Origin: an uncultured Clostridium sp.
GTDB lineage: Bacteria; Bacillota; Clostridia; TANB77; CAG-508
NCBI GenBank assembly: GCA_930980855.1
Contig: CAKNIZ010000001.1
Location: 87,198-151,197 of the forward strand
Length of the DNA stretch: 64,000 bases
Direction: 5' to 3'
The first letter of the stretch is position 1. Each line of letters opens with the position of its first letter. Both the position numbers and the translations under genes were made by a program. Below the pieces are notes generated by a model. The model made no database searches. It was not told the origin of the DNA and was given only the letters and a program-made list of their open reading frames with translations. This document shows, one piece after another, positions 1-64,000 of the stretch.

Positions 1-129
1 ATTAAAGTCACATCTTAATAATACTTTTTTTCCATTTACATCAATATCTTTTATAGTTACTTTATTCATGGTTATTACCTCTTTTCTATTTTAAATTTTA
101 AGGAAAAGTAAAACTCTTCCTTAAATTAA

Positions 130-1155
<1,026 letters not shown>

Positions 1156-1191
1156 TTATAATAAAATGCCTTTTTAGGCAATATTATTTTA

Positions 1192-1221
1192 TAACAAAAA
1201 AGAACACATTGCAAGTGTTCT
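1192..1221 (-). terminator. rho-independent terminator downstream of the 82-aa ORF
   Basis: A GAACAC-loop-GTGTTC hairpin is followed by a T-run on the minus strand. Confidence 0.4.
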
Positions 1222-1277
1222 TCTTAATTTGTATTATTATTTTCAATAATTATTAAGCTTATTCATTTAACTTTTAA

Positions 1278-1526
1278 TTATAAATTAACTTTTACTTCTT
1301 CGCTATCTTCTTTTCTATAGCTATATGGTCTTAAATGAAAACCGTTATCAAAATATATTTCTTGTGTCCAGAAATCACGTACTTCTTTGAATACTTTTTC
1401 TTGCTTTGGAGTTAATTCTACTACTATGTCTTGAAACAAGAAATTCTTAAAACTTGTCCATGGACTTACTTTTGCAGGAACTTTTGTATAAACAGAAGAA
1501 TTTTTCTCATTCTCATTATTTTCCAT
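1278..1526 (-). CDS. hypothetical small protein (82 aa)
   Basis: The ORF is clean and no motif was recognised. Confidence 0.35.
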   Translation of the reverse strand: MENNENEKNSSVYTKVPAKVSPWTSFKNFLFQDIVVELTPKQEKVFKEVRDFWTQEIYFDNGFHLRPYSYRKEDSEEVKVNL

Positions 1527-1634
1527 TTTCTATCTCCTCCTTTGTTACTAATCATAGTATATACTAAATATACTACATCTATACAAATTTATCAAGTAAT
1601 TTTTTTATTTTTTTTATTACATTTTTGTTACAAT

Positions 1635-2555
1635 TTATAATTTTTGTATTTCTTCTTTACTTAGCCCTGTAGCCTTCACTATGTCCTCTATTTTTAATCC
1701 CATTAGTTTTAGACTTTTTGCTATTTTTAGTTTTTCTTCTCTTTTTCCTGATTCTATACCTTCAATAATTCCAGATTTTCTTCCTTCCTTTCTTCCTTCT
1801 ATTATATAGTTCTCTTTCATTTTCAATAATGCATCTGCTAACATACTTTTCCCTCCTTCTTTTTTTCTTAATTTTTCTCTTATTTCTTCTATCTTTAATT
1901 CTGGTAATACTCTTGCTGCCACATTACAAGTATACTCATCTATCAGTTCTTTTTCATATTCTTTTAAGTCTTCATATTTTATTTTTTTATATGTTTTTTC
2001 TACATCTTTTGATTTTTCTAGTAATAGTATTTTTGATAATGCTCCGTCTTCTTCTATTAGTTCTTCTTCTTTATATTTATTTGTATCTACTAATATATAC
2101 CTTCCAAATTCTATGCTTTTAAATCCCGGCACTTTCTGTTGATTTTCTCCTAAGTACGTTTTTACATTCCACTTTTTATTTCCTGTATATAAAACTATTG
2201 GTATTATTGTTGGTATTATGCTAGTCTTGTTTTTTGTCTTTTGGCGTTCTATATTATATTTTCTTAATATTTCAACTAAATATTCTATTATTCTTTCTGG
2301 CATAGCATAATCTACACTTGATTGATGTTCTATTAAAATAAATACTGGTCTATTTTTTATTTTATATAGAATATCTGTTTCTTTATTGTAGTATGCTTTG
2401 GTTATGTACCTGTTATCACACTGTTCTAGCTCTTCTATTTTAGAATCGATATCTTCTTCATCACTTATTTCTTCTTTCAATACTATTTGCTCAAATAACT
2501 GCTTTTCAAATTCATACAATTCTTTTAAATATGCATTTATATCTAGTTCTTCCAC
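1635..2555 (-). CDS. Rpn/YhgA-family recombination-promoting nuclease (PD-(D/E)XK putative transposase, TIGR01784-like)
   Basis: The C-terminus carries the repeated GxxEGxxxG motifs (IIEGRKEGRKSGIIEGIESGKRE) typical of the Rpn/YhgA family. A paralog lies at 32682-33629. Confidence 0.75.
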   Translation of the reverse strand: MEELDINAYLKELYEFEKQLFEQIVLKEEISDEEDIDSKIEELEQCDNRYITKAYYNKETDILYKIKNRPVFILIEHQSSVDYAMPERIIEYLVEILRKYNIERQKTKNKTSIIPTIIPIVLYTGNKKWNVKTYLGENQQKVPGFKSIEFGRYILVDTNKYKEEELIEEDGALSKILLLEKSKDVEKTYKKIKYEDLKEYEKELIDEYTCNVAARVLPELKIEEIREKLRKKEGGKSMLADALLKMKENYIIEGRKEGRKSGIIEGIESGKREEKLKIAKSLKLMGLKIEDIVKATGLSKEEIQKL

Positions 2556-2848
2556 TCTACCTCCATTATATATTGTTTACTATTTTTCGTCAACATTTTA
2601 AATTTATTTTGGGATTATCTTTAGAATTTTTGAAAATTATTGAATCAAAATTTTTTAGATATTATTTTTTATTTTACATCATTTTCTCTTATATCGCAAC
2701 AAAAATCGTACGTCAAATTATCTCATTTTTCGACAATCCATAGATTCTTTAATGTCGAAACAATTAACTATGTCAACGTCCATCATTATACTTGTCTTTC
2801 TTAAATTTTTGTTTTATAATTTTCTTATCTAATGAAAGGAGTGATTGT

Positions 2849-3571
2849 ATGACACCACATAATGAAGCTAAAAAAGAAGATATTTCAGATATTGTTTTAA
2901 TGCCTGGAGATCCACTTAGAGCTAAATATATTGCTGAAAATTTTTTCGAAAAATCTAAATTAATTAATTCAGTAAGAAACATGTTAGGATATACAGGATA
3001 TTATAAAGGAAGGAAAATAACTGTTTTTGCTTCAGGTATGGGAATGCCTAGTATGGGCATTTATGCATATGAACTTTATAAATTTTATGATGTCAAGAGT
3101 ATTATTAGACTTGGTTCTTGTGGAGCTTATTCACCAGATTTAAATATTTTTGATACCATCTTAGTTGATAATAGCTATACAGAAGGTAATTTTGCATATA
3201 GCTTAGAAGGCGTAGATTGCCATATAGCAAAAGCTGATGAGTCTTTAAATTCTATAGTAGCTCAAGCAGCTAAAGTGCAAGGTAATAATTTGATTTTAGG
3301 TAATGTTCTTTGCAGTGAAGTTTTCGATTACTATGTTAAAGATTTAGAAGCTTTAATAAAAAGATTTCCTAAAGATTTAAATATTATTGGTGCTGAAATG
3401 GAGTCCTTTGCTTTATTTTATACTGCAAAATATTTAAACAAAAAAGCTGCTTGTCTTCTTACTGTTGTTGACTCGCATTATAAAAAGCAAGAAATTTCTG
3501 CTGATGAAAGGCAAAATTCTTTAAATACTATGATTCAAATAGCACTTGATGCTAGTTTAAAAATTGATTAA
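2849..3571 (+). CDS. deoD: purine nucleoside phosphorylase DeoD-type
   Basis: MTPHNEAK...MPGDPLRAKYIAE and GMGMPS motifs are present. An AGGAG RBS sits 8 nt upstream of the ATG at 2849. The six-frame ORF starts earlier at 2792. Confidence 0.9.
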   Translation: MTPHNEAKKEDISDIVLMPGDPLRAKYIAENFFEKSKLINSVRNMLGYTGYYKGRKITVFASGMGMPSMGIYAYELYKFYDVKSIIRLGSCGAYSPDLNIFDTILVDNSYTEGNFAYSLEGVDCHIAKADESLNSIVAQAAKVQGNNLILGNVLCSEVFDYYVKDLEALIKRFPKDLNIIGAEMESFALFYTAKYLNKKAACLLTVVDSHYKKQEISADERQNSLNTMIQIALDASLKID

Positions 3572-3575
3572 CAAA

Positions 3576-3605
3576 AACCATGGAGATTTCCATTTCTCCA
3601 TGGTT
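3576..3605. terminator. bidirectional hairpin terminator between deoD and the convergent gene
   Basis: AACCATGGAGA-loop-TCTCCATGGTT is an 11-bp perfect stem. Confidence 0.55.
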
Positions 3606-3621
3606 TCATCTTTTAAACATC

Positions 3622-4380
3622 TTATTCTTGAGCCTCTCCTTCATCAATCTCACTAGATAATTGTTCCATTACTTCTAAGACTTGATTTAATCCTGGATAA
3701 ATTGCATCTATTAAATTTTCGTCTATTATTATTTTCCAGGTAAAGCCTTTTCTTTCAAGATTTAAAGTAGCTACTGTAGTTATAGTTTCAACATTATCTT
3801 GTTTTACACTTTCAGCTAATAATGCAATATTTTCCTCATTAGATATATCTTCTTGTGTTTCTAATTTTACAGATATTTTTTCTATCCAATTTAATAATAC
3901 TTGTCTAAAATTTTTAGTTGTTACTTCTACGTTTACTGTTGCTGTTTGATTTTCTACACTTTCTCCTGTTATAGACCATTCTATGGAATTAAAACAATTT
4001 TGCTCTAATTCTGTCATTTTTCCATTTCCTTGCCTTATTCCAGCATCTAAAACATTAATTAATTCATCATAGTTTATATTCCAGTTTGATACTTTTCCAT
4101 TTTTTAAGTTTGTAAATGTATTATTTACTGCCATTCTTGGAGTAATTGATGTATAAGCTACAAGTAATACTAATGCGATTAGTATTAGCAATAATACTAC
4201 TATTACAATCCATTTTTTACTTCTTTTTTCTTTATATTTTTTCAAATCTTTTTTATCTTCTATTTTATTATTTTTTTCTTTAACTTTTTTGTTTTTTTCA
4301 TTTACTTTCTTTTCTTCTTTTTTCTTATTTTTCTCTTTTATTTTATTTTCTTTTTCTTCTAATTTTTTATTATCTTCCAT
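3622..4380 (-). CDS. hypothetical membrane-anchored protein with a Lys-rich N-terminus
   Basis: A KEKNKK-rich tail is followed by one TM helix and an extracytoplasmic domain. Confidence 0.45.
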   Translation of the reverse strand: MEDNKKLEEKENKIKEKNKKKEEKKVNEKNKKVKEKNNKIEDKKDLKKYKEKRSKKWIVIVVLLLILIALVLLVAYTSITPRMAVNNTFTNLKNGKVSNWNINYDELINVLDAGIRQGNGKMTELEQNCFNSIEWSITGESVENQTATVNVEVTTKNFRQVLLNWIEKISVKLETQEDISNEENIALLAESVKQDNVETITTVATLNLERKGFTWKIIIDENLIDAIYPGLNQVLEVMEQLSSEIDEGEAQE

Positions 4381-4403
4381 ATTACTACCTCTTTTTTACT
4401 TTA

Positions 4404-4958
4404 TTATACCATATAATTTTCCAAAATCATCTTAAAAGCTATAAATATTAAAATTATTCCACCAGTTATTTCAGCTTTTTGTTTATATCTTTCTCCAAAT
4501 ACATTACCTAATTTTACACCTATTAAAGATAAAATAAAAGTTATTATTCCAATGCATATTACAGCTATTGTAATATCCATTTTTAGAAAAGCAAAACTAA
4601 CACCAACCGCTAATGCATCTATACTTGTTGCTATTGCTAGAACAAACATTGTTTTAAAACTAATATCATCATTTTCTTTTTCATCATTTTTGAATGATTG
4701 TATTATCATATTGATTCCTATCACTGACAATAAAATGAAAGCTATCCAATAATTTAAATTTATAAGTTCACTACTTAAATTTTTTGCTAATAGAAATCCT
4801 ACCATTGGCATTAATGCTTGAAATATTCCAAAGTATAATGCTATTATAAGTGCTTTTTTGCAATTTATCTTTTGTATCGATAGACCTTTACATATAGACA
4901 CTGCAAAAGCATCCATTCCCAGCCCTATACTTATTAAAAATATTTCAGTTATACTCAT
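4404..4958 (-). CDS. mntP: manganese efflux pump MntP family
   Basis: The N-terminal GMDAFAVS motif and a duplicated 3-TM architecture match MntP. Confidence 0.8.
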   Translation of the reverse strand: MSITEIFLISIGLGMDAFAVSICKGLSIQKINCKKALIIALYFGIFQALMPMVGFLLAKNLSSELINLNYWIAFILLSVIGINMIIQSFKNDEKENDDISFKTMFVLAIATSIDALAVGVSFAFLKMDITIAVICIGIITFILSLIGVKLGNVFGERYKQKAEITGGIILIFIAFKMILENYMV

Positions 4959-5825
4959 CTAAACAACTCCTAATAATATTAATACGAGTATTCCTAAAGC
5001 AATTCTATACCATCCAAATACTTTGAAGTCGTGCTTTTTTATGTAACTCATTAAGAATTTTATAACCAATATTGAAACCAAGAAAGCAACTGCCATTCCC
5101 ACTAATAATACCATTAATTCTGCTCCTGAAAACGCTAAACCAAATTTTAAAATTTTGAGCAAACTTGCTCCAAACATAACTGGTATTGCTAAGAAAAAAG
5201 TATATTCTGCTGCTACTGTTCTTGATACTCCTATTAGAAGAGCACCTATGATTGTTGCACCTGAACGTGATGTTCCTGGAAAAATTGCTGCTATTAATTG
5301 AAATATACCTATTATTAGTGCATCTCTATATGTTAGCTTATCTATTTCTGTAACTCTAGGCTTCATTCCTTTCTTTTTGTTTTCAATTATAATAAATGCT
5401 ATACCTACTACAATAAGCATTGTTGCTACAACCCATGAATTATATAAATACTTATTTAATATATCATCAAATAATAAACCTACTATTGCAGCTGGCACAC
5501 ATGCAACTAAAATTTTTGCCCATAAAATCAGTATTTTTTTGTCCCATACTATTTTTTTACCTGCTTTACTTTCTTTTGTTCTCAGTGGCCATATTTCTTT
5601 AAAATACAATAATACTACAGCTAATATTGCTCCTAATTGTATTACAACTTCAAACATATCAAAAAATCCTTCTGATAATCCTTGAAATTTCATAAAATTC
5701 TCTGCAAGTATTAAATGTCCTGTACTACTAATAGGTAGCCACTCTGTTATTCCTTCGATTACACCATATATTATTGAATAAACTATATTTAACATATCTG
5801 CCTCCATTTCTTTAAATTTATTCAA
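4959..5825 (-). CDS. uppP: undecaprenyl-diphosphatase
   Basis: The WLPISSTGHL motif and a polytopic membrane profile match UppP. Confidence 0.9.
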   Translation of the reverse strand: MNKFKEMEADMLNIVYSIIYGVIEGITEWLPISSTGHLILAENFMKFQGLSEGFFDMFEVVIQLGAILAVVLLYFKEIWPLRTKESKAGKKIVWDKKILILWAKILVACVPAAIVGLLFDDILNKYLYNSWVVATMLIVVGIAFIIIENKKKGMKPRVTEIDKLTYRDALIIGIFQLIAAIFPGTSRSGATIIGALLIGVSRTVAAEYTFFLAIPVMFGASLLKILKFGLAFSGAELMVLLVGMAVAFLVSILVIKFLMSYIKKHDFKVFGWYRIALGILVLILLGVV

Positions 5826-5931
5826 ATTTTTGTTATTTAGACTTTTTTATTCTAACATTTTTTTATAACTATTGTAAATATTTTTTTCTAATGTTATAAT
5901 CTTTTTAAATTTAATAATCAAGGAGAAATTT

Positions 5932-6687
5932 ATGGATATTTTAAAAAGATATGATTTTGATTTATTTAGTGAACCTCAAAGAAAGCCTCAAGTATATAGA
6001 AAGTCTCCTGGAGATATACCTATGAAAAAACGTGCAGTTAGAGCTAAAAAGAGGTCTATGATGAAACGTATTGCTGCTTTTTTAGCTGCTGGCACCCTTG
6101 TTCTAGGTACAATTCATTTAGTTAACCAATATAACAAAGTTCCTGAAGAAAGTGAAACCGTACATAATTACACAGCTTCATCAGATACTATTGAAAGTCA
6201 ATTAGAAAACCTTGCTGAAGATTTTTCTAATATTTCTAAAGAATCTAGCTCAGAAGATATTAATGCTTTTGCACATGAATTATATGATTTTAATATGACA
6301 TATTTAAAAAATAAGGTTTTAAATATATATAATTCTCAAGCGTATACTAAAGCTAATTCAGTTAAAGTTTTAAGATCTCTCGTAAATTCAAATGACCCAC
6401 ATCATGTATATACAGCTAATTTTTCAAATATATATGGTAATAAAGATAGAGTTATCTTAAGAGGTAATATTTTAGAACAAACTATGGATAATATAATAAA
6501 TCTTCAAGATTTTGATGTTTACCATGATGGTTTTAATTCATTGGAAAGAGCAGCAAACAGTACTTTTGCTACTTTAGGAAAAGATTTTATTATTTCTTAT
6601 GACACTGACAAAAATAGAATGACTTCTTATGAATTAGAAAAAGAGAATGATAAAACTTCTGAAAATAAAGAAGAAATGGACAGATAA
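5932..6687 (+). CDS. hypothetical membrane-anchored protein
   Basis: A basic N-terminus and a single TM are present. No known domain was recognised. Confidence 0.4.
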   Translation: MDILKRYDFDLFSEPQRKPQVYRKSPGDIPMKKRAVRAKKRSMMKRIAAFLAAGTLVLGTIHLVNQYNKVPEESETVHNYTASSDTIESQLENLAEDFSNISKESSSEDINAFAHELYDFNMTYLKNKVLNIYNSQAYTKANSVKVLRSLVNSNDPHHVYTANFSNIYGNKDRVILRGNILEQTMDNIINLQDFDVYHDGFNSLERAANSTFATLGKDFIISYDTDKNRMTSYELEKENDKTSENKEEMDR

Positions 6688-6716
6688 AAGAGCACCTATA
6701 AAAGTGCTCTTTATTT
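6686..6716. terminator. bidirectional terminator (AGAGCAC..GTGCTCT hairpin plus T/A runs)
   Basis: A perfect hairpin lies between the end of the + strand ORF and the 3' end of tRNA-Trp. Confidence 0.6.
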
Positions 6717-6791
6717 TGGCAGGGGTAGAAGGATTTGAACCCTCACGCACGGTTTTGGAGACCGGAATGCTACCATTAACATCATACCCCT
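6717..6791 (-). tRNA. trnW: tRNA-Trp (anticodon CCA)
   Basis: The reverse complement gives an AGGGGTA/TACCCCT acceptor stem, a GGTTCAAATCC T-arm, a CTCCAAA anticodon loop and an encoded CCA end. Confidence 0.85.
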
Positions 6792-6918
6792 ATGTATTTA
6801 ACAACTATTATCATAACATATATTTATTTTTTTATCAAGTAATTTTTTGATTTTTTATTGACTATTTTTTAAGATTATGTTATTTTATTATGTGTAGGCA
6901 CTAAAAGTTGGAGGTAAC

Positions 6919-7522
6919 ATGAAAAAAACTTTTAATAAACTTTTATTGTCTATTTTTGTTTTAATTTTATTTATTTCTTTATTTTTTGTTCCAATTATGT
7001 ATTCTTCAAATTCTTATTATTCCGATGATTACTATGAACAATTAATTTTGTCTGGAGATGGATTTTTCTGGCCTATACCTGGCTATACAAATATTTCCTC
7101 ATATTTTGGCAAAAGAAAATCTCCTACTGCTGGTGCTTCCACTTCACATTCTGGAATTGACATACCAGCAAGTAATAATACTAAACTTTATGCTGTTGAA
7201 GAAGGTATAGTTACATTTGCCAGTTGGGGCGCTGGTGGTGGATATACTATTGTCTTAGAACTTACTAATTTTCCCAATATCTCTGTTTCTTACTGCCATG
7301 TTTCCCCTAACTTTATAGTTACACGTAATCAGCTTGTTAAAAAAGGAGAACTCATACGGTTATGTTGGTCCTAAAAATGTATATGGCATAAATAATAATC
7401 CATATAAAGATTCTAATGGTAATCCAACCAATGGTGCTACTACTGGATGTCATTTACACCTAACAATAAAAAAAGATGGAATACCAGTTAATCCTTTAGA
7501 TTATTTTTCTTCTAAAAGATAA
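6919..7522 (+). pseudogene. M23 family peptidase, frameshifted (ORFs 6919-7374 and 7334-7522)
   Basis: A signal/TM segment, HSGIDI, and HLH of the HxH motif are split across two frames. Removing one base in ATACGG (7354-7359) restores the conserved ...KKGELIGYVGPKN... sequence. Confidence 0.75.
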
Positions 7523-7546
7523 AATAGACCAAGCCTAGGCTATGGT

Positions 7547-8191
7547 CTACATATCATCTTCATTCTCATTATTTTGATTATCCGTTTCGTTTTCCTTTTT
7601 CTTTTCTTCTTTTTTTTCATCTTTACTCTTAGTATATTTATAATCACTGTCATCTTCATTTACTTTTATTTCTTCGTTTTCTTCTTCCTCTGAGTAACAA
7701 TGATTATCGCAATGATTACATTCTCCCGTGCAGTAATCATCCCAATCTAGTTCTATAATATTATGGCAATTTGGACATTCTATTTCATCTTTTAAATTAG
7801 TTTCTTTTCCTATAACAAATTCATGATTACAATATGGACATACAATCTCAAATTCATAATCCATTTCATTATCATGCATTTGATCTCCATGACAATATTC
7901 TTCATCACAATCATCACAATTGCAATCTTCGCATTCGCAATCGTCATCTTCATCATCATTATCGATATATAAATCTTCTTCTATTCTTTTTAATGATTTT
8001 TGAATATGCTTTACTTTCTTTTCTAACTTAATTTGTTTTTCACTGTTTTCTACTAATTTTTCAATAGTATCCATAAACATTACTGTCATTTCTGAAAATT
8101 TGCTTTTTACAAATTCTAATTCTTGAGGATTTTTTATTTTTACCTCTAATTCAGACAATATCTTGTTATAATTTTTATTTAACTCTGCCAT
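7547..8191 (-). CDS. acidic Cys-rich zinc-ribbon protein (hypothetical)
   Basis: A coiled-coil N-terminus is followed by multiple CxxC pairs (CPYCNHEF...CPNCHNII, CECEDCNCDDCDEEYCH) and a D/E-rich tail. Confidence 0.5.
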   Translation of the reverse strand: MAELNKNYNKILSELEVKIKNPQELEFVKSKFSEMTVMFMDTIEKLVENSEKQIKLEKKVKHIQKSLKRIEEDLYIDNDDEDDDCECEDCNCDDCDEEYCHGDQMHDNEMDYEFEIVCPYCNHEFVIGKETNLKDEIECPNCHNIIELDWDDYCTGECNHCDNHCYSEEEENEEIKVNEDDSDYKYTKSKDEKKEEKKKENETDNQNNENEDDM

Positions 8192-8206
8192 AATACTTCC
8201 TTTCTA

Positions 8207-8773
8207 CTAAATTCTTTCCATATATTCACCTGTTCTAGTATCCACTCTAACAACATCCCCTATATTAACGAACATTGGAACTGTTAATTTGTATCCATTT
8301 TCTAATGTTGCAGGTTTTCCAGATGTAGTTGCAGTATTTCCTGCAAATCCTGGTTCTGTGTATGTAACTTCTAATTCAACAAATATTGGTGGTTCTATAG
8401 AAAATACATTTCCTTTATATGAAAGTATTTTTACATTCATATTTTCTTTTAAGAATTTTAAGCTATCTCCTAATTGATTGCTATTAAGTGGAATTTGTTC
8501 ATATGTTTCATTATCCATGAAATAATATAAACCTCCATCTTCGTATAAATATTGCATTTCCTTTTTTTCAATTTCTGCTGCTGGGAATTTTTCTGAAGGA
8601 TTGAATGTTTTTTCAATTACACTTCCTGTTATAACGTTTCTAATTTTTGTTCTAACAAAAGCTGAACCTTTTCCTGGTTTTACATGTTGAAATTCAACTA
8701 CCCTATATACATTTCCATCCATTTCAAAAGTTGTTCCGTTTCTAAAATCACCTGCTGTATATACTGCTGCCAT
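8207..8773 (-). CDS. efp: elongation factor P
   Basis: [36 protein letters not shown] matches the EF-P KOW domain. Confidence 0.9.
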
Positions 8774-8912
8774 TATTATTTCCTCCTTATTTAAAAATTA
8801 TTCATAAACACATATATCTATTTTACACCATTAGAGCTCAAAAATCAAGCATTTTACATAATTAAAAAATAAATATATGGTTATACTTCATAGCAAAATA
8901 ATGTATAACCAA

Positions 8913-9012
8913 TTGTATATTCCAAGATTTTTTGTTTCTTACTGTCGCTGCTAAAATTCTCCGAATTTTACAGCTCCAAACTGCGCGAAACTGCAAAATC
9001 TTGAATATACAA
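8913..9012. repeat. MITE-like palindromic element, family B copy 1
   Basis: 19-bp terminal inverted repeats TTGTATATTC(C/A)AAGATTTT flank a conserved CTCCAAACTGCGCGAAACTGCAAAATCTTG core. A second copy lies at 30222-30306. Confidence 0.7.
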
Positions 9013-9073
9013 AAAATAATTAATGCGCTATGAATTTGAACTCATATATTTAATTTATAAAATTAATAAAAAC

Positions 9074-9490
9074 CTATTTTCTATTAATATAATTTTCTAA
9101 TATATATACTGCTGCAATAGTATCTACGACTGACTTTTTCTTTTTATTATTAATATTTAAATAATTCATTGTTTTATGTGCTTCTACTGTTGTAAGTCTT
9201 TCATCAACTGATACTATTTCAATATTATTAAACCTAGATTTAAGCTTATGTATAAAGCTTTCTGTTTCTTCAGTTCTTTTACTAGGTGTTCCATCCATAT
9301 TTAATGGATTTCCTATTACAAATGTATCAATATTATAAGTATTTAAAAGCTCTTCTAATCTTTTTAGTATAATTTTATCATTGCCATTTGAAGTAATTGT
9401 TTCTAGTCCTTGAGCAGTTATTCCTAGTTCGTCAGTTATTGCTATTCCAGTTCTGGCTATTCCATAATCTATTCCTAATTTTCTACTCAT
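9074..9490 (-). CDS. ruvX: Holliday-junction resolvase-like RuvX/YqgF
   Basis: [16 protein letters not shown] matches the N-terminal YqgF motif, and the gene sits directly downstream of ireB. Confidence 0.8.
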
Positions 9491-9737
9491 TTATATCTAT
9501 ATATTCCTTAACCATTTTTTCTAATAATTCATCTCTTTCAACTTGTCTTATAAGGTTTCTTGCTCCTTTATGGCTTGTTATATATGTTGGGTCTCCAGAT
9601 AGTATATATCCAACTATTTGATTTATAGGATTATATCCTTTTTCTTTTAGTGCATTATATACTTCTTTTAGTATTTCTTTTGCTCTTATGTTTTGTTCTT
9701 TTTCTACATCAAATTTAACTGTTTCGTCAATATTCAT
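9483..9737 (-). CDS. ireB: IreB-family regulatory phosphoprotein (UPF0297)
   Basis: The 84-aa ORF matches the conserved YrzL/IreB family and shows synteny with ruvX. Confidence 0.7.
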
Positions 9738-9747
9738 ACAATCCCTC

Positions 9748-10851
9748 CTATATACTTTTTATTGTATTTTCATTAGATGAATCTATGTATTCTTCTAACT
9801 TTTTAAAAGCTCCATCCAAAGATGTTCCTTTATAATATGTTGAAACTACCACTCTTATTTTAGGACTTACAACTACTTCCTCTTCTTCGTTTTCATGTAT
9901 ATAATCTTCAGCTGCTGTAATATTTAATTGTTCCATTTTCCCCTTCATATCCATCATAAAATTATATACACCATCTTTATCAGCGCCTGAAAAAACTATT
10001 GCAAATTTAGGCCCCATATATCTTACAAAAACATATTCTTTTGCTAAATTACTTTTCATAAAATTTGATAATGCAGTTATTACATGGTCTCCTGTTTTTC
10101 TGCTAATTTTTATATTTATATCTGGTAAATTAGTAATTTTAAATAAACAAATTGCTGAAGTTGTATATTTGTCTATAATCTTTTTTCCTTCTCCATATAA
10201 ATATTCTGCTGATTTTAAACCTGAATATAAGTCATCTCTAACAATATTTTCTATTGTAGCTTGATTTTCTACTGTTTTTAATATTGTCACTATATTGTTT
10301 CTTACTACTTCTAATATAGTTGTATCTATATGGTCAAACTCATGTGGCTTACTTCCCTCTATTATCCAATATCCTATGTAGACATTGTCTACATATAGAG
10401 GGAAGAATATTGCACATTTTGCTCTTCCAAATTCCATCTTTTGATATGGTAATTTTTCATTCTCGTTATCTACTGTTACATATTTAGGTGTTGCTGTTTT
10501 GATACTATCACCAAATACTGGATCATTTTGTAAATTCTTTAAGGTTTCCCAATGTTTTGTATCAACATTTGATGCTTTTACAACATATTGTGCACCGTCA
10601 AAAACTACTATTGTAGAATATTTTATTGAATATTTGCTTATTAATATATCATTAATATTTTCTAGTTTTTCTTTTATACTGGTAGTTTCTCCTAATGTCT
10701 TCATAAAATCTTGCAATACATTTAGGCTAGTTATTCTTTGGTTTAAATTACTATATGTTTCTATTTTTTTATGCACTGAATAATTGTATATTACCAAAGC
10801 TAAAACAATAATTACCAATATTGCTATAACTGATATTATCAAAAGTTTCAC
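9748..10851 (-). CDS. membrane protein with GAF-like region and degenerate GGDEF domain
   Basis: An N-terminal TM and DDLYSGL...GDHVITAL...[11 protein letters not shown] follow the GGDEF domain layout. The GG(D/E)EF motif is replaced by GPKFA. Confidence 0.5.
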
Positions 10852-10860
10852 CTCTTATCT

Positions 10861-13440
10861 CTAATAATTAGACCTCATTTTGTCTAAGGTTCCATTTACT
10901 CCTGCTGAAAATTGTGTTTGTGTCTGCTTTTTGTTTTTTCCTCCAAAAAATCCTCTTTTAGCTTTTTCATAATCTGGAGAATATTTTGAATAGCCAGAAT
11001 AATTTGAACTTGATCCTCCCTGTACTAATGGATATACCATATTAGCAAGTTCTTCTAAACTACTTAAAAATCTTTGTGAATATCCATTTAATGAAATTTG
11101 ACATAGAGCAATTGCCTCTAAATATCTTGCATAAGTTTGCTCTTCAAATGGAATCGTTACATATTTTATTGTATTTGGATTAAATAAGTCTCTTTGTAAG
11201 GTCATAGATGGTTCATTATATTTTGCCATTCCACCTAATATCATTTTGTCTGTTAATATTTTTAATTTCATTTCTTTATTAATAACAACTCTAAGCTTGC
11301 TTTCATCTAATGCATTCTTTAATTTTAATTCACTTAAGAATAATGTTAATGGTTGAATTGTTAATGCATCCATTGATTGGATTAAATAAATTTCTGTTGC
11401 ATTTGTAAAATAGTTAATATTTGTTTCGAAATCGCAATCCATTAAAACTGCTGAGTAATTATTATCTAAAGTTTGTAATATTGTATCAAAATTTTCTAAC
11501 TCAGAATCTTCTCCAGGTAGAGATGTAAACACTGTTAAATTTCTGTTTACTTGAACTCCTTCTGCAATTCCTCTTGATAAGCTTTTAATACTATTTCCCG
11601 CAATTTGCATTAAATTCTGATCATTATTTGTAAACATATAATATGAATTTTTATTCTTTGTTAAATCTAATATTGCAGTATTTATTCCTTTTTTAGATAA
11701 AAATTCAGCTAAATTATTTACTATAAAAGATGTTCCATTTTTACTTGTACCAACAAAAGCTAAAACTTTACTATTTTGAGCTATAAAGTTACTAGCTCTT
11801 ACTGTATTATTTTGATAGTTTTGTTTTACTAATTCTTCAGTTCCAAATGGATTCATATTATAAGGATTTTGATTATATGAATTATCATACACATTTGGTT
11901 GAACTGTATTATATGGACTTTCCATTGGTTGCACTGTACTATATGGTACTTCATTTGCTGGTACAGGATTATATGGCATTTCGCTTGGTTGAGCCATATT
12001 TGGTTGTGAATCATAAGCATATGGAGTAGATTGAATTTCTTGTTTTGGCTCTTCTATAAGTTTATTTACATTTTCTAAGTCATCTGCCATACCAAAAAGA
12101 TTTACCTCTGGCTCTAATGTAGTATTTGCTATTTCTACATTATTATTTTGAGGAGCACTATTTGTATCAACATCGCCCAAATCAAATAAGTTTATTGCTT
12201 CGTCACTTGTTTTTGGTGCTTCTTCTGGTTGTTCTGCTACTACCTTTTTAGGTCTTCCTCTTCCTCTTTTTACAGGTTGCTCTGCTTGGGCATTAGTTTC
12301 AACTTCTTCTGTATTTATTTTTTTAGGTCTTCCTCTTCTTTTTGGTTTTTCTTCAACCCCAGCAACTTCTTGAACTTGTTTTTCTGTTTCTATTGGAGCA
12401 ATTGGCTCAATTGGATTTACTTGACTAACTGTAGTATTTGAACTCATTTGTCTTGGTGGTTCAATTTGTCCAAATTGTTGCATTTGTTCATATGGATTAA
12501 ATTGTTCTATTGGCTCCTGTCTATTTTGCACAACATTTTGAACTGGTGCAGCTTGTCTTGGCATATTCACTGGATTACTTCTTTGTACATTTGCCTTTTC
12601 TATATCCATTGTTGAAGGTATAATAACAGGTTTTGTAAGTTTTGTTTTCTCTAAGTCCTTTGTTAATAAATCCATATCTTTACTTTTTATTGTTCTTTGT
12701 GGTGGTTGATATTGATTGTACTTTCCGTTTGTAAGTACAGTTCCACCGGTCATTAACTTATGATATTTTTCTGATTTTGACTCTAAAATAGCTTTTACAT
12801 TCATAGGTAAGAATTTTACAATAATTCTTAATTGAGTGTCATTATATTGTGAAGCAATGCTATCAAAACTTTCAACACATTTCTTTTCATTATTTCCGAT
12901 TTTTTTATAATGATTTAATATGTTTTGTATCTCTGTTTCGCTTACTTCCATCTCACTTTCTGGGGGTCTATATCCAACATCTTCTGAATCGATTTTATAA
13001 TAGCTTTTTGCTTCTTTCTTACTTCTTGGTTTATTTATTAAATTACATACTGTTTCTACATTTCTGTCATTTCCTAATAAGGCATTATAAATACCTATTC
13101 CAAATAATTTTACTAATAATTCATCTGATTTAGTTCTTCTATCTGAACAAATTAAAATTATTGGAATATCTTCTCCAGTATTTTTATATGCCTCATCACT
13201 AATATTATCTAATTTTTCAAATAAAAATTTATCTACGGTATCGTAGTTATTATTTGATATAGGTTCTAAATCTTCTCCAATAACAACAATATCATAGCTT
13301 TTGTCCTTTTGTAATTCTTTTATTATTGCATTAAAGTAATATACATTTTTACTAGTTATTATTTCTTTATATTTTTGTTGATATTTCTTTATAATTGAAT
13401 TTGAAACATTATCATTACTTACTGCAAATAAAACTTTCAT
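10861..13440 (-). CDS. 859-aa multidomain protein: receiver-like N-terminus, AT-hook-containing low-complexity linker, degenerate ParA/MinD-like C-terminus
   Basis: Two KRRGRPKK / KRGRGRPKK AT-hooks are present. The C-terminal VLAFVGTSKNGTS..AILDLT segment resembles a ParA/CpaE fold with a non-canonical P-loop. Confidence 0.5.
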   Translation of the reverse strand: MKVLFAVSNDNVSNSIIKKYQQKYKEIITSKNVYYFNAIIKELQKDKSYDIVVIGEDLEPISNNNYDTVDKFLFEKLDNISDEAYKNTGEDIPIILICSDRRTKSDELLVKLFGIGIYNALLGNDRNVETVCNLINKPRSKKEAKSYYKIDSEDVGYRPPESEMEVSETEIQNILNHYKKIGNNEKKCVESFDSIASQYNDTQLRIIVKFLPMNVKAILESKSEKYHKLMTGGTVLTNGKYNQYQPPQRTIKSKDMDLLTKDLEKTKLTKPVIIPSTMDIEKANVQRSNPVNMPRQAAPVQNVVQNRQEPIEQFNPYEQMQQFGQIEPPRQMSSNTTVSQVNPIEPIAPIETEKQVQEVAGVEEKPKRRGRPKKINTEEVETNAQAEQPVKRGRGRPKKVVAEQPEEAPKTSDEAINLFDLGDVDTNSAPQNNNVEIANTTLEPEVNLFGMADDLENVNKLIEEPKQEIQSTPYAYDSQPNMAQPSEMPYNPVPANEVPYSTVQPMESPYNTVQPNVYDNSYNQNPYNMNPFGTEELVKQNYQNNTVRASNFIAQNSKVLAFVGTSKNGTSFIVNNLAEFLSKKGINTAILDLTKNKNSYYMFTNNDQNLMQIAGNSIKSLSRGIAEGVQVNRNLTVFTSLPGEDSELENFDTILQTLDNNYSAVLMDCDFETNINYFTNATEIYLIQSMDALTIQPLTLFLSELKLKNALDESKLRVVINKEMKLKILTDKMILGGMAKYNEPSMTLQRDLFNPNTIKYVTIPFEEQTYARYLEAIALCQISLNGYSQRFLSSLEELANMVYPLVQGGSSSNYSGYSKYSPDYEKAKRGFFGGKNKKQTQTQFSAGVNGTLDKMRSNY

Positions 13441-13443
13441 TCG

Positions 13444-13893
13444 TTAACCCCTCCAACCTTTTACTACAACTGCGAAAATAAGTGGTAGCACTTGACAAAT
13501 AATTAGCATTGTCACAATTCCTATCATAGCATTAAAGCCTTTATCTCTAACATCTAATTTTCTTATTCCTATAACATATTGATATATCGCACTAATTGCT
13601 ATTCCTAAAAATCCAACAGGAATACTATAAATTCTAACTTTATCTAATATGTATGCAACTAATCCATATGTATCACTTCCATAAGCTTGTTTATAATCTT
13701 CTAATGAGCTTAATTCTTTTTCTTTTATTTCAACTAATTGACTTTTTGTTTCATTTGATATTATTTCGCCTTCAATATTAGTATTAGTAGCATATACAGA
13801 ACTTATACTTAAAATGCTAATAATGATGAAAAAAACTGCAATTGCTTTTCTCATATTTTTTCTCCCTTCTTTGTTACTTATATTATAATACAC
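13444..13893 (-). CDS. hypothetical membrane protein
   Basis: A signal/TM at the N-terminus and two further TM segments are present. Confidence 0.35.
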   Translation of the reverse strand: MYYNISNKEGRKNMRKAIAVFFIIISILSISSVYATNTNIEGEIISNETKSQLVEIKEKELSSLEDYKQAYGSDTYGLVAYILDKVRIYSIPVGFLGIAISAIYQYVIGIRKLDVRDKGFNAMIGIVTMLIICQVLPLIFAVVVKGWRG

Positions 13894-13920
13894 TAATATC
13901 CGTAAAATATCAAGTAAATA

Positions 13921-15156
13921 TTATAATTTATTATATAAATAAGTCATCCATTTAAATACTCCATTTGCCCAATTTTTGTCTGTTGCATATCTCTTATTAA
14001 CAGCTGTCAATGTTGCTCCTTCATAGTAAGTACCAGATGCTGTTTCTCCTCCATAAATAGGTGTTCCCTTAGGATTTAAATAATATTTTACAAATACACG
14101 AGCAATTAAATCTATTCCTTCTGCATAGCTTTGGAATGTGTATGCACTTCCTGATGGATCACTATCATATGCTCCGTAGCCAAATAAGTTCTTTTTGTTT
14201 TTTGAGATACTTGATGTTCCCCATCCGCTTTCATGTATACCTACTGCAGCAACAAAAATTCCGTTTATATTATATTGTTGCTCTATATAGTAAAAATATT
14301 CAGCATTTTCTGTAAAAACATTATTTTTGTCATTAGAGTCATTTTCTAAAACTTTCTTAAATTGTTCTAAAGACAAACCACTTGGTTTATTTAAAAGCAT
14401 ACTAAATCCAAGATTTTGTGACAATTGTTCTTTTGTGTATTGAATATTATTTTCGTCACCATCACCTGTGCCATTAGGATTTACATACTCTAGGCAATCC
14501 ATTTTTGCCCAACCTAGATAATTCTCGTATGCTACATAATACCAATCGCCTTGTTTAGCTTTTAATGTAACTTTCTGTCCTTTATTGATTGTTACTATTT
14601 TTTCAGAATTTTCGTCTGGATTAACTCTTATTGGTAATGTTATAGATGTAGCTTGCAATTCATCTCCTACAACTGGTACATATGTATTAGAATATGCTCC
14701 TGTTCCGATTTGAACAATTTTATCTATTGATGCTTTTGTTATTTGAGATGAAACTTGTGTTGATGAAATTAACTTGTCCCCTTCATATATGTTTTTTAGT
14801 ACAGAATTTTGTTTTCCATCAACACCTTCTTGCAATACTTGGATTTTTCCTTTTGCAAGTGATGAATTTTCTATGTATTGTGTTGTAAATTCAATGTCTG
14901 TCTCTTGTGTTTCTAATCTTTCTACTTTTTTTATTTTTGTATTATTTTCTACAATTTCATCTATATTAATCTCTTTGCTTTTATCTTTTTTAGTAATTGG
15001 TACTTCCACTGCTAATATTGCTTTTTCTTCTTCTGCTGCATATGATTCATTTCTTGTGTAATATATACCAAAAATAATAGCTATAACTAATGCTACGGCT
15101 ATTAAAGATACTAAAATATACACCCATACCTTCGACTTTCTTACCATATTTTTCAC
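13921..15156 (-). CDS. cell-wall hydrolase with SH3-like and glucosaminidase (GH73) domains
   Basis: VAAVGIHESGWGTS...LFGYGAYD is the glucosaminidase signature. An N-terminal TM and a WYYV SH3b-like segment are also present. Confidence 0.7.
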   Translation of the reverse strand: MKNMVRKSKVWVYILVSLIAVALVIAIIFGIYYTRNESYAAEEEKAILAVEVPITKKDKSKEINIDEIVENNTKIKKVERLETQETDIEFTTQYIENSSLAKGKIQVLQEGVDGKQNSVLKNIYEGDKLISSTQVSSQITKASIDKIVQIGTGAYSNTYVPVVGDELQATSITLPIRVNPDENSEKIVTINKGQKVTLKAKQGDWYYVAYENYLGWAKMDCLEYVNPNGTGDGDENNIQYTKEQLSQNLGFSMLLNKPSGLSLEQFKKVLENDSNDKNNVFTENAEYFYYIEQQYNINGIFVAAVGIHESGWGTSSISKNKKNLFGYGAYDSDPSGSAYTFQSYAEGIDLIARVFVKYYLNPKGTPIYGGETASGTYYEGATLTAVNKRYATDKNWANGVFKWMTYLYNKL

Positions 15157-15269
15157 CTATTAATATTGTAATATTAAAGTCGTTTTTTGTCAATTAATGT
15201 ATTCAAAATGTAACACTAAAAAAATATTATGGGCGTTCCTTATATTTCATATTTTTTACAAAAATAAAA

Positions 15270-15346
15270 ATATGATTTTAAATTCAAGGGGAGCGACGAG
15301 CGAGCCGTACGGAGCGTCCCTGCTCCGGGAATTTAAAACCATATAT
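15270..15346. repeat. GC-rich MITE-like palindromic element, family A copy 1
   Basis: About 17-bp terminal inverted repeats (ATATGATTTTAAATTC / GAATTTAAAACCATATAT) flank the core CAAGGGGAGCGACGAGCGAGCCGTACGGAGCGTCCCTGCTCCGGG. A near-identical copy lies at 20755-20834. Confidence 0.75.
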
Positions 15347-15399
15347 TTATTTTTAGTAATATAATTCAAATTTTAAGGAATGTCTCTAAAATTTATTTT

Positions 15400-16689
15400 T
15401 TAAGTAACATTTTGTGTTCCTTCATTTTCTACTTCTTCTGTTTCTTGTTTTGTATTATCTATTTCTGGTCCTACTATTTCAGTTATTTTCTTAAGTTCTC
15501 TTTTCATTAGATTGTACATTGATTCAGAATATTCACTTGTTCCACTTTCATATTCAGATATTATATTTTCTATATCTAACAATTCATATCTGTCTTTTGC
15601 ATTCGAACCATTATCATAAACATATACTGGTGTATAGGTTGCTTTATCTATCGTAATTTCTCCAGTTTGTCCATTTTTTCTAACTTCAACATTTACTATC
15701 AAAGTATCTCTTGTATACTCTTGAGTTTGTGCAGAAAAGAAATTTCCCATTGAATATATTACAAATCCTTCTCTTTTTGTTCCATCATCTAAAGTAACTT
15801 CTTTCATTTCCATTGGTTCTGGAACGTGTGAATGGTTTCCCAGTATTATATCTGCTCCATTTTTTATCAAGAATTCTGCTAATTCTTCTTGTTCTTCTGT
15901 TGGTTTAATTCTATACTCAGAACCCCAATGCATACTAACAACTATAAGTTCTGCGCCTTCTTCTTTTGCCTTATCTAATTGCTGTTTCATAAAATCTTTA
16001 TCTATTAAGTTTACACTATATTCTCTACCACTTGGAATAGGAATTCCATTTGTTCCATAAGTATAGCATAAGAAAGCTGTTTTAATTCCTTCTAAATCTT
16101 TAAATAATATTGTATTTTGTTCTTCAACACTTCTTGATGTACCTGTATGAGCTATGCCATATTCATCTAATTTATCTAATGTTGAAACTAGACCAGAATA
16201 TCCCTTATCTATGCAATGATTATTTGCTGTAGTTAATATGTCTATTCCCATTTCCTTCATATCATACGCTAATTCAGCTGGTGAATTAAACGTTGGATAT
16301 CCAGAATATCCTCTTTCTTCTCCTGCTAAAGTCGTTTCCAAATTTCCTACTGCCACTGTTGCACTTTCAATATATTTTGTTATATTTTTAAACATTGGTG
16401 AGAAATCATATGTTCCAGTTTCACTATTATATGCATCTTTAAAATTTTGGCTATGACATAATGCGTCTCCAATTCCAACTATATTGATTACTGTATCCTC
16501 TGGTATCACTTCTTCTATTTTATTTTCCCCCTCTTTGCTATTAACAATTTCATTGTTTTGTGCTTGCTTTCCCAATATATCCGGATTGTTTACAAGAATA
16601 TATATTCCAGCTGATAATGCAATTAATAATATAATTACCATTACTCCTAAAAAAACATTTAATTTATTTATTTTCTTTTTTCTAGCCAT
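15400..16689 (-). CDS. CapA/PgsA-family metallophosphatase (poly-gamma-glutamate synthesis-like)
   Basis: An N-terminal TM and the GDALCH...NNHCID...GNHSHV metallophosphatase motifs are present. Confidence 0.75.
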   Translation of the reverse strand: MARKKKINKLNVFLGVMVIILLIALSAGIYILVNNPDILGKQAQNNEIVNSKEGENKIEEVIPEDTVINIVGIGDALCHSQNFKDAYNSETGTYDFSPMFKNITKYIESATVAVGNLETTLAGEERGYSGYPTFNSPAELAYDMKEMGIDILTTANNHCIDKGYSGLVSTLDKLDEYGIAHTGTSRSVEEQNTILFKDLEGIKTAFLCYTYGTNGIPIPSGREYSVNLIDKDFMKQQLDKAKEEGAELIVVSMHWGSEYRIKPTEEQEELAEFLIKNGADIILGNHSHVPEPMEMKEVTLDDGTKREGFVIYSMGNFFSAQTQEYTRDTLIVNVEVRKNGQTGEITIDKATYTPVYVYDNGSNAKDRYELLDIENIISEYESGTSEYSESMYNLMKRELKKITEIVGPEIDNTKQETEEVENEGTQNVT

Positions 16690-16691
16690 TT

Positions 16692-17552
16692 TTATCCCCC
16701 TATTTGTTTATTTGTTTTTTCTAATATCAAATATCTTTTTTCTATTATGTTTTTATAAAATTCTTTCCTAACATTAGACAAGCATTCTATACTATCTATA
16801 AAATTATTTATTTTTTCCATATCTATTTTATCAAATATTCTTTTTATTGCACTATTACATTCTTCATTTTTCATTTCTTTTATAAATGTCATATAATTAA
16901 TTTTCTTACCATTTTCTTTTATGCAAGAATAGCAATTAATTGCTAAATTTTTCAATTCTATTTCCGTTATTCTCTCTAGTTCTTCATCTTCTAGCATTGG
17001 ATTTAAACATGAGCCGCAATCATATATTGGTGAAAATTTAATTTCCTTAGTATTTCTATTTAAAATAAATCCCCAATTTCCATTGTGTCTATCCGTATTT
17101 CCAATCAAACTATCTATAATAAACATATCCCAAAATTTTTCTTTTATTTCTTCTTGATGAATCATCTTGTTTTCATCTAAAACTTCCATAATGTCTTCTA
17201 TATCTGTTTCAATTTTTTTGTCAGGATTTGTACTTAATGCTAAACTTTCAAATTCATATAATATATTTTCATCATCTGTAAAATCTTCACAAGCACATAC
17301 AATTTTTTCTTTTCCGTTATAAAAATATTTTCCAAGCACTGTGTTTTGCGTTTCAAATCCAACTATTTTAAATATATTACTTCCCACATATTCTGAAAAA
17401 GCATTGTTAATATATGAAATGTTTTTATTCTTTTCTCTGACTGGGTCAGGAAATTTTACTAAATATTTTTTGTTATCATATATAAGTGTTTTCTTTTTTT
17501 CAGACCCTTTATAATTATTGAATTCTTCAATTGCGTTTGTAAAATCAATCAT
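16692..17552 (-). CDS. HipA-like (CtkA-family) putative Ser/Thr kinase
   Basis: The IDSLIGNTDRHNGNWGFI catalytic-loop motif matches the HipA C-terminal domain. No HipB partner is adjacent. Confidence 0.55.
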   Translation of the reverse strand: MIDFTNAIEEFNNYKGSEKKKTLIYDNKKYLVKFPDPVREKNKNISYINNAFSEYVGSNIFKIVGFETQNTVLGKYFYNGKEKIVCACEDFTDDENILYEFESLALSTNPDKKIETDIEDIMEVLDENKMIHQEEIKEKFWDMFIIDSLIGNTDRHNGNWGFILNRNTKEIKFSPIYDCGSCLNPMLEDEELERITEIELKNLAINCYSCIKENGKKINYMTFIKEMKNEECNSAIKRIFDKIDMEKINNFIDSIECLSNVRKEFYKNIIEKRYLILEKTNKQIGG

Positions 17553-17696
17553 CTTTTTCCCTTCTTTCTATTATACAAATATAATAGCATAAATAATTTC
17601 ACATATCTAGTTAATTTATAATTTTATTTTAAAATTTTGCATAAATCTTCATGTAATGCACATAATAGCAATATAATGAAAAAATTAGGAGGAAAA

Positions 17697-18245
17697 ATGA
17701 AAGCGACAGGAGTAGTAAGAAGAATAGATGATTTAGGAAGAATCGTTATTCCTAAAGAAATCAGAAAAACTTTGAGAATAAAAGAAGGCGACCCATTGGA
17801 GATTTTCACAGAAAAAGATGGTGATATAATTTTAAAGAAATATTCTCCAATTGGTGAACTTTCTAATTTTGCAACAGAGTATGTTGAAAGTTTGAATAAA
17901 ATCACTGGACATATTAGCATAATAACAGACAGAGATACAGTTATAGCAGTAGCAGGAACTCCAAAAAAAGATATATTGGAACAAAAAATAAGTAGTAGCC
18001 TTGAAAAAGTATTTGAAAATAGGCAAAAATTTATTGGTGACGGCAATAATTCTATTTTAATTACTGAAAAAGGCAATAGAGAAAAAGAAATGAATCCTCA
18101 AGTTATTGCTCCGATTATCTCTGATGGGGATGTTATAGGAAGTGTTGCTTTAATAAGCAAAGATTCCTCTTCAAAAATGAGCAAGACAGAAGAAGAAATT
18201 GTGTCTGTTGCAGCAGCTTTTTTAGGAAGCCAAATGGAAATATAA
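17697..18245 (+). CDS. spoVT: stage V sporulation protein T (AbrB-type DNA-binding plus GAF domain)
   Basis: MKATGVVRRIDDLGRIVIPKEIR is the AbrB/SpoVT swapped-hairpin motif. An AGGAGG RBS precedes the ATG at 17697. Confidence 0.85.
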   Translation: MKATGVVRRIDDLGRIVIPKEIRKTLRIKEGDPLEIFTEKDGDIILKKYSPIGELSNFATEYVESLNKITGHISIITDRDTVIAVAGTPKKDILEQKISSSLEKVFENRQKFIGDGNNSILITEKGNREKEMNPQVIAPIISDGDVIGSVALISKDSSSKMSKTEEEIVSVAAAFLGSQMEI

Positions 18246-18260
18246 TTTTTTCAAATTTTT

Positions 18261-18290
18261 AAGAGCCTCTTTATTGAGGCTCTTTTATTT
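18261..18290. terminator. bidirectional terminator between spoVT and mazF
   Basis: AAGAGCCTC-TTTATT-GAGGCTCTT is a perfect 9-bp stem followed by a T-run. Confidence 0.65.
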
Positions 18291-18294
18291 TCTA

Positions 18295-18627
18295 TTATTT
18301 AATTTGTTCTAACTCAGAATAAATAATATCTATAACATTTTGCAATATGTCATTTGGTAAATTTTCTATTATTTGATATGTCCTACTATTTAAATCAAGT
18401 GCTTTTATATGTTCACATAGTATCACTCCAGTTGTTTTCGTTCTATTATCTAGCGGAACATGCAAAGGAAATTTATTATCTGTATTTGTGATTGGACATA
18501 CAATAGATAATCTGGTTTTTCTGTTAAATATATTATTACTTATAACGACTGCTGGTCTATAGCCTGCTTGCTCATGCCCTGATTGTGGATTAAAATTAAT
18601 TTTTATAATTTGTCCTTGTTCTACCAT
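18295..18627 (-). CDS. mazF: type II toxin MazF/PemK endoribonuclease
   Basis: GQIIKINFNPQSGHEQAGYRPAVVIS matches the PemK/MazF fold signature. Confidence 0.85.
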   Translation of the reverse strand: MVEQGQIIKINFNPQSGHEQAGYRPAVVISNNIFNRKTRLSIVCPITNTDNKFPLHVPLDNRTKTTGVILCEHIKALDLNSRTYQIIENLPNDILQNVIDIIYSELEQIK

Positions 18628-18893
18628 ATTTCCTCTCCTTTAGGCTCTCCCCAATCAATTTCTATTGGTTCATAATCATCTTTATAATCTTGAAATAATT
18701 CTTTTATGTTTTTTCTCTTATGTTGATTTGCTTTTTCTAAAATTAATTTTCCTTTATCAATAACAATTATAATTTGTTCATTTTCTGACCATTCAACACT
18801 GTCTAAAAGTGCTTTGGGTATTCTTATTCCTTGACTATTTCCCCATTTTTGAATAGTTGTTGTCATTTTACCATCTCCTTTTTGTATATACAT
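18621..18893 (-). CDS. mazE: antitoxin MazE/PemI (AbrB-fold)
   Basis: WGNSQGIRIPKALL is a swapped-hairpin motif, and the ORF overlaps the mazF start. Confidence 0.75.
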   Translation of the reverse strand: MYIQKGDGKMTTTIQKWGNSQGIRIPKALLDSVEWSENEQIIIVIDKGKLILEKANQHKRKNIKELFQDYKDDYEPIEIDWGEPKGEEIW

Positions 18894-19070
18894 AGTATAT
18901 ACAATATTTTAAAAATTGTCAATTATATTTGAATTTTTTATAATATTTTTTACATTAAAAATTAATTTTATTCTTTTTTCTTTATTCTTGAAGTAGCTTC
19001 TTTCCCTTGCATTTTGGTAAATTTTGTAGTAGAATAATGTCATAATTTTTTATGTAGAAAGGAGATTTTT

Positions 19071-20639
19071 ATGAGTAAATATTATGTTACTACTCCTATA
19101 TATTACCCAAGTGGTAAGTTTCATATAGGCACTGCTTACACAACAGTTTTAGCAGATTTTTTAAAAAGATATAAAGCGCTTCAGGGATATGATACTTACA
19201 TGCTAACTGGTACTGATGAGCATGGTCAAAAAATCCAAGACAAAGCAAAAGAATGTAACTTATCTCCTAAGGAATATGTTGATATACAAGCAAATATTGC
19301 AAAAGAATTATGGGCTAAAATGAAAATTGATTATAATAAATTTATAAGAACTACTGATGAATATCATGTAAAAGCAGTTCAAGAAATTTTTGAAAGATTT
19401 TTAAATCAAGGCGATATTTATAAAGGAGAATATGAAGGCTGGTATTGTAAGCCTTGTGAATCATACTTTACTGAAACACAATTAGTAGATGGAAAATGTC
19501 CTGATTGTGGCAGAGAAGTTATCAAAATGAAAGAAGAAGCATATTTCTTTAACATGAAAAAATATGCAGATAAATTATTAAAATATTATGATGAACATCC
19601 AGATTTTATTGTTCCAGAATACAGAAAACAAGAAATGATAAACAACTTCATAAAACCTGGTTTGGAAGATTTATGTGTTACAAGAACATCTTTTGATTGG
19701 GGTATTAAAGTTGAAAGTGACCCTAAACATGTTATTTATGTTTGGTTAGATGCTCTTACAAATTATCTAACTGCACTTGGTTACTTATCTCAAGACGATT
19801 CTTTATTTAATAAGTATTGGCCAGCAGATGTACATTTAGTTGGAAAAGATATTGCTAGATTCCATTTAATTTATTGGCCTATATTCTTAATGGCATTAGA
19901 TTTACCATTACCAAAAACTATTTTTGTTCATAACTGGTTTATGATGAAAGATGGTAAAATGTCTAAATCTAAAGGAAATGTAATCTATCCAGATCAATTA
20001 ATTGATAAATACGGATTAGATGCTACTAAATATTTCTTATTAAGAGAATTACCTTTATCTCAAGATGGTCTATTCTCTCCAGAAGGTTTTGTAGAAAGAT
20101 ATAACTACGATTTATGTAATGACTTAAGCAATTTACTTAACAGAACAGTTTCAATGGTTAATAAATATTTTGATGGGCATGTTCCAGAATATGTTGGAAC
20201 ACCTAATGAAGTAGATTCAGAATTAGAAAAAGCTTCTGAAGATGTTATAACTAACTTTACAAATTTAGTCGATAAATTTGATATTGCAAATACTATTCAA
20301 GCTATTTGGAACTATGTTGCTAGAACAAATAAATATATAGATGAGACTTCTCCTTGGGTTTTAGCTAAAAATGAAGAAGATACAGAAAAATTAAAATCTT
20401 GTATGTATCATTTAGTTGCAAATCTTAGAGAAATTGCAATTCTAATCACACCTTTTATGTTTGAAACATCTCAAAATATGTTAAGACAATTAGGTATTTT
20501 AAGTGACATTACTTGGGATAGTTTAAAAGAATACAAAGATATAAAGAATGTAAAAGTTATTGAAAAAGGTGAACCTATTTTCATGAGATTAAACGCTGAA
20601 GAAGAAGTTCAATATATAAAAGATTTAATGAAGAAATAA
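19071..20639 (+). CDS. metG: methionine--tRNA ligase (short form)
   Basis: PIYYPSGKFHIGTAY is the HIGH-like motif, KMSKSKGN is the KMSKS motif, and the CPDCG zinc knuckle is present. Confidence 0.9.
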   Translation: MSKYYVTTPIYYPSGKFHIGTAYTTVLADFLKRYKALQGYDTYMLTGTDEHGQKIQDKAKECNLSPKEYVDIQANIAKELWAKMKIDYNKFIRTTDEYHVKAVQEIFERFLNQGDIYKGEYEGWYCKPCESYFTETQLVDGKCPDCGREVIKMKEEAYFFNMKKYADKLLKYYDEHPDFIVPEYRKQEMINNFIKPGLEDLCVTRTSFDWGIKVESDPKHVIYVWLDALTNYLTALGYLSQDDSLFNKYWPADVHLVGKDIARFHLIYWPIFLMALDLPLPKTIFVHNWFMMKDGKMSKSKGNVIYPDQLIDKYGLDATKYFLLRELPLSQDGLFSPEGFVERYNYDLCNDLSNLLNRTVSMVNKYFDGHVPEYVGTPNEVDSELEKASEDVITNFTNLVDKFDIANTIQAIWNYVARTNKYIDETSPWVLAKNEEDTEKLKSCMYHLVANLREIAILITPFMFETSQNMLRQLGILSDITWDSLKEYKDIKNVKVIEKGEPIFMRLNAEEEVQYIKDLMKK

Positions 20640-20643
20640 ATTA

Positions 20644-20740
20644 GAGTAAAATCATGTTTTCTTATTTCACGCCTCGAGGACGAGGCGCACAACTCACTCC
20701 ACGCTTTCGCTCGTTTGAAATAGAAAACGTGATTTTACTC
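20644..20740. repeat. MITE-like palindromic element, family C
   Basis: 26-bp terminal inverted repeats (GAGTAAAATCATGTTTTCTTATTTCA / TGAAATAGAAAACGTGATTTTACTC) enclose a GC-rich hairpin GCCTCGAGGACGAGGC. The element sits immediately downstream of metG. Confidence 0.65.
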
Positions 20741-20754
20741 TATATACAATAAAA

Positions 20755-20834
20755 ATATATGGTTTAAAATTCAAGGGGAGCGATGAGCGAGCCGTACGGA
20801 GCGTCCCTGCTCCGGGAATTTATAAACCATATAT
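20755..20834. repeat. GC-rich MITE-like palindromic element, family A copy 2
   Basis: The core matches 15270-15346 with one substitution (GAC to GAT), and the terminal inverted repeats are ATATATGGTTTAAAATTC / GAATTTATAAACCATATAT. Confidence 0.75.
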
Positions 20835-20841
20835 TTTTTAG

Positions 20842-23466
20842 CTATATGTTATCTTTTCTAATTGTTTCTATTATATTTTGTTTATTAATTTTATTTAATG
20901 AATATTTCATTATAGCTCCAATTAATGCAAACACTACAATTATTGCTACAATAGTTGGCATAACTGGGAACTTATATGACATTTCTATTCCTTGGCTAAA
21001 AGCCATATATAGTAAATATGAACCTAATACTCCAAGTGGTACTCCTATTAAAATTGCTTTTGTTCCATAGAATATGCTTTCCAACCTAATCATTTTGTTA
21101 AACTCTTTTTTCGTCATTCCTATTGATTTTAGATTTGCAAATTCTTTACTTCTCAAATTCATGTTACTTGTTATTGTATTGAATATATTAGTTATTCCTA
21201 TTAATGAAATTACTATTATAAATCCGTATAAGAATATTGCAATTATTAATATTAATGAGTTTTGAGATTTGACCTCATTTTCTATATTATATAAATCCAC
21301 ATGAGGATAATTCTTTTTTATTTCTTGTTCCAATTTTCCTGCATCTTTTGCATCAACATACATCATACTTATAAGCCAATCATATTGTTCGATAAATTCA
21401 TCGCTAACAATAATTATTCCATTTGTAGCTGATGTCATTTCTTGACCCATAGGAGCTTTATCTGTCAAAGTTGCAACTTCTAAGGTTACCGGTGTTTCCT
21501 CTTCTCCTTTCAATATTTTCGCTTCAAACTTATCTCCTTTTTTGAAATTATAAATATGTCCTACTTCTTTTTTGTACTCTCCATTATCTCCGTAATAAAC
21601 ATATTTCTCATAATTATCCATCCATATTACTTTATCTTTCGCATAATCATAACTTAGTCCTAAATCATCAATATATCTTCTGTACTCATCTTCTCCCAAT
21701 GCATAGATTGTTGTATATGCAATATTAGCATCTTCTAATGAATCGTTTCCATATCCTTCGACATATTCTTTTCCATCTTCTGTATATTTCAAATTTCTCT
21801 TATCTAATTTTAAATTTAGCACTCTTGAAATTGAATATTCTTCTACTCCTTCCATTTCTGCTATTTCTTGATAGAGTTTATATGTTTCTTCTTCAGTCTC
21901 AGTCTGTTCCCCCCTGCTTATACTAATATTGTATTTTACTTCTTTATAAGTAATATTCGATACTTCGAAACCATATTGCACTAATGAAGTAACAGATATA
22001 AATATCATTATACTTACAATCAAGGATACAACTGTTGTTCTATATTTTTTCTTATTTCTTTTCAAATTTTTATATGCTACAGTTCCACCTATTCCAAATA
22101 TTTTCTTAATTATTTTAGGTGATTTTATTTTTTTACTTTTTATTTTTATATCAGTATTACTTCTTATAGCATCAATAGGTGATACTTTTGAAGCTTTTCT
22201 CGCTGATGATATGCAAGAAAAGTAAATAGTAATTCCTGCTAAAACTACCGAGAAAATTATAGCAAGTACTGGTATAGAAAATATAAATGTAAAATCTTCA
22301 GATATATTTCTCATTAAAGTATTTAATACTATTGATAATATAACATTTACTATAATTCCAAGTAAAATTCCAAGTGGTATTGCTATAATTCCTAATATAA
22401 ATCCTTCAAATAGTACATTCTTTTTTATTTGCTTTTTAGTCGCTCCTATTGACGAAAGCATTCCATATTGTCTTGTTCTTTCTGTGATAGATATTGCAAA
22501 ACTATTTCTTATAACAAAAACACTAGATATTATTATTATTACAAGTACGATAATTCCTACTAGATATAGCATTCTCATATATGCATTATTAAGTCCTACG
22601 CCTTCGAAATTTAATAATGATGTATTAAACAATAAACCATATTTACTTCCTAATGTTTCTGGTTCTTCTCCATATACAAGCTCATCTAATCCCATATATA
22701 GGTCTTCTTTTTGCTTTTCTACATTCATTCCTAATACACTGCATGTAACTTCTTTATAATTTCTTAATGCATCTTTTTTATATTTTACAAATATATTTGC
22801 ATCTTCTGCTATATTTGTTGTATCTAAAAATGTTATAACTGTATAACCAGGTGCTGTAAATGGTTCTAAATCATAATTAAGTCTATTCATGATTCCTACT
22901 ATTGTATATTCTTTGCTGTACATTTTTTCTAATTCTTCATCTTCTGTATATATATCTTTTTGATTTAACTCTTTACCCTCTAGAGTTCTTTTTGATACAT
23001 CCAAATTAATTTTTTGCCCTACTTTTAAATTGACTTCTCCATTATAAATTATACTTGAACTAATCACTATCTCATCACTATTTTGAGGAAGTCTTCCTTC
23101 TGTTATAGTAAATGGCATTTTTGTAAGTCCAGCTGAATCATAACCAACTATATTTACATATGGCTTATCTGGATTAGTACTTCCATTTAAAGCAGCATAT
23201 CCTAAATCAGATGATAAAAAATAATCCTCTACATTTCTATTTTCCTCAATATATGAAAGTTCTTCGAGTGGTACTTCTTTAAATTCTGCATGAAAGTCTC
23301 CATATGTGTCTATAGAATATTGCTTAAGTGTACTCTGTCCACTTGTTACCATCCCTGCAACAACTGTTATTAAAGCAGTCGATAAAATTATACCTATTAT
23401 TGTTACCAATGTTCTTTTTTTATTTAATTTTAAACTTTTGATTGTTAGTTTATTAAGGATTTTCAT
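20842..23466 (-). CDS. ABC transporter permease, FtsX-like (two FtsX domains, MacB/VraG-type)
   Basis: The 874-aa protein has an N-terminal TM, large extracytoplasmic domains and two 4-TM FtsX modules. Confidence 0.8.
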   Translation of the reverse strand: MKILNKLTIKSLKLNKKRTLVTIIGIILSTALITVVAGMVTSGQSTLKQYSIDTYGDFHAEFKEVPLEELSYIEENRNVEDYFLSSDLGYAALNGSTNPDKPYVNIVGYDSAGLTKMPFTITEGRLPQNSDEIVISSSIIYNGEVNLKVGQKINLDVSKRTLEGKELNQKDIYTEDEELEKMYSKEYTIVGIMNRLNYDLEPFTAPGYTVITFLDTTNIAEDANIFVKYKKDALRNYKEVTCSVLGMNVEKQKEDLYMGLDELVYGEEPETLGSKYGLLFNTSLLNFEGVGLNNAYMRMLYLVGIIVLVIIIISSVFVIRNSFAISITERTRQYGMLSSIGATKKQIKKNVLFEGFILGIIAIPLGILLGIIVNVILSIVLNTLMRNISEDFTFIFSIPVLAIIFSVVLAGITIYFSCISSARKASKVSPIDAIRSNTDIKIKSKKIKSPKIIKKIFGIGGTVAYKNLKRNKKKYRTTVVSLIVSIMIFISVTSLVQYGFEVSNITYKEVKYNISISRGEQTETEEETYKLYQEIAEMEGVEEYSISRVLNLKLDKRNLKYTEDGKEYVEGYGNDSLEDANIAYTTIYALGEDEYRRYIDDLGLSYDYAKDKVIWMDNYEKYVYYGDNGEYKKEVGHIYNFKKGDKFEAKILKGEEETPVTLEVATLTDKAPMGQEMTSATNGIIIVSDEFIEQYDWLISMMYVDAKDAGKLEQEIKKNYPHVDLYNIENEVKSQNSLILIIAIFLYGFIIVISLIGITNIFNTITSNMNLRSKEFANLKSIGMTKKEFNKMIRLESIFYGTKAILIGVPLGVLGSYLLYMAFSQGIEMSYKFPVMPTIVAIIVVFALIGAIMKYSLNKINKQNIIETIRKDNI

Positions 23467-23468
23467 TT

Positions 23469-24158
23469 CTACACCTCCTTAATAATCTTTCCATCTTCTA
23501 TTGTAAGTACTCTATCCGCTTCGTTTGCAATTTCTTTATTATGAGTAATCATTATTATTGTTTGTTTATATTTTTTATTCGTCATTTTTAATAACTCAAC
23601 AATTTCATCACTTGACTTTGAATCCAAATTTCCTGTTGGCTCATCTGCCAATATTATTGCTGGATTATTAATTAATGCTCTACCAATTGATACTCTTTGT
23701 TGTTGTCCTCCTGATAATTCATTTGGCAAGTGATTTTTTCTATTGTCTAATTTTAAAGTTTTTAATAAATCGTTTAATCTATCTTCATCTACTTTGTTTC
23801 CATCTAAATCACAAGGAAGAGTAATATTTTCTTCAACATTTAATATTGGTATTAAGTTATAGAATTGATATATTATTCCTACTTGTCTTCTTCTAAATAT
23901 TGCTAGATTATCATCATTTAAGGTATATATATCTTTTCCATCAACATACACTTTTCCTGATGTAGGTCTATCAACTCCTCCTAGTAAATGTAATAATGTA
24001 GATTTTCCGCTTCCTGAACTACCTACTATTGCTAAGAATTCTCCTTTTTGAACAGAAAAACTTACATTATCAACAGCTATTACTTCACTTTCTCCTTTTC
24101 CGTATTTTTTAGTCAAATTTTCAACTCTTAATATTTCCATAAATAACATTCCTTTCAT
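23469..24158 (-). CDS. ABC transporter ATP-binding protein
   Basis: Walker [18 protein letters not shown] and Walker B ILADEPTG motifs are present. Confidence 0.9.
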   Translation of the reverse strand: MKGMLFMEILRVENLTKKYGKGESEVIAVDNVSFSVQKGEFLAIVGSSGSGKSTLLHLLGGVDRPTSGKVYVDGKDIYTLNDDNLAIFRRRQVGIIYQFYNLIPILNVEENITLPCDLDGNKVDEDRLNDLLKTLKLDNRKNHLPNELSGGQQQRVSIGRALINNPAIILADEPTGNLDSKSSDEIVELLKMTNKKYKQTIIMITHNKEIANEADRVLTIEDGKIIKEV

Positions 24159-24207
24159 TTAATTTAACTTTATTATACAGAGTTAAAGTGACTTTTAAAT
24201 GACTAAT

Positions 24208-25422
24208 TTATTTAATCCATCTAATTTTAAATGATGTCCCTTCACCTAATTTAGAATAACAATTTATTGTTGCACCTTGATTTTCTAATATAGATTTTGA
24301 AAGTGCTAGTCCTATTCCGAAACTATTTTCCTGAGAGTTTTTTCCCTTATAAAATCTTTCAAAGATATGCTTTATATCTTCTTCATCTATTCCTTCTCCT
24401 TCATCTCTTATTTCTAATTCTGTATACATATTCGTATTTTTTGCATTTATATAAATATTTTTCTCTTCTCCTGTATGCTCAATACAATTTTTTAAAATAT
24501 TAGTTATTGCCTCTAAAGTCCACTTATAATCCCCTTGTACACAGCAATCTTTTTCTATATTCTTTAATATATTTTGTTTTTTAATTTCTATTGGTATTTC
24601 TAAAGTTTCGATTGCATCATTTATTAAGTTTTCTAACCTTATATTCTGATTGTTAAATTTTACTGCTTCTGCATCTAATTTTGATAATTTCAAAAGTGAA
24701 ATTGTTAAAAAACTTATTTGTTCAATTTGCCTACTTATTTCAAATAAAAATTTTTGTTTTGTTAGTTCATCCATCTCACTGTTTTCTTTTATTTCATCCA
24801 ACATTATTGTAATTGATGTTAATGGGGTTTTTATTTGATGAGATATATCTGACAAACTTATTGCTAAATTTTTCTTATCTTTTTCTGAATTTTCAGCCTG
24901 CTCTCTAAGCATTAAAGTTATTTTATATAGTTCATTTCTTAAATTTGTAAGTTCATCTTCTGCATTTTCTTTTATTTTTAGCTCATAATTTTTATCATTA
25001 ATATCTCTAATATATTTTGTTATTTTATTAATTTCTTTTTTCTCTTTATATTTATATATAATATTTACCAAAATAATTAACAATAGCAGCATTAAAATTA
25101 TCAATGAATTTAATATTAAGCTTTGATTATATACACTTTCCATATTTAATATTGCAGATTCACTACTATCTATTCCATATCTTTCAAGAAGATTTTTTCC
25201 TTCATTTATGCTTTCTTGATTTTTTTCTCCATTTAAAATTACTGCAATTTTCTCATCTGATATATTTGGATATTTTTCTTTTATATTACCAATTATTTCG
25301 AATATTACTGTATTATATTCTTCTCTATATCTATCATACTCATACTTTGTAGCTACTATCATTGCTAAAATTCCAATTATACTAATTATACAAATAATAA
25401 TTACACTACTCTTTTTCATCAT
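24208..25422 (-). CDS. sensor histidine kinase
   Basis: Two TMs, a HisKA box (SHQIKTPL) and HATPase_c motifs (G-x-G-L) are present. Confidence 0.85.
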   Translation of the reverse strand: MMKKSSVIIICIISIIGILAMIVATKYEYDRYREEYNTVIFEIIGNIKEKYPNISDEKIAVILNGEKNQESINEGKNLLERYGIDSSESAILNMESVYNQSLILNSLIILMLLLLIILVNIIYKYKEKKEINKITKYIRDINDKNYELKIKENAEDELTNLRNELYKITLMLREQAENSEKDKKNLAISLSDISHQIKTPLTSITIMLDEIKENSEMDELTKQKFLFEISRQIEQISFLTISLLKLSKLDAEAVKFNNQNIRLENLINDAIETLEIPIEIKKQNILKNIEKDCCVQGDYKWTLEAITNILKNCIEHTGEEKNIYINAKNTNMYTELEIRDEGEGIDEEDIKHIFERFYKGKNSQENSFGIGLALSKSILENQGATINCYSKLGEGTSFKIRWIK

Positions 25423-26074
25423 CTACTCTATACCCTATTCCTCTTACTGTTTTTACAATCTTTCCTTCACTATCTCCTATTTTTTCTCTTATACGCTTTA
25501 TATATACTGTTAGAGTGTTATCATTTACAAAATTACCTGCCACATCCCATATTTTATCTAAAAGCATTTCTCTAGTAACCAACTTATTTTTATTAGTAAA
25601 TAGCATTAGTAATATTCTATACTCTAATCCTGTAAGTTCCACAATTTTACCTTGACTTTTGACTTCTCTATTTTCTGTATCAATCGTAATTCCTTTACAC
25701 TCTATTAGATTTTGCACTATCTTGTTATATCTTCTTAAAGCAACTTTTATCCTAGATATTAGTTCCCTTACTTTAAAAGGTTTTACGACATAATCTTCTG
25801 CCCCTAAATCTAGTCCTTTTACTACATTAGTTTCTTCGTCCCTTGCTGTTAAAAATATTACTGGAACATCATTTTTTTGTTTTATTTCTTTGAATAAGTC
25901 AAAGCCATTTCCATCAGGAAGTGTTATATCCAACAGCACTAAATCATATCCCTCTTCTTTTTTTGCATCTATTATATTCTTTGCAATTTTTACATTATAT
26001 TTTTCTTGCTCTAGTGCATATTTTAATCCCATTATTATAGTTTCACTATCTTCAACCAATAAAATTGTAAACAT
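25406..26074 (-). CDS. OmpR-family response regulator
   Basis: A receiver domain (LLVEDSE..LLDITLPDG) and a winged-helix C-terminus (GIGYRV) are present. Confidence 0.9.
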   Translation of the reverse strand: MFTILLVEDSETIIMGLKYALEQEKYNVKIAKNIIDAKKEEGYDLVLLDITLPDGNGFDLFKEIKQKNDVPVIFLTARDEETNVVKGLDLGAEDYVVKPFKVRELISRIKVALRRYNKIVQNLIECKGITIDTENREVKSQGKIVELTGLEYRILLMLFTNKNKLVTREMLLDKIWDVAGNFVNDNTLTVYIKRIREKIGDSEGKIVKTVRGIGYRVDDEKE

Positions 26075-26163
26075 ATTAAATTCCTTTCTTACGTATTATA
26101 TTATATCAGGAATAGACTTTAGTTTCAATAATTGCCTATTAAATAGCAATCTCAAGTGTCCAA

Positions 26164-26192
26164 TTTGCAAATATTTGTTTTCTGTGTTATAA
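26164..26192 (+). promoter_or_regulatory. candidate sigma-A promoter (TTGCAA-17-TATAAT) for the GC-rich orphan gene
   Basis: A consensus-like -35 (26164-26169) and -10 (26187-26192) with a 17-nt spacer lie about 30 nt upstream of the GGAGG RBS. Confidence 0.45.
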
Positions 26193-26224
26193 TTATAAGT
26201 ACTACATTTTTGGAGGTGTGCATA

Positions 26225-26668
26225 ATGCTCATTACGCAAAGTGGCCTTGAATCGGCCGAATCCAGCAAAGAACTTTCCATTGATGATGTCTTCACCACGC
26301 TTATTGCAGCGTTGTATGTCACCAGAATTACTGGTCCTGCAACAGAAACTGATAAGCTGTTGATGATTAGCTTTTATGACCAAGTCAAGCGGCTTGGCGA
26401 AAATCCTGAGGCATTCTATGGAAAAAGGTCTTTTCCTGATTTGGTTATTAAGGACTACCTGAAAGATCACAAACATATCCCTATTGATGATAAAATCAGC
26501 TCTATGGATATAATGTTTGTATCTGAAAGAGTCCGGAACCACAAGAACGTCAAAATGACGCAAGTTACTTTGACATTTGAGAACTCATCTTCGATTGAAA
26601 TCGTAGATTTTTCTCCGACGTTCAGCCGTTTCATGAGACACTACGTGTTTGAGGATAAGAATCCTTAA
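26225..26668 (+). CDS. hypothetical protein encoded in a GC-rich (about 45% GC) foreign islet
   Basis: A GGAGG RBS 8 nt upstream of the ATG, a clean 147-codon frame and a GC-rich terminator support the call. Composition is very different from the roughly 27% GC flanks. The antisense ORF 26096-26563 is judged spurious. Confidence 0.5.
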   Translation: MLITQSGLESAESSKELSIDDVFTTLIAALYVTRITGPATETDKLLMISFYDQVKRLGENPEAFYGKRSFPDLVIKDYLKDHKHIPIDDKISSMDIMFVSERVRNHKNVKMTQVTLTFENSSSIEIVDFSPTFSRFMRHYVFEDKNP

Positions 26669-26686
26669 GCATGTTAGCACAAAAAA

Positions 26687-26718
26687 CCCCAGGCTCGTTA
26701 TCGGGCCAGGGGTTTCTT
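26687..26718 (+). terminator. GC-rich rho-independent terminator
   Basis: CCCCAGGCTCG-TTAT-CGGGCCAGGGG stem-loop followed by TTTCTT. Confidence 0.5.
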
Positions 26719-26721
26719 AAT

Positions 26722-28023
26722 TTATGCAGTTTCTTTCGCTTCTGTTTTTTCTCTTTTTACTTTTTTAGTTTTTTCTTTTTTATTTTCATCTATAATAACT
26801 TCTGGTTTCTCTAAACCTTCTACAGTTGCTTTAGTTATTATACATTTAGCAATCTTTGGATTAGATGGTATTTCATACATTACATCTCTCATAGTTTCTT
26901 CCATGATAGAACGTAATCCTCTTGCTCCGGTTTTTCTTTCTATTGCTTTATCTACAATTGCTTCCAATGCATCTTCTTTAAATTCTAATTCAACTCCATC
27001 TATTTCTAATAACTTTTTATATTGTTTTAATAATGCATTTTTTGGTTTTGTCATTATTTCAATTAATGCATTTCTATCTAATTCTCTTAAAGTTGCTATT
27101 ATTGGAAGTCTTCCTACAAATTCAGGAATTAAACCAAATTTTAATAAATCTTGTGGAAGCATTTGTCCATAGATTTGGTATTTATCTATTTCTTTTTCAC
27201 TTTGAATATTTGCACCAAATCCTATTTCTTTTCTGCCTATTCTTTCTCCAATAATTTTATCTAAACCTTCAAAAGCTCCTCCACAAATAAACAATATGTT
27301 AGATGTATTTATTTGTAAGAATTCCTGATGAGGATGTTTTCTTCCTCCTTGTGGTGGAACTGATGCAACTGTTCCTTCTATTATTTTTAAAAGTGCTTGT
27401 TGAACACCTTCACCACTTACGTCTCTAGTAATTGATGGGTTTTCAGATTTTCTAGAAATTTTATCTATTTCATCTATATATACTATTCCCTTTTCTGCTT
27501 TTGCAATATCATAATCTGCAGCTTGAATAAGCTTTAATAGTATATTTTCAACATCTTCCCCAACATATCCTGCTTCAGTTAATGTTGTTGCATCTGCTAT
27601 AGCAAATGGTACTTTTAATATTCTAGCAAGTGTTTGTGCTAAAAATGTTTTTCCACATCCTGTTGGTCCTAATAAAAGAACATTACTTTTTTGAATTTCA
27701 ACATCATCAGATGTTTCATCTTCATTATTAATTCTTTTATAATGATTATATACAGCAACAGATAATGTTTTTTTAGCTTCTTCTTGACCAATTACATATT
27801 CGTCTAATATTCCTCTTATTTCTTCTGGAGTAGGTAATTTTTCTTCTTCATTAAGAGTATATGTTTCTTCATCTTCTTCATACTCATCAGTTTCTAATAT
27901 GTTATTACAAACTTTTATACATTCATCACAAATATATACTCCTGGTCCAGCTACAATTCTGTGAACACTCTCTTGTGGTTTTCCACAGAATGAACATCTA
28001 ACACTTTGATTTTTCTTTGTCAT
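26722..28023 (-). CDS. clpX: ATP-dependent Clp protease ATP-binding subunit ClpX
   Basis: A CSFCGK...CDEC zinc finger, Walker A GPTGCGKT and the GARGLR motif are present. Confidence 0.95.
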
Positions 28024-28038
28024 ATTATCTACTCTCCT

Positions 28039-28653
28039 TTATTTTCTTTTGTCCATAATTCCATCAATTAAACCATATTTTAAAGCTTCTTCAGCTGTCA
28101 TGTAGTGGTCTCTTTCTGTATCTCTTTCAATAACTTCAAGAGGTTGACCTGTTCTTTCACTTAATAGTTTGTTCAATTTTTCTCTTGTTTTGATCATTTG
28201 GTCTGCATGGATTTTTATTTCTGTTGCTTGACCAGATAATCCTCCGCCTTGACCACCAATTAGAGGCTGATGTATTAATATTTCTGCATTTGGAGTTGCA
28301 AATCTTTTTCCTTTATCTCCTGATGCTAAAAGCACTGCTCCCATACTTGCAGCCATTCCTATACATATTGTTGTTACTGGACATTTGATATAGTTCATTG
28401 TATCTACTATACCTAATCCGTCTGTAACAGAACCTCCTGGTGAATTTATATATAATGAAATTTCTTTATCTGGATCTTCTGACTCTAAGAATAGCATTTG
28501 TGCTATTACTAAACTTGCTGATGTTTGATTAACATCTTCACTTAAAAATATTATTCTATCTTTTAGTAATCTTGAGAAAATATCATATGATCTTTCTCCT
28601 CTAGCTGATTGCTCGATTACATAAGGTACTAAACTATCATTAAATTCTTTCAT
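28039..28653 (-). CDS. clpP: ATP-dependent Clp protease proteolytic subunit ClpP
   Basis: The GMAASMGA active-site Ser region matches ClpP, and the gene is in the tig-clpP-clpX order. Confidence 0.95.
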
Positions 28654-28794
28654 ACTATCAATCCTTTCTTTTTGTACTTAGATATTATATATATTTTTTT
28701 CATATATATCAACCTTTTTTATAAAATTTTTATAGGCAAAAAAGTCAGAGATACTCAAATTATCTCCAACTTTTCTTTGTTTTAAACATATTTC

Positions 28795-30084
28795 TTATTT
28801 TTTTGCTATTTTTGCGTTATCTACTATTAGTTTTATTGCTAAATCTGTTTTTGAAGATTCTTCTAAGTATGATTTTAAATCTTCATTTTTTTCTAGCTCT
28901 TCTACTTTTTTGTTATATTGTTTAGCCATTTCTTCTATTTTTTCTTTTACGTATTTTTCGTCAGCTTCTATTTTTTCATCTTTGATAATTTGTTCAAGAA
29001 CTAATCTTGATTTTACATTCTTTTCAGCTTGCTCTTTATATTCTTTTCTTAGGTCTTGTTCTGTTTTACCCATCATTTTTAAATATTGGTCTAAATTTAA
29101 TCCTTGATATTGTAATCTTTGATCAATATTTTGTTCCATATTGTCTATTTCTAATTCAATCATTCCTTCTGGAATATCTATTTTTGTATTTTCACATACT
29201 GCTTCTATTGCTGCGTCTTCTGTTTCGTGTTTTGCTCTTTCTTCATTTTCTTTTTCTTTCTTTTCTTTTATGCTCTTCTTTAATTCTTCAAGAGTATCAA
29301 ATTCACTAACATCTTTCGCAAACTCATCATCTATTTTTGGTAATTGTTTTTCTTTTATTGTATGTAATTTAATATGGAAAACTGCATCTTTTCCAGCTAA
29401 GTCTTTTGAGAAATAGTCTTCTGGGAATTTTACAGTTATGTCTTTTTCTTCATCTATTTTCATTCCAACTAATTGTTCTTCAAATCCTGGAATGAATGTT
29501 TTGCTTCCTATTGTTAATTCATGCTTTTCTGCTTTTCCACCTTCGAAAGCAACTCCATCAACAAATCCTTCAAAGTCTATTGTTACTATATCGCCATCTT
29601 TAACGGCTCTATCTTCAACTGTTACAATTCTTGAATTATGTTCTGCCATGTGATTTATTTCATGGTTAACATCTTCATCAGTTACTTTATATTCTATTTT
29701 CTTTAAAGGTATTTCTTTATATTTTCCTAATTTTACTTCTGGTTTTGTTGCAACTGTTGCTGTAAATATTAATTCTTTTCCTTTTTCCATTTGAACTATG
29801 TCTATTTGTGGTCTACTTGCAACTTCTATTTTATTTTTCTTTACTTCTTCATCATAAACAGTTGGTGCTAATTCATTAAATGCATCCTCATAAAAAATAT
29901 TATCTCCATAATATCTTTCTACTATTTTGAAAGGTGCTTTTCCTTTTCTAAAACCTGGAATGTTAAAGTATTTTGCACTTTTTTTGAATACATCCATTAT
30001 GGCTTCTTCAAATCTTTCAGCTTCTACTGTGAAAGTTAATTTTAATTCATTTTTATTTTCTGTTTTTTCTTGTTTTAAGCTCAT
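28795..30084 (-). CDS. tig: trigger factor
   Basis: The GFRKGKAP ribosome-binding motif and a PPIase middle domain are present. Confidence 0.9.
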   Translation of the reverse strand: MSLKQEKTENKNELKLTFTVEAERFEEAIMDVFKKSAKYFNIPGFRKGKAPFKIVERYYGDNIFYEDAFNELAPTVYDEEVKKNKIEVASRPQIDIVQMEKGKELIFTATVATKPEVKLGKYKEIPLKKIEYKVTDEDVNHEINHMAEHNSRIVTVEDRAVKDGDIVTIDFEGFVDGVAFEGGKAEKHELTIGSKTFIPGFEEQLVGMKIDEEKDITVKFPEDYFSKDLAGKDAVFHIKLHTIKEKQLPKIDDEFAKDVSEFDTLEELKKSIKEKKEKENEERAKHETEDAAIEAVCENTKIDIPEGMIELEIDNMEQNIDQRLQYQGLNLDQYLKMMGKTEQDLRKEYKEQAEKNVKSRLVLEQIIKDEKIEADEKYVKEKIEEMAKQYNKKVEELEKNEDLKSYLEESSKTDLAIKLIVDNAKIAKK

Positions 30085-30221
30085 TATTAATCCTTCCTTT
30101 TCTCATAAAATGCTATATTATTATATCACAAATTTTACATAAATCAAGGGGTTAACGCTAATTTGTAGAAACTAAATTAAAACTTTGTTACAATTTAGAG
30201 CAAGTATGAAATGCTTTAAAA

Positions 30222-30306
30222 TTGTATATTCAAAGATTTTTTGTTTCTTGCTGTCGGACGTAAAGTCCTCCAAACTGCGCGAAACTGCAAAATCTTGAAT
30301 ATACAA
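30222..30306. repeat. MITE-like palindromic element, family B copy 2
   Basis: Same terminal inverted repeats and conserved arms as 8913-9012. The central hairpin differs (GGACGTAAAGTCC). Confidence 0.7.
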
Positions 30307-30344
30307 TTGTATGAATTTAATAAGAAGCTGTGAATAGTAACTAT

Positions 30345-30917
30345 TTATCCTATTTTATTAGAAAATTTTAATTTTTTTTCATCAAATATTATTGATTTCG
30401 GTATTTTTTTTGACACTATTTTCACATAATTTAATATTAATTTTCTGCAATTATACCTTTTTAGCACACCTATTTGAGAATTTAATCTCTCTAAAATATT
30501 TTCCTGATTATTCTTATTAACTTGTTTAGCCTTAGTTATAACTCTAATAATTGTAGTTTTTTTCGGCTTTTGGTATCCATAAGGATATGAGACTTTTCCT
30601 AGAAAAGGAACTCCATGGCAACATCCTTCAACCAGTTCATTTTCTAGTATTTCCTCTATTTCGTTCATATAAAAGTGCTGAACAACTCTGTCACCAAATT
30701 GTGCAGCATATATTTCTCTTAAAGCTGGGTCTGTAACAACATAACAGTTAGATTGTTTTGGAATATATTTTCTTTGATTTAAGTTGTCCAATATTTCCAT
30801 TAAATTTTTGCATAATTCATCATTTACAAAACTGTATGTTCCTATTTTCCTTTTTTTATTCTTTAAGCAAGAAATATATGCTGCATATAATTCATCAAAT
30901 GTTAAATTATCTTCCAT
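30345..30917 (-). CDS. DGR reverse transcriptase, internally truncated (about 190 aa, lacks catalytic core)
   Basis: The N-terminus (FDELYAAYISCLKNKK..IYAAQFGDRVVQH) matches DGR RT motifs 1-2, and the C-terminus (LNSQIGVLKRYNCRKL) resembles the RT thumb. No YxDD or motifs 3-7 are present. The six-frame ORF 30345-30989 extends upstream through the TR. Confidence 0.65.
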   Translation of the reverse strand: MEDNLTFDELYAAYISCLKNKKRKIGTYSFVNDELCKNLMEILDNLNQRKYIPKQSNCYVVTDPALREIYAAQFGDRVVQHFYMNEIEEILENELVEGCCHGVPFLGKVSYPYGYQKPKKTTIIRVITKAKQVNKNNQENILERLNSQIGVLKRYNCRKLILNYVKIVSKKIPKSIIFDEKKLKFSNKIG

Positions 30918-30955
30918 AGCCAACCACTTCCTTAAAAATTTTAATATAATGAAAC

Positions 30956-31080
30956 TCGCCGCCAGACGCACGTAGTTAGTGTTGTTCACATTGTTGTTGT
31001 TAATGTTGCCGTTGTTAAAGTTCGCGTTATAAGCGTTGTTAGTATTGTTCTGCGAAGACGACCAGCACCACGAACTAAGA
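30956..31080 (-). repeat. DGR template repeat (TR)
   Basis: The 125-bp segment is homologous to 31337-31461. The coding (minus) strand is rich in AAC codons (NNTNNAYNANFNNGNINNNNVNNTNY). Confidence 0.85.
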
Positions 31081-31308
31081 TACTCAACAACCAGCCTGCC
31101 TATTTCTTTTATATATTTCTTGATTTATCTTTTTTGTGGCTTCGTCTATTTTTGTTTGAGTCCAATGATTTTTCTTTACTTTTTCTGTTTGCTCCATTTT
31201 TTTATTCTTTCTATACAATTTTTTAAATACTTGGTCAAACCAAAATCTTCTTACGAAGCTTTTTTCGGTTTGACCTTTCGCCCGTTATTTACATAACGTG
31301 CGATTTTT

Positions 31309-31336
31309 CTTTCTAATTTTTTACAAAATTAGAAAG
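31309..31336 (-). promoter_or_regulatory. hairpin immediately 3' of VR (DGR homing stem-loop candidate)
   Basis: CTTTCTAATTTT-TTAC-AAAATTAGAAAG is a perfect 12-bp stem overlapping the target stop codon. It is absent at the equivalent position next to the TR. Confidence 0.55.
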
Positions 31337-32402
31337 TCGCCGCCAGACGCACGTAGCGAGTGACGTTCACACCGTTGGTGAAAATGTTGCCGTAGGAAAA
31401 GTTCGCGATAAAAGCGGTGTCAGTATAGTCCTGCGAAGACGACCAGCACCACGAACTAAGACCGTAGTCGTCATAATTGCTTGACGTAATATTTAGTGGT
31501 TCTAGTACCTCTCCTCCAAATGCTGCCCATTCTGATCTTGATGGAACGAACCATCCTTTTTCTATTTTGCTTTTTCCATCTTCTTCTTTTGTCTGGATTA
31601 TTCCCCACATATCATTTGCATTTTGATTTCCGTATTCTGGTACATTCCAACTTGCTATCATTCTATTTGTATTTTTTCTTCCTGTTGGTTCCTCTCCAGC
31701 TTTTGCAAAGTCATTTTCTGTATCATCTACATTATACTGACTGTCTAAGTCTCCTTCTTTATACCAATAATGTGTGTTAGCATCAAAATCATCCAATGCC
31801 ATTACATAAAATCTTTCATTTCCTTGGCTTCCTTTTACTGGCGCTACTACTTTTCCAGTTCCAAAGTCATCTGTTACTTCCTCTTCTTTTACATAATATT
31901 CTTTAAATCTTCTCTCTACTGGAATTGTATAATCTCCCCAGTTATCTCCCCAATTTCCATCTCCAGTATTTCCTCTAGCTAGGTCCGCAAATATTATTCC
32001 ATCTACTGTTCCATTATCATCTATATCTGCATAATAGCATGTTCCACTTTCTGTTTCTGGAAATTTCTCTATTTCTACCCTTGTTCCTGTTATTTTTACC
32101 CCATTTACATACGCTGTTTTTCCTAATGCAATATCTTCTGGAGTTGCATTAGCATCAGATGTATCTAGTACTTCTAATGTTCCTGTTATTCCACCTATTG
32201 TTATTCCCTTTTTTATATTATTCGCTATTAAACTTGAATTTGTATTTTCTCCTGCTAAATAGTTTTCTACTTTTGCTTGTTGTTTTACTACTACATTTCT
32301 TATTAGTATACTTCCTATTATTATTACGATTAAAACTATTACTGTAATTAATATTATTAATCTCTTTTTCTTATCATCTTGCATTTTAATTTGTTTTTTC
32401 AT
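31329..32402 (-). CDS. DGR target protein: membrane-anchored, C-terminal C-type-lectin-like/DUF1566-like variable domain
   Basis: An N-terminal TM is present. The C-terminal GWFVPSRSEWAAFGG...SWCWSSSQ is followed by the VR (last 41 aa, ...RYVRLAATF). Confidence 0.8.
   Translation of the reverse strand: MKKQIKMQDDKKKRLIILITVIVLIVIIIGSILIRNVVVKQQAKVENYLAGENTNSSLIANNIKKGITIGGITGTLEVLDTSDANATPEDIALGKTAYVNGVKITGTRVEIEKFPETESGTCYYADIDDNGTVDGIIFADLARGNTGDGNWGDNWGDYTIPVERRFKEYYVKEEEVTDDFGTGKVVAPVKGSQGNERFYVMALDDFDANTHYWYKEGDLDSQYNVDDTENDFAKAGEEPTGRKNTNRMIASWNVPEYGNQNANDMWGIIQTKEEDGKSKIEKGWFVPSRSEWAAFGGEVLEPLNITSSNYDDYGLSSWCWSSSQDYTDTAFIANFSYGNIFTNGVNVTRYVRLAATF
31337..31461 (-). repeat. DGR variable repeat (VR)
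   Basis: Across the 79 variable positions, the TR and VR differ at 20 sites, and every one is a TR adenine on the coding strand. The flanking 46 bp are identical, and a GC-rich GTCTGGCGGCGA IMH-like box lies at the 3' end. Confidence 0.85.
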
Positions 32403-32531
32403 TTTTTTCCTCCATTGTAATTTTATTTGTTTTCCATAACAAAAAAGCCATATACTTTAAACAAATTTTAGGTTTGCTTAAAATACATAGCTTTTTTTCT
32501 ATGTTTGTTTTTTATTTTATTAAATCTTACG

Positions 32532-32550
32532 ATATATATATATATATATA
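32532..32550. repeat. (AT)9 dinucleotide microsatellite
   Basis: GATATATATATATATATATAC lies in the leader region upstream of the DGR target gene. Confidence 0.8.
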
Positions 32551-32615
32551 CAGCCCCAAGGCTTTCAGCAATTTTCATATTCGTTTTTGCCTTTCTTTTT
32601 TTAATATTCAACACT

Positions 32616-32644
32616 ATTTTACATTTTTAAAAGAAGTTTGTCAA
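32616..32644 (-). promoter_or_regulatory. candidate promoter for DGR target (TTGACA-17-TAAAAT on minus strand)
   Basis: On the minus strand, -35 TTGACA (32644..32639) and -10 TAAAAT (32621..32616) are separated by a 17-nt spacer. Confidence 0.4.
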
Positions 32645-32681
32645 CTATTTTTTTATAAATATAAAATTTGCGTATAGTTTG

Positions 32682-33629
32682 TTATAAGCCTTTTATCTCT
32701 TCTTCACTCAATCCTGTTATTTCCTCTATATCTTCCTCTTTCATTCCTTTTTCTTTCATTTTTTTTGCAATTTGCATTTGTTTTGATTTTTCTCCTTCTG
32801 CAATTCCAACCTTTTTGCCCTTTATAATTCCTTCTTCTATTCCAGCTTCTCTTGCTCCAGCCATTCCACTATCATAATTGTATTTTGCCATTAATCTTGC
32901 TTCATATAGTTCTCTTTCTTTTGGGTCCATACTCATTTCATCTACTAATATTCCTGCTTTTTTTACTTCTTCATTCTTATCCTCTGCCATTTTGATTTTT
33001 TCCTCCCTTCCACTTATTAGCCATAGCCACTGTTCTAGCTTTCCTTCTACTCCTGGATTCTTTTTTATAAATTTCGGCATTTCTATAAAGTGCATTTCTA
33101 ATTCTTCTGTTGCATTTTCATCTTCTACTTTGTATCCCATATCTACATATTCATTTGGTTTTATTTTTTCAAATTTCATATGTGCTACATGATGGTAACT
33201 TCCTCTTTTATATAATATGTAGTTTAGTATTATTATAACTATTGATTTTTTTAATGCTCTATAATCTTCTGTTTTTTGGATTTGCGTTGCGATGTTTTTG
33301 CACATATATACTGTTGACCTTTGTTTCATATTGTATTCATCACTTACTTGCATTTCAATATCTACTACTGTATTCCCATTGATTTCTGCTTTTATATCCA
33401 GTATACTTGCTTTTTCTTCTATTAGCTCCTTTGGTATTTCGCTATTCCTTACCTCTAAATTTGTTATTTTTACTTCTAGTATTGCTTCTAATAGGTCTTT
33501 TAAAATTCCTGTTGTTCCTTCTTTAGTAAATGTACGTTTGAATATGTAATCATTTAATAAAGGTAATTTCTCTGGCTTTGCCATTTTTCCTCCTTCTATT
33601 CTAACAAATTGTTTACGTTTTTTCAACAA
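32682..33629 (-). CDS. Rpn/YhgA-family recombination-promoting nuclease (paralog of 1635-2555)
   Basis: LLNDYIFKRTF at the N-terminus and C-terminal EAGIEEGIIKGKKVGIAEGEKS repeats match the family. The final ...ITGLSEEEIKGL motif is shared with the paralog. Confidence 0.75.
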   Translation of the reverse strand: MLKKRKQFVRIEGGKMAKPEKLPLLNDYIFKRTFTKEGTTGILKDLLEAILEVKITNLEVRNSEIPKELIEEKASILDIKAEINGNTVVDIEMQVSDEYNMKQRSTVYMCKNIATQIQKTEDYRALKKSIVIIILNYILYKRGSYHHVAHMKFEKIKPNEYVDMGYKVEDENATEELEMHFIEMPKFIKKNPGVEGKLEQWLWLISGREEKIKMAEDKNEEVKKAGILVDEMSMDPKERELYEARLMAKYNYDSGMAGAREAGIEEGIIKGKKVGIAEGEKSKQMQIAKKMKEKGMKEEDIEEITGLSEEEIKGL

Positions 33630-33727
33630 CTTATTGAAATTATTTTTTATTTATGAATTTAGCTTTTTATTTAATTACCTTTACTTTTTATATTGAATTA
33701 AGATTTTTGACATATTTTTCAGTTGTG

Positions 33728-34429
33728 TTATTTTACTTTATATAACTTGAAATCTAAGTAATCTGCACTTACTAATTTAAAATCTATTCCTTCATAGTCT
33801 CCTTCAAACGCTTCTTCATGTGCTTTTCCGTGCAAATGTCCATATATGCAAGTCTTAACTTTATTTTCTTTTAGAATTTCTACATAATTTGATGATACTA
33901 CTTCATCAGTATTCTTTTTTATAGGAGGATAATGCATAATACATATCATTTCTTTATTTTCACCATTTTTCAGTCCATCTTGTATAGATAGTTTCAATCT
34001 TTCTTCTTCTCTATGATTCATCCTATTTCCGTTTTCTGTATCATTTAATGCCCATCCTCTGGTTCCAACAATTATTTTATCTTCATATCCATAACTATTA
34101 TTATATAAAAATTCTATATTATTAAATTCATTTTCTTTTACAAATTCTCTCATTTTTGCAAGAGTAGTCCACCAATAATCATGATTTCCTTTTAATAAAA
34201 GCTTTTTTCCTGGCAAATTATTTAAATATTCAAAATCATTATACATATCTTTTAAATGCATTTCCCATGAAAAATCCCCTGGCATAAGCACTAAGTCTTC
34301 ATCTTTTACTGTCTCAATCCAGTTTTCTTTTATTTTTTCTTCATGCTTTTCCCAATTATCCCCAAATATATTCATTGGCTTTTCTTTATTTAGAGATAAA
34401 TGCAAATCTCCTATTGCATAAATTGCCAT
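33728..34429 (-). CDS. metallophosphoesterase family protein
   Basis: AIGDLHL...GDF..GNHD...HYPP motifs are present. Confidence 0.65.
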   Translation of the reverse strand: MAIYAIGDLHLSLNKEKPMNIFGDNWEKHEEKIKENWIETVKDEDLVLMPGDFSWEMHLKDMYNDFEYLNNLPGKKLLLKGNHDYWWTTLAKMREFVKENEFNNIEFLYNNSYGYEDKIIVGTRGWALNDTENGNRMNHREEERLKLSIQDGLKNGENKEMICIMHYPPIKKNTDEVVSSNYVEILKENKVKTCIYGHLHGKAHEEAFEGDYEGIDFKLVSADYLDFKLYKVK

Positions 34430-34438
34430 TTTTTCCTC

Positions 34439-35428
34439 CTAATCTAGTTTTAAATTTGGTACTGCATTTAATGCTAAATCATCTACTTTACCAGCCATAT
34501 AGTCATAATATCCCGCTGATGCTATCATTGCTGCATTATCTGTGCATAATTTCATATCTGGCATATATACATCTATTCCTTGTTTTTGTAGTTCTTCAAA
34601 TTCTTTTCTTATATAACTATTTGCTGATACACCACCTGCTAACACTATTTTTTTCATATTTGTTTTTTCTATTGCCGCCTTCACTTTTTCCATTAACATT
34701 TCGGTAATTGCTTTTTGAAAACTTGCACACAAATTTTCCTTATTTATATCAGGCTCTTTATGATGTAAATTTATTACTGCTGTTTTAATACCGCTAAAAC
34801 TAAAATCTAGACCTTCTACATGTGTTTTAGGTAATTCTATATTACTTACACCTTTTTCCGCTAATTTGTCTATTTTAGGTCCTCCTGGATACCCTAATCC
34901 TATTACTCTTGCTACTTTATCAAAAGCCTCTCCTATTGCATCATCTTTTGTTCTTCCTAAAACTTCAAAATCTGTATAATCTTTTACATGTACTATTTGT
35001 GTATTTCCTCCAGACATCATAATACATAGAAAAGGTGGTTTTAGATCTGGGTATGTAATATAGTTTGCGGCAATATGTCCCTCTATATGATTTACTCCTA
35101 CAAGTGGCTTATTTAATGCAAAACTTAATGCTTTTCCATAAGATAAACCTACAAGTAATGCTCCAACTAGACCAGGTCCATAAGTACATGCCACTATATC
35201 TATATTTTCAAAATGAATATTTGCATTTTGTATAGCCATTTTTGTAACTAAGGAAATATTATTTATATGATTCCTTGATGCTATTTCTGGAACAACTCCT
35301 CCATACAAAGTATGTATTGGAATTTGTGTATTTACTACATTTGACAAAACTTCTCTACCATTTTTAACTACTGATACTGCAGTTTCATCACAGCTTGATT
35401 CAATTCCTAGTGTATATATATCTTTCAT
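34439..35428 (-). CDS. tsaD: tRNA N6-adenosine threonylcarbamoyltransferase TsaD
   Basis: LGIESSCDETAVSVV and the Kae1/TsaD signature are present. Confidence 0.9.
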   Translation of the reverse strand: MKDIYTLGIESSCDETAVSVVKNGREVLSNVVNTQIPIHTLYGGVVPEIASRNHINNISLVTKMAIQNANIHFENIDIVACTYGPGLVGALLVGLSYGKALSFALNKPLVGVNHIEGHIAANYITYPDLKPPFLCIMMSGGNTQIVHVKDYTDFEVLGRTKDDAIGEAFDKVARVIGLGYPGGPKIDKLAEKGVSNIELPKTHVEGLDFSFSGIKTAVINLHHKEPDINKENLCASFQKAITEMLMEKVKAAIEKTNMKKIVLAGGVSANSYIRKEFEELQKQGIDVYMPDMKLCTDNAAMIASAGYYDYMAGKVDDLALNAVPNLKLD

Positions 35429-35480
35429 TTTATATCCCTTCTTTTACTTTAAAAGAGGATGAAATTTTATTTCATCCTTC

Positions 35481-36227
35481 CTATATTGCTAAACTAACAA
35501 TCCATCGTATTAGATTCAATAATCCTAGATTTATAAAATTGATTGCTGGTCTTATTATTAAACTTGCAATTGGTGTTATCCATAAAATTATAAAAACTAA
35601 ATATAATATTTTTTCATGTGATTCCACCCAATTTCTTGCATTTGTAGGTAAAAATGCTACTAATATTTTAGAACCATCTAATGGTGGTAGAGGAATCAAA
35701 TTAAATACTCCTAAACCTACATTCATTGTTATTATTGACAATATTATACTATTAACAACGAATCCACTTTCTGTAAATAAATAGACTCCTGTAAATGCTA
35801 ATAATAAACCATATATTATACTGAAAATTATTGCTATAATAAAATTCATTGCTGGTCCTGCAAAAGCTACTAATGCATTTCCTTTTCTTATTGAGATTGT
35901 TCTATTAAAATTGTTTGGATTTATTTGTACAGGTCTTCCCCAGCCAAATCCTGCAATAAGTAACATTGCAATTCCTACTGGATCCATATGCTTTAGTGGA
36001 TTTAAACTTAGTCTACCTTCTCTTCTTGGTGTATCATCTCCAAGTCTATCCGCCATCCACGCATGTGCGTATTCATGGAATGTTATTGCTATTAATACCC
36101 CTGGAACTGACAATACTAATGCAAGTAGTGCTCCTGGTGTATATAAATAATAACTTAAATTTTCTGCTACTAGAATGATAACTAATATTATCATCCATGA
36201 ATTCATTCCAAATCCTCCAAAAAACAT
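35481..36227 (-). CDS. site-2 protease family zinc metalloprotease (M50)
   Basis: HEYAHAW is the HExxH motif, and the protein is polytopic with the LDG motif (NLIPLPPLDGSK). Confidence 0.7.
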   Translation of the reverse strand: MFFGGFGMNSWMIILVIILVAENLSYYLYTPGALLALVLSVPGVLIAITFHEYAHAWMADRLGDDTPRREGRLSLNPLKHMDPVGIAMLLIAGFGWGRPVQINPNNFNRTISIRKGNALVAFAGPAMNFIIAIIFSIIYGLLLAFTGVYLFTESGFVVNSIILSIITMNVGLGVFNLIPLPPLDGSKILVAFLPTNARNWVESHEKILYLVFIILWITPIASLIIRPAINFINLGLLNLIRWIVSLAI

Positions 36228-36475
36228 TAAATCTCTCCTTTAAATATAAATTAATTTAGTGGCTTCATTGAGCAATTTTATAAAATGCTTGAAATCCTAT
36301 TTTTCTAATAAATTTCTTCAATATTTTTGCCTTGAAATATTGCTAATTTACAGCTACGGGAATAAATTCATTAAGATTAATTAGACTTTATTAAAATAAT
36401 AATTTTGCAATATTTCGCATTTATTATACCACATTTTTTTATTTTTTCAATTACTTAATCATCTTTTTTTTAATA

Positions 36476-37684
36476 TCATTTATTAAAAAAATCATCTATT
36501 TTCTCTATTTCTTTCTCTTTAAATTCATTAAACACATCTGTATATGTATTTAATGTTACTTGTATGTCTTTATGCCCTAATATTTTTTGAAGAACTACTG
36601 GACTAACTCCATTTTCTATACATCTAGTTGCAAATGTATGTCTTAGCATATGTGTATTTACTCTACTTTTTGTCATATCAAATTCATATACTTTTTTTAT
36701 TTTTCTTCCACTTTTTATGCTTGATCTTTTTTTATATACTCTAATATCTGCATTTTTACATAGTTTTTGAAATCTAGCATTAAAATTAGTAGCATGTATA
36801 AAACTTCCATTTTTCAAAAATAGAAATCCCTTTTTCTTATCTATTTTATATTCAATTAATTTATCGTACAGTACATTTAATATTGGCACATCTCTCATCC
36901 CTGCATAAGTTTTTGTTGTTTTTTCTAATAAAATTCTTCCTTTATCTACATGACTAAGTGTCTTTCTTACATATATTTTTTTATTTTCAAAATCTAGATC
37001 TTCCCTTTTTAGTGCCAAAATTTCACTTATTCTCATTCCTGTATAAATAGCTATATAAAATACAATAGTATAATCATCATATCCTTTATCTAACTCATTA
37101 ATAAATCTTTCTTGTTCTTTTATAGTCAATGCATCTACTTTTTTAGTTGCTTTATTAGACTTTGGTTTCATTAAATATCCTTTTAGTTCAAACGGATTTT
37201 TTTCTACAATATTCCTAATCCTCGCTTCATTGAATGCTCCTTGTAATTGTTGCCATACTTTGGTTATTACAGATTGTGAATATGAAACTAATACTTGGCT
37301 TTGAGAATTTATTATACTTCTTGTAACATTTTGAATTGGAATATTAGCATAGGGTAAAAGCTTTCTCATTATATCGATGCTTTCTCCTATTCTTATGTAT
37401 GATGCTCTTTTTATAGAATTAGTTTTATATTTTAGTTCTCTTATTTCTTCAGCTATATCTACTATTGATAAAGTATTGCCAACATCTTTCCCTGTTTGTT
37501 TTTCTCTTTGTAATAAATCTAATTTTTCTTTTACTTCTTTTCTTGTATCTCCATAAAATGTTTTTCTTATTTGTTTTCCATCTGAATTAACTCCTAAAGT
37601 AATTTGTCCTACCCATTTTTTCAATTTTTCTCTATAAAATATTGTTCCTTCTCCATTTCCTCTTTTACTTAAATTTCTTCCCAT
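36476..37684 (-). CDS. int: tyrosine recombinase/integrase, Tn916 Int-like
   Basis: The N-terminal KRGNGEGTI matches the Int-Tn DNA-binding domain. The C-terminal HMLRHTFAT...LGH...Y catalytic motifs are present. Confidence 0.9.
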   Translation of the reverse strand: MGRNLSKRGNGEGTIFYREKLKKWVGQITLGVNSDGKQIRKTFYGDTRKEVKEKLDLLQREKQTGKDVGNTLSIVDIAEEIRELKYKTNSIKRASYIRIGESIDIMRKLLPYANIPIQNVTRSIINSQSQVLVSYSQSVITKVWQQLQGAFNEARIRNIVEKNPFELKGYLMKPKSNKATKKVDALTIKEQERFINELDKGYDDYTIVFYIAIYTGMRISEILALKREDLDFENKKIYVRKTLSHVDKGRILLEKTTKTYAGMRDVPILNVLYDKLIEYKIDKKKGFLFLKNGSFIHATNFNARFQKLCKNADIRVYKKRSSIKSGRKIKKVYEFDMTKSRVNTHMLRHTFATRCIENGVSPVVLQKILGHKDIQVTLNTYTDVFNEFKEKEIEKIDDFFNK

Positions 37685-37711
37685 ATTTTCTCCTTTTCCT
37701 TAAATTGAAGA

Positions 37712-37969
37712 TCAGACAAATAATTGCTTTGCTATTTTTTCAAGTAGTACTTTTTTAGTTTCATCATCTGTGCAAAACTCATGAATAAATACTGCTCTTT
37801 TATCTGCAATAAGATTAGCTCCACAATTTTTAATTAAAGGAAAATTTAAACTATGAAATCTCTCCCTTGCCTTTACTATTCCTATTCCTCTCCAGTCCGA
37901 ATATATTTCTGGAGTAATTGTATCTGGCAAATCTTCAAATTTAATATTTGATTTTTTTACTTTCATCAA
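37712..37969 (-). CDS. small protein immediately upstream of int (positional excisionase candidate)
   Basis: Only position supports this. No recognisable Xis motif was found. Confidence 0.3.
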   Translation of the reverse strand: MMKVKKSNIKFEDLPDTITPEIYSDWRGIGIVKARERFHSLNFPLIKNCGANLIADKRAVFIHEFCTDDETKKVLLEKIAKQLFV

Positions 37970-38110
37970 ACCCTCCTATCTAAAATAGCTAGTCTTTGAT
38001 ATAATCAAAGACTAGCTGATTTTTTATTATTTTTGAAATGTATAAATCTTACTTTTCCACACTTGACACTATAATAATATTTTTATTTAAACATTATCTT
38101 CTACAAATCA

Positions 38111-38480
38111 TTACTTCTTATTTAATAAAATCTCTGCATATTGTTCTGCCTCTTTTTTAGAATGTAATTCTTGTAAAGGCTCATAAAACATTTGCATATT
38201 TTTTATATTTACTTCATTTGCAGAATTTAATAAATTATGTAATGCAATTAAACCGTATGAAACAACTTGTTTCCAATTATATGTTTTTCTTTCCATCATA
38301 ACCTCCAAAATTTTTTCTATTTATTTTCTTTTCTTGATATTCGTTCAAATATTTAATTTGTTCTTCATCCTCTAATTCTTGTTCTTCTGGTGTCTTTCTA
38401 CTTCCACCTATAATAATTAGAATTAAAGGTAGTCCTATTAATATAAAAATTAATGTAGCTATTGAAATAATATCTAACAT
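38111..38480 (-). CDS. two overlapping small ORFs (65 and 67 aa), one with a TM helix
   Basis: ORFs 38111-38308 and 38277-38480 occupy the position of Tn916 orf5. Confidence 0.25.
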
Positions 38481-38908
38481 TTCTTTTGCCTCCAGTTTTC
38501 TAATTAGGGCTATTGGGGGAATAACCCTAATTAAGATATTATTATTTTCTTACTTTTCCCATTTGTCAGACTGCTATTGTTTCTAGCAACATTGGAATTT
38601 CACCAACCAGAACTCTGGCTTGTACTCATTGCGTGTGACGCACCATTATAAAAGTATTATGGACTACCTTTATAACTTTACGCTCGTGCTGTGACTATAC
38701 AAAAGTTTCTTAAGCTGCATTCACAATAAGATAACATTCCTATTGTTAATTTAGATGGTCGCTACCCCACCTAAAACGCAACTCTTGTATGATCCAACAA
38801 ATACATTATTCAATTTTCAATGTGCAATCCATACCAGAAGTTTTTTACACTTCTACTATGAACAGCACTTGAAAACGAAAAAGGTTACGATTTTTTTTAT
38901 AAATTTTT

Positions 38909-39121
38909 TTATTTAGCCAATTTTTCTGCAAAATTTCCTTCTTTTACTACACTAATTGCGTATTCAATTAAAATACTTTTTAAATCTTGATCTATAACAT
39001 TTCTTTCATTTAATGAATATTTATCAATGAGAGGCATTATTTTTCCTATTACTAAAATCATTGATACTTCATCTGTTCTAGCTTTTACTAATATCTCATA
39101 AAACCTTGTTCTATTTTTCAT
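38909..39121 (-). CDS. small regulatory protein, Tn916 Orf8-position
   Basis: The 70-aa ORF overlaps the end of the sigma-like gene. Confidence 0.35.
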   Translation of the reverse strand: MKNRTRFYEILVKARTDEVSMILVIGKIMPLIDKYSLNERNVIDQDLKSILIEYAISVVKEGNFAEKLAK

Positions 39122-39530
39122 GATCGTCCTCCATATATTTTTTTAAATTATTTATTGCTCTTAATTTCAATTGTTTTACTGCATTTTCGTTTATATTCAT
39201 TTCTTCAGCAATAACTTTTATTTTTTTATTTTCATAATAGTATTTAACTATCACTTTCCTTTGATTTTCATTTAATTTACTTAAAGCAAACTTTAAATCG
39301 TTTTTACTAAAAAAAGAATGGTCAGAATTCCCCCTATTAGATAACTCTTTCCATTCTTCATTTGACATAGATATTTCCTTTTCTAATAAATATTTTTTAT
39401 GTCTTAAATAGTTTAGTCGCCTGTTTAATAAAGCCTTTCTCATATAATTTATGTATCTTGCAAATACAATATCATTTGAAAACTCTTTTTCTTGATATAT
39501 ACATTTTTCGTCAATATCCTTTCTTTTCAT
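39111..39530 (-). CDS. sigma-70 region-4-containing small sigma-like factor (Tn916 Orf7-like)
   Basis: The C-terminal LSKLNENQRKVIVKYYYENKKIKVIAEEMNINENAVKQLKLRA is a sigma region 4 HTH. Confidence 0.6.
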   Translation of the reverse strand: MKRKDIDEKCIYQEKEFSNDIVFARYINYMRKALLNRRLNYLRHKKYLLEKEISMSNEEWKELSNRGNSDHSFFSKNDLKFALSKLNENQRKVIVKYYYENKKIKVIAEEMNINENAVKQLKLRAINNLKKYMEDDHEK

Positions 39531-39919
39531 TTTCTATCTCCAATCTTTTAGATTGGACAAATGCCTGAAAAATCAAAGAAAGTTATTAACTTATCTTTTT
39601 ATTTTCTATTTAATTATTACCCCATATTTAATACCTCCCCATAACAAAAATCTGTAAAATACTACAGCATATTTTTTAGCATCTTTTGAATCTTATTTTT
39701 TATCTACTGTGCTTTAATATACTTCCTTCAATTTTACAGACTTCTGTCCTAGAAAAAAGCATATACTCTTTTTTCTAGTTTGTCATAGAATCAGCAAAAA
39801 TACGCACAAATACGCAAAAATCAGCTTTTTTTGTCGAACAATTAGGAGGTTATATAACCAATGGTTATTTGTTCTTTCTTATGGTAAAATCTGTATATCA
39901 TTATTAGGAGGGTTTTATT

Positions 39920-40651
39920 ATGTTTAAAATCATAATTGCCAATAATAATGATATTTTTTACAACAGCTTATCTAATATTCTTTTGCAAAATGAACTAAAT
40001 ATTGAACTAATGAAAGTACCACCAAACAAGTTAGGAAAACTAATTTGTAAAATCAAGCCAAAAGATAATGTAATAATATTGGACTCAAACACTTCACTTA
40101 CATTTTGTAGAAATGTATTGAAGAATGCAATGGAAAATGTAGATACTAAAAAAGTGAATATCATTATTTTGGTAGTCGACTCTAATAGCATATCCAATAT
40201 TAAATACGAATACCATTATCACTTTTTCAAAACTTCTAATCATACAAGCTTACTTGATATTGTAAAACTGGTGTCTGATTCATTAAAAGATTGTTTAGAA
40301 ATAGAAAAATCAATTAATGATTTATTAAATAGTCTTGGATTTACTTATTATTTTAAAGGAACTATTTATTTGAAAGATGCAATTCAATTTGCATATATTG
40401 AACGAAATTTATTATATGATACAAAAACACTTGTGAAAAAGGTTGCAAAAAGACATAAAATAAAAAACGATAGAATTGTTCGTTCTGATATGGATAGAGC
40501 CTTAAATAGTATGCTAACTTATATTGAAAAAGATAAGATTTACAATATTTTTGGAAAACATTATGATGGAAGAATAATTAGTTTAAAATATTTTATTGAC
40601 CTGTGTATTCGATATTTAGAAGAACAACGATATTGCTGTTTAGAAAATTAA
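39920..40651 (+). CDS. pseudo-receiver protein with Spo0A C-terminal-like DNA-binding domain
   Basis: The C-terminal half (GFTYYFKGTIYLKDAIQFAYIE...VAKRH..NDRIVRSDMDRAL...IFG) follows the Spo0A_C effector domain pattern. The N-terminal half is receiver-like but has IIIANNND in place of the acidic pocket. Confidence 0.55.
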   Translation: MFKIIIANNNDIFYNSLSNILLQNELNIELMKVPPNKLGKLICKIKPKDNVIILDSNTSLTFCRNVLKNAMENVDTKKVNIIILVVDSNSISNIKYEYHYHFFKTSNHTSLLDIVKLVSDSLKDCLEIEKSINDLLNSLGFTYYFKGTIYLKDAIQFAYIERNLLYDTKTLVKKVAKRHKIKNDRIVRSDMDRALNSMLTYIEKDKIYNIFGKHYDGRIISLKYFIDLCIRYLEEQRYCCLEN

Positions 40652-40801
40652 AATAAGGAACTCCCCTCTTAAAAGTAGTTCCTTAAAAATAAAGTGTTAG
40701 TGCTAAATGTTTGAACTACATTTAGCACACTTTTATGGGTATTCAATGCAAACCATTTTATCAAAATTATAATTTCTTTCAAACCACTTATGTGCTTTTT
40801 G

Positions 40802-42731
40802 TTAGTATAATGTATCATCCTTTAACATATCCACAATATTTTTGTTCAAAATCTTTTTTCCACCAATATAATAAGCTATACTTACTGCTAATAAAATAAA
40901 TATTATATAGCAAAGTATTGGTATTATAGGCATATTATTTATATAATCAGACAATAATATTTGACTAGCGTTTAAAAATAATAAAACAATCGGAACATTT
41001 ATTATTAGGCTTATTATAATAGGTTTTAAACTTATTATTAATGCCTCATAAGTTAAAATCTTTTTTATACCTTTGCGTGATAATCCAATAGACATATATC
41101 TAGCAAATTCTCTTTTTCTTAAAGAAATTTGTGATATACAGTTTGAAAATACATTTACAATTCCAATCAATGCAAGAATTCCTGCTAAAGTCCAAATTAT
41201 AATTCTTAATCCGCTTCTTATATTCTTGTCAGAAGTCTCTTCTTGTATTCTATTTTGTATTTGATATTCAATTCCAGTAATTTTCTGTTCAATTTTATTT
41301 TGTATATCATATATTTCTGATATATTATTAATTTTTACATTAAAATATGTAGGATTATTCATCATATTACTATTAATTTTATTAGCATAACTTTCACTAA
41401 TTATTAAAACTAATTCGCATTCATATCTATTATATTCTTCTTTTAGATTAGGTAATTCTTGTGCATAATTTGTTATATATATAGTATATTTCTGTGATTC
41501 ATTATTTTTCTCAAATATTTCTAATTTTAAATTGTCTATTTCTTGTAAATATGGGATGTATTCTCCTTTTAAATTGTGATTCTTACTTTTCCATATCTTA
41601 TTTATTGCAACGCATTTTTCTTGTGCAGATAAATTACTACCGTTATTATTTTGCAAAGAATTATAATATCCATCAAAACTTACGTCGTCTAATATTATAA
41701 TTGGAATACCTATTTGATATTTTCCATTTTCATTCTCAGTAATATTCTCACTAATTACATCTAACCCACCTGCTACATTTAGTTCATTACTAAAGTATGT
41801 AGAATCTATTTCAGCATAAAAAGTACATTTTTTATAATTAATACATTCTTTAATTCCAGCCATATCTCTTATTTCTTGGGTAAGTTCATTTCTATTATTC
41901 ATATCTGGCATTTGGAACATTATATCCCATTTATCCCTATATCTTTCAAAGAATGTTTTATTAGTTGATAAATCTGATACTGTTTCAAAATTTAGAAATG
42001 TAATTAAAGCTAATGATGAACAAATAAATGCTCTTGTTGCTGTACGAAAACTTTTTTTTCGTGAATATATTGACTTCCTTGCTATTTCTCCTTCTATTCC
42101 AAAAATTTTAGAAAAAATCATAAATTTTTTCATTTTTTTAACTTTTGTATCATCTCTATAGAATATTGCATCCATAACTGAAACTTTAGCAATTTTTCTT
42201 GCAGGAATAGTCGCTGATATCCAAACTGTTATAAAAGAAATAGCAGCAGAAATAATAGCAACTAAAATATTATATCTAAAATATAGTTCAGAATCTCTTG
42301 CAAGCTCTGTTGCTTTAATTATAAATTGCATAAGAATATATGTTGCTACTATACCCAACAAGGTTCCGAATTACGATTGGAACTAAACTTAAAATTATAA
42401 CTTCATACCTTAATATTTGCTTAATTTGTTTTGGCGTTGCCCCTACACTTTTTAAAATTCCTAATTGATGTAATCTTGAATTCATTGACATAGCAAAAAT
42501 ATTATATATCATTAAGATTAACGAAAACATTGCCATAAATAATATAAATAGAAATGCAAAGATTTCCACTGTTGTTTGGGTTTGTCCTCTAGCAATATTA
42601 TCGGCATATAGATTGTAAAATATTCCTGTCAATAATGAAAGGAGCAATGAAGCAAGAAATGAAGTTATTGCTATTGAAACACTTGTTGTTTTATTATTTC
42701 TTATATGATTTATAACATATTCTTTTATCAT
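40802..42731 (-). pseudogene. BceB-type ABC permease (FtsX), frameshifted (ORFs 42315-42731 and 40802-42361)
   Basis: Ten TMs and a large extracellular loop are typical of bacitracin/lantibiotic-type permeases. Removing one base in ATTCGG (plus 42366-42373) joins ...VPIVIGTLLGIVATY... Confidence 0.7.
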
Positions 42732-42743
42732 TACATTACCTCC

Positions 42744-43423
42744 TTATCTTATATACTCATCTGATATAATTTTTCCATCTTCTATTCTAATGATTCTGTC
42801 TGCTTGTAAAGCTATGTTTTCATCATGTGTTATTAAAATTAAAGTCTGATTATATTTTTTATTGGAATACTTTAAAATTTCAATAATTTCTTGTCCATTT
42901 TTCTTATCAAGATTTCCAGTAGGTTCATCAGCCAAAATAATAGATGGTGCATTTATAAGAGCCCTACCGAATCGCAACTCTTTGTTGTTGACCACCAGAT
43001 AATTGATTTGGAAAATGTTTTTTTCTATTACTTAATCCTAACATATCTAGAAGTTCATTAACTCTATCTTCATTTATTTTTTGTTTATCTAATTTAAGTG
43101 GTAAAACCATATTTTCATAAACATTTAATATTGGTATTAGATTATAAAATTGATAAATAAGTCCAACATTGCGACGTCTAAAAATAGCAAGTTCTTCTTC
43201 ACTTTTTGTATATATTTCTTTTTTATCTACATAAATTTTACCGTGAAGTAGGAATGTCTACACCTCCCAACAAATGTAAAAGTGTTGATTTTCCAGAGCC
43301 AGATTGCCCTACTATTGCCACAAATTCTCCTTTTTTAACAGAAAAAGAAACATTGTTTAAAGCCACAACTTCATTTTCTCCTTTATAAATTTTAGTTAAG
43401 TTTTCAACTTTTAATATTTCCAT
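42744..43423 (-). pseudogene. BceA-type ABC ATPase with two frameshifts
   Basis: An N-terminal fragment with Walker [10 protein letters not shown] and a C-terminal fragment with ILADEPTG are in different frames. The middle translates to LSGGQQQRVAI in a third frame. Each break is resolved by removing one base in NNCGG. Confidence 0.7.
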
Positions 43424-43538
43424 ATAGATTACCTCCTAAATTTAATATAACACAAGTTTAGTGACACATCCGTGACTTTATTATTACAAATATGTCACTT
43501 TTAAATAAATATAAAAAACGAAACATTATGACTTCACA

Positions 43539-44555
43539 TTATGCTTCGTTAAAAAATTTAATATTAAATTCTGCACCTTTGTTTTCTCTATTTTTGGCAG
43601 TAATAACTCCATTTTGTTTTGAAACAATCATTTTAGTAAGGTACAGTCCAATTCCTATACCTTCACTACCACTATTGTTTCCTCTATAAAATCGCTCAAA
43701 CAAATGTGGTAAATCCTCTTTACAAATTCCTTTTCCCTCATCAGTTATAATTATTTCTGTATATATCGGATTGGTTTCTGATATAATTTCTATAATACCT
43801 CCATTTTCCGAATGTTCTATACAATTCTTTATTATATTTGAAATAGCTTCAACTGACCAATAATAATCTCCTTTATAATTCGTATTTTTTTCTATTTTTA
43901 ATTTCATTTTGATATTTTTGATTTCAGCTTGAATTTTTAACGGTTCTAATGATTTATTTACAACTTCTTCAACATTTGTTTTTTCTTTTTTTAACTTTAC
44001 AGTATCAGATTCCAATTGAGCTACTTTTAATAATGCTGTAATAAGCCACTCAATTCTTGTTAATAACTTACTTATTTCTTTTATCATTTTTAATCGATCT
44101 TCAAAAGTTAACTCCTGTCTTGATAATCTCGATATCATTATATTTATGGAAGTCATTGGAGTTCTAATTTGATGTGATATATCTGCTAAATAATCTTTCA
44201 AATAATTTTTTTCGTTTTCTAACCTTTCTGTTTGTTCCCTTAATCTAACTGTCATTTTATAAATTTCACTATTCAGAACTGCAAGTTCTCCCTCTTTATT
44301 CACATCAAAATTTGTATAATCATTATTATGTAATATTTTATCTATTTTATAAGTTAATTCACTAATATCATTATATCTTTTTTTCGTAAAGAATAACGAA
44401 ATAAATTCAATGACTAAACAAACTAATATAATATATATTGAGCAAATAATATTAATAAATAATGCTCCCAAAAATACAATAGTATTAAATATAACATATA
44501 TAATTATCTGTTTTTTTATTTCTTCATTTCTAAAAAGACTCATAACATTCTCCAA
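43539..44555 (-). CDS. intramembrane-sensing histidine kinase (BceS-like)
   Basis: Two closely spaced TMs with a minimal loop, a HisKA box (SHQIRTPM) and HATPase_c are present. Confidence 0.85.
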   Translation of the reverse strand: MENVMSLFRNEEIKKQIIIYVIFNTIVFLGALFINIICSIYIILVCLVIEFISLFFTKKRYNDISELTYKIDKILHNNDYTNFDVNKEGELAVLNSEIYKMTVRLREQTERLENEKNYLKDYLADISHQIRTPMTSINIMISRLSRQELTFEDRLKMIKEISKLLTRIEWLITALLKVAQLESDTVKLKKEKTNVEEVVNKSLEPLKIQAEIKNIKMKLKIEKNTNYKGDYYWSVEAISNIIKNCIEHSENGGIIEIISETNPIYTEIIITDEGKGICKEDLPHLFERFYRGNNSGSEGIGIGLYLTKMIVSKQNGVITAKNRENKGAEFNIKFFNEA

Positions 44556-45216
44556 TTTTATAACCTATTCCTCTAACTGTTTTTATTATAATAGGATTTG
44601 TAGGATTATCTTCTATTTTTTCTCGTAATCTTTTTATATAAACAGTTAAAGTATTATCATTAACAAATTCTCCTGCAATATCCCAAATTTCTTCTAGTAA
44701 TCTACTTCTAGACATAATTTCTCCCTGATGATTTATAAATAGTAAAAGTAATTTATATTCTAAAGCTGTCAATACAACTTCTTTGTCATTCTTTGATACA
44801 CTACCTTTTATAGTATCTACCTTTAAATTTGTAATTTTAAAAACTGATGGAGATTTTTTATATCTTCTTAATTGATTTTTTATTCTTGATATGAGTTCTA
44901 AAGGCTTAAATGGTTTTGAAATATAATCATCAGCACCAACATCGAAACCTGTTACAATGCTATACTCATCTTTCATTGCTGTAAGTATAATAATCGGAAT
45001 ATCAATTTTCTTTTTTATTGAATTACAAATGGAAAATCCATTTCCATCTGGCAATATTAAGTCTAATAAGATTAAATCAAATTTATTTTTTTCCAACATT
45101 TTTTCTAGTTCTGATTGTTTAGATATCGATTCTATAGAAAATCCATTCTCTTTAAGTAAAAGAGTTAAATTTTCAGTTATTTCTTTGTTATCTTCCACTA
45201 TTAAAATATGATTCAT
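44530..45216 (-). CDS. OmpR-family response regulator (BceR-like)
   Basis: A receiver domain (ILIVEDNKE...LLDLILPDGNG) and a winged helix (GIGYKI) are present. Confidence 0.9.
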   Translation of the reverse strand: MNHILIVEDNKEITENLTLLLKENGFSIESISKQSELEKMLEKNKFDLILLDLILPDGNGFSICNSIKKKIDIPIIILTAMKDEYSIVTGFDVGADDYISKPFKPLELISRIKNQLRRYKKSPSVFKITNLKVDTIKGSVSKNDKEVVLTALEYKLLLLFINHQGEIMSRSRLLEEIWDIAGEFVNDNTLTVYIKRLREKIEDNPTNPIIIKTVRGIGYKIGECYESF

Positions 45217-45254
45217 ATCATTTTTTCCACCTTTATTTATTACTTCTTATTTTT

Positions 45255-45818
45255 TTACTTTTTTAAGCATATTTCTAATATCTTTCTCATAGTATTAGCT
45301 GTTCTTATTGTTATTGAATTACTAATTTCTGTACTTGCTGTTTTACTCCACCAATTTGATTTCCTATAATTTTTTAAATCAAAAGACCAAAAAATATTAT
45401 TTTTATATTCTTGTATTTTTTCATATTCATTTGGAGAACCTATTGCAGCAAATACTTCTTTATAAGTAGTCGGTGGAATAATAAATATTATATTATCATA
45501 TATCTCTTTATTATCTTTTCCCCACCATTCTGGACTATTACTCATCAATTCTTCTAATTCCTGTGAAGTTGTAACATAAGTTGGTATATCAAATTCAAAT
45601 TTATCTTTTATCATTATTTGTATATTATTTATAATTTCATTTTTATTATTTATATTACTTTCAAAAATTATATTGCCACTATTTAGATAAGTTGTTACTT
45701 CTTTAAATCCTAAATTGGTAAATTCTTTTTTTAATTTGCTCATTGCAATTTTGTTTTTTCCACTAATATTTATTCCTCTCAATAATGCTATATATTTCAT
45801 AATACTTCTCGCTTTCAA
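45255..45818 (-). CDS. DUF1697 family protein
   Basis: MKYIALLRGINISGKNKIAMSKLKKEF...SGNIIF matches the DUF1697 N-terminal signature. Confidence 0.65.
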   Translation of the reverse strand: MKARSIMKYIALLRGINISGKNKIAMSKLKKEFTNLGFKEVTTYLNSGNIIFESNINNKNEIINNIQIMIKDKFEFDIPTYVTTSQELEELMSNSPEWWGKDNKEIYDNIIFIIPPTTYKEVFAAIGSPNEYEKIQEYKNNIFWSFDLKNYRKSNWWSKTASTEISNSITIRTANTMRKILEICLKK

Positions 45819-45895
45819 ATTACTATTTTTATTATCATATCATAAAAAAAAAAATTACTCTATACTTTCATATAAAGTAATTTTAAAATCGTAAT

Positions 45896-46417
45896 TTATA
45901 TTGTTGATAGTATAAAAGCAATAAAATTTGCAACGAATGGGATAATCATACACAAAGCCCACAATAATAAGTTTTTATCATTAGTTTGTTTATATTTATA
46001 AAAATATACAACTGCTGAAAATCCAAATAATAAAGTTGTGTAGCCAGAACATTCTAAATCTTTAATAAGAGAATATACAATAATAATTGTAATTGTTAAT
46101 AATATAAATACAGTTCCAATAGTAACACTTTTATAGTGATTGAACTCTGATAATTTTATAAGATTTTCTTCTGACTTTTCTTTTATTTTATCTTCTGGTA
46201 TTTTTTCACCTGATAAAATATCATTTACACTAACATTTAATATTTCACTTAATGGTTTTAAAAGCGACATATCCATTAAGCAAATTCCTCTTTCCCACTT
46301 GCTAACTGCATTTTTGCTTATATTTAATCTTTCTGCTAATTGCTCTTGAGTTAGTTTTTTATCTTTACGACAACTTGCAATAAATTGACCTATTTTTACT
46401 TTATCCATACTTACCAC
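45896..46417 (-). CDS. XRE-family HTH regulator with C-terminal TM segments
   Basis: LTQEQLAERLNISKNAVSKWERG is an HTH motif, followed by three hydrophobic helices. Confidence 0.7.
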   Translation of the reverse strand: MVSMDKVKIGQFIASCRKDKKLTQEQLAERLNISKNAVSKWERGICLMDMSLLKPLSEILNVSVNDILSGEKIPEDKIKEKSEENLIKLSEFNHYKSVTIGTVFILLTITIIIVYSLIKDLECSGYTTLLFGFSAVVYFYKYKQTNDKNLLLWALCMIIPFVANFIAFILSTI

Positions 46418-46515
46418 CTCTTTATTAACAATTTAGCATAAAAATTATTTATTTTCCACACACTATAGGTTTATTTTAAAAAAACATACCTACAGTTTAC
46501 TTATTAAATTGTAAT

Positions 46516-46737
46516 TTATGTAAAACTTTTTTTCAAACCTTTTTTAAATACTAAAATTGCTTTTGCTGTTCCTGTAATTGACATTGTAACTAATTCATAG
46601 CCATTTTCTAACATTTCATTTGCTTTTTCTTCTACTTTTTGTGCCATATCATCTGCCTTTGGAGAATACTCTATAACAACAGTTTTATACATTTTTTTGC
46701 CTCCTTTCTTTTCTATATAATCATTTATTTTTTTCAT
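46516..46737 (-). CDS. small hypothetical protein (DUF4177-like)
   Basis: The 73-aa ORF carries a YKTVVIEY...GYELVTMS pattern. Confidence 0.35.
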   Translation of the reverse strand: MKKINDYIEKKGGKKMYKTVVIEYSPKADDMAQKVEEKANEMLENGYELVTMSITGTAKAILVFKKGLKKSFT

Positions 46738-47027
46738 TTTTTGAAATATATAGTACCAATAATATTATTCCTGTTAGATTAATTCCTATTGATAAACCTA
46801 ATAGCAGACCTGAACTAAATTCACTAAATGGTGTGGCTTCATTACTACAAAAGAAAGTATAAGCCAAGTACAATATATTTCCTAATATTATTAATAATAT
46901 TCCAGTTTTTCCTTTATTCATAAGTAATCCTCACTTTCAAATTACTATCTTTTGTTAGTATTATATAATAAAGAGTATATAATTTCCACCTTATTACCTA
47001 CTTTACTTATTGTAATTTATTACTAAG

Positions 47028-47612
47028 TTATGAATTGATTTTTCTATAAATATCACCCCAAGTATTCACTTCACTAATATACTCTGTTTCTTCTAGTTTT
47101 TTTAATTTTGTATCTCTAAAGTATAAGGTTTTAATACTATTATCTGATAATTTTTTAATTATTCTCCAATCATCATCAATCATAATATCAATATTTTCTT
47201 TTAGACAAGCTTCTAGTTTATCTTTTTGTCCCCAATAATATTTATCAAATAATATACCATTTTCGTTTAAAACTCTTTTGGCATCATCTTCCATTTCTTT
47301 CATAAAACTTCCATCCGGCATAAGTCCTCTAGCGGTTATAACAACAAAATCATGACCTTGTTTTTTTAATCTATTATAAGTGGCTATAAATCCAGACATA
47401 AGATTACTTTCTCTAGATACTTGTAAAAAATATCTTTTACAAAAATCTTTTTGCTGTTCTTCATTCCAATTATATCTTGATTGAAATTTTGGCTCTGTCC
47501 TATCAACTAAATTATTTTGTTTCAAAACATCTATATCATATATTTCTTCATAAGTCCTAAATGTTGTTTCGCTATCAATTACAACTCCGTCTAAATCTAT
47601 TCCTATTTTCAT
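47028..47612 (-). CDS. HAD-superfamily 5'(3')-deoxyribonucleotidase-like hydrolase
   Basis: The N-terminal IGIDLDGVV matches HAD motif I (DxDG), and the overall layout matches the NT5C-like family. Confidence 0.45.
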   Translation of the reverse strand: MKIGIDLDGVVIDSETTFRTYEEIYDIDVLKQNNLVDRTEPKFQSRYNWNEEQQKDFCKRYFLQVSRESNLMSGFIATYNRLKKQGHDFVVITARGLMPDGSFMKEMEDDAKRVLNENGILFDKYYWGQKDKLEACLKENIDIMIDDDWRIIKKLSDNSIKTLYFRDTKLKKLEETEYISEVNTWGDIYRKINS

Positions 47613-47636
47613 TTTATTTATCTCCTCTATAAATTA

Positions 47637-48113
47637 CTATAATTCTACTAAATCTTTTTCAAAGTCTTTAACATAGTATTTTATATTCTTTGTTCCTTTT
47701 GTGATTATAGTATGCCCTTCTTCTTCAAGTAATCTTTTTTGCAATTCAATCGCCTCTGGATATTTAATATTCAATTCTCCATCTGATTTTAAAGTTCTCC
47801 AATATGGTGTAATATCTGTATTTCTTTGATAACTTGCCCAAGCAACAATATTAACAAATATTCCTGCTGTCATAGGATCAGTAAAATCTGCATTATTTTG
47901 TTTTGCAAAATAATCTCTCATTTGTCCTACTGTAATAAGTTTTCCTTTTGGTACTTTTTTCATCAATTCATCATAATAAATTGGTGGTGCAAAAAACATT
48001 TTAGTTCCACCATACTTCTTAATTGTTTTTTCATCTTCAACTATTTGTATTTTAGGCATATCCTTATTATTTTTCATCATAGCATTGAAATCTTTTTTAT
48101 TTTCATTAGCCAT
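47637..48113 (-). CDS. MGMT-fold DNA-binding protein lacking the catalytic Cys (alkyltransferase-like candidate)
   Basis: PKGKLITVGQM...TPYWRTLKSDGELN...LLEEEG parallels the PCHRV...DGSLGGY...LL.EG pattern of MGMT, but Cys is replaced by Tyr. Confidence 0.4.
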   Translation of the reverse strand: MANENKKDFNAMMKNNKDMPKIQIVEDEKTIKKYGGTKMFFAPPIYYDELMKKVPKGKLITVGQMRDYFAKQNNADFTDPMTAGIFVNIVAWASYQRNTDITPYWRTLKSDGELNIKYPEAIELQKRLLEEEGHTIITKGTKNIKYYVKDFEKDLVEL

Positions 48114-48732
48114 ATTGCTACATCTCCTATCTCAACAAAAAATTACTATTTATTATTCAATTCAAATTAAACATTTTATGATATAAACTAGTATTAGTTT
48201 CTTATTCTTTCTAATTTTTCTATTATATTACTATATTGCTCATTAGCTTTTTGAATATCTCCATTTTTACTACTTCTACGAAAAATATCCTCTATAATAT
48301 TATTTTCAATTAATTTTGCTTCATCTTGATTATAATTTCTATTTTCTATCTTTATTCCTATATTTTTTAATAAATTTGTTTCATTTTCTGATAATTCATT
48401 TAATAAATTCATTTTTCTGCATCCTTTCTACTATTCTTTTATTGCTATCATTAGTTCGTTATCTTGTACTGTTCTTTTTGCATTGTTATACTCAAATTTA
48501 GCACCAGTAAAATACACACTATAGTCTTTATTTTCAAAATAATCCTTATTTATTCTTAAAAATTCATCTACTTCGTCTTCTGATAAATTATTTTTTACTC
48601 TTAACTCATAAAAGGTATATCTTATATAGTTTGGATTTTCTTTTAATTTTTTATCTATGTAATCAGTTACAAATTGCATAGTCATCTTTTCATTTCCTCC
48701 AGGTTGCATTATATCATAATTTTTTCAAAAAA

Positions 48733-49182
48733 TCATTTTTCTCTACAAAATAATTTTTCGATAACATCTGCCTGCTCTCTTGTTATTCTTCCATTTATTA
48801 TTGCCAGTCCAAGTAGTGCTCGTATATTTTCCCACTTCATGCATCTACATCTTCCTTGTGCTGTTTGTTCTATATATTCTAATATTTCTTCTGCTATATA
48901 GTTTGGCACTATAAAGTTTTTAGTAATTTTTTCCATTATTTTACACCTCTGATATATTTTACTGGTTATACAGCCAATAGTCAAGTAACATACTAAACTT
49001 ATATAATTATTTATATTAAGAGCACTAAAGATTCTTTCAACAGCGATTTCGCTACTAGGTAAGTCGTTAGTTATAGAAAAATCTAAAATATGTTTACCTT
49101 CAAAATTAATGGCACAAAAATAGTTACTGGCAGAGCTAACATCAATGCCTACAAACAAAGTAGATAAAACATCTTTATTCAT
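48733..49182 (-). pseudogene. IS110-family transposase N-terminal fragment fused to unrelated sequence
   Basis: LFVGIDVSSASNYFCAI is the IS110 DEDD-domain start. Similarity is lost after about 70 aa, and there is no C-terminal domain. Confidence 0.45.
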
Positions 49183-49546
49183 AGAATCACCACCTTTCTT
49201 GATGGAATAAAGATAAAATAAGGACTATTCCTTAGCAATTAAAAATAAAATCAACCTCGCATATAAGCATTCATTCAAATATTGTTAACGTCATTGCTAC
49301 TTTGATCAATATTTGAAGATGCAGCAGATGGTAAGAAAATAATTTTTAATGCAAGGCTTCACTCTTTATAAGCAATACCAAAAGGTTTGCAGGAGAAAAT
49401 AAAGTTTGCCTTATGTAATATCTAAAAAATATTATACTAAAAAATAGTCCAATTAGAAAGGTTATTTAAAATATAAAAGAAAGAATATGTTTATAAAATT
49501 CAAATTAAATAAACCTTATAAACATATTATACGAGGAGATTTTAGT

Positions 49547-49783
49547 ATGTATAAGTTAAAAATAGAAAATGGCTGTTATATCTTTAAACTTGATGATATG
49601 CTAAAACAAAAAGATATTAGCATAAATCAGTTAATGAAAGATACAAATACAGATTTTAAAGTTATAAAAAGAATAATGACAGGTAATCTAGTAAAGTTAG
49701 ATATTTTCGTTTTAGCACGATTTTGTGATTATCTAAACTGTCCTTTAAATGATCTTGTTCAATATATTCCAAATAAAAAATAA
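49547..49783 (+). CDS. XRE-family (Cro/CI-type) HTH regulator
   Basis: ISINQLMKDTNTDFKVIKRIMTG is an HTH motif. A GGAGA RBS precedes the internal ATG at 49547. The six-frame ORF starts at 49487. Confidence 0.6.
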   Translation: MYKLKIENGCYIFKLDDMLKQKDISINQLMKDTNTDFKVIKRIMTGNLVKLDIFVLARFCDYLNCPLNDLVQYIPNKK

Positions 49784-49825
49784 ACAGTACCAAGCAAAGT
49801 TTTATAACTCTACTCGGTACTGTTT

Positions 49826-51007
49826 TTATTCATATTTAGGACTACCATAGCCCATTACTTGTTCGTTATCTAAAGAGTACATTCTTTCTGCACACTTATC
49901 ACTTGTATTCCCTTCTATAGTATAAATATTTCTATTCGTTATATCTGTTCTTGTTACTATTCCTACATGATCACTAACTCCGTCTTGATTTCCATTTTCA
50001 TCATACCAGTCAAAAAAGATAATATCTCCTACAATAGGGTAATAAGTATCTCCTCTATCATGCCATTGATTTTTTTCTTTAAACCAGTTTATACCATCTC
50101 CACAACCAGAGAACTTAGGAATAATGCCTTTATCTATATAATTACATTCATTTGCACACCAACTAACAAAACAAGCACACCATTCTACTCTACTATCAAA
50201 TCCATACCAACTCCAAAATTTATCTCCTCCCTCATTGCCTATTTGAGCTTTTGCCACCATTACTATTTGCATATTAGGCATTTGAGATTCATCAAATTCA
50301 GATTCTTCATCTCCATTAAATAATAGAGCTACAAAACCTGCAATAAGAACAATGACCAATATAATGACTACTGCTACCCAACCTCCTGCTGCTATTGCAG
50401 CTATGAGTGCTTTTGTTGCAGCTATTATGGCTTTTACTGTTGCAATTACTGCCTTAATTGCTAATTTTGTAGCGTGTATTGTAGCTTGAATTGCTTTTCT
50501 AGTGGCTCTTGCTAATCTTTGAGTCATTTTTACACTTTCTTTGGCAGCTCTTTTTGTATTCTTTACCACTCTTTCAGTAGTTTTTATTCCCTTTTTAGCA
50601 AGTAATTTAGTGTTCTTTGCTGTTTTTATACTTTTTTTAGAAACACCTTTTATAGTCTTTTTAGAATTATCTATTACATTTTTTAATTGTTTCGTATTTT
50701 TGCTTTTTATTCTAGTTTTTAATGTTTCTATTTTTTGCTTGCCTTTTATAAAATTTTGCTTTGTTTCTTGTAAGGATTTTTTTCCTATTTCATTGCCTTT
50801 TTCTAGTCCTTTTCTTGATAAATAACTTATATCATTTTGTACTTTCATACTTGCATAATTTTCAGCCGTATCATTTTGTTCATTTTTTGTAAATTCGTTT
50901 ATTTTTTCTTTTGTTGTTACTATATTATTTTTTAGTTTTTGAAGTTGCACTATATTTTTGTCTAATTGTTTTATAGTTCCTTTAGATTTTTCTTTTATTT
51001 CTGGCAT
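49826..51007 (-). CDS. CHAP-domain peptidoglycan hydrolase with N-terminal coiled coil and TM (conjugation-associated)
   Basis: WCACFVSWCANE...GDIIFFDW...HVGIV match the CHAP Cys/His motifs. The position matches a Tn916 Orf14-like function. Confidence 0.75.
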   Translation of the reverse strand: MPEIKEKSKGTIKQLDKNIVQLQKLKNNIVTTKEKINEFTKNEQNDTAENYASMKVQNDISYLSRKGLEKGNEIGKKSLQETKQNFIKGKQKIETLKTRIKSKNTKQLKNVIDNSKKTIKGVSKKSIKTAKNTKLLAKKGIKTTERVVKNTKRAAKESVKMTQRLARATRKAIQATIHATKLAIKAVIATVKAIIAATKALIAAIAAGGWVAVVIILVIVLIAGFVALLFNGDEESEFDESQMPNMQIVMVAKAQIGNEGGDKFWSWYGFDSRVEWCACFVSWCANECNYIDKGIIPKFSGCGDGINWFKEKNQWHDRGDTYYPIVGDIIFFDWYDENGNQDGVSDHVGIVTRTDITNRNIYTIEGNTSDKCAERMYSLDNEQVMGYGSPKYE

Positions 51008-51024
51008 TTTACCACCTCCAGATT

Positions 51025-51795
51025 TTATATTTTCTTAGCTACAACCACCATTCTTCCGTTCTTTTGTGAGTATTCACAAGTAGATAATGTGATTAATTTA
51101 TCTCCATAGTTTATATCTGTTCCAGTATCATAAAACTGCAAGTTTTTGGATTTATTTATAAATTCATCAAATTCTTGTTTATCTGTAAAATTTGTATAAT
51201 TATAGTATTTAAAACCATTATCTGTATAAACTACTGTTTTAAAAGCTATAACAACTTCATAAGTGTTTTTTATTGTTTTTCCATTATAAAAAGTATAAAA
51301 ATCTATATATTTGTGCTCTTCATAAAATTTTTTCTTTTTATAATCTTCTAATTGAGCAAACATACTATTATCGTTCATGTGATGACCATAAATTATTAGA
51401 TTATCACTATATTGGACATTGCAATATTCTGCTAAATATGGTGTTCCATGACTCGAATATTTCTTATAAATATTCCTGTGAAGGTAATAATCTCCATTTT
51501 GCATGATGGGGTAATCTATCTTTGTGTTATCTATTTTTATCCAGCCAATTACATCAGAATTGATTTTTGCAATGTTTTCTAAATTATAATTGTTTCTGGA
51601 GTCTTTTATATTGCTTTTTTGTTTATTTTCATTAATGTTAGTATCTTCATCATTTTGTTCTACAACTATTTCCTGTAAATCTTCATATATATCTGTTTCT
51701 TTCTTATTTTCTGCAAATTCTTTAATAATAAAATAGCTACTAATAGCAACTATAACTATTAGTAGCACTAAAACGATTTTATATTTCTTATTCAT
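51025..51795 (-). CDS. class B sortase
   Basis: An N-terminal TM, NLIIYGHH and the LITLSTCEY active-site Cys motif (TLxTC) are present. Confidence 0.7.
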   Translation of the reverse strand: MNKKYKIVLVLLIVIVAISSYFIIKEFAENKKETDIYEDLQEIVVEQNDEDTNINENKQKSNIKDSRNNYNLENIAKINSDVIGWIKIDNTKIDYPIMQNGDYYLHRNIYKKYSSHGTPYLAEYCNVQYSDNLIIYGHHMNDNSMFAQLEDYKKKKFYEEHKYIDFYTFYNGKTIKNTYEVVIAFKTVVYTDNGFKYYNYTNFTDKQEFDEFINKSKNLQFYDTGTDINYGDKLITLSTCEYSQKNGRMVVVAKKI

Positions 51796-54130
51796 TTAAT
51801 CCCTCTCCTGGTCTTGTTGTCATTAGCTTATATAGTTCTGTGTTCTTTGGAAATCTATTAGAAAATGGAACTAATGCAGATCCTACCTTTATTAGACCTT
51901 CTCCTGCTCCTACATTTGTTATATAACTCATTTGTAAATCTGATATATTAAGAAGTTTTGCAAGTTCTACTCTGTCTGTACTTGCTTGATTAAGCATTAT
52001 AATAAATTCAGAGTTTGCAAGCATTGTTCTAGCAGTATGACTTTGCAATAAATCTTCTACATTTTGAGTTATACCAGTTGCAAATGCCCCATATTTTCTG
52101 ACTCTTTTCCAAAGTGTAAATAAGAAATTTGCAGAATATTCATATTGAAATAGTAAGTATATTTCATCTATAAAAATATATGTATTTTTTCCTTTTGTTC
52201 TATTAGCTGTAATTCTATTCAAAATTGAATCAAGCACAACTAACATTCCTAAAGGTAGTAGTTGTTTACCTAAGTCCAAAATATCATAACTAATTAAGCT
52301 ACTTGAAGTATTTACATTGGTATTCATTGCAAAAGTATTTAATGAGCCATTCGTAAATAATTCAATAGCAAGTGCTATTTCTTTTGCTTCTTCTTCTGGT
52401 TGATTTAATAATTGCTCTCTAAAATCTTGCAATGTAGGTGGTATGCCTTGATAATTACCTTGTTGAAATACCCTATAAACATTTGCTGTGCATCTATCAA
52501 TAATAGACTTTTGTTTCGGTCCGAGATTTCCACTACCTATTAACTGCTCACACAGAGACAGGATGAATTCAGATTTTAAGATGACAGGATTTGCTCCATC
52601 TCCATATTCTGAGTTCATGTCCATTGCATTTATATGATTATCGCTTGTAGCAGATATTTTAATTACTTCTCCATTAAAAGATTTAACTAATGGTGCATAT
52701 TCTCTTTCTGGATCTATTATAATTATGTCTGCATTTGGATCTCTTAATCTAATAGATAAAATTTCTTGTTTTGCCGTAAAGCTTTTTCCACTTCCACTAA
52801 CTCCAAGAATAAAAGAATTTCCATTTAATAATTGTCTTCTATCTGCAATAATCATATTTTTACTGATAGCATTTTGACCATAAAAAATACCATCCTTGTG
52901 CCTTATCTCTTGCACTTTGAATGGCATAAATACAGCTAATGACTCAGTTGTCAAAGTTCTTAAAGCATCTATTTTTCTTACTCCAAAAGGTAATACCGTT
53001 TGAAGTCCGTCTAACTGTTGATATTTTAAAACACCTAATTGGCATAAGTTTTTACTAGCAATTTGTTTAATAGCCTCTGTATCACTTTCTAATTTTTCTT
53101 TGGTATCATCAGTAATTATAACTGTTATAACTACTAAAAACATTCTTTGATCTCGCAGAGTTAAATCATCTAAAAATTCTTTAGAGTCATTTCGTTGTTG
53201 TTCCATATCATAAGGTATTATGCTACTCCAATTATTATTAGCATTCTGTTTTCTTTGCCAATTAGTAATATTTGTTTCTACTCCTAGCCTTCTATTTTCT
53301 GCCTCTTTAACTGCCTCATCAGTAGGAATTGGAATTATATCTACTGATAACATCATGTTTCTATTTAAGTCTGTTAGTTCAGAAACCATACTGTCATTTA
53401 TGTAGCTTGCATATTCCTTTAAGAAAAAGGCTCTACCATACCTATTTCCGATCATAAAATAATCTTTTTCAAATTCAGCAGTATCTGGACAAATAAAATC
53501 TTTGAAATCATGACCTTTTTTCATTGTTTCGTGTATGTCAAAATGAAAAGATGTTTCTTCTCCTGTTCTATAAAAGTCATGTGCTATTCTTAGTCTTTCT
53601 TTTGCATTTAATTCTATACATTTTGAGCCTAAAGTATTAAAACGATTCATTAGCTCTGTACTTGCTCTTGTAAAGTAATTTCTAGCTTCTTCTACACTAT
53701 CTTTATATACAGATATCGTAATAATTTTTTCTTGTACTATTTCATTTGCATCTTTTGCCTGATTTATCAGCATTTGATTATATTCGTGCCTATACTCATC
53801 TAATTCATCATTAGCATCTTTTAATAGTATTGTTTTTTCAAAATCTAATTTATTTATTCTTCTATTATTTATAGTTATTTTAGTTGTTGCTCCTGTATCT
53901 AAAGAATTAAGCAGAGAAGAATAGTCTAAAAACATTGCCTCTTTATCTTCTCTGCTTGCAACTTCATAATTTATATCTAAAAACTTATATGATTTCGAAT
54001 ACTTATTTTTTCCTACTAAAAAAATACCATCTTCCCATATAGCTTTCACGGGAATTATATCTTGCACACATTTTGGTACTTTAAATTTTTCTTTATCTAA
54101 TTTAAATATTCTTTTTAGTGTCTTCAGCAT
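51788..54130 (-). CDS. VirB4-family conjugative ATPase (Tn916 Orf16-like)
   Basis: Walker A GVSGSGKSF and Walker B IFIDE motifs are present in a 780-aa protein. Confidence 0.9.
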   Translation of the reverse strand: MLKTLKRIFKLDKEKFKVPKCVQDIIPVKAIWEDGIFLVGKNKYSKSYKFLDINYEVASREDKEAMFLDYSSLLNSLDTGATTKITINNRRINKLDFEKTILLKDANDELDEYRHEYNQMLINQAKDANEIVQEKIITISVYKDSVEEARNYFTRASTELMNRFNTLGSKCIELNAKERLRIAHDFYRTGEETSFHFDIHETMKKGHDFKDFICPDTAEFEKDYFMIGNRYGRAFFLKEYASYINDSMVSELTDLNRNMMLSVDIIPIPTDEAVKEAENRRLGVETNITNWQRKQNANNNWSSIIPYDMEQQRNDSKEFLDDLTLRDQRMFLVVITVIITDDTKEKLESDTEAIKQIASKNLCQLGVLKYQQLDGLQTVLPFGVRKIDALRTLTTESLAVFMPFKVQEIRHKDGIFYGQNAISKNMIIADRRQLLNGNSFILGVSGSGKSFTAKQEILSIRLRDPNADIIIIDPEREYAPLVKSFNGEVIKISATSDNHINAMDMNSEYGDGANPVILKSEFILSLCEQLIGSGNLGPKQKSIIDRCTANVYRVFQQGNYQGIPPTLQDFREQLLNQPEEEAKEIALAIELFTNGSLNTFAMNTNVNTSSSLISYDILDLGKQLLPLGMLVVLDSILNRITANRTKGKNTYIFIDEIYLLFQYEYSANFLFTLWKRVRKYGAFATGITQNVEDLLQSHTARTMLANSEFIIMLNQASTDRVELAKLLNISDLQMSYITNVGAGEGLIKVGSALVPFSNRFPKNTELYKLMTTRPGEGLNE

Positions 54131-54554
54131 TGTTATCTACCTCCTTTTTTAACTTTTTAGGCTTCTTATTTTTCTTTTCTTTATGCTTATGTTGTGGTTT
54201 TACTAATCCATTTTTCAAATTTCTTTCTATTGTAGGTTTAAAAACTTCTGCATAAATATTTTTGGATTTAAAAGTTAATCTCTTTGGTGTAATAAATTCG
54301 GATTTAATAAATGCTACAATAAATTTTTCAGCAGTCATTCCGTTATATTTAACAAAACCTAAAACAGCAAAAGGTGCTGCTCCTAAAATACATATCCAAG
54401 ATAATGTTTCTATTCCAAAAAAAGGTTTTAATGTAAAGTATAGAATTACTGCTATCACACAAGCCAATAAGGAAAAAATGAACTGACGCATAGTCAGTCC
54501 AAAAAATATACTTTCACTAAATTCTCTAATATCTTTGTTTATTTTAACTTCCAT
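54102..54554 (-). CDS. VirB3/PrgI-like small conjugal membrane protein
   Basis: Two TMs, overlap with the virB4 start and a Lys-rich tail are present. Confidence 0.5.
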   Translation of the reverse strand: MEVKINKDIREFSESIFFGLTMRQFIFSLLACVIAVILYFTLKPFFGIETLSWICILGAAPFAVLGFVKYNGMTAEKFIVAFIKSEFITPKRLTFKSKNIYAEVFKPTIERNLKNGLVKPQHKHKEKKNKKPKKLKKEVDNNAEDTKKNI

Positions 54555-54555
54555 C

Positions 54556-54885
54556 TACCTTGCCTCCTTACTTCTATTTTTGATTTTCTCTTTTAAATCT
54601 ATACTTTTGGGCATTGTTGTTTTTAAAATACTTATTTTATCTTCCATAAGTTCATACAAATCATATTTTGGCATTTCAGCCATTCTTTTAGCTATATCTA
54701 CCATATCAGTATAAAACTCTGGTTCATAGAAATGGTCTTTTTCGCTTATATCTTTTTTTTAATTTTTTACAAAAATTATCATCTTGTAAATTTAATCTTC
54801 CATATTCTATCAATAATTTTAAAGCTCCCATATTTTGAACACTATAATTTTCACCTAATAATTTTCTATAATTTTTTTCCTCCAT
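54556..54885 (-). pseudogene. unannotated small conjugation-module gene split at an A8 homopolymer
   Basis: MEEKNYRKLLGENYSVQNMGALKLLIEYGRLNLQDDNFCKKLKK shifts into ...DISEKDHFYEPEFYTDMVDIAKRMAEMPKYDLYEL... at a T8 run on the plus strand (54753-54760). Both ends carry a GGAGGCAAGGTAGATGGA junction. Confidence 0.4.
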
Positions 54886-55194
54886 CTACCTTGCCTCCCT
54901 CTTTTTTGATTTTTCCTGTTTTGTCTTAACTTTGTTTTCGTCATACCATTTTTCAAATTTTTTCCATTCTTTTTCATTCATAACAACATCTTCAATAAAA
55001 ATTGGTTTACACTTTCTATGCAAATCAAACATTTTATCTTCCCACTCTTTAATGTTTTCAATACTTCTAATATCTTTAATGCCTTGATGCCATTCATGTA
55101 CTTTTCCAAAAGTTCTTATATATTCATCTAATGCTTCATATTTCTTATTTCCTAATTGCATTCTTAACTTTTCATAATCTTGTGATATACTCAT
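54886..55194 (-). CDS. hypothetical protein (102 aa)
   Basis: The ORF lies within the conjugation operon, and its stop overlaps the next start. Confidence 0.35.
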   Translation of the reverse strand: MSISQDYEKLRMQLGNKKYEALDEYIRTFGKVHEWHQGIKDIRSIENIKEWEDKMFDLHRKCKPIFIEDVVMNEKEWKKFEKWYDENKVKTKQEKSKKREAR

Positions 55195-55208
55195 TTTTAT
55201 ACCTCCAC

Positions 55209-55484
55209 TTATCTTTCTTTTTGTATTTTATTCTTTATTTTTTCTATTACTCCAAACTGTGGATAAGATCTATAACACCTGCTAAAATAATGTTTAAAGT
55301 AATCTTTGCCGTTTTCGGAGTACATATACATCCAGTCTTCTGGATTTTTCATTCCTCGTTTTATAGCATTATCAAATGCATCATCTAGATTCTCTCTTAT
55401 TTTCATACCTTCAAATATACTTCCTTTTGGGTGTACTAAATATTTAATTCCTTTTTCCTCTATATGTATAAAATCCTTACTCAT
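55209..55484 (-). CDS. hypothetical protein (91 aa)
   Basis: The ORF lies within the conjugation operon. Confidence 0.35.
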   Translation of the reverse strand: MSKDFIHIEEKGIKYLVHPKGSIFEGMKIRENLDDAFDNAIKRGMKNPEDWMYMYSENGKDYFKHYFSRCYRSYPQFGVIEKIKNKIQKER

Positions 55485-55505
55485 ATTTTGTTGCTCCTTT
55501 CATCT

Positions 55506-56342
55506 CTATATTCCCATCATTTCTCTTACAATTCTGTCTGATAGTCTAATAGTACCAACTAAGACTAACATATTGAAAATAAGTTCTCCTATATATTTCC
55601 ATACCATATTTACTGGCTCTGCTCCTGTTGCTACTACTGGTGGCGATGTTGCAAATGCAGAAAAAATAATACAAGCAAGTACAATTATTGCACCCTCAAG
55701 ACATACTGCTATATAACTTTTTAAAAAGCTTTTCCCTATATTTTGCGTTGTTTTTCCTGCGAATGATGCCAACGGTACAGGTGCTATTGCTGTATACATA
55801 TATAGTTTAAAAAATCTTCCATAAACAGTAAGAATCAATATGAAAGATAATACTGTAACGAACAGTCCTCCCAAAATTGTTACTGCCCATAGAGGAATGC
55901 TCTCAAAAAATCCACAGTTATTTACTGCATCTATAATTTCTTGTGGTAAAGTCATACTACTTGCTTGAAATGAGGTTTTTGACATTATTGTTGTAACTAT
56001 TCCTTGTATAATTCTAAAAACAGCTAACATTAAATCTAGTCCATAAGTTACTATTCCTTTTGCAATGGCAAATCTTAAAAAAAGTTTTAAAGCTTGCTCT
56101 GGTCTTTTAATTTCAGAAAAATTAGTACAAGTTCTAACTACTCCAATTACAAAAAATAAAACAAGCAATGCTAGTCCAACCGCTTGCAATGCTCCATTTA
56201 TATTGACTATTATTTCCCATATAGTTCCACCTTTAAAACTCGAAGGACTTTGTGTAACCAAAGTATAAATTTCAGATAGTTTTCCATTCCATGTATCTAA
56301 CGCATTTTGCAAATTTCCTACAATCCAATTCAAACTAAGCAC
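55506..56342 (-). CDS. VirB6/TrbL-like polytopic conjugal membrane protein
   Basis: About six TM helices and the position in the T4SS cluster support the call. Confidence 0.5.
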   Translation of the reverse strand: MLSLNWIVGNLQNALDTWNGKLSEIYTLVTQSPSSFKGGTIWEIIVNINGALQAVGLALLVLFFVIGVVRTCTNFSEIKRPEQALKLFLRFAIAKGIVTYGLDLMLAVFRIIQGIVTTIMSKTSFQASSMTLPQEIIDAVNNCGFFESIPLWAVTILGGLFVTVLSFILILTVYGRFFKLYMYTAIAPVPLASFAGKTTQNIGKSFLKSYIAVCLEGAIIVLACIIFSAFATSPPVVATGAEPVNMVWKYIGELIFNMLVLVGTIRLSDRIVREMMGI

Positions 56343-56910
56343 CTCCTATCTTGTAATCTTCCATTCTAATATCACTTTCTATTTCATTTCCCCACGCATC
56401 CCATCCTGGCACTTTTTCTCGTGCAAAAAGTTCAATTTTTGATAAATCTCCAACTAGTTCTATAATTTTATCTCTTACTATTGCTGGCTTACGGCTATGT
56501 TGTTCTATTGGAGTATCAATTATTTGATGTACTTTCTTACTAATTCTTTTAACTTTTCCTTTTGTAGCAATCAAACATAATTCCGAATTAGCTCTTGTCC
56601 AATATCCCATACCCCAAAACCATGAATCACTTTTTTTATTTTTCTTTACCCAAGTAAATCCACAGGTCTTATACTTAAATCCCCATGCATCTATAACTTT
56701 TAAAGCTTCTTTCAAACATGGATAAGTAACCCATATAAATAAAATACAATTTTTGTCAGAAATTTTATTTATAAATTCTTTTAGATTAATAATATCTTCT
56801 ATATTCATAGTTCTATAATGACTTTCAGCACTTCTTCCATTTCCTTTTTTTGACCATACTTTATATTGCCATGGAGGATCAGCATATATTATTTGATATT
56901 TTTTCTCCAA
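56335..56910 (-). CDS. MT-A70-like N6-adenine DNA methyltransferase (orphan)
   Basis: IIYADPPWQY is the DPPW catalytic motif. No adjacent restriction gene is present. Confidence 0.75.
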   Translation of the reverse strand: MEKKYQIIYADPPWQYKVWSKKGNGRSAESHYRTMNIEDIINLKEFINKISDKNCILFIWVTYPCLKEALKVIDAWGFKYKTCGFTWVKKNKKSDSWFWGMGYWTRANSELCLIATKGKVKRISKKVHQIIDTPIEQHSRKPAIVRDKIIELVGDLSKIELFAREKVPGWDAWGNEIESDIRMEDYKIGGA

Positions 56911-56962
56911 CTTAATTTCCTCCTTAAATGAATTTTAGGCAGATATTATATCTGCCTATGTT

Positions 56963-57310
56963 TTAACCACCTGTTATTAAACTTAAAATCTCTTTAGAGA
57001 ATGTAATTACTATACCTCCTGCTAAAGTCATTATTCCGTTTGCTCTTTGTGTAGGATCATGAGATTTCAAACTCATACCAACTTGTACTACTCCAAAGCC
57101 TAGAATAATCATACCCACAGCTCTAATTAAACCAAATATAAAATCTGACAAATTATTTATTACTGTAAGAGGATCATCATTTGCTCCGAAAACATTTAAT
57201 TGTTGTGCAACATTTAATGCAATTATATAACCTATAATTATTGCACCTCTTTTACAAATCTTTTTTAAAATTTTCTTTCCTTTTTCTTTTCTTTCCATCA
57301 TATTTTTCAT
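56963..57310 (-). CDS. VirB2/TrbC-like pilin-like membrane protein
   Basis: The 115-aa ORF has a basic N-terminus and two hydrophobic helices. Confidence 0.4.
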   Translation of the reverse strand: MKNMMERKEKGKKILKKICKRGAIIIGYIIALNVAQQLNVFGANDDPLTVINNLSDFIFGLIRAVGMIILGFGVVQVGMSLKSHDPTQRANGIMTLAGGIVITFSKEILSLITGG

Positions 57311-57397
57311 TGATTTTACCTCACTTTCTGTTTACATAACATTTATTTTTAGGCATAAAAAAAGCCCAGAGTATATTTTAAAATTTTATACTCTGGA

Positions 57398-59227
57398 TTA
57401 ATTGATAACTTTATTATCAATATCTTCTTTATACATATTTTCTATTTCTTCATTTGATAGTATTTCTACCTCAATTTCATCAATTTGTAAATTATTTAAT
57501 TCTTTAGTATTAAATGATATATCATCTATATCAAATGTAATTGAAGCTATTGCATTTTCTGTTCCACCGTGTATATATGGTTTTACATTTTTATTGCCAA
57601 TAGGCGTATGTGAACTATTAAAATGTTCCTTTAAATTAAATTTAAAATCTTTTATTGGTCTTTCTCCTCTTATAAATAACAAAGCATAATTATTATCAAG
57701 TAATCTTACCTCATCAGGTGTCAATAACTCTCTACCTGCAATTTGGTCATTTTCTGAAAAATTACCATGAGAGCCAAAACTTCTACCATAAGAATTAGTA
57801 TCTATAGTTTCTTTTCCTAGTAATTCGCTAATATATTTATGTGTTGATTGTTCATTACCACCTAAATATAAAAACTCATCACAATTTCCAACTATACTTT
57901 CCCATTGTTTTTCAAAAAGTGCTTTTAATTGTGCTAAATTTTGCAATATTATTGAAACAGAAACTTCTCTTGATCTCATTACTGATAATATTTTGTCAAA
58001 ATCATCTGGCAGGCTTACATTTGCAAATTCATCCATTACAAAATGCACATGTGTTGGTAAACTTCCTCCGTATTTATAATCAGCAATGTAGAATAATTGT
58101 TGAAATAATTGTGTATATAGTATGCTAACTAGAAAATTAAATGATGTATCATTATCTGGTATTATTGCAAATAATGCTGTTTTCCTTTCTCCTAATGATG
58201 GTAAATCCAATTCATCTGTTTGTGTTAATTGTGCCATACTTTCTAAATTAAATTTTTCTAATCTTGAAGCTAATGTTACTTGTATGGATTTTAATGTTTT
58301 TGCTGATCCACTATGGTAACTTCTATAATATTTTAGTGCTATATGTTCTGGATTTTTTGTTTCTAGTCTATTAAAGAGCATATCTAGTGGACTAACATAA
58401 TCGTCATCATCTTCTTTTACATCTCCTGCTCGTAGTAATTCCATAACCATAGTAAAATTTTGTTCTTCTGGTGGAGCTTCATATTTAAGATAAAATATTA
58501 AAGCTAATAATAACATACTTGCAGCAGTATCCCAAAATGGATCATTTGTTGTACTACCTTTTGGTGTTGTTGATTTAAACAAGTTAGTTGATAACTTTTG
58601 AACATCATTATCGTCTTTTAAATATACAAATGGATTATAGCAATGTGATTTTTCCATATTTATTAAATCCAATACTTTGACCTCATATCCATTTTTCTCT
58701 AATAGATAGCCTGTATCACGAAGAATCTCTCCTTTAGGATCTAATACTACATAGGAAGTTGCACATTGCATTACATTTGGCTTACAATAGCTAAATGTTT
58801 TACCTGCTCCAGATCCACCTATCACTAATACATTTACATTTCTTCTGTGCTTTTTTCCATTTAATCCAATAGAAACATTTTTAGTTAATATTTTATTATA
58901 ATTATTAGGCTGTTTATATTTTTTATTTAATTCTTTAGCATCGCCCCATTTTGCTGATCCATTTTCTTCTCTCCTTCTATAATTTTTTCTTGTAGATTCA
59001 TATACTAAAATTGCTAATATATAAATAAGCAAAAAAATAAGAACAGTTTTTATACTATTCTCTGTTATTGATATATTAAAAGGTTTACTAAAAATATTGC
59101 CACTATTTTTTAGAACTCCTATTATTCCATTATTTATATAAGGTGCTACAAGGAGAGCTGTCCATATAATTGGTACTATTCCTATTATATAAAACACTTT
59201 TGCAATTTTTTTATCATCTTGCCTCAA
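57398..59227 (-). CDS. type IV coupling protein (VirD4/TraG family)
   Basis: N-terminal TMs, Walker A GGSGAGKT and Walker B VMDEF motifs are present. Confidence 0.9.
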   Translation of the reverse strand: MRQDDKKIAKVFYIIGIVPIIWTALLVAPYINNGIIGVLKNSGNIFSKPFNISITENSIKTVLIFLLIYILAILVYESTRKNYRRREENGSAKWGDAKELNKKYKQPNNYNKILTKNVSIGLNGKKHRRNVNVLVIGGSGAGKTFSYCKPNVMQCATSYVVLDPKGEILRDTGYLLEKNGYEVKVLDLINMEKSHCYNPFVYLKDDNDVQKLSTNLFKSTTPKGSTTNDPFWDTAASMLLLALIFYLKYEAPPEEQNFTMVMELLRAGDVKEDDDDYVSPLDMLFNRLETKNPEHIALKYYRSYHSGSAKTLKSIQVTLASRLEKFNLESMAQLTQTDELDLPSLGERKTALFAIIPDNDTSFNFLVSILYTQLFQQLFYIADYKYGGSLPTHVHFVMDEFANVSLPDDFDKILSVMRSREVSVSIILQNLAQLKALFEKQWESIVGNCDEFLYLGGNEQSTHKYISELLGKETIDTNSYGRSFGSHGNFSENDQIAGRELLTPDEVRLLDNNYALLFIRGERPIKDFKFNLKEHFNSSHTPIGNKNVKPYIHGGTENAIASITFDIDDISFNTKELNNLQIDEIEVEILSNEEIENMYKEDIDNKVIN

Positions 59228-59437
59228 CTGTAAATTTTCCTCTCGTATTTTTATTTAATGATAAAAACTTCTTATTTTTAGGGGCATTTAATAAGTTTAT
59301 AATCAATTTATCAATTATTTCTGTATCAATATTTTGCTCTAATTTATTATTTCTAAATTCATTTAAAGCATTTAACATTAATTTATAATCATACTTATCT
59401 AAAGTAATAGTTCTAGTTTCTTCCATTAGCACTCCTC

Positions 59438-60211
59438 CTATCTATTAGATTTTATTTTTGTTTTACTTTTCTTTTGTTTATTGATTTTAGTTTTAGTATT
59501 TGTCTTTTCTTTGTTCTTTTGATTATCTAATTTTTCTGCCTCTACTTTTAATTCTGCAAGTTCTTTCTTTACAGAAGGTTTTGTTGCTTCTTTAGAAACC
59601 CCTTCTTGCATCTTTGAAGTCATTAAGGAAGGCTTTGACAGAGGGCTTTTTTCTGTCTTTGCCACATTGAAATTTTCATTTGTATTTTGTTCTTTTTGTA
59701 ATGGCTTGTCAGATAATACTTCTTCTAATTGTTGTTCTTTAGTTTTTTCTTGTACTCCCATTTCTTTTTTCTGTACTTCTCTATTTTCAATAGATTTTGT
59801 AACTTCTGTTTCCATTTTTCCCATATCTACAGTTGTAAGTTTGAATTTTTCTACTATTCTGTTTATTCTTGAAGCATCTTCATCTTTTACAATAACATCT
59901 ATCATAGTATTTTCTTCTTTACTATTTTTATCTCTTAACGCACAATATGTAATTCCATAAGTTTTAGCTTCTTTTGAAAAAGTTTTCAAATCTTCTTTAC
60001 TTATAGAAAATATTTTTAAAGGTTTTCCTGTTCGTAACATTTTAGTCAATTTCATTTTTCCTCTAGTTTGATTTTGACTTTTATCTTTTTGCATTGCATA
60101 TAGCATGGCTAAAAGATTTTTAGCACCACTACCTATTAATTTTACAGTTACTTCAAATCCCTCTAATCCTAATCTTACAACTTGTTCTGATGCATCTCCA
60201 TTTACACTCAT
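59438..60211 (-). CDS. PcfB/DUF3801-like conjugal transfer protein
   Basis: The N-terminal region conserved in Gram-positive conjugative elements is followed by a KE-rich tail. Confidence 0.45.
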   Translation of the reverse strand: MSVNGDASEQVVRLGLEGFEVTVKLIGSGAKNLLAMLYAMQKDKSQNQTRGKMKLTKMLRTGKPLKIFSISKEDLKTFSKEAKTYGITYCALRDKNSKEENTMIDVIVKDEDASRINRIVEKFKLTTVDMGKMETEVTKSIENREVQKKEMGVQEKTKEQQLEEVLSDKPLQKEQNTNENFNVAKTEKSPLSKPSLMTSKMQEGVSKEATKPSVKKELAELKVEAEKLDNQKNKEKTNTKTKINKQKKSKTKIKSNR

Positions 60212-60217
60212 ATATTT

Positions 60218-61615
60218 TTACTCCTTTCTGCCTTTAGCTCTCTCTTTTTTCTTGTCTTTAGTTTCTTTTTCTAATTCTTCTTGTTTATCTAGTTCGTCTA
60301 AATTATTATTTATCTTTGGTACTCTTGACTTAATATCTTCACACATTTCCACCTTCTTTCTGAATTTAATTATTTTATCATTTAAAGATGAAATTTCTTC
60401 AGCTATTTTATGCCTATCATTTTCATCCTTTGATAATCTTCTTTTTGCCCAAAGTCTTTCTCTTTGGTCAAGTAATTGATTTATTTTAAATGTTATATCA
60501 TCTTTGTAATTTATCAATTCATCTAATGTTTTGATTTTGTTTTGATATAAAAATCTAGCTTCATTAGATAATTCTTCCATTCTTGAAACATCTGCTCTAA
60601 TACTTGCAGGTAACTTTTGCTGTGGTACTTTTGTTGGAAAAACTTTTAATAAATAACAATAATGATGGTATAAAGCAATAAATCCTTTTGCTTTGGCTTT
60701 TTTATGCCTTTTTGCAAAAGGAAAATTTACTTTTCTATAATTGTATACATTTTCTATAAAAGGTACTCTTACTGCTTGTTCTTCTATTATTCTTCGTTTA
60801 ATATTTTCTATTGAATAATTTTCTCCATACCTGCGTTCAATCCTAATATTTCTTTTATATGGCTCTTTTCTTATACTTATTTTATTTGCCCTAAATATAA
60901 TTTCATAGTCTAATTTTTTCATTAAATATATAAAATCTTCAAATGAATATGCTTGTCTTATTGCTAAATCTAAATCTCTTTTAGCATTTTTTGTATAGTT
61001 ATCATTATAAAAAGATTTCTTATAATAATTTTCAAAATTAATTTTACTTTTTTTACAAGGCTTTTCTTCTAAAACACTTAATCCATATTCTCTACAAATT
61101 TCATCAGAAGTATGTCTTAATCTTCCTGTATTAGCTCTGTTACTATAATATTTTTTTCCATCAGTATATGAAACTGAATTTAATACAAAATGATTATGTA
61201 TGTGATTAGTATTCAAATGAGTAGTAACTATTACTTGAAATCTATCTCCCCACATTTCATTAGCAAGTTGTACTCCAATTTTATGAGCAATCTCTGGAGT
61301 AACCTCTCCCTCTTTAAATGATTGATATGCATGGAATGCTAAAATCTTGTCTTCTTTATTATAATACTTCTTTGTATCTTGCATTTCTTCATAAGCTGAA
61401 TCTGGCTCACAATTTATTCCTGTAACAAAATATTCTTTTTCAGTTTTATTAGCATTTTTAGCATAATCAATTACATCTTTTAAATCATCAACTATTATTT
61501 CATAATTACTTTTGAATTCAATGTTTTTTGTTTTATTTTTTTCCTTTGCATAATTTATAACATGATCCATTCTTTTTACTACTTTCCACAAACTGGTTGT
61601 TGCCAAACTTACCAC
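60218..61615 (-). CDS. MOBP-family relaxase/mobilisation nuclease
   Basis: The histidine triad HLNTNHIHNHFV is relaxase motif III. The 465-aa protein has a KE-rich C-terminus. Confidence 0.85.
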   Translation of the reverse strand: MVSLATTSLWKVVKRMDHVINYAKEKNKTKNIEFKSNYEIIVDDLKDVIDYAKNANKTEKEYFVTGINCEPDSAYEEMQDTKKYYNKEDKILAFHAYQSFKEGEVTPEIAHKIGVQLANEMWGDRFQVIVTTHLNTNHIHNHFVLNSVSYTDGKKYYSNRANTGRLRHTSDEICREYGLSVLEEKPCKKSKINFENYYKKSFYNDNYTKNAKRDLDLAIRQAYSFEDFIYLMKKLDYEIIFRANKISIRKEPYKRNIRIERRYGENYSIENIKRRIIEEQAVRVPFIENVYNYRKVNFPFAKRHKKAKAKGFIALYHHYCYLLKVFPTKVPQQKLPASIRADVSRMEELSNEARFLYQNKIKTLDELINYKDDITFKINQLLDQRERLWAKRRLSKDENDRHKIAEEISSLNDKIIKFRKKVEMCEDIKSRVPKINNNLDELDKQEELEKETKDKKKERAKGRKE

Positions 61616-61618
61616 CTC

Positions 61619-61930
61619 CTACAAAAATTTTTGTTTAACTTCTTTTGCAAATTTATGCCATTCTTCTGCTTCTATTTTGTAATAATCTTTATCTATCTTG
61701 TTTGTACTATTGGCTTTATAAGCTATTTGATTTAGATTAACACCTATTTTAGAAAGTTGTTTCATCACTTCATAAAATTCCTTTCCTGGTTTTTCTTTTA
61801 TTTGTTTTTCCATTAGTAATTTTCTAAAATATTCTCCGTAAGAAATATTAGCTTTCTTACAGTCAGAAATAAGTTTTTCATTTTCTGTTTCATTTAACAT
61901 TATATCTTTTCTTATATTTCTTTTTCTCAA
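61619..61930 (-). CDS. MobC-like relaxosome accessory protein
   Basis: A small basic protein lies immediately upstream of the relaxase. Confidence 0.55.
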   Translation of the reverse strand: MRKRNIRKDIMLNETENEKLISDCKKANISYGEYFRKLLMEKQIKEKPGKEFYEVMKQLSKIGVNLNQIAYKANSTNKIDKDYYKIEAEEWHKFAKEVKQKFL

Positions 61931-62067
61931 ATCTCTCCCTCCTGTTATTCAAACTAAATAATGGGGATTGGGGCTAGCCCCATTGAATAGAATTTTGAAA
62001 CACGATATTTCCGTGTGAACAAATTCATTGCTTGCTAGGACAAGAAATCTAATTTTTGTATATAAAA
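61931..62067. promoter_or_regulatory. candidate oriT / promoter region upstream of mobC-relaxase
   Basis: Inverted repeats AATGGGG-ATTGGGGCTAG-CCCCATT and CACG-ATATTTC-CGTG lie in an otherwise AT-rich gap. Confidence 0.4.
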
Positions 62068-63069
62068 CTATACTTGTATATGTTCCTTATTTTGTGTTTT
62101 ATTTACTTTATATTGTTCTATTTCTTGTCTTCTCTTTAATCCTAACTTGTAACATAAATAATCATTTATGTCTTTTCCATAAGGTGCAGGAATATCATAT
62201 ATATTGTACTTATTTAAAGCTATTATAAGTGCTTTGGTTGCATTTCTTCCTGTTCTATCATTATCAAAATGAAGTACAATATTTTCAATATTTGTATTTT
62301 TTTCTAAAAAATTTTTTACTGCTATTGGTACTTTACTTTGTTCTATATTATTCCCTGGTTGATATACACCTGCAAGTGCTAATAGGTTTTGATTTTGATA
62401 ATCATAGCCTTTTAGTTTTAATAATGTTGCATAAGATAATAAATCTATGCTGCTTTCAAAAATATGTAATGTATTATTCTTTATTTTGCTTAACAGTCTA
62501 AAAGAAAACTCTTTTGAACTACCTTTTGCATCTCGCATTATTCTTTTTTCATTTGTACTTCTACACCCTGCATATTTAATATTATGATCATAATCATAAC
62601 CCACAAAAACTACATTATTTGTCTTATTTTCCTGGTATATTAGTTTTTGATTTATGCAATCTAAAATAATATCTTCATCAATTCCTCTACTTTTTAAATA
62701 GTCTACAACCTCTTTATTGGTACTTGCTTTTTCTGGAATAATTATCTTTCTAGGTACATTATTTATTTCTGTTTTGTGTACTTTATAGGTACTAATATCT
62801 TTATTTAATACATTTTTAACAGCTTCTTGTAGTGTCATCTTTTCAACTTTCATTAAATAATCTACTGCTGTTTTTCCTGCCTCATTAGTAGAAAATCTAT
62901 GCCATAATCCATTACTTATAATGACACTATCGTGAGATTTTAAGGAATAAGTACTAGCACCTTTTTTTACAAGTTCTGATGGATTATTATTCATAAAATA
63001 AGTTAGCAAATCTATCTGTTTTGCTTGTTTTACAATCTCTTTTGGTATAAATGCTGACATTAACTGCAC
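62068..63069 (-). CDS. DUF3991/Toprim-domain primase-like protein
   Basis: The N-terminal DUF3991-like region and the C-terminal Toprim acidic motif (VLHFDNDRTGR) are typical of Gram-positive ICEs. Confidence 0.65.
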   Translation of the reverse strand: MQLMSAFIPKEIVKQAKQIDLLTYFMNNNPSELVKKGASTYSLKSHDSVIISNGLWHRFSTNEAGKTAVDYLMKVEKMTLQEAVKNVLNKDISTYKVHKTEINNVPRKIIIPEKASTNKEVVDYLKSRGIDEDIILDCINQKLIYQENKTNNVVFVGYDYDHNIKYAGCRSTNEKRIMRDAKGSSKEFSFRLLSKIKNNTLHIFESSIDLLSYATLLKLKGYDYQNQNLLALAGVYQPGNNIEQSKVPIAVKNFLEKNTNIENIVLHFDNDRTGRNATKALIIALNKYNIYDIPAPYGKDINDYLCYKLGLKRRQEIEQYKVNKTQNKEHIQV

Positions 63070-63115
63070 CTCCTTTTTGTATTTTTAGGCATAAAAATAA
63101 GGTACTAGATTTTTT

Positions 63116-63319
63116 CTAATACCTTTCTATATAATACAGATCATTGATATTAACTTTTAATGCTTTTGCAATTTTAATAGCAAATATTAAACTTGGCATT
63201 TTGTAATTACTTTCTATATCATTTAAGTGTGTGGTAGATATTCCTGTCTTATATGATAATTGTTTTAGAGTAAGTCTTTGTTCTTTTCTAATGTCTTTTA
63301 CAATAAATTTAATTACCAT
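63116..63319 (-). CDS. XRE-family HTH regulator
   Basis: LTLKQLSYKTGISTTHLNDIESN is an HTH motif. Confidence 0.6.
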   Translation of the reverse strand: MVIKFIVKDIRKEQRLTLKQLSYKTGISTTHLNDIESNYKMPSLIFAIKIAKALKVNINDLYYIERY

Positions 63320-63971
63320 TATAAAAACTCATTGCCTCTTTTATTCCCAATTTAAAACACAAATCTTTTTCCATATCTCCCATTTCTACATCTATTTTTC
63401 TAAGTTCAATAAGTGCTTTTTGTTCTTCTTTATTAAGCTCTATAAATTCTAAATCTTCAAACACTTCTGTTGCATTAGGGTACTTTTCACTAATTTTTCT
63501 GTACCTGTCTTGCAATTCTTTATACTCTGGTGTATCAAAGCAATATTTTCTTTTTTGTTCTTCTAACCACTCTGAAAAATTATTATTGCCATAGTTTAGA
63601 AATGAATCATCATCTTTTTTAATAGATTTTTTAGGTGTAATTTCATGTGCCAATTTATTGCCTTCTACAATACCTAACTTAAAATAAATTAGTCCCCAAA
63701 AGTCTGTTTCTTCACTAGCTTTTAATTCATAATTTCTAAATAATTTTAATACATTTTTAAGTTCGTTTTCATCTGTTATAATATTTTTTAAATGATTCAC
63801 AAATCCTTCAGATAAATCAGTTATCTCTAATTCTAATTTCTTTATTTGTTCATCTTCATTATATAAATTTTGTTCAAATTCTTCTTTTCTAAAAGAATAT
63901 AACTGATCTAAAACAGGTTTATTAAATATTTCTTTCATTTCAACTTTCCTCCTTGCCTGGAAGTATAACAC
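63309..63971 (-). CDS. hypothetical protein (220 aa)
   Basis: The ORF is clean and overlaps the XRE gene start. No motif was recognised. Confidence 0.35.
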   Translation of the reverse strand: MLYFQARRKVEMKEIFNKPVLDQLYSFRKEEFEQNLYNEDEQIKKLELEITDLSEGFVNHLKNIITDENELKNVLKLFRNYELKASEETDFWGLIYFKLGIVEGNKLAHEITPKKSIKKDDDSFLNYGNNNFSEWLEEQKRKYCFDTPEYKELQDRYRKISEKYPNATEVFEDLEFIELNKEEQKALIELRKIDVEMGDMEKDLCFKLGIKEAMSFYNGN

Positions 63972-64000
63972 TATATTTTACTTTATAGAAATGTGCAAAA

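What the first reader, a model, noticed from the sequence alone, without database searches (positions are those of the whole stretch)
39920..40651. ICE-encoded pseudo-receiver protein with a Spo0A C-terminal-type DNA-binding domain at the Tn916 orf9 position
Where Tn916 has the orf9 HTH repressor, diverging from orf7/orf8, this element encodes a 243-aa protein. Its C-terminal approximately 110 aa follow the Spo0A effector-domain pattern (GFTYYFKGTIYLKDAIQFAYIE...KKVAKRHKIKNDRIVRSDMDRALNSM...IFG...RYL). The N-terminal half is receiver-shaped but lacks the acidic pocket (IIIANNND). A mobile element carrying a decoy or mimic of the sporulation master regulator could couple element regulation to host 0A-boxes. 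It could also interfere with Spo0A-controlled genes in this spore-former, since spoVT is present.
Basis: partly seen in the sequence, partly recalled or inferred. Interest (0 to 1): 0.6.

Follow-up and report, generated by a model that had tools for sequence, protein, structure and literature searches.

The report
Spo0A-like regulator of a conjugative element
A mobile DNA element in a gut spore-former carries its own degenerate copy of the sporulation master regulator Spo0A, which most likely switches the element's excision genes next to a conserved docking site for the host's real Spo0A.

Summary
The ORF at 39920-40651(+) encodes 243 aa. Its C-terminal domain is Spo0A_C by Pfam (34.7 bits against a cut-off of 25) and by predicted fold (TM 0.8-0.9 to 1LQ1 and 1FC3). 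Its N-terminal half is homologous to the Spo0A receiver, but the acidic pair is replaced by Asn-Asn. The gene diverges from a sigma-r4 / small ORF / putative xis / int operon inside a conjugative element.

It is not a Spo0A orthologue (28 bits against 200) and probably not a Spo0A mimic, because the polar residues of its recognition helix differ. It belongs to a family of at least 198 uniform ~240-aa proteins from uncultured gut Clostridia. These always sit in this slot, in elements with tyrosine or large serine recombinases. Many of the serine-recombinase elements split cotJC.

The conserved intergenic region holds four 10-bp-phased boxes (AATCRGMAAA) next to the -35 of the divergent promoter. 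The boxes change together with the paralogue's recognition helix. A perfect 0A box (TTTTGTCGAA) lies at a fixed distance in 26 of 35 related loci, whatever the helix variant.

Best reading: this is the element's own regulator in the orf9 slot, binding the phased boxes, with host Spo0A~P input through the 0A box. Whether it activates or represses, and any binding at all, are untested. I rate it a new variant of a known kind.

The parts
39920..40651 (+). Gene for the 243-aa Spo0A paralogue (called S0AC in this report)
   Evidence: ORF list and sequence; at least 198 homologues; full-length hhalign to Spo0A
39920..40285 (+). N-terminal degenerate receiver domain (aa 1-122): N8 N9 in place of the acidic pair, D55 kept
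   Evidence: hhalign; family conservation; AF2 shows alternating strands and helices (four strand-helix units, E2-7 to H88-93), then residues 95-107 below pLDDT 50 where a fifth strand would be expected
40313..40615 (+). Spo0A_C-type DNA-binding domain (aa 132-232); predicted recognition helix aa 184-201
   Evidence: Pfam; Foldseek to 1LQ1 and 1FC3; secondary structure
39789..39828 (+). Four 10-bp-phased direct repeats (AATCAGCAAA, AATACGCACA, AATACGCAAA, AATCAGCTTT); candidate operator of the paralogue
   Evidence: This is the only triple phased PWM hit in the 64 kb window. The repeat type changes with the recognition-helix variant
39829..39838 (+). Perfect extended 0A box TTTTGTCGAA (core 39832-39838)
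   Evidence: Present in 26/35 related loci, 51 bp from the -35 element in 20/22. It is the most conserved block of the region
39758..39786 (-). Predicted sigma-A promoter P_sig7 (ATGACA, 17 bp spacer, TATGCT) pointing at the sigma-r4 / xis / int operon
   Evidence: Consensus scan. The -35 element (TTGTCAT on the + strand) and the -10 region are conserved across loci
39749..39778 (.). Perfect 11-nt inverted repeat over the spacer and -10 of P_sig7; other loci have AAAATCAT-ATA-ATGATTTT here
39734..39752 (.). Conserved box TTACAGACTTCTGTCCTAG at the predicted start of the sig7 transcript; function unknown
   Evidence: Conserved in nearly all loci, including distant ones (L049, L054)
39880..39890 (+). 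Extended -10 (TATGGTAAAAT) of the paralogue's own predicted promoter
   Evidence: Conserved tatggtaaaat about 30 nt before the RBS in most loci; by eye, not flagged by the consensus scan
40700..40728 (+). Terminator-like hairpin after the gene
39111..39530 (-). Divergent 139-aa Sigma70_r4 protein (orf7-like, called sig7 in this report)
   Evidence: Pfam. A divergent 116-164-aa ORF (mostly 139-148 aa) that aligns across the loci was found in 29 of the 34 related loci examined; tblastn with the window's sig7 confirmed 18 loci
38909..39121 (-). 70-aa ORF after sig7 (orf8-like by position)
   Evidence: Conserved in 22 of the fetched loci; no Pfam hit
37712..37969 (-). 85-aa putative excisionase (assigned by position only)
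   Evidence: no Pfam hit
36476..37684 (-). Tyrosine integrase
   Evidence: Pfam Phage_integrase 92.6 bits
45896..46417 (-). HTH_3 + DUF6442 regulator. Its homologue lies directly after the paralogue gene in L023, so the cargo at 40802-45818 looks inserted between them

Best explanation
The protein is the element's own transcription regulator, sitting where Tn916 has orf9. It is a Spo0A paralogue whose receiver has lost the metal-binding acidic pair, so it probably works without phosphorylation.

Through its Spo0A_C-type helix-turn-helix domain it binds, as a head-to-tail array, four helically phased 10-bp boxes (AATCRGMAAA, 39789-39828). These boxes abut the -35 of the divergent promoter P_sig7. 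Binding there gates the sig7 / orf8-like / putative xis / int operon, and probably also its own promoter.

I lean (about 55:45) to repression in the integrated state. P_sig7 is already a near-consensus promoter, and a palindrome sharing the AATCA core lies over its -10.

A host-type 0A box (TTTTGTCGAA) lies 13 bp beyond the last box. This lets host Spo0A~P feed in, which would tie excision and transfer to the host's transition state or sporulation onset.

Shown: domain identities, the family, synteny, and the conserved architecture of the regulatory region. Inferred: which protein binds which site, the sign of regulation, and independence from phosphorylation.
For: Domain and fold.

Fixed position: the gene diverges from a sig7-like ORF in almost every locus, and the elements carry either tyrosine or large serine recombinases.

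Conserved regulatory architecture: a -35 element, four 10-bp boxes and the 0A box at a fixed 51 bp. L028 has two boxes fewer, which keeps the phase. The box array is unique in the 64 kb window.

Helix and box type change together. Loci with helix VR[T/V]NMDRxLG (the P0083 type and L027) have AAATAYACA boxes instead of AATCRGMA. These loci fall in both sig7 clades, so box type follows the paralogue and not sig7. The canonical-receiver relative P0128 sits in the same slot and has AAAGTCGGAA x3.

The whole regulatory region is exchanged together with the gene in L016.

The 0A box is kept across different helix variants, which fits a reader that does not vary, such as host Spo0A. TGTCGAA is the Spo0A core site in Clostridia too, with boxes at -75 and -78 of spo0A and sigH in C. 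difficile (PMC3485338).

The host lineage carries sporulation genes: spoVT in the window, and cotJABC and SPL in related loci.

Both domains are under purifying selection.

The Tn916 precedent is a divergent regulator that represses Porf7 (PMC5812530).
Against: - There is no binding or expression data.
- The link between helix and box type is confounded by physical linkage and shared descent.
- The element has other DNA-binding proteins that could read the boxes or the palindrome: sig7, the orf8-like ORF and the HTH_3 protein.
- Box arrays just upstream of a -35 are typical of activators, so the sign could be the opposite.
- 9 of 35 loci lack the 0A box, including the most abundant type (P0083).
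- The host's own Spo0A was not seen in the data I could reach.
- D55 is invariant and several members keep one Asp of the acidic pair (ANDND), so phosphorylation is not excluded for the whole family.
Confidence: 0.55

Rival explanations
1. Spo0A mimic or decoy. The protein recognises 0A boxes itself, both the one in the element and those of the host. It would compete with or substitute for Spo0A and so alter sporulation or other Spo0A-controlled genes.
For: It has a Spo0A_C fold. A perfect 0A box lies next to its gene. The family's boxes ([A/G]TCGGAA) resemble GTCGAA, and in the canonical relative one repeat reads TGTCGGAA. Phage-borne effector-only spo0A homologues have been proposed to manipulate sporulation (PMC10294663).
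Against: The recognition helix differs from the invariant Spo0A helix at three or more polar positions in either register. Presence of the 0A box is independent of helix variant, whereas the phased boxes follow it. The 0A box is out of phase with the array (13 bp, not 10). The slot and operator cassette are fixed, which fits an element-specific regulator.
Confidence: 0.12
2. Protein-level modulator of the host sporulation pathway. The Spo0A-like pseudo-receiver would pair with the Spo0A receiver, or titrate its kinases, phosphatases or inhibitors, and DNA binding would be secondary.
For: The N-domain is homologous specifically to the Spo0A receiver. It is under purifying selection. D55, S56, S59, the ND motif and helix-1 residues are strongly conserved, which suggests a functional surface.
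Against: The C-domain is more strongly conserved than the N-domain. The conserved cis-architecture and cassette inheritance point to DNA-level function. Loss of the acidic pair argues against a phosphate-sink role.
Confidence: 0.1
3. The paralogue reads only the TGTCGAA box or the palindrome, and the four phased boxes are read by another element protein (sig7, the orf8-like ORF or the HTH_3 protein). Alternatively, the phased A-tract boxes act mainly as an UP element or bent DNA.
For: The boxes are A-rich and lie at -38 to -78 of P_sig7, as an UP element would. Other DNA-binding proteins are encoded nearby. The helix-box association could be linkage only.
Against: Box type does not follow the sig7 clade. 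The G/C core of the boxes (TCRG) is conserved at 10-bp phase, beyond what an A-tract needs. Relatives show the same kind of array with their own core sequences.
Confidence: 0.15

Closest known systems
Spo0A, master regulator of sporulation (PDB 1LQ1, 1FC3; TIGR02875)
   Same: Same two-domain layout and detectable full-length homology. The effector domain has the same fold. Spo0A also binds tandem boxes about 10 bp apart (established knowledge for abrB / 1LQ1).
   Different: It scores 28 bits against the 200-bit equivalog cut-off. The acidic pair is Asn-Asn, the linker is short (243 aa against about 267), the recognition helix is different, and the gene is in a mobile element rather than the chromosome.
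Tn916 Orf9 (Xre-type HTH repressor of Porf7)
   Same: Same slot: a regulator divergent from the orf7-like / orf8-like / xis / int operon and convergent with cargo on the other side. Cargo read-through would therefore be antisense to it, as in the Tn916 model (PMC5812530).
   Different: The fold is unrelated (Spo0A_C plus a degenerate receiver, not HTH_3). Sequence homology of sig7 and the orf8-like ORF to Tn916 Orf7 and Orf8 was not shown here. The conjugation module is of VirD4 / MobA-relaxase type.
Effector-only spo0A homologues in human-gut phages (Schwartz et al. 2023, PMC10294663)
   Same: Spo0A_C domain carried by a mobile element of gut spore-formers, free of the normal phosphorelay input.
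   Different: This protein keeps a conserved N-terminal pseudo-receiver. The family was not found in viral contigs, in plasmids, or, apart from one weak 25%-identity match, in phages. Here the evidence points to regulation of the element itself rather than of host sporulation.
Host Spo0A sensing by phage phi29 through 0A boxes (my own knowledge: Meijer, Salas and colleagues, 2005)
   Same: A mobile element carries 0A boxes in its early regulatory region, so that host Spo0A~P decides its development.
   Different: That case is a lytic phage with no Spo0A paralogue. Here the element is a conjugative or integrative one that also encodes a paralogue binding next to the box.
Atypical or pseudo-receiver response regulators (for example HP1043, ChxR; my own knowledge)
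   Same: Receiver-like fold with degenerate phosphorylation residues joined to a DNA-binding domain. Such proteins are thought to be constitutively dimeric and active.
   Different: Those have OmpR-type outputs and are chromosomal. This one has a Spo0A_C output and is borne on a mobile element.
Sporulation-gene-intervening elements (skin in sigK, SPbeta in spsM, gin in gerE; PMC4191935, PMC5595907, PMC5025042)
   Same: Relatives of this element with large serine recombinases split a mother-cell gene, cotJC.
   Different: The window's element uses a tyrosine integrase and lies upstream of an M50 peptidase gene, not inside a sporulation gene. A Spo0A-like regulator has not been described for the known elements.

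Membership tests
Spo0A orthologue (TIGR02875) | Scores above the equivalog cut-off (200 bits) | tested here: not met
   28.4 bits, aa 120-212 only
Spo0A orthologue (TIGR02875) | Canonical receiver residues D10, D11, D56, T84, K106 (B. subtilis numbering) | tested here: not met
   N8 and N9 replace the acidic pair. D55 is kept. The T84 position is V85 (ungapped) or S88 (gapped). K104 is only partly conserved
Spo0A orthologue (TIGR02875) | Invariant recognition helix SRVERAIRHAIEVAW | tested here: not met
   The helix reads DRIVRSDMDRALNSML. R217 becomes D192 and H218 becomes R193. E213/R214 become V187/R188 or R188/S189, depending on register
Spo0A orthologue (TIGR02875) | Binds the 0A box TGTCGAA | not testable with these tools
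   Needs EMSA or footprinting, or a protein-DNA structure model
Pfam Spo0A_C (PF08769) domain family | Scores above the gathering cut-off and has the Spo0A effector fold | tested here: met
   34.7 bits against 25; TM 0.81-0.89 to 1LQ1 and 1FC3
Response-regulator receiver (PF00072, CheY-like) | Recognised by the Pfam Response_reg model | tested here: not met
   No hit even at E<=10. Relatives in the same slot (P0128) score 65 bits
Response-regulator receiver (PF00072, CheY-like) | Homology to receiver domains | tested here: met
   N-domain against the Spo0A receiver: hhalign probability 91%, E 1e-6. Full length against canonical short regulators: probability 100%, E 2e-41. phmmer to the Rcp1 receiver: E 3.5e-4
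Response-regulator receiver (PF00072, CheY-like) | Complete (beta-alpha)5 fold | tested here: inconclusive
Response-regulator receiver (PF00072, CheY-like) | Phosphorylation at the conserved Asp | not testable with these tools
   D55 is invariant but the metal-binding pair is Asn-Asn in the window protein. Needs acetyl-phosphate or kinase assays
Tn916 Orf9-type regulator | Xre/HTH_3 fold | tested here: not met
   No HTH_3 hit; the fold is Spo0A_C
Tn916 Orf9-type regulator | Position: divergent from the orf7 / orf8 / xis / int operon and convergent with cargo | tested here: met
Tn916 Orf9-type regulator | Represses the orf7 promoter | not testable with these tools
   Needs reporter or excision assays
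Tn916-family ICE | Sequence homology of the regulation module to Tn916 Orf7 and Orf8 | not tested
   No Tn916 reference sequence was at hand. A plasmid protein search with sig7 hit only C. tetani sigma factors. sig7 has Sigma70_r4
Tn916-family ICE | Tn916-type conjugation module (FtsK-like coupling protein, Rep_trans relaxase; established knowledge) | tested here: not met
   Pfam shows a VirD4-type T4SS-DNA_transf protein, a MobA/VirD2 relaxase, NikA/MobC, PrgI and VirB4-like genes
Phage-borne truncated spo0A homologues (PMC10294663) | Effector domain only, carried by phages | tested here: not met
   The protein has a conserved N-domain. No family member was found in IMG/VR. One weak 25%-identity hit was found in phage records

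The most novel reading that the evidence does not exclude
[quoted passage not shown] Host Spo0A~P and the paralogue would act side by side on one hybrid operator to time excision and transfer with sporulation onset. In the members that split cotJC, this switch would restore the coat gene in the sporulating cell. The family would also show a response regulator evolving from phosphorylation control (canonical members such as P0128) to transcriptional control by the host regulator (pseudo-receiver members with the 0A box).
Probability: 0.3. Interest if true: 0.78.

Novelty: new variant of a known kind. Interest (0 to 1): 0.6.

Why it matters
1. It gives a concrete, testable route by which mobile elements of spore-formers could sense the host's decision to sporulate. 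The pieces are a conserved host 0A box and an element-encoded Spo0A paralogue on one short operator of about 100 bp.

2. It suggests that at least some spo0A homologues on mobile elements are the element's own regulators, not tools to hijack sporulation.

3. It is a natural series of receiver degeneration (DD, then ND, then NN) within one genomic slot. That is useful for studying how response regulators become independent of phosphorylation.

4. Spo0A_C is used as a unique marker of Spo0A and of sporulation capacity (PMC6136694). These paralogues are sometimes named Spo0A in databases (P0083) and can inflate such counts in gut metagenomes.

5. Related elements point to cotJC as a recurrent target of gene-intervening elements.

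Tried and rejected
- Near-identical DNA in plasmids: none.
- Protein search in plasmids: none.
- Protein search in phage records: one weak 25%-identity hit.
- IMG/VR viral contigs: none. The family is therefore not plasmid- or phage-borne in these collections.
- PHROGs: only two weak families of unknown function.
- PADLOC: no defence-system match for the paralogue.
- Rfam on 37900-41000: nothing above chance, so no known RNA element explains the conserved intergenic boxes.
- hhalign of the family against the window's own OmpR-type regulator as a single sequence was uninformative (probability 0.4%). It was replaced by alignments to Spo0A and to canonical relatives.
- TGTCGAA is not enriched in the window as a whole (4 found, 2.2 expected). 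Its significance comes only from conservation across loci.
- I first annotated the wrong strand at 17.6 kb and found no spoVT. This was corrected by tblastn and Pfam.
- More distant canonical relatives P0143 and P0180 turned out to be chromosomal, not in this module. Not every short Spo0A-like regulator is therefore element-borne.
- Literature searches for Spo0A_C, Spo0A-like regulators on mobile elements, and Tn916 plus Spo0A found no description of this family.
Full report
**1. Observation**

The ORF 39920-40651(+) is real. It encodes 243 aa and starts at ATG behind AGGAGG.

Pfam places Spo0A_C on aa 132-232 at 34.7 bits, above the 25-bit gathering score. The Spo0A equivalog model TIGR02875 gives only 28 bits against a cut-off of 200.

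An AlphaFold2 model built on 40 family members has mean pLDDT 77: about 90 in the C-domain and about 70 in the N-domain. Its only significant PDB matches are the Spo0A effector domain structures 1LQ1 and 1FC3 (TM by target 0.81-0.89, rmsd 1.8-2.9 A).

**2. N-terminal half**

Pfam Response_reg does not see this half. Three other comparisons do:
- phmmer finds the Rcp1 receiver at E 3.5e-4.
- The family profile aligns to four true Spo0A proteins over 233 columns (hhalign 98.2%, E 4e-14).
- The N-domain alone aligns to the Spo0A receiver at 91%, E 1e-6.

A search of 1.84 billion representative proteins found many ~230-250-aa relatives that match full length. The nearer ones (P0124, P0138, P0140) are degenerate like the window protein. 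P0128, P0131, P0143, P0149 and others have canonical receivers with DD...D...S/T...KP and Pfam Response_reg scores of 52-65 bits. The family aligns to these at 100% probability, E 2e-41.

In these alignments the acidic pair is N8 N9 in the window protein. Other family members read ANDND, TNDND, AEGND or AIDND. The phospho-acceptor Asp is kept as D55 and is invariant. The T/S position is most likely V85. The Lys is only partly conserved.

dN/dS is 0.29-0.58 in the N-domain and 0.13-0.40 in the C-domain. Both domains are therefore functional, and 'pseudo-receiver' is a fair description. Phosphorylation cannot be excluded for every member.

**3. Context**

The gene lies in a conjugative element. 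From left to right the element has:
- a tyrosine integrase (36476-37684);
- an 85-aa putative Xis and small ORFs;
- a 70-aa ORF and a Sigma70_r4 protein (39111-39530), all of the above on the minus strand;
- the paralogue on the plus strand;
- cargo: a Bce-like ABC transporter in pieces, a histidine kinase, an OmpR-type regulator and a DUF1697 protein;
- an HTH_3 protein;
- CHAP, sortase, VirB4-like, PrgI, VirD4, relaxase, NikA/MobC and Toprim genes, up to the window's end.

The gene order of the regulation module mirrors Tn916 (orf9 divergent from orf7 / orf8 / xis / int; PMC5812530). The conjugation genes are not of the Tn916 type, and sequence homology to Tn916 Orf7 and Orf8 was not shown.

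The chromosome to the left carries spoVT (17637-18242, SpoVT_C 147 bits). The host lineage is therefore a spore-former. A 100% identical copy of the protein is in a chicken-gut MAG, Candidatus Scatovivens faecipullorum.

**4. Family and synteny**

At least 198 proteins of 230-255 aa share 49-95% identity. All come from metagenomes or MAGs of uncultured gut Clostridia. None is in the plasmid or viral-contig collections, and phage records gave only one weak 25%-identity match.

In 29 of the 34 related loci examined, the gene diverges, about 400 bp away, from a 116-164-aa (mostly 139-148 aa) sig7-like ORF, followed by the orf8-like ORF and a recombinase. The recombinase is either a tyrosine integrase or a large serine recombinase.

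Many serine-recombinase elements abut a cotJC fragment next to cotJA-cotJB. This includes the most abundant member, P0083, which is seen on 305 contigs and which NCBI names 'Spo0A'. The canonical-receiver relative P0128 occupies the same slot in another element that splits cotJC.

**5. Regulatory region**

Aligning the upstream regions of 36 non-identical loci shows a fixed architecture. Window coordinates are:
- a conserved box TTACAGACTnTTGTCCTAG (39734-39752);
- an inverted repeat over a -10 (39749-39778; AAAATCAT-ATA-ATGATTTT in most loci);
- TTGTCAT (39780-39786);
- four 10-bp boxes with consensus AATC[A/G]G[A/C]AAA (39789-39828);
- TTTTGTCGAA (39829-39838);
- 40-60 variable bases;
- an extended -10, TATGGTAAAAT (39880-39890), then the RBS and ATG.

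On the minus strand, TTGTCAT reads ATGACA. With a 17-bp spacer and TATGCT/TATGAT it forms a near-consensus promoter pointing at sig7, and the consensus scan found it independently.

The TGTCGAA core is present at this place in 26 of 35 related loci. It lies exactly 51 bp from the -35 element in 20 of 22 loci and 31 bp in L028, which has two boxes fewer. It is the most conserved block of the region. Of all 53 TGTCGAA occurrences in 485 kb of loci, 26 are this site. The window as a whole is not enriched for the motif.

The phased box array occurs only once in the 64 kb window.

**6. Who reads what**

The recognition helix of true Spo0A (SRVERAIRHAIEVAW) is DRIVRSDMDRALNSML here. In either register, R217 becomes D192 and H218 becomes R/K193, and E213/R214 are changed or shifted. 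The ungapped helical register (V187 = V212) fits the predicted helix 184-201 better. Identical specificity to Spo0A is therefore unlikely.

Box type changes with the helix:
- Loci with VR[T/V]NMDRxLG (the P0083 type and L027) have AAATAYACA boxes. They belong to both sig7 clades, so box type follows the paralogue and not sig7.
- P0128, with helix AVRSAIDKS, has AAAGTCGGAA x3, and one copy reads TGTCGGAA.
- P0124 and P0149 also have 10-bp arrays.

In L016, int to sig7 are 95-100% identical to the window, but from about 39580 onward the regulatory region and the paralogue are only about 58-75% identical. The operator therefore travels with the paralogue.

The 0A box behaves differently. It is kept unchanged across helix variants, including L027. 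It is absent in some loci with the standard helix (L018, L031, L036, L046). It sits 13 bp, not 10 bp, from the last box. That pattern fits a reader that does not vary, and host Spo0A is the obvious candidate. Its core site is TGTCGAA in Clostridia as well, with boxes at -75 and -78 of spo0A and sigH in C. difficile (PMC3485338). All of this is inference. The co-variation is confounded by linkage.

**7. Mechanism proposed**

The paralogue is the element's own regulator. It binds the four phased boxes next to the -35 of P_sig7, head to tail as Spo0A does on tandem boxes. It thereby gates the excision operon and probably its own promoter.

I lean to repression, because P_sig7 is already near-consensus, a palindrome with the same AATCA core covers its -10, and the slot is that of Orf9- or ImmR-type repressors. 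The position upstream of the -35 would also suit an activator, however.

Host Spo0A~P at the adjacent box, at about -84 of P_sig7 and about -62 of the paralogue's own promoter, would couple the switch to the transition state or sporulation.

As in Tn916, cargo and transfer genes are convergent with the paralogue, so read-through would be antisense to it. A terminator-like hairpin on the + strand follows the gene.

**8. Rivals**

- A true Spo0A mimic acting on host boxes. It is weakened by the helix differences and by the independence of the 0A box from helix type.
- A protein-level modulator acting through the Spo0A-like pseudo-receiver. This is possible, but the cis evidence points to DNA-level function.
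- The boxes are read by another element protein or act as an UP element. This is weakened by box type not following the sig7 clade and by the conserved G/C cores.
- A decaying pseudogene. This is excluded by purifying selection and by the uniform length of the family.

**9. Comparison with what is known, and novelty**

Spo0A_C is treated as unique to Spo0A in surveys (PMC6136694). Some Clostridiales are known to carry two or three spo0A paralogues (preprint 10.1101/2022.02.25.481979). Gut phages carry effector-only spo0A homologues that have been proposed to manipulate sporulation (PMC10294663).

My searches found no description of a pseudo-receiver Spo0A paralogue fixed in the regulator slot of conjugative or integrative elements, of its phased operator, or of the conserved 0A box beside it. 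I rate it a new variant of a known kind, with moderately high interest. The interest rests on conserved architecture rather than on any functional data.

Noticed in passing
L001 5626-6111 and 19525-19731; also L002-L006, L017, L025, L026, L032, L038, L049: Relatives of the element that carry large serine recombinases sit inside cotJC. Mn_catalase fragments lie on both sides and cotJA-cotJB is adjacent. These are candidate sporulation-gene-intervening elements, about 13 kb in L001. My paper search did not show cotJC as a known target.
   Followed up: partly
window 40802-43423 (-): The cargo next to the gene looks decayed. The Bce-like ABC ATPase is split into three ORF pieces (Walker A, signature motif, Walker B) and the FtsX permease into two. 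These are either frameshifts or assembly errors.
   Followed up: no
window 2729-2735 (-) and 2753-2759 (+): Two perfect TGTCGAA boxes lie in inverted orientation 24 bp apart, in the intergenic region between an Rpn-family nuclease gene and deoD. This may be a host Spo0A site.
   Followed up: no
window 17637-18893: spoVT (17637-18242, +) lies directly beside a MazE/MazF toxin-antitoxin pair (18295-18893, -).
   Followed up: partly
P0132 (439 aa), P0133 (454 aa): Some proteins consist of four tandem Spo0A_C domains and no receiver (Pfam 398 bits, 4 stretches). Their recognition helices are close to that of true Spo0A.
   Followed up: no
P0083: The most abundant family member is named 'sporulation transcriptional activator Spo0A [Clostridium sp. 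CAG:269]' by NCBI. It has a degenerate receiver, falls just below the Pfam Spo0A_C cut-off (24.6 against 25), and sits in a mobile element. This is a likely mis-annotation.
   Followed up: partly
L016 535-4726 against window 36476-40651: There has been a cassette exchange. int to sig7 are 95-100% identical to the window, but the regulatory region and the paralogue are only about 58-75% identical. The breakpoint is near window 39580.
   Followed up: yes
window 39858-39868: The near-palindrome AACCAATGGTT lies at the -35 position of the paralogue's own promoter. It is shared only by a subset of loci (window, L007, L008, L011, L012 and the P0083 type) and is unexplained.
   Followed up: no
window 48733-49182 (-): A 149-aa ORF matches only the first 40 positions of the IS110 DEDD transposase model. 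It is a likely transposase remnant inside the element.
   Followed up: no
L049 9276-9896: The canonical-receiver relative's element encodes a second, receiver-less Spo0A_C protein (206 aa) and a 461-aa sigma-r4 protein downstream.
   Followed up: no
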